In this document: piece by piece, positions 1 through 64,000 of the stretch | Layout: every line of letters starts with the position of its first letter | Numbering within the stretch: the stretch's first letter is position 1 | Source: Amoeboaphelidium protococcarum X5 | Taxonomy: Eukaryota > Fungi > Aphelidiomycota | Assembly (NCBI GenBank): GCA_023515725.1 | Contig: JALDTO010000158.1 | Location: forward strand, 372,001 to 436,000 | DNA length: 64,000 nucleotides | Direction: 5' to 3' | Translations under genes and position numbers: made by a program | The notes under the pieces: model-generated | Seen by the model: the letters and a program-made list of their open reading frames with translations, nothing else | What the model was told of the DNA's origin: nothing | Database searches by the model: none

Positions 1-45
1 AAGATCAATACTGTATAAACTATCGCTTACAACGAATATTTTAGA

Positions 46-766
46 ATGAGTTGTCTGAGAGAGTTATAGGCTACAGATCTGTTCGGAATATCAAAAATGT
101 ATGCTTCAATTCGTACATGTATTTTATATCATGTCATTGGTGATACCGTGTAGAAATCTTGATCCACTGACAGAGACTTACAATTTGTCGTATTATTTGA
201 CTTATTTATTGCGATGGCCCACTTATAATTATAAGACGTGCTCACCGTCATCGTCAGTTATGTCTTAGAACTCACCCGGACAGCCTGCCGTAATTACTGG
301 ATATGTACTAGGTAAGGCTGAAGGTACTGGTGCTAACTGGCATGGACATGTCACCGCGCTGACCACTCTGAACTCCCATAGAAAGACTGGAGTTGCAAAG
401 ACTTTGATGAACCACTTGGAATGCGTATCGTAGGAATTTTATGATGGATTCTTTGTGGATCTATTTGTAAGGGTGAGTAATAAGGTGGCTGTACAGATGT
501 ATACCTCAATGGGTTATGTTGTTTATCGCCGCGTTTTACAGTACTACTCTGGTTGCATCGATCCTAATGGCTCATCTGCTAGTGGCGATGAAGACGCGTT
601 TGGTAAGACTTTATTTTAGCAATCATGTATCACCTTATGGTCATTGTTGTTGTAATTGATGAAATTGATATTCCATTATGTAGATATGAGGAAAAGTCTT
701 AGGCGTGATCCACAGAGGCTGTCAATGATACCGTTGAAGCATCCTGTCACTGCAGATGAAGTATGA
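46..766 (+). CDS. NAA20: NatB N-terminal acetyltransferase catalytic subunit; 3 exons (introns 99-153 and 603-683)
   Basis: Spliced translation gives NLDPLTETY...GYVLGKAEG...WHGHVTALT...FVDLFVRVSN...YRRVLQYYS...DEDAFDMRK. Both introns are GT..AG. In-frame TAG read as Gln; ends at TGA. Confidence 0.92.
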
Positions 767-864
767 TTATCTAAATGTTTCATCACTGTGTGATGCATTG
801 TAAACGACGTCAAATTAGTTTAAGATAGGATATATATTTTTATGTAAGAATTCATAAAAGACAT

Positions 865-1209
865 TCACGCACCGCCACCTAAGAAAGACGAGACTATACT
901 CCCAACGGAAGATCCAATACCTGAATTTGTACCAGTATCAGCGACCGAGCCGATTGACTGGGCTAAACCGCCCCAGTTGCCAGACATGGCGGAGCTTACG
1001 ATACCTTAAATTCCAGAGCTAAGAGCACCACCATTGACGGCTCCACCACCACCTCCACCACCACCAAAGCCACCTAGAAGGCCCCCAAGGCCGCCGCTTT
1101 TAAATGAACCACCACCTTTGCCGCCGAGTAGACCCCCGAGGAAGCCAAATGGCAATGCAAGAGATTATAAAATCAAGATTGATATCAAAACTATGCTTAA
1201 AAATTTCAT
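865..1209 (-). CDS. Small secreted glycine-rich protein, paralog 1 (114 aa)
   Basis: Signal peptide MKFLSIVLISILILQSLALP, Gly-rich middle, C-terminal GIQGIVSSAMSGNWGGLAQSIGSVADTGTNSGIGSSVG shared with the two neighbouring paralogs. Confidence 0.85.
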
Positions 1210-1781
1210 TATTTTAGATGAGCAGTATATTGAGATATGTGTACAGATTGTCGGAAGGGAAAGAGAAGTAATCATACAATGTAAAAATTGGTCGATCTTT
1301 TATATTGATACTGTACTGTTGCAACTCAAGTCACACTGGCTACATTGATTGGACCGATTGGGCCACAATCGGTAACAATACAAAGTCACAATATCGTCTA
1401 GGTATCCTCTAATGGTCACAAGATAATGAGGCCGCGTAGCATATCTATAAGATGACGTAACAGGTTAGATTTATCGATCTCTAAAATAGTAATAGTCTAC
1501 TAACAGTACTAAATCTGCATAAACCTGTAGACGCGTTTGAGGAAGATTGTGTCGATGCCCGCTTTTTATAAACGCGCAGTCAAACATCGTACTAAAGCGT
1601 TTAGTTGATACTCTGCGGATATACTGTAGTAGAAAGGGCTCAAAGTGGTAAAAGACTCGAATCATCTTAAAGGTCACTGCATAGAATGATTTCGATTTCG
1701 GCTAATCTTGTAAAAATCTTCTAAAATTGACATAATATTTATTAAAATCACAAAAGGATATTGAACACCCATACACATACA

Positions 1782-2309
1782 TCACCTGCGCAAGAATCCA
1801 CCGACTAGATTGCCGATAGATGAGCCAAGACCGGTGTTTGTGCCAGTATCTGCAACAGCTCCTATATTAGATGCAAGGCCACTCCAATCACCAGAGAGTG
1901 CTGAGCCAACAATTCCTTGAATTCCTGAGGATAGAGCAGCGGGATCAACATTTGCACTCTTACCTCCCTTATCGAGAGGCCCACCTGCACCAGCACCACC
2001 GGCACCAGCATCTCCACCTGCACTAGCGCCAGCACTAGCACCTGCAGCAGCAGCACCACCACCAGGGGCACCGCTCAACTCACCGCCTGGCCCAACAGAA
2101 ACACCACTACCAGCACCTGCAGTTCCCATTGGACCGCCTTGAGAAGCACCAGCCTCTGCCCCAGGACAAGACCCTTTACCAAACATTGATTTAAATCCAC
2201 ATTTACTGCCGAACAATTTCGACATGAAAAAATGAGGCAGGGCGACCGTGTTTGAAACTAGCACCAGAGATATCAAAAGAGCAAAGGATATCAAAGAGAA
2301 GGCCTTCAT
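1782..2309 (-). CDS. Small secreted glycine-rich protein, paralog 2 (175 aa)
   Basis: Intact ORF in the track; signal peptide, Gly/Ala-rich linker, conserved C-terminal GIQGIVGSALSGDWSGLASNIGAVADTGTNTGLGSSIG. Confidence 0.88.
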   Translation of the reverse strand: MKAFSLISFALLISLVLVSNTVALPHFFMSKLFGSKCGFKSMFGKGSCPGAEAGASQGGPMGTAGAGSGVSVGPGGELSGAPGGGAAAAGASAGASAGGDAGAGGAGAGGPLDKGGKSANVDPAALSSGIQGIVGSALSGDWSGLASNIGAVADTGTNTGLGSSIGNLVGGFLRR

Positions 2310-2820
2310 TATGAGTGAGGATACGCGTTATTGGGGATAATATTAATTGCAGAAAGAGAGACGATTGCAATTAATGATAGGAGGTTGTACTATCAAAGTT
2401 TTGATGAATGTGTCACAAAGCACTTGGGGGAAGTATTCAGATTGGCTGCAACGGTAACACAAATAGCTTGAGTCAATCACAACGACAATCAATCAGTCAC
2501 AGACATGCAGTATAACAGCAACAAAATACATGAAGTAAGACTTTTCAGGGTAAACGCGTCCAACTATGTGATTATTGAAGCAATCTTGAACTAAGTTGTT
2601 AATTGAGAAATGTCCAATGAAACGTCTCCCTGCATAATCGGAATCGTTTGGAGACTTTGTTGAGTACACAACTTTATTGAACGTAAAGAAATGAAATAAT
2701 TGTGCAAAATATTCTTCTCATAAAGTATTATAATCATCAATGATATTAACAAAAATCAAGTCATTTGAACACTAGAATTTTAGTGCTTTAAAATGATAAG
2801 AGCCTCACATAGACTTGCGA

Positions 2821-3321
2821 TCAGCGACGGAAGAAGCTTCCTACCATATTACCTATGGACGAACCAAGTCCCGTATTCGTACCAGTGTCAGCTACAGAGC
2901 CAATATTAGATGCGAGACCGCTCCAATCTCCGGATAAAGCCGAACCAACAATTCCCTATATTCCTTGAGCTAGAGCACCGCCATCAACCGCACCCTTACC
3001 ACCACCTGCACCACCGGCGTCTGCACCTGCACTCGCGCCTGCACCTGCACCAGCATCTGCACTAGCTCCTGCACCGGCGTCCATCATTCCCCCTGACCCC
3101 ATTCCAGCACCACTACCACCAGAAGAAGGGCCAGACATACCCATCGCGCCACCACTACCACCCATACCTGATGCACCCGCTCCTGAGCCGGAAGAGTACT
3201 TTCCACCATCGTCACCACAGCCTTTACCTTTCAGCAATTTTTTCATGTGATGAAATGTTGGAACAGCTAGCGCGTATTAGATCAACATTGTGATCAAAAT
3301 CAAAGTATACTACAATTTCAT
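2821..3321 (-). CDS. Small secreted glycine-rich protein, paralog 3 (166 aa)
   Basis: Signal MKLQYTLILITMLIQYALAVP; C-terminus GIVGSALSGDWSGLASNIGSVADTGTNTGLGSSIGNMVGSFFRR then TGA. Confidence 0.85.
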
Positions 3322-3674
3322 ATTATCAATTTGGTTGTAACTTATTACTATATTAACAGCAGATTGATAAATAAACGATAAGCAAAGTAAAGGCAATCCA
3401 TCATTGTCATGAAGTCAATTGCTTAATTAGAAGTAATACAAAAGATTGCACAACGGTCACTGGCAGTAGTTTTAAACCCTTTAATTGGCAGATGGGATCG
3501 AAATTTAGCCACCGATCGATCACAAGCTATCTTTGTACGCCCCATCGTAGCACTTGTAACTACGGACGGTTCAGAAACTCTATAAATTATACAACAAAAA
3601 TAGAAGTAGTAAAAAAGTAGTGTGTAAAACCCTGTTAATACTTAGTGTATGAATTTATAGAAGGCTTACCCATA

Positions 3675-4670
3675 TCATTTACGACCTTTCTTCGACTTGG
3701 TCTTTTTCTAAGCCTTCCGGTTGTCCAAATTCTCTTGACGCTTCTTAGCCTTCATATCAATACCCTTCTTCACAGCCTTAAGCCGCTTATCCCAATCCTT
3801 TTTGCTCTTCTGCTTCTGCTTTTCAAGCTTCTTTGCAGACTTCTTCAGAAGATTCGCGTCAGTTTGTACTTTTTATCCATCAGCCTTCTTTAACACGGTA
3901 CTCCATTTCTACTGCTCTTTCATTTCAGAAGCCTTCTACGCGTCAACTGCCTCAAGCTACTTGATCTTGGTCTCCTGTGCTTGCACCTTCTCTAACGCCT
4001 ACTTTGGATTGATTTTCTGCTTCTTGGACGCCTTTGCAATACGGTCAACACTCTTTACCACTGTGCCATCACCAATTTCTATTTTATTAAACGCGACTTC
4101 TGATGAAGAGGACACTGTTACAGATGAAGATGTCTGCTCAGCAGAGCTGCCCGCTGTTGCAGCAGTAGTCTCCACAGCCGTTGCATGCGCACCTTTCTAC
4201 ATGTTACCGGAAGACTTTTGCTTCTTACTGGATTGCTCCTTCTTATCCTTCTGGCGCCTTTTTCTCTTACTATCACCATCAGCTTTGCGCTAGGATCTCA
4301 ACTCTTCGATTCTTGAATTCAAACGCGCTCGCAGCTCTTCCATTGAAGGAGTTTAGGATGAAGAGGACACGGACTTGACGCCATTCTCTGTCTACAAATT
4401 GTTATCATCAGCATGACCATTACCACTATCATCAGCAGATTACGCGACTTTCTTGGCAGTGGTAGAGTGATCTATGGCAGGATCTAATTTGGCAGTTTTT
4501 TACAACTTTTTCATCTACGCAAATGTCTGATTGTTCTCTTTGATAGTCTTCTTGTTGAAGATGTACTTGCTATTAGGCACTTGAGGCTCATTCTCCTGTA
4601 TGTAAAACTTGGCTGGAATAAGATCAATCAGCTGATTAATGTCATCAGACAAGGCCACAATTGCATCCAT
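3675..4670 (-). CDS. RRP14: Ribosome biogenesis protein Rrp14/SURF6 family
   Basis: N-terminal LIDLIPAKFY and Lys-rich C-terminal TDANLLKKSAKKLEKQKQKSKKDWDKR...KRQENLDNRK; open with TAR=Gln. Confidence 0.8.
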
Positions 4671-4893
4671 GATTATAGATTATTTAATCCAACGAATTGC
4701 CGCAATAATTTTCACCAGATTTGAAGTATTTTCTCTGTTGAAAGCGCTTCGCATCGGTCGCGTCCATTTTTCTAAATTTCTCAAATTCTTCTCATCTTTC
4801 CCATTGCATTATTCTAAAGTAGGTAGTTGTTCTAATTAGCTTATTTAAATACCGCATCCTTAAGAGCACAACTGAAGGGAAATATTTATAGAA

Positions 4894-5862
4894 ATGAGAC
4901 CAATTATTTTACATGGACACACACGTCCTTTGACTTAGATTGCTTATAACAAGGATGGCGATCTATTATTTACTGCTGCCAAGGACAAGTCGCCGAATGT
5001 ATATTACGCTCACAATGGAGAGTAATTGGGTACTTTTGATGGTCATAATGGTGCCGTGCTGTCGCTATCGGTCAGCTAAGATTCTTCAAGATTATTGACT
5101 TCTAGCGCTGATCAGACTGCAATTATGTGGCGCGTAGAGACTGGAGAAGTTTTATAAAAGTGGTAGTTTAACAGTCCTGTCAGGTGTGCGCAATTCGATG
5201 GATACTCTGACACCATGTTCTTGATCCTTACTGATTCAATGCTATAGAATCCGTCTACTCTTAATATCTATGAGGTTGGCCAGGAGGAAGCGCTAAAATC
5301 TATAGTCATTGAAGGTCCGCGTGCCTAGAGTGCCAGATGGGGTCCTCTCCGTAAAACTATAATTTTGGCACATCAAGATGGAAGTCTATCCGTCTATGAC
5401 TCTGCGAGTGGAGAGAAGGTGAAGTCGCTGAAAGTTCACAGTGCTCCAATTACTGATATGCAGTTGTACAAAGATAAGACTTATCTGATCACCAGTTCCA
5501 AAGATGAGACTAGTAAGATTGTGGATCTGATCAACTTCAAGATAGTCAAGACTTACACTAGCGACCGACCTCTGAACAGTGCGTGTCTATCACCAATCTA
5601 TGAACAAGTGATACTAGGCGGTGGTCAAGAGGCTAGAGATGTGACTACTACTAGCGCCAAGGCTGGTAGATTTGAGATTTGTTTCTTCCACAGAGTATTT
5701 GCTGAGGAAATTGGACGTGTCAAGGGTCATTTCGGTCCAGTCAATACTCTCGCCTTCAATCCTGACGGGAAAAGCTTTGCCAGTGGTGGAGAAGATGGTT
5801 ATGTGAGAATTAATCACTTTGACCCAGACTACTTTGAATATGATTATGATATGGAAGCATGA
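4894..5862 (+). CDS. TIF34: Translation initiation factor eIF3 subunit i (WD40)
   Basis: MRPIILHGHTRPLTQ(TAG)IAYNKDGDLLFTAAKD...GGGQEARDVTTT...GRVKGHFGPVNTLAFNPDG...GGEDGYVR. Confidence 0.96.
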
Positions 5863-7316
5863 AGTCATGAAAATAAACTAGCTCATGTCAAAATGATAAA
5901 CCTTTTTTTTATTTGATATCCTAAATTCATTCTCACTTTGTCACACCGTGTCGTTGTCGCGCGAGCGATTACGTGTCACCAGAAATTGTTTGTTCGCGTT
6001 CTCTAATTACTATTCACTCGTTGCTCACTTATCTTCTTCATCGAGATAATTCTAGCATAGGCAACAGTGTATCTGCACTTGAAGATGTCCTCGCTCTGGA
6101 TCGAGTTCCTCCATTGCTGTTGGACCAGTGAGGATTTAACGCCTAGTTAAATACTTCACTACACAGGGTGAGATACCTGTGTAAATTTATATAAAGTGTG
6201 TCCAGTATGATTACAGACGTTAAAGGGGCACAACAATGGGCACTGTAACACGTGTCTTTAGGTGTCCTTATATTGAAGGTAATGTGTTAATTGAGTTAAT
6301 GGAAGGCACAGATTCGATGTTAACAGATCTTGCTTTAAAAAAGTATGACACATTGCTTGTGAAAGATATTGAATGTATCGACTAAAAGCATCTAGTGTTT
6401 CATACGACGAAGTGTGATTTAGTTCAGAAAGTCCCACGCATGGTAGATTAAAGCGTGACACTATGTATTTTACACTTGTGTGTTGGTGACTGCATCTGAG
6501 TTTCTGTATCTCAACGAACCTGAGGCTTTGGGAACTTTAGATGTTAAATGTCTTAACTGAATTACATTCTTGAAGGATGCACAACCAGACACACCTGTAG
6601 TGTTTGGAAGGATCTCAAGAACGGGACAAGCAATTGCGGTAATGCTAATGCTGTTGATCCTCACTTGGAAAGGCAAAAAACATAGGCTGAAGTGCCAGAA
6701 TAGTTAGAGTAGATAGTCTTGGTAAATTCCCAGTCATCAAGGCGCGGTTTATAATTGTGGAACGGGAATGAAAAATGCCATTAAGAATTGAAATCCTCTT
6801 CCATTAATTGATACGATTTTAGACACGTTATAGAGATGACAAGTACATCTTGATTAACGCCGCGTTGTAATAGTCCTACCGCTTAAATGCCTCTATTGCG
6901 TGAAATGTATCACATTTGTGATCAAGATGGAGGATCTGCAGAAAGATTTGAAAGAGGCGCGGCGATTTATCTCATCATCAGAAACTTGAATGTTCTGCAT
7001 AAAATACTCTTTTTAATCCAAGTAGTGAAGCGTATTATCCTGTTCTTTAGATAAAAGAAGTAGTTGACAATGCTTTCATAGTTAAACACAGCACGCGTTC
7101 AACATCCGCAGACTTGATGGTAATATGATTGCTAGTAGATGACCTTTGTAGACTCGAGAAGAGCTGTCCAGGTGCTGTGGCGTCACTGGACTCGTTAATT
7201 TATAAAAAAGCTGTTAAATAACTAATTAATATTTCAAAATGGTTAACTTTTATTGTTTTGATTTTCCAATTTCAAAATCATTTCATTATACGTAGGTAGG
7301 TACTGGAGAGTCTTGA

Positions 7317-7742
7317 TCACAGCAAGTAAGCAAAGAATGCAATTACAGAGGATACAGCAACAGAAGCCATGTTGACAGCGGACACTGAATGAGACGCGTC
7401 AGATGTGATGCCAGTCTAGTTCTTGAACTGATCAATGACGTCACCAGACTTGTTCACAGCGTTATTGAAAGTATTAACAACACCATCCTTGGCTCCATTA
7501 AAAACATTAGTAGTACCATTAGCAACCTTGTTGAAAGTTTCCTCAGATCCACTGACGACAGTGTTAAAAGCGCCAGTTGTACCATTAGCCACAGTACCAG
7601 CAGCAGTCTACACACCATTGACGACAGAATCGGCAGCAGAGGATGTACTGTTCTTCACCTGCTCAATAGTATCAGGGACGGTGGCAGCACTAGAGGACAC
7701 GGCGAGAATAGCTAGGATTACAGATGCGGAGATTACCTTCAT
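7317..7742 (-). CDS. Small secreted, probably GPI-anchored surface protein (141 aa)
   Basis: Signal MKVISASVILAILAVSSSA, repeated VANGTT/FN segments, hydrophobic C-terminal tail MASVAVSSVIAFFAYLL then TGA. Confidence 0.7.
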
Positions 7743-8440
7743 ATTTATTATTCTTTTTAAAAGAGTTTATATATTTACTAAGACAAAGCTTATGATAAGA
7801 TAAAGAGAAAAGAAAATTCAAAAGATAATATGAGGGGTTTTATTCAACACTGTGCCCCTTATTCACCTTTACTTGGCCGTGTATTCATCGATCCAGATTC
7901 GGAAATCTTCGTGATTCATTGACAAACTCCTGACCAATAAGTTGTCCTTTTTCAGATAAACCCGTTTCAAATGATTTCATCATGTCAGTCAGTGTAAGCG
8001 CCTCATAAACTGCATATCATGTTAAATCATTGTATATAGTTGTCCTTAATTTATCATCGACACATTGCATTAAACCTTTAATTTTGATACGATTTGAGTC
8101 CACAAACTGCTCCTAATACAGTGTAAGATATCACAAATCTCATTGTACAGTTTGCGATACCATTAATAATTAATTAATACTTTCACACAAGTTTTGTGCC
8201 AACATAACAATCGAATATTATTTGATCAACTTATCTAGCCTGCATTAGTAATACGCCCAATGATATCATTCAAGTAGTGATGAAGAACATTCGGCCAAGT
8301 GAACGCGTCGTTTCCGTCGTTTGTTGCGCTGATCAGGTGAAAGTTTTTAAAGCGTCATCTTGCTGCTCTTTTCCGCTCTCTGATTAATATATTTTGAAAT
8401 CCTAAATCTCAATTCAACCTTATTTAATCATTCCTTTGAT

Positions 8441-10588
<2,148 letters not shown>

Positions 10589-10723
10589 GTATGTGCTTCA
10601 CCGATTTAATATATCAGATTGAGTAGAAATTGCTACTATATTACAAGTACTTTATTTTACTAACCAGCGACATTATTTCTTCATTTAAGATCAATCATAC
10701 GAATAAAGTTATAGGACGGCATA

Positions 10724-11263
10724 TCATTCTTCAGACTAGTTTTGAGCAACAAAATAATTTGCAGCCGCCAAGCTTAGAGAATGAGTGCTTGCAAAGTGTT
10801 CAGCGTTAAACTTGGGACGATCACGAATAGTGGCCTCCACCTCGTCTGCCATCAGTTCATCATCCTACTAATATAGAAGAAACACGTAGCGATGTAAACC
10901 AGTTCTGGCAGGAGGAGCAGGGCCCATGTAAGGTGTAATCTCTTGACCTGTTTCAACTTGACCCGCCGTGATGTTGATCACTAACCAATGTCGGAACTGG
11001 GCAAATGTAGGATGCTCATGCGCCGGAGCATCCGGATCAACCATAATCAGCGTGTACCTTTCAGCGGAAGCTCCTAATGCGTGCAAATCAATTGATGGCT
11101 CTTATTGCGTGTCATGAATCGAGAGTTCATTACCAAAATCAACTTTAGTCTGTTTGTAAGAGACGCCAAGAGGAGACAGATCCGACTCTTGCTTAATCAC
11201 ATCAGGGATGACTTTGCCTTTCAGTAGCTTTTTAACAGCCTCATTCCCAATGACTTTGGCCAT
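10724..11263 (-). CDS. Phosphatidylethanolamine-binding protein (PEBP/RKIP/Tfs1 family)
   Basis: VIPDV, YTLIMVDPDAP, FRHWLVINI, YMGPAPP..TGLHRYVFLLYQQ, AANYF. Confidence 0.93.
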
Positions 11264-11535
11264 TTCGATTAAAATAGACTATGGTGTTAAATTTAAGCGG
11301 CGCGATAATGAAAAGAAGTGATACTTGTCATAACGGTTGAATTGTGACACAATCTTTATGCACGTGATTCATCATTGAAGTTTTAACAATGTACAGTACA
11401 AGCACGCTAGAACTTTAGTCCACTAGAACAGCAATATGCGCTATCATGCATAACAAATTTTATTCGGCGGCTTAAAAAAGGTATCTATTGAGACAGTATA
11501 GTAGCTCCTATAGATAAAATAGATGCAGCAAAAAT

Positions 11536-11608
11536 AGGCGTTACTCGGATTCGAACCGAGGTTAAGCGAGTTAAAGTCGCGGGTCCTAAACCACTAGACG
11601 ATAACGCA
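11536..11608 (-). tRNA. tRNA with UUA anticodon (putative tRNA-Gln decoding UAA, possibly also UAG)
   Basis: Cloverleaf TGCGTTA-TC-GTCT-AGTGGTTTA-GGAC-C-CGCGA-CT[TTA]AC-TCGCT-TAAC-CTCGG-TTCGAAT-CCGAG-TAACGCC-T, followed by a T5 Pol III terminator. The 3' CC-U73 end is as in eukaryotic tRNA-Gln. Confidence 0.9.
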
Positions 11609-11717
11609 TGATTCAGCGGAAAATCTGCAGAAACACTCAATATAATCAATAGTACTTTCAAAGTGAAAGGTCAACGTTTCATGATGGTGACATGAAATTT
11701 ATTTAAATCAATTGCAT

Positions 11718-14711
11718 TCATTACTTCAGTCTGAACTATGATAGTTGTTCGAACATATTTTAGATAGGAGGCCTACGAGAAGATGACGCATCCCAGCAAA
11801 GCTCAATAGTTGACTTTAGAGCAATCATGCGCGGAGACTTATCATCTTTAATTTGCTGTGGCCAAGACGGCCTCGAACCACTCATGATCATTTCTATCAC
11901 CGCATTCTGCTCACAGCCATTCCAAGCGGGCTGCTTACACATCATCTCAAATCCCATGATCGAGACAGAGTACACATCAAGCGAGAGCTTAACTTAAGGC
12001 GGCAATTCTTCCTATGCTAGTTGTGGGTTAATGATACGAGCCACCAGCTCTGGTGCGGCGTAATTGACAGACAACCCTTAAAACTTGGATATCTAAAAAG
12101 CAGACACCAGCAGGGCTCTATTGGAAACGATCTGTGCTATACCAAAATCTGAAATGACTGCATGAAATGGCGCATTCCCATTATCACGGCCTAGCATTAT
12201 GTTAGCCGGCTTGATGTCGGAATGCACAAATCCTTGTCGATGCATTTCAGATAGCCCTTCGATAACATCAACCAGCAGAGAGAACATCAAATCTTGAGAC
12301 CATTGCGCATATGAAGATCTGCCAGTCAGCACGTCTTCAATGTTCCCGAACGGATAGAACTTCATTACGATAGTGTTCGGTCGAGTGCTAAAGCCTACGA
12401 GTTTGACGAATAGCTTATTATTGCTTAAGAAACTGAGCATAGAGACTTCTTGCACAAACTGTTATTACTCCTCAATCTGTGCCTCTGGAGACGACAATGG
12501 CTGAGGCTTGAACACCTTGATAGCACACACGTCCTCCTAAGCTCGTTAAATGCACATTGGATTCAACAGCTGTCCCTTGTAAACGGTCGCAAATCCACCT
12601 TCACCCAACTTTTCAGACATTGTGAAATCAGTGTTCAATGTCAGCATCAAGTATCCAGGCAGAGACATTTCCTATTAATCAGAAACTGCAGTTATAGCAG
12701 AAGTCATCGACGTTGCTGTTACCGTGGTGGCTTGAGGGATCATCAGCGTAGACATCTACTGATTCTCATACGATCGAGCTGCAGCAGCCTACATAACTAA
12801 TTACTTTCTCTTCCTGTATCTCTTGCGTCTTAGACGGTAAGCGATTACAAGACACGAGATGACAATAATCAGAAGCGCAACTCCGACCAAAACTGCATAC
12901 ACGTAATATTCTTGAATTAAAGACTGCAGAGAAAATTACGGAGTATTATTAGAAGCTCCCAGAGTAGACGTGGTGATTACGGTAGTAAATTATGATTTTA
13001 CTCCATGATTTGAAATACTCAAACCTAAATCAAAGGAGTATGGCATTTGATTAGTAGAACTTGTAATAAAAGTTATCTAGGAAGCAGTAGATAATAAAGA
13101 GGAAGTCTTTGCGATTGATGTTTAATATACCAAGCTAGGGGAATTGACAGAGCTTATACTGACAAACGCTGTACCAGCAGATGACACAGATTATGAAATC
13201 AGAGAGCTTGCAGCTGAACTAACCATAGAATTAGATACCACTGGATCGCTAAATGACGATGATGTAGTTTGTGCATTGCTTGACGATGCTGTAGTTTACA
13301 TATTGCTGGATGATTATGTAATTAATGCATTGCTTGTCGATACCATTTGTTCAGTGATAACGCTAATTGGGGTAGACGACGACTATTACTTGGTAGTCAA
13401 ACTACTGGAGTTCAATTACGAAGATAAAGACAGAGTGGACTAGACAGTCAAAGTATCCGTTACAGGCGGGGTGCTAGTAGAAGTAACTACCTTGGGCAAC
13501 ACTCTGAGTACATTGACTGATACCGATTATTATGCTGCATCAGGTAAAGACATGAATACCTAAACATTTTAGCGGACACTAGCAGCGCCGATAAACGGGC
13601 TTTGTGGAAAGTTATATGATCCAAAGCTAATTAATTCATACGTGGACGCGTTATATACAGCAATCTTATCACCTTAGCTAGGCCATGCAGAAGCGCCCAA
13701 AACAATATATGCATTCTCGTCTTCAGACGGGATCATAAAATAGGAGTTATATAGCAAAGATAGTCTTTGTACGCGATAAATTCCATGGCTAGTATTGGCA
13801 TAAACTACAGCTGGAGTCGCATTACCGAAGCTTAAATCAGTGTACAAGCCACCAATTATAGAGGAACCTGACGCAACGTCATTTAAAGTGAACTAGACAA
13901 CATCTCGTTGGGTCGTCAAAAGATTCAGGGATCTCTGTTAGTATGAGAAATCGCCGTTAGCTGCGACAGTAATACTCGTCAATCTAAACTACTAAGCATT
14001 TGGCGTAGCAGTTGAACTCGAAGGCACCATCTCAACGACAGAAGCGTACTACGTGTCAGACAGTTACTATTTGGGGAAACTACAGAAACGCCAGTCCAGA
14101 TAAGACAAAGCTCCTGTTGGTTTATTGGCACGCAAAGTGATAGAGAGAGATGACGGTTCTGCAGAAAATATCTAGAATCCATCATTGTACATGGCAGACA
14201 CCAAAAGCTGCGATGCCTTATCCAATACAAAATTCATTTTAGAAAACGACCCTGACGGCACGCTACCGGACCATGTCTCACTAAAAGAACTTGAGTACCT
14301 TTTCAACATGAAGACTTTTTACAAAAGTTACTGTTCAATGTACATCAGAAATACATTCGAATTGACTATTTAAAGTTAAGGACTTCGCAGATCGGAAGAA
14401 ATACTGAATACTGAAATGGTCTTTTGTCCAACCTTGCTATAGCTGTTACCATCCGCACTTTTTTATAGCTTAATCAATAGGATGTCACCAGACGCCAGAT
14501 TCGAAACATCCGTAGATTGCAGGTTAAGACCAGTTACAGAGTAATCGTATAAATTGCTATTTAACGCGACATTTATACTTTCCACAGAGCCACAGAGAGC
14601 AATGTAAATACTACCTGTTACATCGTCCACAGCCACGCTGAAATCTTCAGTATTTAACGCCTTAATGCAGTTAAACAATATAGCTATGCTTAATAGCTGG
14701 ATGAACTTCAT
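11718..14711 (-). CDS. Receptor-like protein kinase 1 (signal peptide, ectodomain, Ser/Thr stalk, TM, kinase), 997 aa
   Basis: MKFIQLLSIAILFNCIKA; TM YYVYAVLVGVALLIIVISCLVIAY-RLRRKR; LGEGGFATVYKG, HSDIKPANI, SDFG, NYAAPE. Confidence 0.9.
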
Positions 14712-14965
14712 ACTGTATACGGTAGAAGACAAATACAAGATTCTACTATATAATGAATTAAAACAAAATCTTCTGCACTTCTAGATGGAATAAAATAGCT
14801 CTATATATTATCAAATGCCAATGATGGATCTATAAATAGCTCTGGTTGCTGTGAAGTTGCGCGTCTTTGATTCTATTAACTTTGAGACATGATCAAATTT
14901 TGAATTATTGTTGGATTGCTTTTTCATGAATTTATTTTATTTCAATCTTAATTCACTCATGTTCA

Positions 14966-17900
14966 TCATTGTAAATTCATCAATTCACGTTGCATTTCCA
15001 TCATAGAAGGTCTGTCCTGAGGTAGGGAAGACCATCCGCGTTCGATCAGAGAGCACACTATAGTCAATCTCAGATCTTGATGCCTCAAACTCATAAATTG
15101 GTTAGGGAACTGCGGACGGATTCCACTGAGGGCAGCCTCAATAACTTCTGTGTCACGTCTTGGAGCCCAAGCAGGAGTGCGAGTCACCATCTCATAACCC
15201 ATTATGGAGACAGCGTATACATCCAACTTGAGCTTGTTCTGCGCAGAAGCTTCCTCGTCCAGTTAATTGCTTTAGTTTGTCAGCTTCCTCAATAGTTCAG
15301 GAGCTGCATAATTGACCGATGCTCCCTGCAGCTTGGAGACGTGGAAAGCAGATACCAGCAGGGCCTTGTTAGACACGATCTGAGTAATACCGAAATCAGA
15401 AATCACTGCATGAAATCTCTCAGACTCAGACTCGCGGCCAAGCATTATATTGGCAGGCTTGATGTCAGAGTGAACAAATCCATTCTTGTGCATCTCAGAC
15501 AAGCCTTCAACAATGTCGCAGAAAAGTGGGATCATGAGATCAAAAGACCACTAACTGCTCTTGGACTTTCCATTCAGCACATCTTCGACGCTGCCATATT
15601 CGTAAAACTTCATCACGATCGTATTAGGATTCTAAGAGAAGCCGACCAGTTTAACAAAGAGCTTATTGCTGCTGAAAAAATTGAGCAGTGACACTTCTTG
15701 AATAAACGCCTGCTAATCTTCATCAATCATCTCCGTGGTAGCATTAGGCTGAGGCTTAATAACCTTGACGGCAACTTTGTTGGATCCAGCTCTCTTCATT
15801 GCGTCTGGAGTAAGTAACTAACCGGCGTACACGGTAGCAAAGCCACCTTCACCTAGCACCTTATCAGTGATAAAGTCAAGATTTGGTTGCATCAACAGAA
15901 AGCCAGGGATAGACATTTCTTTCTGATCTGATACCACAGTTCTCATGGTAGTATTTCCGCCATACATTGTCGTACCACCTACTGGTCTTGCAGTAGTATT
16001 ATTGAAAGGGAGAGTGGCTCCAGCCATTTGAGTTGCGGTGTACGTTGTTGACATGTAATTACCAGTGTTCATTGCCCCGACGCGCTTCTTGTAAGCACGA
16101 GCACGTTTACGACGTTAGAAGAACGCTGCAGCACCAACCATTCCAACAACAGCTGCACCTGCAGCACCAGCTGCATAATAGATAGGCGTCATATTGCCAG
16201 CAGCACTCTGCTATCCCAGATTTCCAATATTATTTGTGGTAGATACTGTAGCCTCGATACTAATGCTTTGGCTAATTTAAACCTGAGATCCAACGCCAAA
16301 AGTGATCTACCCATGATCGTTGGTAGAAGTCTTAAGCGCAGCAGTCACGCTAGTTTATGTGCTGGATGTAACCTGAAGATTATTAGACTTTATACTAGCC
16401 AAAACGGTTGAGCTTACATTGTTAGATACTATCTACGACGTAGCATCAATGGAGGACTGAATCTACTCAGTCTAAGAAGCAATAGGTGTCGTGACTGATT
16501 AATCCACCATTGCACTTGAAGACAACCCAGACGCCGATGTTGCAATATCCGTAGAAGATGATCTATACTCTGCGGAGGTTGAAAGCGTCGAAGATACCAT
16601 CGAAGACGCTGACACTAAGGTAGGCTGTAATGCGGTTGAAAGTACAATGAACGTGCTAGGAGTACCAAGACTTGAGACTGAGGATGTCACAGTTTGTGCA
16701 GTAGAGCTATTAACTGATCTAGTAGAGCTTAACACATGCGCGCTTACAGTAGCGCTATTACTGATTGTACTAGTTACCACTTAGAATGTGGCAGAAGTGG
16801 ATAATAATGTACTATTCTAGCTACTCAGAGAAGAGCTTTCACCACCAGGAACACCATATAATGATGTTGTCGTAGTAACTATCAAGCTAGAAGTAGTAGA
16901 AGTTGCAGTAAGAACAACATCACTAGTGGGATCACTTGTAGTAGATAGAGTATCAGTGGACTAAGTTGAGGTGGTTTCGATGCTAATCACAACAGGATCA
17001 GGTACCTTGAATATCTTCAGGGACGCATACGGTGAAGCAGAATTAGTATACCCAACTGCAGCCATTTTAAAATTCATGTTCAATTTACCCAAAAACTATG
17101 AGAATTATTCTCGCGTAACCAGTGATACCTCCTCATTAACTAAGAACACATCTGAATAGAAGGTTACATTGTATAGAGACGTTTATAACATTTAGTCAGT
17201 AAGCGATGACTGCACTGCAAGACACTTGGATTCATCCAATAACATTAAGTTTATAATAGAGGAGCCATACATTGGAAAATAGGACTATTGCCAGTTAAGA
17301 ATCGCCTCTCCAGTGAAGTAGCTCAGCATCGAAACCTTACGTTAATCTTTAACAAAACCGGCCACAACGACAGCTTGTCGACCGAAATCAAAAGATAATG
17401 ATTCAACTTTAGAGTTGTCTCCAAAGCTAGTAAATAACACTGGGCTATTTGAAAGGCTTTTCTCAGCGTACGGCATGTAGAAAAGCGCGTCTCCATTTGC
17501 CGAGCCAAGTACAGCAACCAAATCTCTAGCAGAGGAAATGCTCTGCAACATCTTCAAAGTATAAGTATCAAATATAGATTAGCTAGAAGAATCCAGCACA
17601 CGAGAAGTCTCATAGCTAAACCCATACATACCATACAATCTGTAGACAATTTTACTTTGTGCCTTATCATATAACATTACGCCCAGCATCGATTGAAAAG
17701 GATCCCAATTGGCAGCATAAGTGACCTTATCTAAAGCCAAGCAGTTGGTTGATTATAACTTATTGATTTAATTAAAGACTTAAATCACCAGTTTTCTAGT
17801 TGAACTCAGACTACAGGCAAACTCTTATGTATTGAATACCGCGCCAAACGTCTCATACGTTAAATACATTACACCGCTATGAGCATGAATTTACGGCTTT

Positions 17901-18259
17901 GTATCATCATTAGCTGTACCAAAATACTGAGCTTATGCCTGATTAAATACCCGATTCTTTTCATCAAACTACAGCCTAGTCACTCCAATATCACTTAGTC
18001 CATATGGTTTATTAAGGACTTATAAGAAAGAAGCTTAGAATCCATACGTGGTTTTAGTCTCAGCCTCTTGCATTAACGTGTAATTGCCATTTGATAGGGC
18101 ATTGCTAGTCTATATAACAGATGCCACGTAGAAATCACCGTTAGAATCATCAAAAGCCACAGAGGCATCCGCAAATGAGCCAATGTTATTCAGAGTTAGG
18201 CAGCGTACAGAGTGAATAGCAACCAGCAACGTTGTAATTATCTTTTCAACCTTCTTCAT
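14966..18259 (-). CDS. Receptor-like protein kinase 2, tandem paralog (1097 aa)
   Basis: MKKVEKIITTLLVAIHSVRC; Ser/Thr stalk; TM before RRKR; LGEGGFATVYAG, VAVK, HSDIKPANI, SDFG, NYAAPE. The coding ORF-track fragments share one frame. Confidence 0.9.
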
Positions 18260-19116
18260 ATTATCAAATCTCAGTCACTTTTTAGATAATCTTAATTGAT
18301 GGTAGACTATTATACGAGATAGAGGTCAAAAGTATGTGAGAAGAAGGCTAAAGAGGCAATTCGTACAATTTAGTATAACACCGCTCCCAACGATGTATGC
18401 GTAACTAGCTTCGCAACAACAAGGCTAAAAATAGACTGCTTGATTTCCATTCGAATCAATACATGCAGACCATAGAAGAGTAGTCTTATCTAACTTTATA
18501 AACACTTTAAAGAAGTAATAAAAAGGCAATAACGTGGATAAAATGACATAGTGTAAGTCAAAACGAAATCTGACATCAAGTTGAAACAATCAACGAGACA
18601 TTTGCAATAGGAAAGACGCGTCATCTAACAGCATTAGGTGATACACTTGGCAATGCCTTAGAACGTTCTGAACAAGAAATCAGTACAGGACACTATGAGT
18701 GAAATCAATATAAACGCATTTTACCAAACAAAATACCAATAGAAAAAACGTGAGATAAGACTATAATTCACTCGACTAACTACTGCCAGTCAATCAGAAT
18801 CAAGCAATCAAATCAAATCAATGAAGTTAAACGCCAAATCTGACGAATCATGACGACGAGAGAGAGAAACAGAGACAGACTTTCCCTATTCGGCTTCCTC
18901 TCACTTTAAAACTGCTTTTCAGTCATCGATCTTCCCGTACTGAGAAACGGAAAAAGGCGAGCTGTTCACGACAACGTTGCGTTCACTTTCTGTTTTGAAG
19001 TGTCATTTCGTATTATCTTTACTGTACGGTACTGTAGAATAAAATACACTCTTTTACTCTGACTGACTCTTTGATTGACTGATATAAATATTCAATTTAT
19101 CTGATTGATAAGTGAA

Positions 19117-21015
19117 ATGAATTAGTAGAAAAAATAATAATTGTTTAATAATCTCTAGCAAGACGCAAGCATGCTCAAGAATGCCAATGAGTATTAGTAA
19201 ATGATGGACGATGCAGAGGATAGTGTGGTTATGACAGACACTGATAATGATGATGCAAATGGTGATATGGAGATGGGCGATTATCCATCATCAGACATTG
19301 AAGAAGAGGATTATGAGGTTGAAGATTATGGCGACGACGATGATGATGAAGATGATGCAGAGTATGGATTCGATTCCTAATTTAGTGGCGGTGATTATGA
19401 TCCTTTGGAAGATGAAGGTATATCTGACATGATCAATCGGCCTAAAGTGTATCAAGTGGAATATTCTACATTGACAGTTAATGAGTTGGAATCTTAAATG
19501 AAACGGGACATTTCCTAAGTATCAGAGCTGTGTGGTACGAGTTCATCTATCGGAGCTCTCATGTTGCAGATTTATAACTGGAATAAGGAGAAGCTGTTGG
19601 AGCGATGGGTTGAAGATTCTGAGCAGGTTATCGCACAGTGTGGATTGAAGAATATGAATCTCTCTGCCAAGAATCAACTTTGTATCACGTCTAGCTCTAG
19701 GTCCGCTGCATCTTCTCCCATAGGAAGTAGTAAGAAGTAGCGAATTAGTAATAAATGTGCTGATTTGGATTAGGGTTTCATGTGTGAGATTTGCTGTAGA
19801 TCTATGGCAGAGTTGGATGGCATGTCGATTATATCCTTGTCTAGTTGTGGTCATAAGTTTTGTGAAGAAGATTATCGATTCTATGTCGAGGGCAAGATTC
19901 GTGATAATGAATTGAATACTATCACATGCCCAGCTGATTGTAAACTCCGAATTGATCCAGATTCTATACAGCACATAGTTGACAAGGATTCTTATCATTA
20001 GTATCAGAAATTGTTGTTGAAGAATTATGTTGACTCTTCTATGCACTTGAAGTGGTGCCCGTAGCCTGATTGTGAAGGCATTGTTAAGTGTAATCATCAT
20101 TTCACTGCAGATTAAATGCCCCCAGCTGTTGAGTGTCCACTTCATCATGAATTCTGCTTTAATTGCAGCGGTGAGAACCACCAGCCTCTTGTGTGTAGTT
20201 TTATGAAAAAGTGGATGAAGAAGTGTCAGGATGATTCTGAGACTTCCAATTGGCTATCTGCTAATACTAAAGAGTGTCCTAAGTGTCATGCCACGATTGA
20301 GAAGAATGGTGGTTGTAATCATATGACATGTAAAACGTGCAAGTATGAGTACTGCTGGGTATGTATGGGCCCTTGGGCTGAGCATGGGCAGAATTTTTAT
20401 AATTGTAATCGATTTGATGAGAAAGCGTCGGTGGAAGCTCGAGATAAACAGAGCCAGAGCAGAGCCTAATTGGAGAGATATCTTCATTATTTCAATCGAT
20501 TTGCCAATCATGCGCAAAGTAGCAAGTTGGCCACAGAATTTTATCGCAAAACTGAGCGCAAGATGGAGGAAATGCAGCTTAAATCTGATTTCTCGTGGAT
20601 TGATGTGCAGTTTATGAAGAAGGCTTTGGATGTTCTTATCTAGTGCAGATAAACCTTGAAATGGACGTATGCATTTGCTTTCTATCTGACGCGTAATAAT
20701 GCCGCACATCTGTTTGAAGATAATCAGCGTGACTTGGAGGTGGCCGTTGAGACTCTGAATGAGTTGATTGAGAAGCCGCTGCCTCTGCCTGGTTCTGTAT
20801 AGTCTTAATCTACGTAATCAACAAGTACCCAGTCGAATGGTAATAATAATAAAACTGTTTAGGTGAGCGGTGACGAGTCTACCATCAGTGATCGTCTTGC
20901 TGAATTGAGAAAATAAATTGTAGACAAGACTGAGTATTGCAGTAGACGGAGAGAGGTTGTACTTGAAGATTCTGCAAAGGGACTGTCGGAGAAGAGATGG
21001 ACGTACATAATGTGA
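19117..21015 (+). CDS. ARIH1: Ariadne-family RBR E3 ubiquitin ligase (ARIH1/Hel1-like)
   Basis: Acidic N-terminus, RING1, IBR (LKWCP.PDC), RING2 [22 protein letters not shown], Ariadne domain [14 protein letters not shown]. Start may be 19117, 19171 or 19201. Confidence 0.93.
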
Positions 21016-21175
21016 TGATTTGAATAGCAAATTGCTCCTTCATAAAATTTAGCTTTTATTTTGCCTTTATTTGATTCATTAATAGACAATTTTATCGCAT
21101 TTTAGACTAATTAACTACAATCCTTTATTTTACATCAGCATCATTCAAACAACAAATCATGGTAAGGAAATCAGT

Positions 21176-22801
21176 TCAAGCATTTAGAAGTAGGTTTTCG
21201 CGACTCCCTCCAGCGTTACGCAATGATGGCAGATCAGAATTTGAAGCAGCACCTCCACCCTGGTAAAGTTCATTGTGATAAACACGATTCTAGTTGGCAT
21301 ACAGGGGATTGTCTTGCACGGGGGCCATGTTTCCATTCATTTCAAAAACCATACTCTCGGGTCTAACAGTAGCTCTACGACGTGCTATTGCAATACCTGC
21401 TGAAATCGCTGCACAGCCAGCAATGACTCCACCAACTATTCCGCCCACAAACTTATTTCGATCATCATCATTGCTGCCATCATTATCGCCAGGAATTGGC
21501 GTAGGAGTGGGCTTAGAGTCAATACCAGGAATATGAAAGTTTGAAGGTATGATTGCACATCCGGTCAGCTCATGAAGAGTATCATTTATAATTAGCCTAA
21601 ACTACCACAATTTGGCTTCTTGAGACGATGACAGTATCTTGATATCAAATATTCGAAGCTATTCCGCCTAATTCTATTATATATTGTGTTTGAGTATTTG
21701 ACTTTATAATGACAACTCAAGTCCTTAACTATTCAAGTTCTTCAGAGTCTGCAAAACATCAAATCCCATCCAGTATGACTTGTTGGAGTATAAATTCTAC
21801 GCAGGTTCACCAAATTATAATGTGGCCACTGTTCTTGGGTCAGCCGGTCGTTTGTTCATACCCGCCGATAATTGCTACTCTACCCATAATGGATTCTTGG
21901 AATCCAGAGAACTAACAGGACCATCCAGGAATGACGAATCGTCACGCGTCAAATCTGACCGTCCAAAAATCAACAATCGAGCCTTACTCTGCACTACTGT
22001 CTACACTGTTCCATTAAGCTCGGCCTGGAATGAATTAACCAGAGCAAATTTTTGATCATTGTCAATTCTCACAAACTACCTGTATATCACCTACTCGCCA
22101 GTTTATCTCTTCATCTGGTACGGACTAGATGGAACGAAGGCAGACTCTATTGCAAAGCCATCCTTGCAGTGACCGTTCTACTCAGCAATGGCGCAGAAAG
22201 CCACATCCTTCTATTGAGGATACATATTTTGCTCACATCCAGGGAGATCAGAGTCACCATATGTAAACAGAATCACCTTCTTCTTGGCATCTGCGCGCCA
22301 TTCCAACTAGCAGGCTGATCCTTAAATAATTGGGCAATTTTTGACGAGACTCTTCTATAAGGCATCTTCAGGTGCGGATAATACTTGACGCAGACTTTCC
22401 AATGAACTTTCTTAAAACACAGGCTGTAATCTAAGAACATTCAGCACTGATGTGACATCTTCCAATGATGAACTAAATGCAAGCCTCAGTGTATTCATTC
22501 CACCAATTGTCACCACTGCCACACGCGCGTCTATAGCATTGTACTGACGATTTAGAAGCAATCTGGACATCCACAGCAGTTGAGACTTGATTTAATTAAA
22601 ATACTGTTCACCACTAGCACCGGCAAGATCCACTATAAATACCAAATCTAATTTTGCGATTTAATCCACTTTCTAACCAACTGTAGAGTCGCCATCACCC
22701 ACTCCAGTCTCTATAGTCGGACAGCTATACTTTTAGGCTTCCAACACGATAATCAGTTACAGTAACAACAACCACACAATGAATTTGAGATCAATCTTCA
22801 T
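21176..22801 (-). CDS. Integrin-beta/Sib-like type I membrane protein: signal peptide, vWA (beta-I-like) domain, GxxxG TM, NPLY...NELY tail (541 aa)
   Basis: LDLVFIVDLAGAS; ARVAVVTIGG; ESSLESLRQVL...CQLEWRADAKKKVILFTYGDSD; TM FVGGIVGGVIAGCAAISAGIAIA-RRR; tail DNPLYANQNRVYHNELYQG. Confidence 0.75.
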
Positions 22802-22941
22802 TCGCTTTATATCAACTAGCTTCAAAATTAAATGGTGATGAATTAGAAATTATTCTCAATATGATAAAGAAGGATGGTTGGTAATTTAACAAGCAATGTC
22901 TATTTTTAATCTAAAGACTGTTATGGTCAATCTACAAGCGA

Positions 22942-25227
22942 TCAGGATTCAAGTTATCTACCAACAGCAAAACATTGACATTAACAATCACCCACGGGAC
23001 ATACAGAATGTTACTTAAACCATTGGGATAGATGAACTGCGTGTCCACCATGGCGACACTTGGGACACCAAGAGAACCAGTACCGCACCGGATCATCCGA
23101 TATTCCTTCTTCTCCTGAGAGCACCGTATCCAAGGGAAGACCCATTGGTAGAAGACAAATGGAACACTTGGGAAGAGACTTTCTGCAGTTGGGACAAGCA
23201 TTAGGCTTCAAGTTAGGATGACCACTGATATTATGTTATTGATACTAAAACGACCACGGTGAGCTATTGGACAAAGAATCGCTTCCACTGCCGCCACCTA
23301 CACCTGCAGATGACAAACGACTCATCGCACCAGTATTGACGGCAGCATTAAAGCTTTTATGCAGCGGTAGATTAGCACCTGAGAATGATGTCGCAGCACT
23401 TCGCTCCTTATTCCCCACCACACCGATACCGGGCACGAAAATTGACTCTTGGGTAATGCTTTAATTACAGTAATGGCATTTCAAATAGAGCTAAGGCTAA
23501 ATGGAATTTAAGCGTTCAAAAGCCGCCTACACCTACTTCTCTACCGTCATCTCTGGAGAAGCTTTATTCCCTACCGACAATGCACCAGGACTCTTGCCGT
23601 ACTGTAATTGAGTAGAATCTGAACCGCCACCATTAGGACTCCATCGCCGGTATTATCGCTTCCTTTCTAGATCAAATCGACACCTTTGATTAAACATCTC
23701 AAGTCTATTCAAAAACTGCTGATAGTTCTGTATACATTCCTATAAAAATTGAAGCCCCGTCTGGACATCTTGTGCTGTCACTTCTTCTCGAGCATTGAAA
23801 GAGTCTTCATTAAACAACGACAGTAACAGCGCTGCACTTTACAAATCATCAGATCGAGTAAGAAACTTTTAAATAATCTCTACACCGTCTCTTATGATAA
23901 GTCCAGTCACAAGAAGGCCTTCAACTAAACCAAGAGCTTTTGAAACTTATACACAATGTTATAGCAGGAGACTGAGTTGTGAACCATTAAGTGCCATCAA
24001 ACCAATCTACAATACTTCAGTCATACTCAATCCACTCTGACTGCCATTGTTATACTCCACACTAAGCAAGACTTTTAACAGATCGCCATTATTAATCACC
24101 AACTCCAATATAAATCTAATCCATTTCTATTATATTTAATCGGACAACTTTCGTAACAAATCTAAAATCTTGACTTGATTATGATAATTACTAGCTCCAG
24201 CTTTATGATTATTATTCTATTAGAATGATTACATCTACTGAATGCCACTAAATGCAATGAGAATAGCTGTCTAGTCACCCCCTTCACCATTAATCGCTTT
24301 GACGCAATCTATTGCAGCTGATATATCTCCATTGATAAAACAAATGGCTGCAGCTTAAAGACAAGAGTCCTAGGAACCTTGTGCAGTCATTTGGTCAATC
24401 TAATTCATCGCATCTAATCCATGATCCCAACCTATAAGTTATAAAGCCAGTTCCCTATCAGCTTTACTGATGTCTCCGTCACCATCAACTACTACAATCT
24501 AATTGTGGTCGCCTATTAACTAATGCTACTATTATTCACTACCACCAGTAATTCCAAGGCCTTGAATTCTATGCTACTATTATTATTTTTACTATTATTA
24601 CGATTGCTGATAACTTTATAAAGACTGCGATGATGGTATAATAATAGAGTCTGGCATGGCCGAGTTGGTGATCTACGTAAAAGACAGCTGACTGTTAATC
24701 TGAGCTGTATAAGCCATTGCAGCAGTGGATGCTCTGTGCTAACGCTGATGTTATGAGGATTACTACTAAGACTTCTTATTATTATTACCAGCAGAGGAGG
24801 ACTCAGTTGCATTAAAATTACCACCACTTGATCTATTATGCTTCTTCTTTTACTATTAAGCCTCCTCAGTGACTTATTATTATTATTATTAACGCTATGG
24901 TGATTAAGATTGATGATAGAGAAGTGACGGCAACACGGCTATAATTCCGGATCCAAATTAGCATTTCTACTACGCAGCAAGTTATTAAGAGTTCTTGATC
25001 CAATTCCAAACTTGAATTAATCCACCACTCTGCCCACCACCATAAGATTAAAGAATTTCACTATTACTATGAGGATTTAAACAATAGCCAGCATTCGCTC
25101 TCTCAATAATCAGTTAATCCATGGGCGAGTAGGAATTTAGAGATGCGACCTTTAGATGACTGACAACGTCTTAACTAATAGCCACAGCCTCATTATTAGA
25201 TACAAATGCAATTGGGGATCCAGTCAT
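22942..25227 (-). CDS. MIOS: GATOR2/SEACAT subunit Mios/Sea4-like, apparently lacking the N-terminal WD40 domain
   Basis: C-terminal CPNCRKSLPKCSICLLPMG...WFSWCPKCRHGGHAVHLSQWF..HSVCPVGDC.CQC and ERANAGY near the start; Gln/Asn-rich insert. Confidence 0.82.
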
Positions 25228-25469
25228 AATTTTATTCACAGCTCACCACCCGCTATGATAGACGATTATGTCAATCCTAAACAAGGAAAGAAGTGTGCAA
25301 GAGATGATGAATGAGGTCATGCAATAAAACAGAACGGAAATAGCGACGCGCCTCAATGAGTTTCCTAAGTCGCTTTTGATTTCTGCTCTTTAAACTCGAG
25401 TGGTTGAGTTTTAGTGGATAGTACATCGTGTTGTCTTATATTTCACAAAAAGGTTATCGATCACAAGGA

Positions 25470-26456
25470 ATGGCTGTTAATAAGCGAAAATTGGAAACAG
25501 TTGTGGATGCGGTATAGTCAAAGCTGAAGGATATCAAGATTATATGCTTCAATGTTGGCTCTTTAAAGAGTTCACTGGCGAAAGGCTTGTTGGAAAAGGT
25601 GGTCGATCAGGAGATGCCAGATATCATGTGTTTATAGGAGACAAAATGCACATCTTTGGAGGCGGCTTGTGGCAAGGCTGGTGCAGATATTATGAAGCGC
25701 GTCAATACCATATTCGAACATCAATACTACCATTCCATGGCTGATAAGAAGGGATATTCGGGAACAGCGATCTGGTCCAAATTGAAGGCAATGACTGTTA
25801 TTGAAGGATTTCATCATGTTTCTCCGACAGACGATAAAACCGATCCCCGACCTGCAACACTAAATGACAATGAAGCGCGCGTTCTCACTGCCGTGTTTGA
25901 GAGTTTCGTCATCGTTAACGCGTATGTTCCGAACGCGTCGCAAAAGCTGAAACGCATCGATTGGAAGTGTGATGAGTGGCTTCCTGCGTTCAGGCGGCAT
26001 CTTGATTATATCACATCTACTTACAAGGATAAAGCTATTGTATGCACAGGCGATATGAATGTCTGTATGCAAGAGATTGACCTTGCTCGGCCCAAGGAGA
26101 ATTTGAATAAAACTCCAGGTTATACGCAGTAGGAGATTGATGCTTTTCGAGGTGTGATTGGTCTCACTGATATGTGTGAAGACAAAAATGGAAGATGGCT
26201 TGATGTCTGGAGATGGATGCATCCAGAATAGAAATCTTACTCTTATTTTTCATACAGATTTAATGCGAATGCGAAGAATATTGGCTGGAGATTGGATTAC
26301 TTTCTCGTTCCAATCAGTCAAGTCTCCACTGTTGAAGATGGGCGGATTTCGATGAATGGTGGATAGGCTGACATCTCAAAGTGTGTCATTCGGGATGACT
26401 TATGGGGCATCAGTGATCATTGTCCTTTATCGCTCACGTTATCATTCAAGATTTGA
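25470..26456 (+). CDS. AP endonuclease / exodeoxyribonuclease III (APE1-like)
   Basis: FNV, PDIMCLQ(TAG)ETK, KKGYSGTAIWSK, NAYVPNA, CTGDMNV, GWRLDYF, SDHCP. Confidence 0.93.
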
Positions 26457-26526
26457 AATTGCTAATAAATATGCATTACGATTAGTTTTTAATTTAAAGC
26501 TCACAATTTTTCATTCATTCATTCAT

Positions 26527-29319
26527 TCAAGCTTAATCATCATCATTTTCAGATATTCTTCTGGATGGCGCGAAACTCTTGCCAGAAACTTATCCTGTCG
26601 TGATCACACTTGGCCTTCTGCTACCATTACTTGCACCACCCTGGCTCTTTGATTACGCTGCCTATTGCGAGTGCTGAGATTAAGCAGAGTAGCGATTGCT
26701 CTTCTCGATTTGCGCGTCCTTTGACACTCTTCGATCATTATCATTCATCGTGGTGGACTGCTTGACGCGAGACTGTTTAGCATGACGCCTTTGTTCACGT
26801 TCAATCTTCTCCAATCTCGCCAGCTCTTCCTCTTACAATCTAGCCTACTGGATAATATCAATCCTCTTGTCTGCCTTGATTTTACGCATACACTGAGCGA
26901 ATAGCACCATAAACACAATGACAACTATAGCTAACAATACAATAGCCACGTTCTGATTAGCAAAGTACCATTACAAGATTCTACCAATGAAATCAGGATT
27001 GCTGCACACACCATCTTGACACACGCCGTTATCACCACAAGGGGTACCTTCGCGGAAGGAGTTGGCAATCTTGATGCAAGAGCTGATCACATCATCACAG
27101 TACATAACGCATTAGCCTGAGAATTTTTAACACTCACCAGTGATAGATGATCCGCCAAAAAGCACGCACTAAGATTTTCTGTTGGAGCAGATACCCGTTG
27201 TACATCCCAATGAACCAAAATCGTATGACTGTTACTGAGAAAGACTAAATCCGGTTGCATTAGAGCATGTGGTTCCATCTGGAATATAGGTATCCGATGG
27301 GCATGACGCTCCTCCACTACAATACTCTGTGATATCACATTCACCAGTGGATTCACGGCAGATTTTATTCTCACTCTATGGAATGATGGTGCAATTTCTG
27401 CAACAATCATCATTCATCTCATCACACTGAGCAGTTGCCTTGAGGGTACAATTCTAGAAACAGCAAGCAGTGTCTTTACCAGCTCCATCACACTACTCAC
27501 CAGCCTCCTTGATGCCATTACCGCAGACATTACCATTGAGCACAGTTCTACTTCCGGGCTATTACAAGCACGTACCTAGTACCAGCATTTTACTACATAC
27601 CTACTGCTACGTTCCAAGTGAGAACTTGTTGATAGGCGTAGTGAAGGAACTCGATGCGGCCATGATAAACTTGTTATCACAACTACAAGTCGATGAGGTA
27701 CAAGGATAGCAATTACCACTGCTAGCACAAGAAGAGACAGAATTACATTGAGAACAGGCAGTATTGTCGCAGTCATGAATAGCTCCAAAGTTGTGTCCAA
27801 TTTCATGGGCAACCACCATCCAATCGATAGCTGTGGGAGTGGAGACTGCTGTACCTGACACGTACTATGTATTACCAGATGAATCGGATTGAGAGAATTA
27901 TGATGTCTAGCACATCCTGTTTAACCATGCCAGACCAACTGTGGGATTCGTGCTGCCATTACTCATCAAGTGCCACAATCCAGCAGTAGGATCAGAAAGG
28001 TCACCTCTCCACTTTGAGAAATCACTTAACCGCTTACTGATTGTATATGGTGCACTGAAAGCCTGATTAAAATCCAGATTGTCACCACCGCAAGTAGGGA
28101 ATGTCGTAATATTAACCAGCCCAATGTAAATATTGAATGTCTCCTCATATATAGCAGACACTGTATTAAAACTGCTCAAAATTTGATCCTTTGCATCCTA
28201 CTCACTACCACCCAATCTTTAGATGTAAGAGCAGTCAGCCGCAACTCCCATATACAAAATCTTTTTAGTAGTTGGACATCCAGACACTACAGAGCGCTTA
28301 TGGATGGATTTTGATTACTGACGCAAATTCTTAAAGCCATTTTTAAGTAACTCCTCCACAGGACTATTGATGAGCGACGCTGGAACTCTCTGCTTCAAAC
28401 TTTCATAATATCTCTGTGCATCACCATTCATATTCACATCCAAATGATCATGACCACACCAGGAATGAGAGCCATGTGCAATATCCTACTTAATATCAGA
28501 CAACTTGTAGATAACCATCTCGGCATTTCTGTGCATAACGTGTCTCTTGTGTAGCTTAGGAACTTCTTTATCGCGCACATGTTTAATATTCTCGTACGTT
28601 TTAACACTTTTCACCGTGTAGATCTCACCATTGTACTTGAAGGCGCCCTCAATTTGATGTTGCATTGTAATTTTCTCTTCCCCAGGTCCGTCTTCTTCGA
28701 GATTATCAAGATTGGAGTCTAGATGAGAAGCAACAGATGACTTGAGCTGACTCTAGCTGTGACTTGCAAATAGCTTGTCTTTGACTACAAATCTGGCCCA
28801 ATTTCTGTTTTAATTCTCTTCAATCAAATCAGGGCTGATTGACTGCCAGGAACAGTCGTACGATTGCTAGGCATCTGCAACATCACGTGCTGAATGTCTT
28901 GCCGCATCTACCACATGGCCTTTGTATACTTTAGCATCTGTCAAATCATTTTCCACTACTTGACTACGCGATTTTGCTGACAATCCCTTCTGATGGCTTC
29001 TCCATTTCACCTGAGGATGTAATAAATTCTCGTTCGGCTACATCAGGAAGCAGAATGTGGTGTTGTATGCATCCATCTCCAGCAGAAACTGATCGGAGCT
29101 TTGAGGTGTGTAACTTCTCTTCACAAGGCGTTGACGTAAGGATTCTGGATGGAGCATAATATTACTGTAAGACACAAACTCATAATTTTGCAAATTTCCC
29201 ATAGGATTAGTTTCAAAGTGCTGATATGTCTGCTGATTAGATTTCGTCTCATGGCCTGAAACAGGCGATTACAAGATCAGCTAAACTAACGCTGCAACAA
29301 TTAAAGTGCTTTTGAACAT
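26527..29319 (-). CDS. ADAM-type metalloprotease (pro-domain, M12B reprolysin, disintegrin, TM), 930 aa
   Basis: Signal peptide; Cys-switch-like WCGHDH; [12 protein letters not shown]; [13 protein letters not shown] disintegrin; [20 protein letters not shown]. Confidence 0.92.
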
Positions 29320-29612
29320 AATCTTTATTGAAGCTAGTATTGAAATTGCAGGTGTGTCGTTGATATTGTTTAAATTATAAAATCTAAAGCAGAGGAGGTT
29401 AGATGCTGGTGTGTTGCTGGTTGCCTGGCTCCCACCTACTGTTGCTTATGTTGTCATCATGGCAACCAATCAGTTTCGCCCAAGTTTTTTTTGTTGTCGT
29501 CAACATCCTAATATGTCCAATGCATAACGAGCCTTGTCTTTTCTGTTCATTGAATGTAAGTAAATCAATTTTCAAGAGTTGAGAATATAAACTTTATTAA
29601 TACTGCAATTAC

Positions 29613-30986
29613 TCAAAGCGCATCCTGAGGCTCAATGGTAACACCGCGAGTAATTTTACCCCATCCAATCAGTCTCCAATGTCTGTCAATTCTTCTGCTC
29701 AGAGCCACCTTCTCACCAATCTCTGTGCAACAAGGTACGGTCAGATAAATCTTGGCCATATCAGCCTTAACATTCAACACTTTACAGCCGGCAGTGGTGG
29801 ATCCAATATTCACCATCAGAGTCTCATTCTTGGCCAATTTCGTAACTTTGGTGAGTTATTTGTTCTCAGTCGTTGATCTGACACCAAGCAGCTGACGAAG
29901 CAGAAAGTACGTAATTTCCAGCTCAGTGTAAATTTCAGGCAGAGTTCCACGAGCACCCAGCACCTGTCCAACTAGACGATCAGATCTGCACACTGTCGGA
30001 TCAATCTGTGTACCTACACCGATAAGTCCGCCGGGAACTGCAAACTGCAAATGATTCTACTCAGTATGGAGAGAGACAATACGCGACAATATTGGTCGGA
30101 CACGGAACTTGCCCTCAGAATCTTTGGATACAATACCAGGCCTCACTTCAATCTCATCGCCCAACTTGAGACATCCCTATAAAATAGATCCACCAGCGAC
30201 ACCACCTTTCAGATCTTAATACTCAGTTCCGGGCTTATTAACGTCAAAGGATCTAATGACAATCAACCGCGCAGGAGCGGTAAAATCCCTAACAGGCACA
30301 GGCACCTTTTTGCAGATATATTCATTCACAGCGTCAATGTTGTACTTCATCTAGGCAGATATTGGCACAATAGGAGCCTTCTGAGCAACAGTACCATTAA
30401 TGAATTTGAGTATAGACTTGTACTACTCGGCAGCTTACTACTCACTGATAAGATCAATCTTATTCTGCAATATAATAACGTGATTAAGCTTCATAATCTC
30501 AATGGCAGCCAAGTGCTCACTAGTCTAAGGCTAAGGACATGATTCATTGCCAGCGATTAGAAGCATCGCAGCATCCATAACTGCAGCACCGTTCAACATG
30601 GTCGCCATAAGAATATCGTGACCGGGACAGTCGACAAAAGATACGTGTCGCTTCAGGTGCATGGTGCCACCACAGTTTGGCTCTTCACACTTGAACTGAA
30701 CCTCCTTATCACTTCTGAATGATTTATACTTGAGAGGGCGAGGACATTGATCACATTCATAGATTTTCGCATTAGCATATCCCAGCTTAATGGTAATATT
30801 ACGCTCCAACTCTGTCTTGTGTCTGACAGTCTACACTCCACTGATTGCTTTGACAACTGTGGATTTACCATGAGCTACATGACCAATAGTACCAATGTTG
30901 ATAGTTGCCTAATTGCTAATAACCTCTGGAGAAAGCGGAGTCAGTTTAGAAACATCTATATTCACTTATACGCCTTCAGATGCCAT
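29613..30986 (-). CDS. GCD11: Translation initiation factor eIF2 gamma
   Basis: [51 protein letters not shown](TAG)PQ(TAG)[14 protein letters not shown]. Confidence 0.97.
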
Positions 30987-31377
30987 ATTGCTATTTCACT
31001 TCCTCTATAAAATATTTACTATTATTATTCAAATGATACCAATAAAAATTAAATTTAGCGTGGTTCTTTGTAGATAAATTAAGGCGACTTTTCTATTACA
31101 GTCAGAGAACAACGAACTCGCTAAGGTTGTTTCTCGCTCGATCAATTCTCGCGTTCTGATTCGGGTGACGATTGATGATGCTTTGGCGAGTGGGACATTA
31201 GCATTATGAAAAGGTGAATTCCAGAACTGGAGTTGAGATACGGTATGTTTCATCATATTATATAACCTTATATGTATAGTGTAATCCTGATGAGCGTATT
31301 GCCTAAGCGTAATAGTAAATATAATCGCGTTCATAAAATGTCATTTTATTACTACAGTACCAACAACAGATGAGGCA

Positions 31378-32412
31378 TCATGCATTTAACTTATTGTTTG
31401 AATTTATTAACTTATTATCAACGACCTGGTTATTTTAAGAGCCAGTCAATTTACGACGCTTCTTTGGACTATACTTGTATCCTGGAAAGAGTTTTCGGTG
31501 CTCTTCATCAGCCAGTCTGGCCATCTCATGGTACTTCATCTTCACCTCTTCACTTTCAGCTTTCCATCTCGCACCTAAAACTTTACTTATTTCTGGTACT
31601 GTGAACTGCTTACCACTGTGATCTTGACAGTTCTCCTGCATCTCCTTCTTAATCAAGTGATGATGATCTTTACGGTAGAGCATGAAAGCATTTGGCGGGC
31701 GTGGGATTTTGTTTTCAACCTCCTACTCTTACTAATGTTGATTATCATCATTATCATTATCACTTTCTAATGAAGATCGCTTTAATTGCGACTTTAGCAT
31801 CACTGAATCTTTACCAGTTTATGATTATAGCTTTGAACGTTGTTGCGGTGTAGGAGGAGCATTTGATAGATGATTTTGTTGAGACAGACGCAGTAGTTGG
31901 AACACACAGTCTTCAGTCTCCAAACGTTCTTACAACTCTGATTAACGCTTAGCTTGTTTGGTCATAGTGCAAGTCATACCAGGATAGGAGTTTTATCTTT
32001 ATAACTATTAGACATTAGCCTGATTGTGTGGGTAGTGAGGATGAAATGTAGGATACGCAGGCATGCCGGTTGGATGTAACGGATAAGGCATCGGTGCAGA
32101 GGAATAGTACGGAGTATGCATTCTAGCAGGAGAGTGCACGGGTGTGGAGCAGTTGTACAGCTGAGGATACGGGTACTGAGCGGCATGAAGTTAATGATGA
32201 TGATGGCGATATGGTGCATGTTGAGACAATAAATCATCAACTCTGCGAGTAAGTGAGGGATCTTGATCAGGGATATTCAGGCATTAAGCAGCTGCAGATG
32301 TAACAGAAGAAGATTGCGATGTCCTTTGAGAATTACCAGAACTTAACTTAGGGGAGCTAGTAGAGACAGCGGCGGCATTGTCCATACTTGATAATTATTT
32401 TTGCGTTTACAT
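31378..32412 (-). CDS. Sequence-specific HMG-box transcription factor (SOX/MATA_HMG class)
   Basis: KIPRPPNAFMLYRKDHH...EISKVLGARWKAESEEVKMKYHEMA...HRKLFPGYKYSPKK; Pro/Tyr/His-rich N-terminal region. Start 32412 or 32385. Confidence 0.88.
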
Positions 32413-32530
32413 TGTATTATTGCTGTAACAAAGAGGAGAGAAGTAGTGGTGGGCGGCGCCTCATTGTACTCTAGCAATCCATCTATATTCATGGTCACCC
32501 TTTCTGGCTCTAATTGTGGCGAGTGGCAGA

Positions 32531-32556
32531 TCTGAAACGGGAAATTGGCGACGCGT
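32531..32556. promoter_or_regulatory. Candidate promoter element TCTGAAACGGGAAATT plus MCB-like ACGCGT upstream of the HMG-box gene
   Basis: Exact 16-bp match to 36616-36631; followed by GGCGACGCGT. Confidence 0.4.
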
Positions 32557-32785
32557 TTTCGGCTTTGGGGCGTCCATTTTGGTCGTCATTACTTGGTCAA
32601 TCTGAAACAACACTCAAATGAGGAAAGAGTGCCGTGACAAGGCGCGTTACTAAAGAGATAAAATGCACTATCAAGTACAGAAAATCAAGTACAGAAAACC
32701 AAGATACAATAAACTCATATCATTGATCACAATACAGCATATCAAACAACACAACAACGACGTGCAAAAGCTTTCAAACGAACAT

Positions 32786-35700
32786 TCATTATCCATTTTG
32801 TGGCATGTAACGATCCAGAACCTGTTGCCCACCCTGCCAACGTCTCTCCGGGTCCTCCATGCGTATAACCTTGATATCAGGACCTGTTACTACATTACTG
32901 CCCATGGATTGAGGAGTAATGAGAATGTACTGAGTGCGCAGAGAATCCCTGGCAGTGCCAATCAGCAAATCCATAGACAATTTTCTATTCACAGTATCCA
33001 TGAAAACGTCAAATTCATCCAAAGCGCGGATGGTGCACCCCATAGCTTCCCATAGAGCAAGCAGAAGACAGACGGTGGCGAAACTCTTCTCACCTCCACT
33101 CAGTGACTTTGGATCCTTCTTACGACGCGCAGCCTTACGGTTTTCTTCAACTTGAGTGGCCGTGGTTTCCTACTGATCGCCTTTACCACCTGTTTCAACA
33201 TGAACGATTAAGCGCTTCTTCTCATGATCAAACTTGAGGTATCCGACATATTGACGATGTCTCAGCAACCAGCAAAACGCCTATCCAGCTCTGACGGCAA
33301 TATTCTCTTTAAACTTCTTCAAAGATGCCATACGAGTGATGTAAGCATGACGCAACTTCTGAATCAACTAGTTATTCAACTCAATTTCCTACTCCACATT
33401 CTCAAGAGCGGACTATTTGATCCGAAAATTTTCTACAGCTTCATCCAATGATCCCTAATCAGCCTCCTTCTTCTCCAACTACTTTTGCAACGATTCAATA
33501 TGGCGACGATATCTCTCCGATGTAGAATGCTCCAAGTCAATACGCTCAATCAAATCGCAAAACTCACGAGCCATGGTGACGGCCGTATCGTAATTGTCCT
33601 ATCCCTTTTGTAATTCCTCTCTAGCTTCCTGCAATTCAGCGTTGTACTTCTACAGTTGCGCTGTGTAGTGAGCCTAGTTGAACTTCAAACGACCCAGAGC
33701 GCGAGCTTCTTCCTCCAGAATTTCCTTCTCACTCTAGAACTTGGTGTGCAACTCTTACAGCTCCACATCCAACTGACTAATCTACTAGTCCACTTACTCG
33801 CCTTTCTTCCTATTATCCTCTCTCGCAATCAACAAATGTGGAAACTAAGACTTTAAAGTGTCAATCTGCTCCTCAATACCCTTCAAGTCTTTCTCGAGAT
33901 TCAAAACAGCGTCATTCAAAGCAGCCAAGTTGAACTCTTCCAAATCTTCATTCATCTGAGCGAGTGTATCAACCAATCTCTACCTTTGAGCACGAGCATT
34001 GTTGACATTATATTCCAATTAGCGACGACGAGCATCAATTTCATTGATCTACTGCCTGAATTCAGACAAGTTTTTGTGATACACATTAATCGTATCATCA
34101 ACATAGGCAAGACGCTATTGATATCTCTCCAACATAGCAGCGTTCTACCTACCAGTACACAACATGCCAAAGCCACTGTCGAGCGACTACGACTTTCCTC
34201 CCATGTTCATATTCACAGAGCCACCACCGCGATGTCCAATCTTATTCGCTGCAGCATCATAACAATTACTAACGTTCTTCGGCCACTAGCGAGACATCAA
34301 GGCTTCTCCCACTTTTCGCTCTTTGACCAATATAACCTGCTCAATTCCAAAGATATTGACCAACAACTACAAAACCAGCGGATTATCAATCTACATAACA
34401 TCCAAGATGGTGGAATATCTTCCATCTCTAGCAGGCATACCAATAGAACAGTCAAATTAGGGATCATATTAGGCCACATAAACGTCATGAGGAAATCTGA
34501 TGTTACCAAACATGTCCTTGATACCGTACTTGTACTGCGTGAAGACCTTCTTCAGCAACTTGGAATCCTCCGGAGACCCTACAATAAACGCAAATGGAGC
34601 GTTTACACCAACATGGGCATTTATAGGGGCCACGAAAGTATTATCAGTCAATTAGATATGAGCTCCAATTGGACCAACAGGCATGGAACGAAATCTGCCT
34701 TATTGAGACAGCTTCTAGATTTCCTGAAGCATAGGCAATAGCTCCGGTCCATAGACGGCAAGAGGATTGCCAAGGTTAAGTTCCATATTACGAATTTGGT
34801 ATTGAAGCTAATGCTTGTCATTTTCAATTATTTTGAGCTAATTCGTGGCATTACGAATTTTATCGTCCAGCTGCTCTTGATAATTTCCGGAATTCAGGTC
34901 AGTCAACTCAGTCTACAACTAGTCAATTTCATTGTCTTTCTCTTGCAACTGCTGCTATACAGACTAAATGTCAGCCTCCTTCTTAGCACGTTATTCCGCA
35001 ATCTGTTCAGGTGAAGTACGCAGACGCTCTTCAGCAATCTACTTATCAAACTAAGCCTTGTGCGTCTTCAATCTCTACAGCTCAGAGTTCATCTCTAGCT
35101 CTTGATTCACCAGATTCTTACTCTCATTAGTCACCTGTGCCTTGTACTGCTTGAGCTCATTCTTCTTCTCCAACAGAGGATCACTAGCCTGTTTATACAC
35201 TTCTGCTGCATTGTTCAGTTCTCTCACGCGCTCAGTCAACTCGTTAATCTGCTTTTCATGCGTCATCACTTCCAACTAAGCATCAGGGATCTTGGCCTCT
35301 CGCAAGTCAACCTTCTCTTGCAGTTGCCTCACCTTGTCCTCAATTTCATAGACGGTACACCAGAAAGCTTCCTTCTTGGCACGCTGGATTCTTTCATCCA
35401 AAGTCATGGCAGCCTCCAACTACTTCAAGCGCTTATGGGCCTGACTGGCATCAGTTCTCAAATCAGGTAGAAGAGCTTTCTGCACAACAACATAATCCTC
35501 GAGACCTTTAAATGACTGGCGGACTTTCTAATAATCTTCATGCAGTTGCAGCAACTGAGTTCCCTGCATAAACAGATTGTAACGATCAGCCTCGGTCGAG
35601 CTCTACAAGAAATGACGTGCAGCATCCTGATGAAGAATCAGCAGAGGATTATCAGGCTAGATTGTCATATGGTCAAGCATATTGTTCAGCTCAGATTTCA

Positions 35701-36391
35701 GCGTAGATACAACTTTGCCAGTCTGACTCAACAATTTGTACGCCGACGTACCATGACCGCGGACAAGAGTACGCACAATAGTTATGCGCTCACCAAACAA
35801 CTCGGGCTTGTACGCATCTACACCTTCATTCTTGATACGTAGTCTAATCTCAGCCTACTGCTCACCAGTCCTAATCAGATCTTTCAAATTAGATGCACGA
35901 TTAGTGACATTGGCCTTGCCACCCAGGCAAACCATGATGGAAGTCAGCACAGCACTCTTACCACTACCATTGAGGCCGACTATGAAGTTAATCCTGGGGC
36001 CGAAATTAATCTCCAGAAACTTGTGACACATGAAATTCACAATCTGCAAATTCTCAAATATTCCCACCTCTGCAGCTCCATCAACATCTTTCATTCTTCT
36101 ACGACGCTCCTCTCTCTGCTAAGTGTAAGCCTGAGTCTATTGCTACTACTAACTCAGCTCTTCAGCGGATATGTCATACTCACCATCACTTGCATCATCG
36201 TCATCATTACCACCGCCATTCTAACTTGCAACATCATCTTCCAGTGCATTCAAAGCATCATCGTAATTGTCATCTTTACTAGACACTCTAGTCTTCTTCA
36301 TAGCAGGCATATCTCGCGCGGCAGCCACCTCGTCCGACATGACCATACCTCTCTTCATTGCAGGAGTATCATCTGAAAACAAATCATCCAT
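32786..36391 (-). CDS. SMC6: Structural maintenance of chromosomes protein 6
   Basis: NFMCH..LEINFGPRINFIVGLNGSGKSA; coiled coils and hinge; LSGGEKSFATVCLLLALWEAMG...LDEFDVFMD.VNRK. Confidence 0.95.
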
Positions 36392-36615
36392 CTCGAATAC
36401 TACTTTACTTATCCACTTGTTAAAAGTATATATCTCACAAACACACAAGGCAAGACTGATAATAAGATGTATTCACAGATGCTTAATAAAGATATCGAGT
36501 AACACTCTGACAAGACAGCTCACTATAACCAGTCGGACTAAAAAGGCTTTATGGATTGAAGCGAGAAATTGAGAAATTAAAAGTTTCAAAACGAGAAACG
36601 CGAGACGCGACTGGC

Positions 36616-36631
36616 TCTGAAACGGGAAATT
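36616..36631. promoter_or_regulatory. Candidate promoter element TCTGAAACGGGAAATT upstream of SMC6, next to ACGCGA sites
   Basis: Exact repeat of 32531-32546; two ACGCGA cores immediately 5'. Confidence 0.4.
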
Positions 36632-36912
36632 TTAGTTGAAATTAGCGTGGCGCCTCTTCCGTTTCTCTCTCTCTAAGAAACTCCGTCTACAGAAGATCAT
36701 CGTTGTACCTAGACAGCACTGTAGTTCATTACTAGCTCGCGTTAATGTCCATCGCACCAGGTAACATAGGGATAGTTTTGAGATATTAAAAAGTAGTATC
36801 GCACCTCTGACGACGTGAATCAAATAAATATTAAACAATAGAGAAAATGGTCAAAACTAAAATCAAAAATAAGATTATGATGCCAGTTTTTATTTAAATC
36901 ATGACAGGACAA

Positions 36913-37419
36913 TCATCTCTTGGAAGAGGCAGAGGTCTTTGATGGCTTGGCCTTACCAGCGTTCTTTGGAACACCAGCAGCACCCTTCTGAGAGCCAGCA
37001 GAGACAGCCTTCTTCAACTCGGCTCTCTTCTTAGCCTCAGCCTTCTTCTCCTCCTTGGCCTTTTTCACAGCCTCAAGACGGATTTTAGTACGCTCCTCAG
37101 TCTTTTGATTTCTCTTTGCACGCAAGTCCTCCACATTGACACCGGCAACACCACGCACTCCCTTCAAGTTGACGCGGGTAGTTGCTCCCAATGCTTTTCT
37201 AGCACGCTTCTTTGCAGCATCCTCATTGCTGATTCCCTTCTTGTGTTGTTTACGGAATACGACAGTCCAGTGGATCTTACGAGGATTCTTGCGCTGAAGG
37301 AACAGACTCTCCACCTTGGCATCAAGGAATCTGAAAATACGAGAGTCTGAACGCACAAAGAGCTTTCCCTTGTTTGGATAAATCTTGTATCCAGAGAATG
37401 AGCAAATTTCCAACTTCAT
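36913..37419 (-). CDS. RPL24: 60S ribosomal protein eL24
   Basis: MKLEICSFSGYKIYP.KGKLFVRSD...RKNPRKIHWTVVFRKQHKKG. Confidence 0.97.
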   Translation of the reverse strand: MKLEICSFSGYKIYPNKGKLFVRSDSRIFRFLDAKVESLFLQRKNPRKIHWTVVFRKQHKKGISNEDAAKKRARKALGATTRVNLKGVRGVAGVNVEDLRAKRNQKTEERTKIRLEAVKKAKEEKKAEAKKRAELKKAVSAGSQKGAAGVPKNAGKAKPSKTSASSKR

Positions 37420-38168
37420 TCTGAATCTATAATATATTACCTGTGGATAATTTTATACAGATGCCTCAAAGAACGCGTAGACTTGGTCTGGGTGATTATT
37501 CTCAAGAAAAATCGCCTTTGATTCAGAATCGCGTCGGTTAAGGTCGAGTGACGCGTCTGCTTAAAGATCACTGGTGATCACTGCCTATTAGTATCTAATT
37601 GGGTGTATAATCTTGATAAATAAATTAATTGTTGCTACTCCATTGTGAACGTTAATGGAGAATTAAATTCAAAAGTGAAATAGAATAATCAGCCTTATAT
37701 TTAATCTATATACTGTAAGTATGATAGAATCGAAAAAGCCCTCTCTCTCTCCATTTGTAATTTGATTTAAGAACAATAAGAAACAACCTCAATTTAAACC
37801 CACATTTTAATAAAAGATATGATTTCTTAGAAATATTGAGTATCCGTAATTCAAAGCAATATGGAAATCCCAGAAATATATTATCATCAACAAACAAACA
37901 AAGTGATCACTGATCTCTAACAATAAACAGCTCAGCCGATCAGAGAGCCGATCCGAAATTGGATTTCCGTGTTGACTCGAGCGGAAAACACGAAAAATGT
38001 CCCGACGCCTTTCGTCTTCTCTTTGTGTCTTTCTTTGCCGGAATTATATATTCATTAAATCAATCGATCGATCTCAAGTACTACTATCTAGTGCCTGGTC
38101 AAGTTATATAATAATTTCTATTCCTCTCTTGAAAAAGTTATCACGTTTGTATAATTTGTATAACTTGT

Positions 38169-40025
<1,857 letters not shown>

Positions 40026-40234
40026 TCATATCTGCAGAGGAAGGCAGTATACGTGACGCGCTCTGTTCAAAGCTGCTGGAACTTGTCGTTTGTGTCGTAC
40101 AAGAAGATTTATGATTTGCACAGTTTATAATGAATCGGATATAAAATCAAACGTAACGTTTTATAACAATTTGTTAATTTTAATTCTTTTTTATTTTATG
40201 CTAATCATTTTCCGTAACGTCACAATTATTATAA

Positions 40235-43200
40235 TCACTTATTCAACAATGCTTTAGCTTTCTACTTGAGCTCCTTAGCGTATTCAAGTAATACAGGAAG
40301 AAGTATCAGTCCATGAGCAGCACCGAGCAATACTATGGTGAGATACATTCTGAAGTAGAACACTTCAAATATCTTAGACTTGGCATAAGCAAGAACAAAG
40401 ATACCCAGCAACTTAGTCATCGTAATTCCACTAAACACACTTGAGCCAAATTCAGTCAAAGACTTTTGCGTGGACATCACTGTGGCACCTCGGGCAACAT
40501 GCACGCAAAACTCTACACCAATACCAACCGCAATAACCAGATTGACAGTGCTAACGGCATTGAGTGAGATACTCCAAATAGCCATAACACCAATAAGGTT
40601 CACCACAAGAGACATCACCGTAATCACAACAAGTAGAGCCACCAGAGGACTTCCAACAAAGAGCATGAACATGACAAAGATCACTGCCAACGCTAGACCA
40701 ATCAAAGTAAATGCCAAACTCCAGATAGTCAGGTACTGGGAGAAGAAGACATAGAACACAGAGTAAGGATATACGTAGCCCACGCCTTCTTCATCATGCT
40801 CATCCTGGTCCAAATTAAGAGACTGCTCAATAGACTTGGCAATACGATTAGCGTCCTTGTACGCGTTAATAAAATCATCCTGAGTCCTAAGCACTGGATG
40901 ATATGATCGAAGGTAGTACGCTTTCACATATTTCTCTCCATTCTCATCAATTCCGAACGCAATAGAATCCTTGTATGCCGCCTTACCAGCAGTCGGACAT
41001 TAAGTACCTGGCACCACATCGAGCCACTTCTCAAGACTCTACATGATCAGAGTGGAATTAGTTGGCAGAGCTGGAACGTCTCTCTCTGTCTAGTTAACGA
41101 TATAATTCTAAAACAGAGGAAAATGACCAGGTGAGCCAGCAGATGGATTCATAGAGCGCCACTTCCAACAAGCACAACTAGTTACATGGTTAAACGGATC
41201 ATCTTCATCGTCAGGGTCGCCATTGACGAAGCACTAATTCACACTTTCAGTCACGTAACAGCACGGTGTGCCAGGCTTGTTCATAAACATGACAAAATCA
41301 TCAATCCAAATAGCACTAGTGGCAGCCAAAGTGGATCCACCGCCACCCTTAACAATGTTTCTCTAGTACTCCATTTCCAACATTCTCGCGATAGAAAAGT
41401 CATTACAGTCCAAAAATTTGCCGCATAGATTCTTCTAGCCTTCAGTAGTACGAATATCCAACTTGGAACCTGGTGGAGTTCGGATGACAAAGTACAGCGG
41501 AGGTCCCACCTCAAGCTCATTTTCAAGAGCGTCAAAGTAATCCAATAAATAGCTATCAGATGGAAGTGCCAGCTTCTACTCCAATCCCAACTGTACGTTC
41601 TGGAAATTCTATAATCCCAAAAACATGAACAAACTTGCAAACAGTATAACAACCAAAGGCTTCACATACCATTTCAACAGGGCAGGTGCATAATATTTAT
41701 TAAATAGTGTTTCCAGAGCAGACATCTCATCACGTCTCTCTCCATCTGAAGTCTTATCGTAATCAATACGCAACTTGCTCAATAGGCCACCACTTCCAGC
41801 ACCAAAGATACGCGTCTCAATCACCATTAAAGCAATAAAACAGGTTGACTAAAGACAGAAATTAACAAAGACCGCAGTGGCAGCGTATAGACTGAAAATA
41901 CTCACCGCAGGCATAGTGACAAAGAAGCCACTGCCAAACGCGACGGTCTCACATAGACTACTGAGCATTATAGATGGACCGACCAACTTGAGATTCAAAG
42001 CAATCTGATGAGTGAAATCCAGATCAGGATACTACCTCTTTACACGTTCCAGAGAATTCACAAGTATAAAGATATTGTCCACACCCACAGCTAGAACCAA
42101 AAACGGAATAACTTCCGCAATGATTAAAGTTGCCTTCTGACCTGCCAAACTTAAGATGCTTACACTCAAACTCACACTGGCAATAACAATTAGGATACCA
42201 CACACACCAAGAAAGAACTTTGACTCCACCTTGAACTTTCTAAATCCCCTAAATCCTTGCTTAAACTTGACAGTAAACGTTCCCAGAGCCAGTGATGCGT
42301 AGACAAACATGAGAATGTACGACAACACAATAGTATACACATCTGCATACGTTTCACGCACCAACTCATCTTCAATGGAGATCTCTGTAGAGTAGGCAAT
42401 CTTCAGTTTATCCTTATTCGGCAGATTGTCTACGTACTAACTGATTAACTTGACCGCCTCATGCTCCCAAGCTTCAGACTTTTTCAAATAAGATTCATTT
42501 TTGACCGAGTTGTTGAGCACAAAGGTGACCACCAGCGACTTGCTGTTTAACCAATCATTATAATGGCGAGATCCAGACTATTACTGGTCATTATCGCCAC
42601 CATCAGCAGTAGTGGAATTATATCTAGAAGATCCACCCAAAACAAGCATAGGACTTAAAGGCTGACCAGAATCTGAATAACATTCCTACTTGCCAGATTC
42701 CAATATGCAGCCTTTCAGTGTGGTAAACTTGCCATCTTCATCCATCTTATTAGCATCAGAGAGGAACGCCTTATAATCGTGCTGATAATAACCAGTGAAA
42801 GATTGCACGGCGCAACGATCATTAACTGGCTTAAAACACAAATCGTCCAAAGTGATAACTTGAGAGGATCCTTCACAATTGACATGGGTGACATTCAATG
42901 ACTCAACTTACTCTTACAAAGTCCACGTAGTATTCAAAGTTTCAAAATCAATTACATTTCCACCATCAATTCTGGTAACTATTAGCTGGACCACTCGATA
43001 GAATGGAGCAAAGTTCTCATCAAAGTACTACTTTTAACGCAAAATCATATCATTTGGATCCACCCACAACTTTAGAGGCTCCGTCTCAACATCAGCTTTA
43101 AACCATCCAGCACTACCAAGCACTGATATTAACACAGAGATTATAACAATGCTATATGCATTACGAGCAATTACAAGGCCCAGCTTGTAAAATAAGTTGG

Positions 43201-44344
43201 ACAGGACGCGATCCAAGATCCAAGGCTTATAATCATACTATTTGCGCTCATCCCCGCCGAGCTTGCTATCAGACTCGAGCAGATCGTATCCCATACCGTA
43301 ACTATCAGGTGACAATAAGGTGGCAGTAGACTCATACGCTAGCTAATCCAAGTCATCGTCATCATCAAATTCACGATCACCTTGCTCCTGCACATCCGAA
43401 GTAAATACGCGTTCATACTTACCCTTACCGCGTCTATAGAGATAGAATCTATAACCAAACGTGGACAAGAGCACAACAAGCAGCAGGGCAGAGTAAATGA
43501 ACAGAAAAGAGAAGAATAAGCAGGTCATGTTGGTATTACCAATGAAGCATGTGCTATCAGAGGAGATCTTCTCTTAGAAATCGGTCTTACAGGCGGCAAA
43601 GCAATCCACACAAGAACATCCATACTTGTCATCATTGCAACTGAAGGTCTCATACTCAAATGGAGTAATGTCACCATGCACATCAGGGACATCTTCATCG
43701 TCAGCAGTGGGGAATATCATCTCAACAGGGTTCAAATACGTGGGACGGCCCATAAATGACAAGAACTCATGACCATTCTTGGCACCATTACCAATAAACT
43801 TCATAGCCAGAGAGTTGTCTTGAATCATCTTCACCTCCGCACAACTATCATAGAATTAGTCCACTACGTCATCATTCACATGAAAGTATACGCCCTTCAC
43901 AGCAGTCTAGTTATTACCCAAATCCTCAGTCTCTTTCAATTGTAAGAATGTAGACTGATCAGGGGAACAGGTGAAGTGGCAGAAGAAATTCAGAAAATTC
44001 TACCAGCATGCCGGACAGGTACCAATGACTTGCTGAGCAATCATAACTTTATTCATGAGGGAGCTCAGTTGTTGATCATCACAGCACAGGCGACTCTCCT
44101 CATACATGCCCAGCATATTATCAGCAGATATTCCACACACCTCTCGGAAATCACGTACGAAATCAGATTTCATATCCACCACAGTAGCATTCTTATTGTG
44201 CAGCAGAGGCTACAATCCATACTGGCCAGACATTAAACAAACGCCCTTCTAATGCACAATGCTTATGGAATCATCAGCAGCTGCTCCCCTGACTAGAGTT
44301 GCACACAATAACGCGAAGACTCCCAGATATACCAGCAATCTCAT
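40235..44344 (-). CDS. NPC1: Niemann-Pick C1 sterol transporter (Ncr1)
   Basis: Signal peptide; N-terminal domain CPACW.NF..FFCHFTCSPDQS; sterol-sensing domain TLIIAEVIPFLVLAVGVDNIFIL; LNAVSTVNLVIAVGIGVEFCVH; YFRMYL. Confidence 0.95.
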
Positions 44345-44981
44345 TCTAAATTTATTCGTGTTGCAACACTTACAATATTAATTTATAAATAAAAATAATG
44401 TAAAAGCAAATTCAAATTAGGTAATCACAGAAAGGAATGAGTTTCAGATCAAGGGGTAGACCAAAACGAATAAAGTGCGGTGGAGTCAAAGAACTCCTCG
44501 TCTCGTCCGCCCGCTTTTCTCTCTAACTCTTTCTCTCTCTTTAGCCGTTCGTGATGTGCGAATCGTGTGGGAAAAGTTGTTTGCCAGCCGATCAAACGAG
44601 GCGGCGCCGATTGCAGCTGGAGACTCTCGGCCGATTGATTGTTTGATCATTAGCGCGCTTAGTTTCAATTGTTTCAGTAAAGATATCTCTCTCCTACTGT
44701 ACTTTTGTGTTGATATTTACGCGTCAATATCACTGAACAATATCAGGTTCGTATGAATGTGAAGGAAGCAGTCAGATCTAAATCATTTCTATAATTATAT
44801 CCACGACTGCTTCAGGTCCAATCACAGCGTCCTAATCATAATATTTCACAAGCATATGAGGTAGATTTCCAGAAATTGTACCTCTCCAGAGTTCATTTAA
44901 CTTTGCTTCTTTCTTCTTGACAGGTTGATAATACTGCTTGCCTGAAAGCTTGCGTCACTTAGATAGAAAGAGAGAAAAAAA

Positions 44982-47009
44982 ATGATGAAGAATCTTGTTA
45001 GTATCGCGATTTTATTGTGTTAATATGGTGTAAAAGGTGATTTATCTCTTTGCTTAGGTTTTCTTGATATAAATTGCCCGGCTCCTCCTCCACCGCCACC
45101 GCCTGCATCCTCATCATCCACTAGTTCAAGGTCATAATCGTCGTCTACCTCTACCACCTCAGCCACTAGCTCATTGTCATCATCTACCTCTACCGCTACC
45201 TCTACTTCCACTACATCATCTAGCTCTGTTTAGTCCACCTCATCATCGATGGTTACTTCTGCCTCTTTAACATTGACTACGTCATCGTCTGGTTCATCTG
45301 CTACTTCTACTTTAGTCTCATCTGTACTTGGTGCTCCATCAAGTCAATTATCTTCAAGCGTGTCTACTATTGGTGCTAAATCCGAGTCATCGTTCATTAT
45401 TCCGTCTCTCACCTCTGCACTGCCATCTGACGCGTCAACCTCGACTATCTCCACGTCATCCTCTTCTGGCCCAAATATCTAATAGTCGTAACTTTCTCTT
45501 TCATATTCGTCTACAGTAAATGTTAATGTAATTCAATCTCTGAGCTCCACTTAATAAGCCTCTGTTGCATCGGTTTAGTAAGGCTCTATTTTGTCTTCAT
45601 AGCATGGTGCGACATCGGTGGCTGACTAATAGACATCTGTTTGCGTGTCTCCTGGTTGTATTTCTTCCTCCTCCTCAGTGTATAACTCCAATGTGTTTGG
45701 TAATTTCAACTCTTAGTAAAGCATCCCGTTGAGCTCATAAGGCACGGATTTCACATCCACTGGTAATGTATCTCCCAATACATTGCCTGCTAATGAATCC
45801 AGTGTATTTGGGTTACCACTGTATGCTGGAGCTACTGCCGTTTTAATTTTTGTGGTTACAGTTGCCGTTCTCGCTGTAAAGTATCGTCGTCACCGTAGAG
45901 CGCAACGTTTATTACGAAAATAATCTTTGATTGAGAATGGCGGTCTTCACTCTGGTGCATTACTCAATCCCACATCCTTTGACTTGCCATTCAACAGCTC
46001 ATCAGCGACAAACATGGCAGGTGGCACGACGATGAGGACGGCAGTTGGTGACTAGCGTGAAATGTCCATTCCTGGCTATTTAATGATGTAGCTGAATCAG
46101 GATTACGCTATTGAACAATAGCTAGGCGAAGGTGGTTTTGCTACCGTTTATACTGGAAGACTTTTGAATTAAGAGGCTATGCAGAGGGCTGGTTCTGATA
46201 TTGTCGCAGTGAAAGTGTTAAAGTCTTCTGCCAGTTTTGATCAGACTGCCAGTGATGAAGATAATTAGCAAGCATTTATATAGGAGGTGTCATTGTTGAA
46301 TTTCTTTAGTAATAACAGGCTGTTTGTCAAACTGGTTGGCTATTCTTAGAATCCTAACACTATCGTGATGAAGTATTATCCTTACGGAAACTTGGAGGAT
46401 GTTCTTATTGGCAGATCTACTTATGCAATGTGGTCTCTCGATTTGATGATTCCGCTGTTCTGTGACATTGTTGAAGCTCTTTCTGAAATGCATAAGAATG
46501 GATTTGTTCACTCTGATATAAAACCTGCAAATATCTTGCTAAATCAAGATGCTGGAGATTAGAGATTCTACGCTGTGATTTCTGATTTTGGTGTCACTCA
46601 GATTGTATCCAATAAGGCTATGCTCGTCCAGGCATTCCACGTCTCCAAGCTTGAGGGAGCGTCATTAAAATATGCTGCTCCTGAGTTGTTACATAAACTT
46701 TAAGGTGAACTTGATGCGAATGAACCTGGTGAGCTGAAACTATTGTGGGACGTGTATGCTTTGGCAATTTTGGGGTATGAAATGATGACATGCAGCCCAG
46801 CCTGGCATGGTTACGCGCCTAATCAGATTGTCGACTATGTATTGAGAGGAGTTCGACCTGAGGTCCCAGCTGAGCTGTACAATACTATCGCTGTGGACAC
46901 ACGTCTCTCTCTAGTCCTCTCGCTGATTCAGCGCGCCTGGGCGTAACGAGCTCAAGACCGCGTCACAACTTAAGAAATGCGCGAACAATTGTAGAACATT
47001 TAGTAGTGA
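44982..47009 (+). CDS. Receptor-like protein kinase 3 (signal peptide, Pro/Ser/Thr-only ectodomain, TM, kinase), 675 aa
   Basis: MMKNLVSIAILLCQYGVKG; TM LYAGATAVLIFVVTVAVLAV-KYRR; LGEGGFATVYTG, VAVK, HSDIKPANI, SDFG, KYAAPE. Confidence 0.9.
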
Positions 47010-47150
47010 TGATAATGATGTTTGTGATACTAATAAATAATGATTTATTGATCATAATTTTGGCACAAAATTTATAAGGGGTTGCTTTTAGGATTTAGGA
47101 GCCTAAGATTTTCATTTTTCATTCTCAGCAAGAGTGAAATTGTAAGAGTC

Positions 47151-48515
47151 ATGATCATAATCTACTGGCTTCTTCTATCATATCTGGTCGTGTCTGATCA
47201 GCTTTCTGATAGAATAAGCTAATTTTACTCTCGATACTATGGTATTTCTGATTTCCGTTATTCGCCGAATGATAATGGAGTAGTTGCAGTTGATTTGCTT
47301 GTGACTGTGGCTCATTTGTCCAGTCGTGATTTAGGATTTTCTGCTGATGCTCGTTAGAATTTGCTTTAGCAGCTATTCAGTGGCGATATAATGGTAAAAA
47401 CTACTTAGAGCTGTACTAGAGTTTACAATTTGATGGCGCCCGTCGTACAACAAAGGAAGCCAGACGATGTAAATTGGGTTGCTGGCTTTGGGTCGGGATT
47501 TGGCGATTGTATCAGGAGCATCAACCATCGCAAGACTATTGCTAAAATTTTTGCCTTTTTGCTCGATCGGATCGATGAAATAACTCCAAGGCTTTAAAAT
47601 GTACTTGTATCATATCAGGATGATTTGAATGATATATCACGTCTATTTACCATAATACCTATTAATTTATAACACGAGTATATGCGAAAAGTTGTTTTGC
47701 AAATTATGGGCGTATCGAATTGGCCCTGTATCGAACTTAAAGCTGCTCTTGGCTCTGGTGATGAGACTTCCCACGGACTCATGTTCAAGTTGGTGGCATT
47801 GAATATCTAATCTTTAGACTATTTTATGTATGCGAAGCAGGGCTCAGAAGTCTATCTTACTATGAAGCCTGATGTTGGAGAGTTATTTGGCTTCGGAGTA
47901 TTGGGTTTTAAGCGCGCACTTGTTTTATTGGTCAATTTAATGGATTCTGTTTTAATGATACCAGAGTTTAGAGCAAGCTCAAGACGACCATAAGACAATA
48001 TTAAAAGCCCTAATGAGCAGCTAAAGTCTTATCACGTCTCAGGAACAGTGTCTCTCGATGAACCTCTGCATTAGAATCCTTCGATCAAGTTTATATTCAA
48101 TCCTGCTTTAGATTCTAGATAGATGTATGGCCTCTTGTTTAAAGATCAGCTTGCTCATGAATGGGAGAGAATGTAGCGTATAAAAAGATTGGCCGGTAAT
48201 GGCTTTGAGTTTGGAAAAATTACTATTGAGTGGACTCAGTCGGGGGATAATATTGATTATGTTGTCATGTATCCTGAAGTCTTCTCAGTTACTCCCGTTA
48301 GTGACTGTTTTAATTGCGGTTAAGAAACTTCCAGGACGTGTTCAAGATGTTTGAAATTCTATTATTGCTCATAAAGGTGCATGAATGAAGATTGGTAGAA
48401 TCACAAAAAGTATTGCAAAAAGATGATAGACCCATAGAATTGCGCGATGAAGAACAGGGTCAAGATAAGAGTTTCAGACGAAAGGTAGATGTAACAATTT
48501 TACTTGTATGAATGA
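47151..48515 (+). CDS. Protein with N-terminal hydrophobic signal-like peptide and C-terminal MYND zinc finger (454 aa)
   Basis: Open with TAR=Gln from MIIIYWLLLSYLVVSD to CFNCGQETSRTCSRCLKFYYCSQRCMNEDWQNHKKYC. Confidence 0.8.
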
Positions 48516-48741
48516 GCGTTTTAAAGATACTATATAGATTAGTTTGATTGCCATGTGTGTTAACGCGGATGTTGCGCGCCCAATTTGATTGGGTATGATT
48601 TTATTGCAACAAAGACTAGAATTTGGTCTTTGATGATCCATACCGACAGTTTCTGGAGAGTAAGTAGGCAAAAACTTTGTCGACTTTGACAAGGCCAGTT
48701 AGTCTGCAAGAGGAACAAAATGTTATAGAAGCAAAAATACT

Positions 48742-48823
48742 TGTAATCGACGGGATTTGAACCCGCGCCCTCGAAAGGAATGCCGCCTTAAGACACCGGA
48801 TTAGACCACTTTCCTACGATTAC
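48742..48823 (-). tRNA. tRNA-Leu(AAG)
   Basis: GTAATCG/CGATTAC acceptor stem, anticodon loop TT[AAG]GC, long variable arm, TTCAAAT T-loop, A73, downstream T-run. Confidence 0.92.
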
Positions 48824-49502
48824 ATGTGAAACATAGTAAATTTTCAAAAATGCCAAATATGTAACAACCTAAATGTGAAAAATCACTGGCCATCACCTTA
48901 TAGCTTTTTATCGTTGAAGCTAAAGTGTCAAATGGATCAATATTGGCAGTCGTATCTAAAAAGCTTGTTGAAAGAACTAGACTGACACTGGCGGTTGATG
49001 CAGTCATGTTAAAATACGCGATCGAGAGAAGAAGTGTTGCCTAGAGTACATCTTGGTCTTCGAAAACTTTCGATAAACACCTCGCATCTTGTTAACTAAG
49101 AGTATTGACCCAATTCAATCATTTTATTTCATCGTAATCTTAAAGTCTCATCTGCTATGATATATTGTACATTTCTATGGCATCTAATAATTTAGCTTGC
49201 GACGCCGCTGTGAACACATTTATGGGAAAAGTTCTATTAAAATCGTGGTCTTAAAACGACTGATTTTAATATTGTATATCATTACTAATAAGTCAATCAC
49301 CAAATTGATTTACTGTAGAAGAGAGCCATCTGACAAACACAGCTACGTTAGCGAAAAACTTCACAATTCATCTACATAAATGCCGGGGTGACGCGGGATG
49401 GAAATTGGATTTCCGGCATGAAGGTGGCTGGTCTTACTGCGTCACCGAATAGGTGGCCCCTTATTTCAATTTTCTTTTGACTGATCATATTTTGCACTTA
49501 AA

Positions 49503-51772
49503 TACAACGGCAATTAAAAGATTATAAAGTATGGTAAGTAAAGCTGCAACTCTTAAATTCCTTTCGAGCAAATTACTCAGAATCTGTCTGTTGACCATCG
49601 TTAAAACTTATCAGACTATTGCGAAAATCTATGGCGCCTCATTCCTGAGGGTGGGGCTTTGCTCAAAATATACCTGTACGCTTTTTTGGAGAATCCTGAT
49701 ATCGATGCAGTTTGTCCTGACCTGTCTGTTATAACGATTAAATTCTCTTTTTGCGGAGTTTAGACTGACAAAGTTCGCAATGGAGATACTACCCCCATCA
49801 AGTCATTGGATTAGAAATGATCTACATCGTCTGGCATGGACTCAATGGAAGGAGACGCGTGATCCGGATATTCCGTTCGCCTTGATATTTGATAGATGGA
49901 ACAAGACTGTCTATACGATTGCCGAGAGTTATGTCAAGCATTGTAAAGTTTAGACTGCTGTCAATATTTAAGACCGCGTGCGTAAGTATTCCAGCGCTGC
50001 ATTGAAATAGGCTGATTCTGATAATGTCTTGAAGTCTAAGGATTTGATAGAAATTAATTTAGACTCTAAACAGAATTTCAATATGGATGCAGTTGACTTA
50101 GCGCAGTTTTTAAAGTAGGGAATAAACATTCGAGTTACGCATGAATTGGTGATAAGTTTGAATTAGATTTATCATGAAATCTACGCGTATGCTGTGTTGA
50201 TCACAAGTTAATACCTTTTTAGTGATGTAACGGATACTAATTGAAGCGAGTACTTGCGGATGATGTACTTTCTGCAGTAATACTTTCATGCTCACAATCT
50301 GCCCATGTTCAACATCTGCCCCGATATTAAGTTATCGCCATTCCATATTACTTTAAACAAGACTATAGCATCTAGAACATAATTATTTGGCGATAATGGG
50401 CAGAAAAGTGAGAATAACTTTGAAAGTAGTTTCAAGTTCTCTGCTTTGGATAAGAAGTACAAGCGGTACAAGGAATTCTACACTGATTTGTACTCTGCAT
50501 CTGTACCATTTTAGATCAAAGCTGATGATAAGACCACGAAGGCGAGCAGTTAGTCTAATCCAGAGTTGAAATCATCTTAGAAGAGCAGCTAGAAGTAATC
50601 ATCATCTCTGCAATTATCTCCTGGCATTTCAGTCACCAGTATGAATCCAGCTGACTTGGAACCAGAAGACTTTGAGACATTTTAACCATTAAGAGCTAAG
50701 CGGAAGTAAGGAGACGAAGCTTAACCTCTGGAATGGAAGAAGCCTCGAAAGTCTTTGGCGCAGAAGTATGCACAGTCATAGGATTGCCCTGATGATCCAA
50801 TAGACGACCCAGAAGAAGTCGAAGCTGGTATAGAGGAAGTTGATAGCATTATAGCAGGAGAGGAAGATCCACTAGCAGATGAGGACTTTGAGGATGCTTT
50901 GGATGAGCGTGAAGAAGAATCTGATGGCGAGGAGTATGAACTGGCACCATCAGTTGCAGGCAAGACAGACTACAGCTGGTTAAATAATCCCAAGTTCCCA
51001 CAGATTGACATTGCAGATCCGAGTAAGACGTATGTTGGAGTAGACGTCGGGGTTATTTTTTATGGCAGTGAGTAGCATTGTGAAGGCTAAGGATGGAGCT
51101 GACGCGCTGCAAGTATTGGAAGCAACGCCAAAGAATTCTATCCAAAGTGTCATGCTGAAGACATCTGACTTTAGAGCTGCAGTGAGGGATAAGTTAAGTT
51201 AGCAGGATAGACAGCTATCTGAGTATGTTTATGCTGAGCCGAGATACTGCTTCAATTCTGAGATGGCCAAGAGGAAGGCTGCGAATGCTGCTGTAGTCAC
51301 CCACTAACGTATGCCACTGTACATTAATCGCTCTGTCCAAAGAGCCAAGTATACGAGACATTTGCTAAGAAGAACATTACTCCAAGAGCGTGCAGCCAGA
51401 CTACTTGGTTTGAAGTCTTATAGTAACTCGCAGAAGGACAAGATCATTGTATTTTGGGGAACTGGAGGTATGAAAAAATTCAAGAATCGTTATCTCCCCG
51501 GCCGGAAATGCCATCCAGCTTCCAAAGAGCTGCTCCACTATGTCTAGATGATTGCAACAGTCTATGTTACCCATGAGAAGGGTACGTCTGTTCATTGTAG
51601 TAACTGCGAGTAAAGGGTTGTCCGAAGAAGGACTGCCGACCAAGATATAGTCACATGCGCACATTGTCATCTCGTCATTAACGGAGATGTGAATGCCGCA
51701 ATAAACATTCTCAAAATCGGACTTATAATGGCAATTAACAGAGGTAGATTCCCTATGTAATTTACTCTATGA
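49503..51772 (+). pseudogene. Fanzor1/TnpB-like RNA-guided RuvC endonuclease, disrupted
   Basis: RuvC-I YVGVDVG (Asp 51043-45), IIVFWGTG, shifted RuvC-II THEKGTS (Glu 51575-77), CSNC...CAHC zinc finger, RuvC-III NGDVNAAINIL (Asp 51686-88). Upstream YLRMMYFL..MFNICP..HITL and FYTDLYSAS motifs. Lesions: in-frame TGA 50242-44, extra T in the T6 run 51056-61, probably another frameshift near 49817. 5' end uncertain. Confidence 0.85.
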
Positions 51773-51788
51773 AATAGGTGATACTTAC

Positions 51789-51815
51789 TACATTCAATAC
51801 TTCAGTATTCTCTCT
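51789..51815 (+). repeat. 27-bp direct repeat, copy 1 (putative target-site duplication)
   Basis: TACATTCAATACTTCAGTATTCTCTCT, identical to 52671-52697. Confidence 0.9.
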
Positions 51816-52670
51816 ACCCACTCTCGATGCTATGAAAAATAAGGCCTCATTTATGGATCAACCATCTTATCAAGATGCAAAGACCACGAAGAATCCTTCG
51901 ACCACCTGCTACAATGCTCCCATACTAGCGATAACTGGTAAAAAATCTAGGATACTTGGACTGCGCTCTTAGGTAGCTGTTGGCACCTCTCTCTCAAATA
52001 GCAAAGTCTAAAGTCCTCCTCTCAGCCAAATGTCACCGAACTGGCAGCCGTCATCGGATTAGATCCAGAGCTGGGATTCATTTCCAACCTTCTCATTTTG
52101 ATAGTATAATGGCGCCTCTATGGACTAGACTGCCTGCTATCGGCGTTGTATGAAGAAATCTGGAAAGCTCGTTAGGCTCAAATCAAACTGCAGGATGAAT
52201 TGCTCGTATAAAACCTTAAACTCATCACTCTGACCTGCTCCTCCACCTCTATAGCTTCTCACCGAGACTCTGTCCAATAGACAAGAACAAAGTACTCCCG
52301 CAAGATCAGGCTGAAGCAAGGTACGAGCAGCAAGTCAATCACCAAGTCAACAGTAGAGATCAAACTACCACGGCACCCGACACCTGTGATCAAGATAAAC
52401 ATGAAGAAGCGTTAACTCCCTAGCAACTCAGATGAAGACTTCGTCTAAAATGGATGCTAAAAAAGAAAAGCTCCCGATAAATACCAGGCAAAATACATAC
52501 CAAACTATGAGCCGCGCCTAGTGGAAAGCCGCTCTACGGCTGCAAGCAATTGTGACGTTGCACTTGTCCGAGCTGGAATCATCTAGTCAGCTCACCGTGT
52601 AATACCGCAAGTCAGCAGGAGACACGGGATTATGGACAATGTGAGTATGAGTGTGTGCTTAAATATATTA
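51816..52670 (+). mobile_element. 5'-truncated non-LTR retrotransposon (LINE) 3' fragment
   Basis: LPTLDAMKNK, then (frameshifted) SRCKDHEESFDHLLQC...W...LYEEIWKAR, the zinc-knuckle/C-terminal pattern of LINE ORF2. Bracketed by the 27-bp direct repeats. Confidence 0.72.
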
Positions 52671-52697
52671 TACATTCAATACTTCAGTATTCTCTCT
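52671..52697 (+). repeat. 27-bp direct repeat, copy 2 (putative target-site duplication)
   Basis: Identical to 51789-51815. Confidence 0.9.
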
Positions 52698-52698
52698 C

Positions 52699-53282
52699 TT
52701 TCTCAGTCGTTTCACCCGTTAATGCAATGCTCTCGAGTAAAATGTTTCATCTGACAGATTATAGCGGTTTGTGATCACGACACGTCACACACTCTCTACT
52801 CTATCAGTATATTTCATCCAAACTTTCATGGGATTTGAGGTTCTTGAAGCCAACCGGTCAAGCAGCTTTCAGCGTCGATCAACTTCTCGTGAGTTGTTTG
52901 TACGAGTCGCTGTGACACTAACCGGCGTTAGAGAATGTTTCGTTGTATCGTGGAGCTGAAAATTTCCAGTGTCTGAGAGAAAAAATTTTAAATCCGATCA
53001 CGAACTGGTTAAAATCGTCAAAGGCACGATGCAAAGGCTCAAGTCTGACACTCCCTCACGGGTGGTAAGGACCGTTGACGTCTACTGCAACGAACTATAC
53101 GCGGCAGATCTAGGTTCAGTGATATTCATTGCTTGCTGTTCGTGCATTCTGATGAATATATTTCGTTACTCCCCGGCCTTCGGGCCAAAGGCAGCGTCCC
53201 TTTGAGCTTTAGGTGGCCACCGAAGGGTGGTAAGCTCGACGTCTTTTTACCGCGAGTGGAGCTCATGCAGTTGGGTAGATCT
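52699..53282 (+). ncRNA. Structured non-coding region 3' of Fanzor; candidate omegaRNA scaffold / element right end
   Basis: Nested helices: AGATCTA/TAGATCT (53106-12/53276-82), ATATTCAT/ATGAATAT, GGCC-TTCG-GGCC, CAAAGG/CCTTTG, GAGCTT/AAGCTC enclosing GCCACC-GAAG-GGTGGT. Upstream: TTTCTCAG/CTGAGAGA, TTTCAGC/GCTGAAA, CTAAC/GTTAG. Confidence 0.5.
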
Positions 53283-53318
53283 AAAAACATAATCATTAAT
53301 TCCTTTAACCAAAAAGGA

Positions 53319-53399
53319 TGCGTTCTGTGAGACTCGAACTCACGCCCCCGAAGGGATTACCACCTGAAGATAACTGTATGGCCGCTAACAGAAGAACGC
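53319..53399 (-). tRNA. tRNA-Leu(CAG)
   Basis: GCGTTCT/AGAACGC acceptor stem, TTATC-TT[CAG]GT-GGTAA anticodon arm, CCC-TTCG-GGG variable arm, A73, T5 terminator. Confidence 0.88.
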
Positions 53400-53763
53400 G
53401 TATTTTGGATGAAATCTACGCGTAATTTTGGTATTATTCTACTCACGCGCTTCCTAAATAGGAAAGAGGGTGATACTAAAGGCGTCTGCGGTGAGTAGAT
53501 GGCCAATTTTATGCTGCACCAAATCGCCGAAAGGCTCCAGCTTCTCCTATTTATCTATACCTTGTTACACCATAACCAACTAATGATAGTCCAAAATCTA
53601 ACGTGATCGATTCAAAAGATCCCTCAACCAAAGGGACAAGAACACACCTCCCATAGTAACGTCATAGCGCTACTCTAAATTCCGAATGCTTTTATAGAAA
53701 GAAAATGGACACACGTAAAATAATTCAATCGGGTTGATAATGTTATCAAAAACATTAATCATT

Positions 53764-54432
53764 TCACTTTCTAAAGTACGTCAATGTTTTTCTGTTACGG
53801 CGAATCTTCTTTTGCAACTGCAAGACGCCATAAAGAAGACCTTCTGCGGTTGGTGGACAGCCAGGCACGTAAATATCCACAGGTACAATTCGATCACAGC
53901 CGCGTACCACAGCATAACTATAATGATAATATCCACCGCCATTGGCACAAGATCCCATAGAGATGACCCACTTTGGATTCGGCATCAGATCGTACACCTT
54001 ACGCAGGGCCGGCGCCATTTTATTAGTCAGAGTACCAGCGACAATCATAACATCACTCTATCGAGGACTGGCTCTAAACAGGATACCGAACCGATCCTGG
54101 TCATACCGGCTTGCAGCCATATGCATCATTTCAACAGCACAACAGGCAAGACCAAACGTCATTGGCCAGAAGGAGCTAGTCTGCGCCCAATTGATCAATT
54201 TGTCAATGGTGGAAAGGGCATACTCGGCCTTGTTCCCTTGCTTCCACAGCGTCATGTCAAACATCTTTTCATTTGGGTCTACGTAATTCACAGCTGGTCC
54301 GGTACGCATAGCTGGAGTACCACTGCTGCTTTGACCAGCACTAGTTGCCATCAGCGCCTTTTACAATGGTCTATATGGGACCAAGGCGTTCTTCGCCAAC
54401 AATGACTTATTAATTAATTTAGTTGATAGCAT
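53764..54432 (-). CDS. NDUFS7: Complex I PSST (20 kDa) subunit
   Basis: [16 protein letters not shown]...FRASPRQ(TAG)[23 protein letters not shown]...[11 protein letters not shown]...PGCPPTAE. Confidence 0.97.
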
Positions 54433-54944
54433 AGTTATTGTCGTAAGTCTGTCAATATAGCTTCTAAAACTAGCACCTACGTCAATAAATTGTGATAGAT
54501 AAATAATATTGCACTCCTAATGAAGTTGTTCAGAAAAGAGCAGAAAGAATCGGAAATTGATCCGAAAATCGCATGAGAGGTTTGCGAAAGAAAATGTCAT
54601 ATAAAAGTCGCGTCTAGTACTTTCAAGGCGATTGTACCACATTCCATATTCTTTTCTCCTCTTATCGACATTATCGACTACCAGAGTACTCTAAATACGC
54701 TCGCGAGAACTTGCTACTAATCAGTACAGGTACACCATTCTTGTAAACGTCGGAGCGTGACGTAACCTCCGAAAAGAAAGTTGTGTCGATCACATTTACA
54801 ATTGTTAAATTATCGTGTCAGAATTCAAAGTATTTATGAATTTGCTAAGATATGTTCAAATTGAGTCCCTAAAGACACACCGAAGATTATCCAAGGAGCT
54901 TTACTAACATAGATTGAGCGGCGCTTAAAAATCGACCATTGTGC

Positions 54945-55025
54945 GCGTTCTTCTGTTAGCGGCCATACAGTTGTCTTTAGGCGGCATTCCCTTCGGGGGC
55001 GTGAGTTCGAGTCTCACAGAACGCA
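54945..55025 (+). tRNA. tRNA-Leu(UAG)
   Basis: Same body as 53319-53399 with anticodon arm TTGTC-TT[TAG]GC-GGCAT; T5 terminator downstream. Confidence 0.88.
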
Positions 55026-55196
55026 TACATTTTTGACTGCATAGATGTACATTCTTCCGGCAGTTCGACTTAGTGTGATTAACGGTACCACGCGACTTCA
55101 TTCCTAGAAAAAGCTCGCCTAAAGACACTACTTTCTGGTCTTCTTTTTCGTTCCTTCTTAACAAATCGTGAAAACGTATACGAAAAATTAAAAATT

Positions 55197-56519
55197 ATGA
55201 GTGCACCCCCGTTTAAGCCTTCTGCTTAGTATCACGAGAGTGACGCTATGGATCAACCAGAGAAAGTCAAAGATTTATTGGAGGTTCCTACTGAGGAGGT
55301 ACAGGTCAGGCTTGCAGATCCCACTCAACATTTGCTTAGTGCCAGCACATTTGAATCCATGAATCTGCCACCTCCCTTGCTGAAGGGATTATATGCCATG
55401 GGGTACTAAAAGCCAAGTAAGATTTAGGAAAAGGCTTTGCCTTTATTGCTGACTACTCCTTTTAGAAACTTTATTGGCTAGTCATAGAGTGGAACTGGTA
55501 AGACTGCTGCGTTTACTTTGGCATTGCTGTGTAGAGTCAATCCCTCAGTACAAAAGGCGCAGGGAATTATATTGGCGCCAACAAGAGAGCTGGCTAATTA
55601 GATTCTGAGTGTAGTCAAAGCAATGTCTTAATTTACCCAGATATCTAGCATTCTTGCCACTAAAGACTCTATTACTCCTGGTTAGACAGTGAATGACCAC
55701 ATTGTTGTGGGCACTCCAGGAACGCTGTAGGATTTGCTGCGCAAGAGGATTATTCAAGCAGATGCTATCTAGGTGTTTATTATTGATGAGGCTGATGAAA
55801 TGTTGGATAAACAAGGCATGGGGGACTAGACTATTAGAGTGTAGAGATTCCTACCTCCTAGCACTCAAGTCGTATTGTTCAGTGCCACTTACCGGGATGA
55901 TGTGAGAAGATTTGCTGAACGTGTTGTACCGAATGCCAACATGATCCAGTTGAAGAGAGAAGAGCTTTCCGTTGATGCCATTCGTTAGCTATACTTGGAG
56001 TGTTAGAATTCTAATCATAGATATCAGGTATTGTGTGATATCTATGGATTGTGCAACATTGGTTAATCTATTATTTTCTGTGGAAGACGTGACACTGCTG
56101 ATCAGATTGCTGCAAAAATGGCTCAAGATGGCCACCAGATTACCGTTCTACACGGTAAATTGGACGCTGCGGATCGTGATCGCATCTTTAATATGTACCG
56201 CACTGGACAGACGAAGGTGCTGATCACAACGAACGTGATGGCTCGTGGTATTGACATTCTGGACGTTACTCTGGTCATTAATTATGATCTGCCAACTGAT
56301 GGACGCGGTCGTCCAGACTTTGAAACGTATTTGCACAGAATTGGGCGAACTGGCCGTTTCGGTCGTCGCGGAATATCAATAAACTTTGTGTACGATGAGC
56401 AGAGCGCGCGCGTCAACGAGGAGATTGCCAAGTATTTCGGTAAGCCTATCGCTCGTGTTGGAACTCAGGACTTGGCCTAGTTGGAGTCGGATCTAAAAGC
56501 AGCCTTGAAAGGAAATTGA
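55197..56519 (+). CDS. DBP5: DEAD-box mRNA export helicase Dbp5/DDX19
   Basis: KPSKIQ(TAG)[61 protein letters not shown]. Confidence 0.95.
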
Positions 56520-56690
56520 TTGCGTACGATACTTGATACAATCTATCTTTTATTATCATAATCTTTTGTTTACTTAATTCGTCTTGTAATTAATTGTTTT
56601 GATTTTGATGTTCTTTTGATCGATCACGACAATTTCCTCTTTTCATCATCGCCGATCAGAAATCCTGCAATACAATTATAACCTTGATAG

Positions 56691-58046
56691 ATGTAAAAGA
56701 CGAGTAGAAGTAGAGTAGTGCTGAACAAATTTGTGAGGCGATATTCGCAGAGAGTCCTTAATCAGCAAGCCGATACACAGAAAGTGGTAGTTGCTGATAA
56801 TTTTGAGCCTGTGCGGCTAGTTAGAAAGATGGGTAAGCCGTTGTATATGGATTTCCAAGCAACTACACCTACTGATCCGCGCGTTGTTCAAAAGATGCTG
56901 CCATACTTTAGCTAGATCTATGGCAATCCACACAGCAAGACTCATCAGTATGGATGGGAGAGTGAATAGGCTGTGGAAGAGGCGCGAAAGCATGTAGCAT
57001 AGCTGATTGGCGCGGAATCTCCAAAGGAAATTGTGTTTACAAGTGGAGCAACTGAGAGTGGAAATTTGGCGATTAAAGGTGTCGCTAGATTTTATAAGAA
57101 CAAGAAGAGACATATAATCACTACGTAGATTGAACACAAGGCGGTGCTGGATTCCTGTCGCGCTCTGCAGGAGGAAGGCTTTGAGGTGACGTATTTGCCG
57201 GTGGATTAATCAGGTATTTTGGATCTTGATCAACTTCGCCAGGCCATCCGACCAGATACTTCCCTAGTCTCTGTAATGACTATAAATAGTGAAATCGGTG
57301 TAATTTAGCCTATTGAGTAGATTGGTAAGATTTGCAGAGAGGCCAAGGTGTTCTTCCACACTGATGCAGCTCAAGCTGTAGGCAAAATTGAGATGGATGT
57401 CCAGAAGATGAACATTGATCTTCTCAGTGTGAGTGGACACAAAATTTATGGACCAAAGGGAATTGGTGCGCTGTATGTCCAGCGTAGACCCAGAGTCCGA
57501 TTGGAACCTCTGTTTAGCGGTGGTGGCCAGGAGCGTGGACTCCGCTCTGGTACAGTACCTACTCCACTGGTGGTCGGTTTAGGTGAAGCCTGTCGCTTGT
57601 CCATTGAGGAGATGAAGACTGATTATGAGAGAATCTCGGCGCTGAGTAAGAGACTTGTGAATGGCATAACTTCTCGTGTCCCGTACGTCACTCGTAATGG
57701 ATCCCCAGATGATAGCAAGCAATTTCCTGGTTGTGTCAATCTTTCGTTCGCCTATGTAGAAGGTGAAAGTCTGCTCATGGCTCTGAAAGATATTGCCCTG
57801 TCTTCTGGCTCTGCATGTACCAGCGCTAGTCTAGAGCCGAGCTATGTTTTACGTGCTCTTGGCACTGATGTGGAGTTGAGTCATAGTAGTATCAGATTTG
57901 GTATTGGAAAATTTACCTCTGAGGAAGATATTGATTTTGTTATTGATAAAGTTGCAACTCATGTCGAAAAGCTGCGTGAAATGTCTCCTCTCTATGAAAT
58001 GGTCCAGGAAGGTATTGACTTGAAGAGCATCCAATGGACTGAATGA
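56691..58046 (+). CDS. NFS1: Mitochondrial cysteine desulfurase
   Basis: [59 protein letters not shown]. Confidence 0.97.
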
Positions 58047-58137
58047 AGAACTAGCCATAAATAAAAGATTATTAAGTAAAATCAGATTTTGAACTTTATT
58101 TTGTGTATTAAACTACAAACTCTCATCTAATCTAAAG

Positions 58138-58644
58138 TCAAATCTACTCCATTTCATAATCTTGACTCTGCTACTCTTACTGAACGACTCCAGCACGGAC
58201 GAGCTCTTTGACGCGTTCTTTGCTTGATGGAGCGTGAATTAAATCGATTCCGTCTTTGATTAATTCCTTATTCGCCTGGAACTCTTTCTGATTTGTGCCG
58301 ATCGGCCGCAAACGATTTTTGATGAATTGACTCTGACGCGCCTCTCTGACCTCGAGCACTCTCTTCATTGCCACCAGCGTAGTCTGCATCTGCTCGCGAT
58401 CATATCTGACCGGAATATTTCTCCTCTTCTCAAACTCGAACGTTGAATCCACAACCATATCTTTACCGGCAGCCTTTCTGAAAGCCTTGGTCCACTTTAC
58501 TTTACGCGGATTTCTCTTCATTTTAAAGTTCTTGTGACACTTGCGTCGACAGAATCTAAACACCTTACTGTCGTTACGCACAAACATCATACCATGACCT
58601 GGATAGATTGTTGATGAGCAAAAGTAGCACTTTTCTAATCGCAT
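58138..58644 (-). CDS. RLP24: Ribosome biogenesis protein Rlp24
   Basis: [23 protein letters not shown]...[17 protein letters not shown]; extended through TAA/TAG to TGA. Confidence 0.95.
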
Positions 58645-58834
58645 CTTCTTTTTATGATATTTAGACGCTTTTACTTTTTGCTAGTTTGCTAGAATGAAAA
58701 TAGAATGAGTGATCGCCTATGCTTTGATGAAACTTTTGACGCGTTTTCTCTAATCGTCTTTCAGGCAACCGAAAATTGTTGATTGTCGTCATTATCATCA
58801 CTGATCTCTATTGTAGTATCGCTTAACAATTAAA

Positions 58835-59250
58835 ATGGTAAGGGTATAATATAAATTTCATCATAATTGATCAAGTATAATTTAATGTAGGCTACCCCAT
58901 TCATAGCTGGCCTGGGAATAGCAGCTGCTGCATTTGGTACGAGAGCAGCATTGAGAGCTTATAAACAGCACGGTCATAAGTTGTCGGGTGTTGCATCATA
59001 GATCAATTAGGGAATTAATAGCACTTTTGGAGCAAGTGGATATGCTAGAGGCGGATTTGAATCCAAGATGAATAAGCGAGAAGCTGCTTAAATATTGGGC
59101 CTAAGGGAAGCTGGCTTGACGCGTGATAAAATAAAAGAAGCCCACAGGCGAATCATGTTGTTAAATCATCCAGATCGAGGTGGGTCGCCGTTTATGGCCA
59201 GCAAGATTAATGAGGCTAAAGATCTATTAGAGAAGACTGTAAGAAGATGA
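58835..59250 (+). CDS. PAM18: Mitochondrial import motor J-protein Pam18/Tim14; intron 58838-58890 directly after ATG
   Basis: ATG|GTAAGG..TAG|GCT; GGFESKMNKREAAQILG...HRRIMLLNHPDRGGSPFMASKINEAKDLL. Confidence 0.93.
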
Positions 59251-59282
59251 ATGATTTAACCGTTTATATGAACTTTGTATAA

Positions 59283-61457
59283 TCATAGATTTGATATAGC
59301 TGGATTTACCGCTTCTTCTACTTGTAATGACAGTTCAGCTGCCTTGCGAGCAGTCACCATTATATCATTTAGTTGCGTTTGATCACTGAGAATGCTGTCA
59401 ATACTTTTAGATTACAAGTTTGACTTTTAATAAAGCTTCGCTATGAACGTACCCACAAGCGAGTCACCTGCGCCTGTGACATTTACAATATCCTTTATAG
59501 TCGCCGGTTGATAATGACAGATTTTAAGAGTGGCATCTTTCTTTTAGCATATTGCGACACCATCTCCACCCATCTTTAGCAATGTTATCGGAATAAACTT
59601 CGCAGTTTAATGCAAAGCTTGCACAATCTATGATGAAAATAGTTTAGAGCCTTAGTCATGTAATGCAATTCCACTCAGATTAAAATGCTTACATTCAATG
59701 TTACTATTCCCTGCGTCATTACTAGTAATCAATTTTGATACAGCTAAGAGCTCATCAATATTTGGAGACCATAAATCGACCAATAACGAGACATCACGCG
59801 ATATCATCTCCGAAAACCAAGCAGTACATTTGGGAACGCTCGTAGGCTCGAAAGTTATAAACGCATCGTGTTACTTGGCAGTCTTCATCATCTCGATAGT
59901 GAACTTGTGTGGCAAATTGGCATCAAAGCATACCACCTGCTGGCAATTATTATGCTGACTTTATTTCTATATCAGCTAAACAAATTGATTCATAATCTGT
60001 TACTGCAAATGCATCGTTGGCCTCTCCAAAAGTACCATTGATGCTCCTGCGACTATCAACTTGCCTTAAGAATCCAAAATGGCATTGTAAATCGGACTAT
60101 TGAAATCGCATTACGGGTCACTGACAAAATTGTATTCCATCTAATTGTACTAAGAACTTAATTAATTATCTTGGACACCACTATTATTGACAGAGACTGG
60201 TGAAAGTAGGTGGACACTCTTGGGAATCTTGAGCACTCGTTAACACGCCTCAGCTGCGTTCCTTGCCACTCCACCAGCCAGATAGCGCGTAGTAGATGGT
60301 GAACTAGTCTCCAAGAAACTATCCGATTTATCCATCAGCTTGGTAATAATATCCACAGCGGCTGCACCAACAAAGACGGGCTTATTAGTAACTACACCGC
60401 TATTGATGCGAGTCTAAGCTATCTGTAAAGGTTGCTTATCAGCCGCGATTCACCTCAGCTTCAATGCAATGTCTCGAGCAACTGCAGCATTGTTCTTTAC
60501 CAATGCAATATTAGCTTTCAAAGATTGGCCTTTAGTAAGCTCAGATATTCTTTTCAAAAGATATGGAGTTGTCTCTTTGCCTGAGATGCCCAACTTTAAC
60601 GATTCATCGAGAGCTAAAAAAATAGCATCATTAATCAACTAACCAGCCTCAGCGTCCTCAGATGGAATAGGAGCAGCTATCACCATTCCCTTTCTATTTC
60701 TAACCTCGCGATGCATTTGCAATGCCTTAGCCACCTCTTCAATATTAGACATCACAAGCGGGCTTTTATGCTCAGATTCTGGTGTATAAAAAGAAGGAAA
60801 CATGGCGTCTTTATTCTGACTAAGAGTAACAACAGGAACACCTTAAGTCTCTAAATACTCCAATGTCAGACCGATGTCAAGAACGCTTTTCGCCCCAGCA
60901 CAAACAACACCAACACCATGAGTATCTTAGTTCAACGGCGTACCAAGTTCCGTAAGATCTGCAGAGATATCGAACGTGTTTTACGCGTTTCTGTGCACAC
61001 CTCCAATGCCACCAGTACAAAATAGAGGGATGTTGAGAATAGATGCAATATATAGCGTAGACGATACGGTGGTAGCTCCGATATCATCAAATCCAGATTT
61101 CAGCTTTCCTCTTGCTAAAATATACGCCATATCACGCGTACTGCACTTCATTGCCTTCTATCCAATCTGTGCCAATCTCTCCAGCTCTTCCAAGTCCATC
61201 CCAACTTTCGCTTTACCATTCCATAGACATATAGGAGCAGCCAGAACCTGTCCACCACTTTGAGTCTCGATGATATCAATCAACGCTTTCGTAGTCTCGT
61301 GGTTCTGAGGATACGGCATACCGTGAGTGATTATCGTAGACTCCAATGCAACAACGGGAGTTTTATCATGCAGGGCTTGAACAATCTTTGGATGGACATC
61401 GATCCAAGATGGAAATTTGCGCGTAATTTACTTTCCAATTTGACTGATTGCTTACAT
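59283..61457 (-). CDS. Pseudouridine-5'-phosphate glycosidase (PsuG/IndA) fused to a PfkB kinase (PsuK); in-frame TGA at 60450-52 between the domains, possibly inside intron 60400-60453
   Basis: [61 protein letters not shown]; then [33 protein letters not shown]. Confidence 0.85.
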
Positions 61458-61576
61458 TGCTATCTTCTATACAATGATGTACTGAATAAACGTATAAATG
61501 AAAAATCGGCAAAGAGACTATGACAGGGAGAAAAAGCGTTTCTTCATATGGTACAACAAATCAGCTGCGTTATAAA

Positions 61577-62326
61577 TCAAATGGTAAGAATCCACAGGTG
61601 GTAAGTTCTCACCACACCAGACTCTGAGTCTTTATAGCCAATGCATTTCCCATGACGCTCAATCTTCAGACCAACAGAGTGAAACAGCGATTCCATTTCG
61701 GCGCGCGAGAAAGACGACAGTTCCTGTTTCAGCGAATCGGGCAAATGTTCCGGCATGGTAAGGCAAAGGATAGAGGACTCGGACTTCATAAAACGCACAG
61801 CATTACCCAAGAACGCTACCGGATCTCTGATAAAGTCCATCACGCCGACGCAGAGAAGAATGTCATAAGCTTGGCCTCTGAGTGCATCAGGATACGGGTA
61901 AGACTCTAGATCGTGCTGGATCAATTCGCGGAAATTCAGCCGTTCTTTCGCTCTGCCCAACATCTCTTTAGTCGCATCAACACCATAGAAATCGAAAGAG
62001 TAATCGGTACATGCCTTTTAATACTTTGCGAACGGAGCACAGCTTTAACCAGTTCCACATCCCAGATCCAGCAGTGACAGAGACCCTCCTCCCTCTGATT
62101 ACTATTTAAGCTATGGAGACAAAGCTCTGGCAAATTATGCACGCTCACGAAACCAACTCAGTGCCCAATTAAACAAAATTGTGGGCGACGGATAGCTTGC
62201 ATCGCCATCAGCAGTAGAATCCACTTCTTTGTCATATTACTCGGCATATTTGGCGTAAAATTTTTAGATTTCAGTCGTGTTCCACATTTCATTTTATGTG
62301 CCGTGCTGCTCTTGTACGTTCGGCAT
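61577..62326 (-). CDS. Class I SAM-dependent methyltransferase
   Basis: FYAKYAEQYD, LLDLGCGTG, GVDATKEML, HDL, YDILLCVGV. Confidence 0.88.
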
Positions 62327-62483
62327 TTCTAATGTATTATAATTATTGCTGTATAGTATTGGTAGGAGTAACTTGTTATTGACAAACTGAGTCGTGTTAT
62401 AATTTCTAAGTAAGAAAGACGCGGTAAAGCACGACGCGAAACAGACCGAGAGAGAGAGCTAAGAGGTAATATGAATAAAGAAT

Positions 62484-63878
62484 TCATTATTTTACAAGGC
62501 CATCAAAGTATTTAACAAGTTCCACAATCTGCTTTTTCTTCTCCTAGAGAACATCATACTGAAGACGTAAAGGTTCTAGCTCCGAATCTAATTGATTCAC
62601 CCTGGCCGTAAGTTTCTCGTCTTACTGCTTTACGCTTAAAAGATAGTCATATAAGGAGTTCAAAATTACATCTTGGTTCTTTCTAGATAACTGAGGATAG
62701 GTATTTCGGGATCTATCTGGTTGATCTAGATTGAGGGCCTGCATCACATTCTTCAATGATGCATGTTCGCGCTTTGTAATAGAAATTTAATCCTGAATAG
62801 AATTCAGAATGCAATACTTGTCTTTAATACCATCAGTCGCTTTAGATAGAATGCTATACAAACTCTACAAACGCTTAACAAATGCAGTCCATTCTGCATC
62901 GCTTGGCATAGATTTTCTCAAAATTTATATCTCTTCCATCCATGTGGCAAGTTCTTCACGTTTATGACTTATCTCTGCATTTATGGTAACAACACGCTGT
63001 TCGCCATCTCTGATTTCATTAGCCAGTTACACCTTCTACTGCTTGGCAGTTTTAAGATCTTGTATTTAAATTTCAACCTATTGTATTTAATCCTGTTTCA
63101 TTTGTAGTGAGTCTTTCCAAGTCTCTTATACTTGATGTAGTTACTGATTAACTTGTTCTTGACTATACAATAACGATGCAATTTAATGTACCTCTTCAGA
63201 GTCGTAATGAGTATCGACAGGTGCCAAGTTACTTACTAAGGAACTTTAGGGGGAATGCCGTTTCAATTAGTTCAACTCATCTTCCAGTTGATCAATTTCC
63301 ACCATCAGAGGGATTAAATTGAAAGCAATTTAAGACTCCTCTTCCTCAGTAGACTTTACATAGTATTCCAAAGCTTTGCTCTTCCAGAATTCAAATGCAC
63401 TGTGATTAAGGCCACCAGATAACGCGTCTGCACCTCGATTTCTAGCATTCTATATAGAATCGAGTAGAAAGAAGAATACTTTAGTGATGGCTGGAAGATC
63501 AAGTCCTTGAATCTAATGAGGCTCCAGCTCAGTCACATAAGCAGGCACGTATACGCTCAATCTATCAGCGAGGAAATGTTCATCGCGTAAGCAGTCAACC
63601 ACCACCTCTGAGAGTGCAATCTTGTGGCCAAGTGGTGCATTTTATGAATAGTCTAAAAGCAGATCGCTCATCCATGGGGCATTATTTGATGACAGCTATT
63701 ATTGATCATGAGAAAGGTCATTGTTATCTCCAAGCAATGATATCGATATCACACACCATGCAAATCCCTCAAGAATTTTATCGAATATACCCAACTCTCC
63801 TGATAAAGCTCTATAATATCCAAGATTAGTCAAAACATCTATCAACTATTGCTCTTCAGAATGATTAATTGATGACAT
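62484..63878 (-). CDS. CCDC93: Coiled-coil domain protein 93 (CCC/Commander complex)
   Basis: LGYYRA....FDKILEGFAWCV...GHKIALSE...LEPHQ(TAG)IQGLDL; C-terminal coiled coil with MPSDAEWTAFVKRLQSLY. Confidence 0.82.
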
Positions 63879-64000
63879 TGTGTGTCGGCTCTCCTAAAGT
63901 CATTCGGCGTGTCAAATTTAACGATGAAAAGGCGACTGACTCTATTACAGTAGTGGGAAAATCGACTTAGAACAACAAGAGATTACATAACAAGATAAAT

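Follow-up and report, generated by a model that had tools for sequence, protein, structure and literature searches.

A Fanzor pseudogene and its tRNA-gene surroundings in the aphelid Amoeboaphelidium protococcarum

Within the 64,000-nucleotide stretch of DNA analysed here (the window), from the algal parasite Amoeboaphelidium protococcarum, a Fanzor pseudogene of about 746 codons runs on the + strand from an ATG at 49531 to a TGA at 51770-51772, provided that TAA and TAG are read as glutamine. A first-pass annotation had started the gene at 49503, which we correct to the ATG; the motifs it named (VGVDVG, IIVFWG, THEKGTS and NGDVNAAINIL, with the CxxC pairs) are present where it placed them. 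The features of the gene are as follows.

49531-51772, + strand: pseudogene, probably of Fanzor1 type, ~746 codons with TAA/TAG as Gln; GenBank model MIR68_004929
50482-50496, + strand: WED-strand motif TDLYS; TDG in typical Fanzor1 (PMC10711439)
50515-50970, + strand: insert of ~150 aa between WED and RuvC-I, Ser/Gln-rich, basic (KKPRKSL), then acidic; predicted disordered
51043-51045, + strand: RuvC-I Asp (VGVDVG)
51458-51460, + strand: Gly at the canonical RuvC-II position (IIVFWG)
51575-51577, + strand: alternative RuvC-II Glu (THEKGTS), six residues before the zinc finger
51596-51688, + strand: C4 zinc finger (TNB; CxxC at 51596-51607 and 51656-51667) and RuvC-III Asp 51686 (NGDVNAAINIL)

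Is the glutamine reading of TAA and TAG (together TAR) real? The genome has a tRNA with anticodon TTA (window 11535-11609), which from its sequence is likely the TAA decoder; TAR codons occur in all long host open reading frames, and the GenBank model reads Gln at these positions. TAR makes up 56% of the Gln codons of host frames and likewise 56% (24/43) of those of the gene, as against 24% (6/25) in a second Fanzor family of the same genome, family B (p=0.002). Since TAR use equals that of the host in the one and is far lower in the other, the long residence in this lineage that had been proposed is supported for the clade of the window gene, and family B appears to be a recent arrival.

Is the gene a Fanzor? 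The order of Fanzor motifs is, reportedly after Bao and Jurka, D..TS..C4..D. The same order is found here, with the RuvC-I Asp, the C4 finger and the RuvC-III Asp, the last reading NGD and not RD. Fanzors are further defined by Asp, Gly at the canonical RuvC-II position, Glu before the finger, and Asp (PMC10711439, PMC10530073). In the window gene the canonical RuvC-II Glu is replaced by the Gly at 51458 and the alternative Glu at 51575 lies 39 residues on, which confirms from sequence the rearranged active site first suggested. The DPG motif of RuvC-I reads DVG here, DPG in several members of the clade and DLG in another. The absence of any TnpB, Fanzor or RuvC match had been named as what would refute the assignment; PF07282 is found over the zinc finger, in place, at 40.8 bits (E 5e-9), above its curated cut-off. 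The acidic low-complexity stretch noted before RuvC-I is likewise present, and its occurrence throughout the clade marks it as a family trait. We conclude that the sequence confirms a Fanzor with the layout Asp, Gly, alternative Glu, C4 finger, Asp. By analogy with known systems, its product would formerly have been an RNA-guided, TAM-dependent nuclease.

The structural comparisons are consistent with this. The AlphaFold models are weak, with pLDDT 55 for the NUC lobe and 37 for the other model; full-length structural matches of the modelled NUC lobe, at that pLDDT of 55, are mostly Cas12, TnpB and GtFz1 (Z 4.6-6.4), while with these weak models no Foldseek match reached E 0.001, and the geometry of the triad stays a predicted one. 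In the ESM Atlas most neighbours, at 0.95-0.96, are PF07282 clusters from eukaryotes and giant viruses; a search of the Atlas by shape returned generic RNase H-like folds only.

Can the gene still be read? Four lesions interrupt it.

49556-49559, + strand: frameshift 1, one base fewer than in the sisters and in runs X8 and X10
49792-49796, + strand: frameshift 2, one extra base in a C run, compensating frameshift 1
50242-50244, + strand: in-frame TGA at a Trp position of the sisters, common to the distant SRR845265 allele
51056-51061, + strand: frameshift 3, one extra base in a T6 run, separating RuvC-I from RuvC-II/III

The TGA and the T6 frameshift had been recognized at first pass, but the estimate of one or two frameshifts was too low: there are three, each of a single base, and the 79 codons between the first two are read in the wrong frame. 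Alignment with the sisters reveals in addition a 9-nt in-frame deletion near 50051. The derivation of the TGA from TGG is supported by the Trp of the sisters. All three catalytic residues are retained, as claimed, but frameshift 3 leaves the first of them, the RuvC-I Asp, in a different frame from the other two. Raw reads had been proposed as a check on the T6 run and the TGA; read contigs of two isolates contain the lesions, and we reject a sequencing artefact. This copy is a pseudogene and cannot encode the protein.

When did the gene decay? Paralogs differ by dN 0.25-0.32 and by dS from 1.75 to saturation, the mark of old purifying selection. Between alleles, by contrast, one synonymous change stands against 18 that are nonsynonymous or create a stop, and the divergence between isolates is ~1%, in keeping with the recent decay that had been supposed. 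The biofilm allele SRR845265 is free of frameshifts but contains the same TGA, besides a stop of its own and a 63-codon deletion; run X8 carries other frameshifts in the gene. Because the TGA is common to the window copy and this distant allele, it is an early lesion; because an 882-nt insertion behind the gene is present in all four runs, the insertion is older than the frameshifts. The sequences thus indicate neutral decay after the insertion and the TGA, separately in each isolate.

How are its relatives distributed? The genome holds at least 36 PF07282 loci, of which ~19 belong to the clade of the window gene. Intact sisters, whose existence had been thought possible, were not found: every readable copy is broken or truncated. 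For several relic loci, and for the copy on C212 (C212:372000-377000, MIR68_008430), which alone in the clade has a C-terminal frame unbroken over 490 codons, this assessment draws on hit tables and the other strain. Nor is the family concealed from mining. NCBI nr contains the gene as the hypothetical protein MIR68_004929, and its sisters are the records MIR68_010344, MIR68_009819 and MIR68_005609; PF07282 falls on these records or on their cluster representative. What does hold is that standard-code gene calling truncates the gene in metagenomes, where the protein of a metagenomic allele ends at the first TAG. Saito 2023 (PMC10432273) mined nr with PF07282, and the rows of its table at hand list two A. 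occidentale proteins and no A. protococcarum entry; our literature search found no paper that names Fanzor together with Amoeboaphelidium. The two proteins (KAI3658238.1 and KAI3657820.1, in the part of the Saito 2023 supplement consulted) come from the same genus and have the alternative Glu before the finger, but belong to a different clade, since a clade profile built from stop-free pieces and run over 1.8 billion proteins missed them. All proteins that this profile did find are from A. protococcarum; word and HMM searches also gave A. protococcarum sequences only, and relatives in metagenome or viral contigs were not found. On this sequence evidence the clade is old, code-adapted and confined to A. 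protococcarum. The gene is therefore less surprising than first thought: a real but dead Fanzor, already in the public protein databases.

Family B presents the opposite picture. Four of its frames are open at 696 aa and 98.6-99.7% identical, and among its loci L039-L042 and L050 lie on contigs C154, C212, C13, C205 and C264. Its RuvC-I reads DVN, it has an SDG motif, and a 90-nt 3' block ending TACAGTA is followed by a variable flank. It shares with the window clade the active-site layout and the C-terminal tail, at 29% identity over 139 aa; unlike that clade it is intact, uses TAR sparingly and lies away from tRNA genes. By sequence it is the best candidate for an active aphelid Fanzor. Another PF07282 family is as code-adapted as the window clade (TAR 54-61%). 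A third Fanzor-like family (L051, L052, L054, L055) has open frames of 900-1140 aa with full TAR use, and its C-terminal half contains the alternative Glu and the finger.

The gene is followed by an insertion and then by a conserved non-coding block.

51816-52697, + strand: insertion of 882 nt, absent from the homeolog, from the 3' end of a non-LTR retrotransposon-like element
52698-53248, + strand: ~550-nt non-coding block, 80-94% conserved among clade copies; candidate omegaRNA precursor
53175-53243, + strand: terminal stem-loops, 99% of cells paired in six copies; candidate omegaRNA scaffold

The insertion is flanked by a 27-nt duplication (51789-51815 and 52671-52697) and separates the gene from its 3' block. 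We take it to encode a zinc-finger-like LINE C-terminus, on the strength of its motifs; Pfam gave no match for it. It ends in a repeat present at seven other places. This 160-nt 3' end (window 52516-52675), which may be structured, is 70-93% conserved at those loci and ends sharply.

What might the 3' block be? With the insertion removed, its identity among copies is 80-94%, against ~67-69% for their coding DNA. It ends at a T run, which is the right end of the element, with unrelated flanks beyond; a left end, a TIR, a TSD and a transposase were sought for the element and not found. The last 70 nt fold into nested stems that are preserved in six copies, among which there are wobble changes and a single double change. 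Covariation in the block does not exceed that of shuffles (169/500), its folding energy is ordinary, and Rfam contains no known RNA family that matches it. A relative of 43% identity keeps only a 30-nt motif of it. In the L060 copy the protein is 30-43% identical but the block 80-86%. The block may owe part of its conservation to 3' ends exchanged recently. A conserved, apparently structured 3' RNA region at the element boundary with a variable flank beyond, as seen here, is what is expected of a Fanzor. Since known Fz1 omegaRNAs are only 75-150 nt long (PMC11423790), against ~550 nt here, the scaffold probably lies in the terminal part. The flank that begins at 53249 would supply the guide; by the same analogy the whole would be an omegaRNA region. 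We also considered an internal variable guide at 53161-53172 and discarded it, since this stretch proves homologous from copy to copy and L036 is broken there by the insertion of a tyrosine-recombinase element.

That element, of 746 aa (L036:3-2243; C98:1431299 and 20 more), is present in at least 21 copies that are 99-100% identical, and from its motifs is presumably Crypton-like. A copy of it split the 3' block of the homeologous Fanzor, the two sides of which are now on different contigs through translocation or a mis-join.

tRNA genes lie on both sides of the element.

48741-48824, - strand: tRNA-Leu(AAG) gene, its 5' end facing the Fanzor ATG 707 nt away, a recurrent geometry in the clade
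53319-53399, - strand: tRNA-Leu(CAG) gene, 70 nt past the element's right end

Is this arrangement fortuitous? Of the ~19 clade loci, 14 lie 0.3-4.7 kb away on the 5' side of a tRNA gene, in either orientation, and these are all 14 of the tabulated loci; one homeologous pair lies on the 3' side and three loci have no settled geometry. Homeologs are not independent, and the count reduces to about eight or more independent events. Measured against a partial list of 63 tRNA genes, 7/17 clade loci are within 3 kb of one, compared with a background of 1.8%; on the same partial list the figure is 0/13 for family B, 0/21 for the Crypton-like element, 1/18 for other PF07282 loci and 1/8 for LINE-like ends. 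By Rfam, every one of the larger clade loci fetched has a tRNA next to it, and the 17 control loci (135 kb) contain none. On C57, ~1 kb separates each of two clade loci from a tRNA gene. One tRNA of the other strain has two clade copies and a Ty3 element stacked before it. Ty1, Ty3, TRE5 and Dada, which target Pol III genes, likewise occupy the 5' side of tRNA genes, Ty1 in an upstream zone of roughly 1 kb (PMC3545840); they differ in encoding their own integrase or transposase, and Dada inserts into the RNA gene. The literature searched describes no Pol III-gene-targeted element with a Fanzor, and a tRNA-upstream habit, for which it gave no report, appears to be new for Fanzors.

Alternatively, insertion was indiscriminate, and copies survived only where Ty3 insertions had opened gene-free zones upstream of tRNA genes. 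This survival bias, the chief competing reading, is possible, if doubtful. The Ty3 LTR sits 13-30 nt from tRNA genes in the same zones, the gaps are wide (0.3-4.7 kb) with a host gene inside one of them, and the clade is old. But the other PF07282 loci, which include the equally code-adapted family, and the LINE-like ends are rarely near tRNAs, and on the side that faces the element an LTR is missing both in the window and in L064. We prefer targeted integration, as the more probable reading, to survival in safe zones.

Further insertions were seen in these zones. The Ty3/Gypsy element (L067:12186-18009, L061:1758-2007) places its 300-nt LTR 13-30 nt upstream of tRNA genes, and beside the window tRNA-Leu(CAG) such an LTR is polymorphic, being present at window 53412 in runs X5 and X10. 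The same two runs contain a further insertion at 49118-49119, missing from the window, whose end resembles L044 sequence. The tRNA-Leu(CAG) gene and a tRNA-Leu(TAG) gene at 54945-55025 form an inverted pair, 92% identical, around a PSST/NDUFS7-like gene; ARAGORN calls both and the Rfam scan lacks them.

How does the window copy compare with its homeolog on C244? The flanks are 89-95% identical and the ends of the gene 93-100%, yet in between lies the following.

49813-51490, + strand: mosaic middle; identity to the homeolog 41-76% by 100-column windows

This divergence equals that between unrelated paralogs. Judged from the sequences, copies must have recombined, whether another subfamily supplied one of the middles or conversion made the ends alike. 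The mosaic would fit break-induced conversion. In one homeologous pair (L037 against L038) the orientation of the Fanzor element with respect to its flanks is reversed; apparent long terminal inverted repeats in these two loci were traced to that inversion and discarded.

The sharp mosaic, the occupation of both homeologous loci and the disparity between protein and 3' block in L060 could also be read as those of an element that was domesticated, or that is kept at fixed loci beside tRNA genes as a unit of site-specific homing, through gene conversion between divergent copies and not transposition. We regard this as unlikely, for the readable copies are all broken, the alleles are neutral, and at least eight independent loci imply past mobility.

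To which class does the gene belong? Fanzor1 proteins (SpuFz1, GtFz1, PpFz1; PMC10432273, PMC11423790) share with it a eukaryotic host, a size of ~700 aa, the alternative Glu and the C4 finger, and form multi-copy elements without a transposase of their own and with a conserved structured 3' end. The 746 codons, ~600 without the insert, compare with 600-800 aa and an expanded REC/WED half in Fanzor1. Fanzor1 has kinked REC2 helices; here helices are predicted, at low confidence, between RuvC-I and RuvC-II. Fanzor1 genes travel in eukaryotic transposons with TIR/TSD or Helitron ends; of the window element the right end is defined. The window clade differs in its TAR=Gln codons, its lack of a detected TIR, its place beside tRNA genes, the death of all readable copies and the WED motif, which at the presumed equivalent position reads TDL, or ADL/TDP, across the clade instead of TDG. 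Its 150-aa insert, predicted disordered, lies between WED and RuvC-I, whereas the FRI insert of PpFz1 is folded and inside RuvC.

A Fanzor2-derived or separate TnpB lineage would account for the missing TDG and for the best PDB sequence matches, which are TnpB-like proteins and a mimivirus Fanzor2 over the zinc finger only. Such an origin is improbable given the length, the Gly at RuvC-II and the long REC/WED half. The gene also matches the TDG-like family B from RuvC-II to the C-terminus in profile comparison (P=88%, E 3e-6), and the WED part has a weak Atlas link, a lead only, to Mucoromycota and giant-virus DUF8286 clusters (0.89). Fanzor2 of the IS607 type has ~500 aa and an IS607 serine recombinase neighbour; no TnpA was found in the window or the fetched clade loci, in agreement with the first-pass annotation, which saw no transposase nearby. 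Size, the Gly and the match to family B make Fanzor1 likely on motifs; strict membership is lowered because the WED motif is TDL and not TDG. As for the GenBank model, in which a 46-nt GT-AG intron (51023-51068) removes RuvC-I and the frameshift to leave a 473-aa nuclease-dead RNA-guided binder, it has a canonical donor and acceptor and a deposited protein model behind it but is hardly credible, since the predicted protein is without REC and part of WED, no joint occurs there in four runs (none known to be RNA), run X8 has two more frameshifts at that place, and substitutions are neutral; the intron is probably false.

We think it likely, therefore, that the locus is a decayed non-autonomous element, a Fanzor1 gene with a right-end omegaRNA region, from an old A. 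protococcarum clade on the 5' sides of tRNA genes. How might it have worked? To go by characterised Fanzors, the active protein would have bound RNA from the 3' end of the element together with ~15 nt of flank. Empty sites adjacent to a TAM would have been cut by a single RuvC site (Asp51043, Glu51575 and Asp51686), and repair from the occupied copy would have restored or spread the element. Integration targeted to tRNA 5' sides by a transposase acting in trans would be the simplest reading. Inactivation would have come early, with the retroelement insertion between gene and RNA block and with the TGA, and the neutral decay of each isolate would have followed. A bolder proposal, which we offer tentatively, is of a Fanzor1 family targeted upstream of Pol III genes, with an omegaRNA precursor of up to 550 nt, a clade-specific basic/acidic insert that might tether the protein or its element to tRNA-gene chromatin, and gene middles exchanged by nuclease-induced conversion.

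The role of Fanzors in eukaryotes is still extrapolated from bacteria. As a source of editing enzymes the window locus is poor and the intact family B copies are better; what is novel in the clade is its tRNA-upstream distribution, its long 3' block and its mosaic structure. TAR use serves as a clock of residence. The genome pairs a dead, old, tRNA-anchored clade with a young intact family, in a species of which several strains have been sequenced, and so lends itself to tests of restorative homing, from mosaic alleles and empty sites, and of whether a Fanzor element targets safe harbours.
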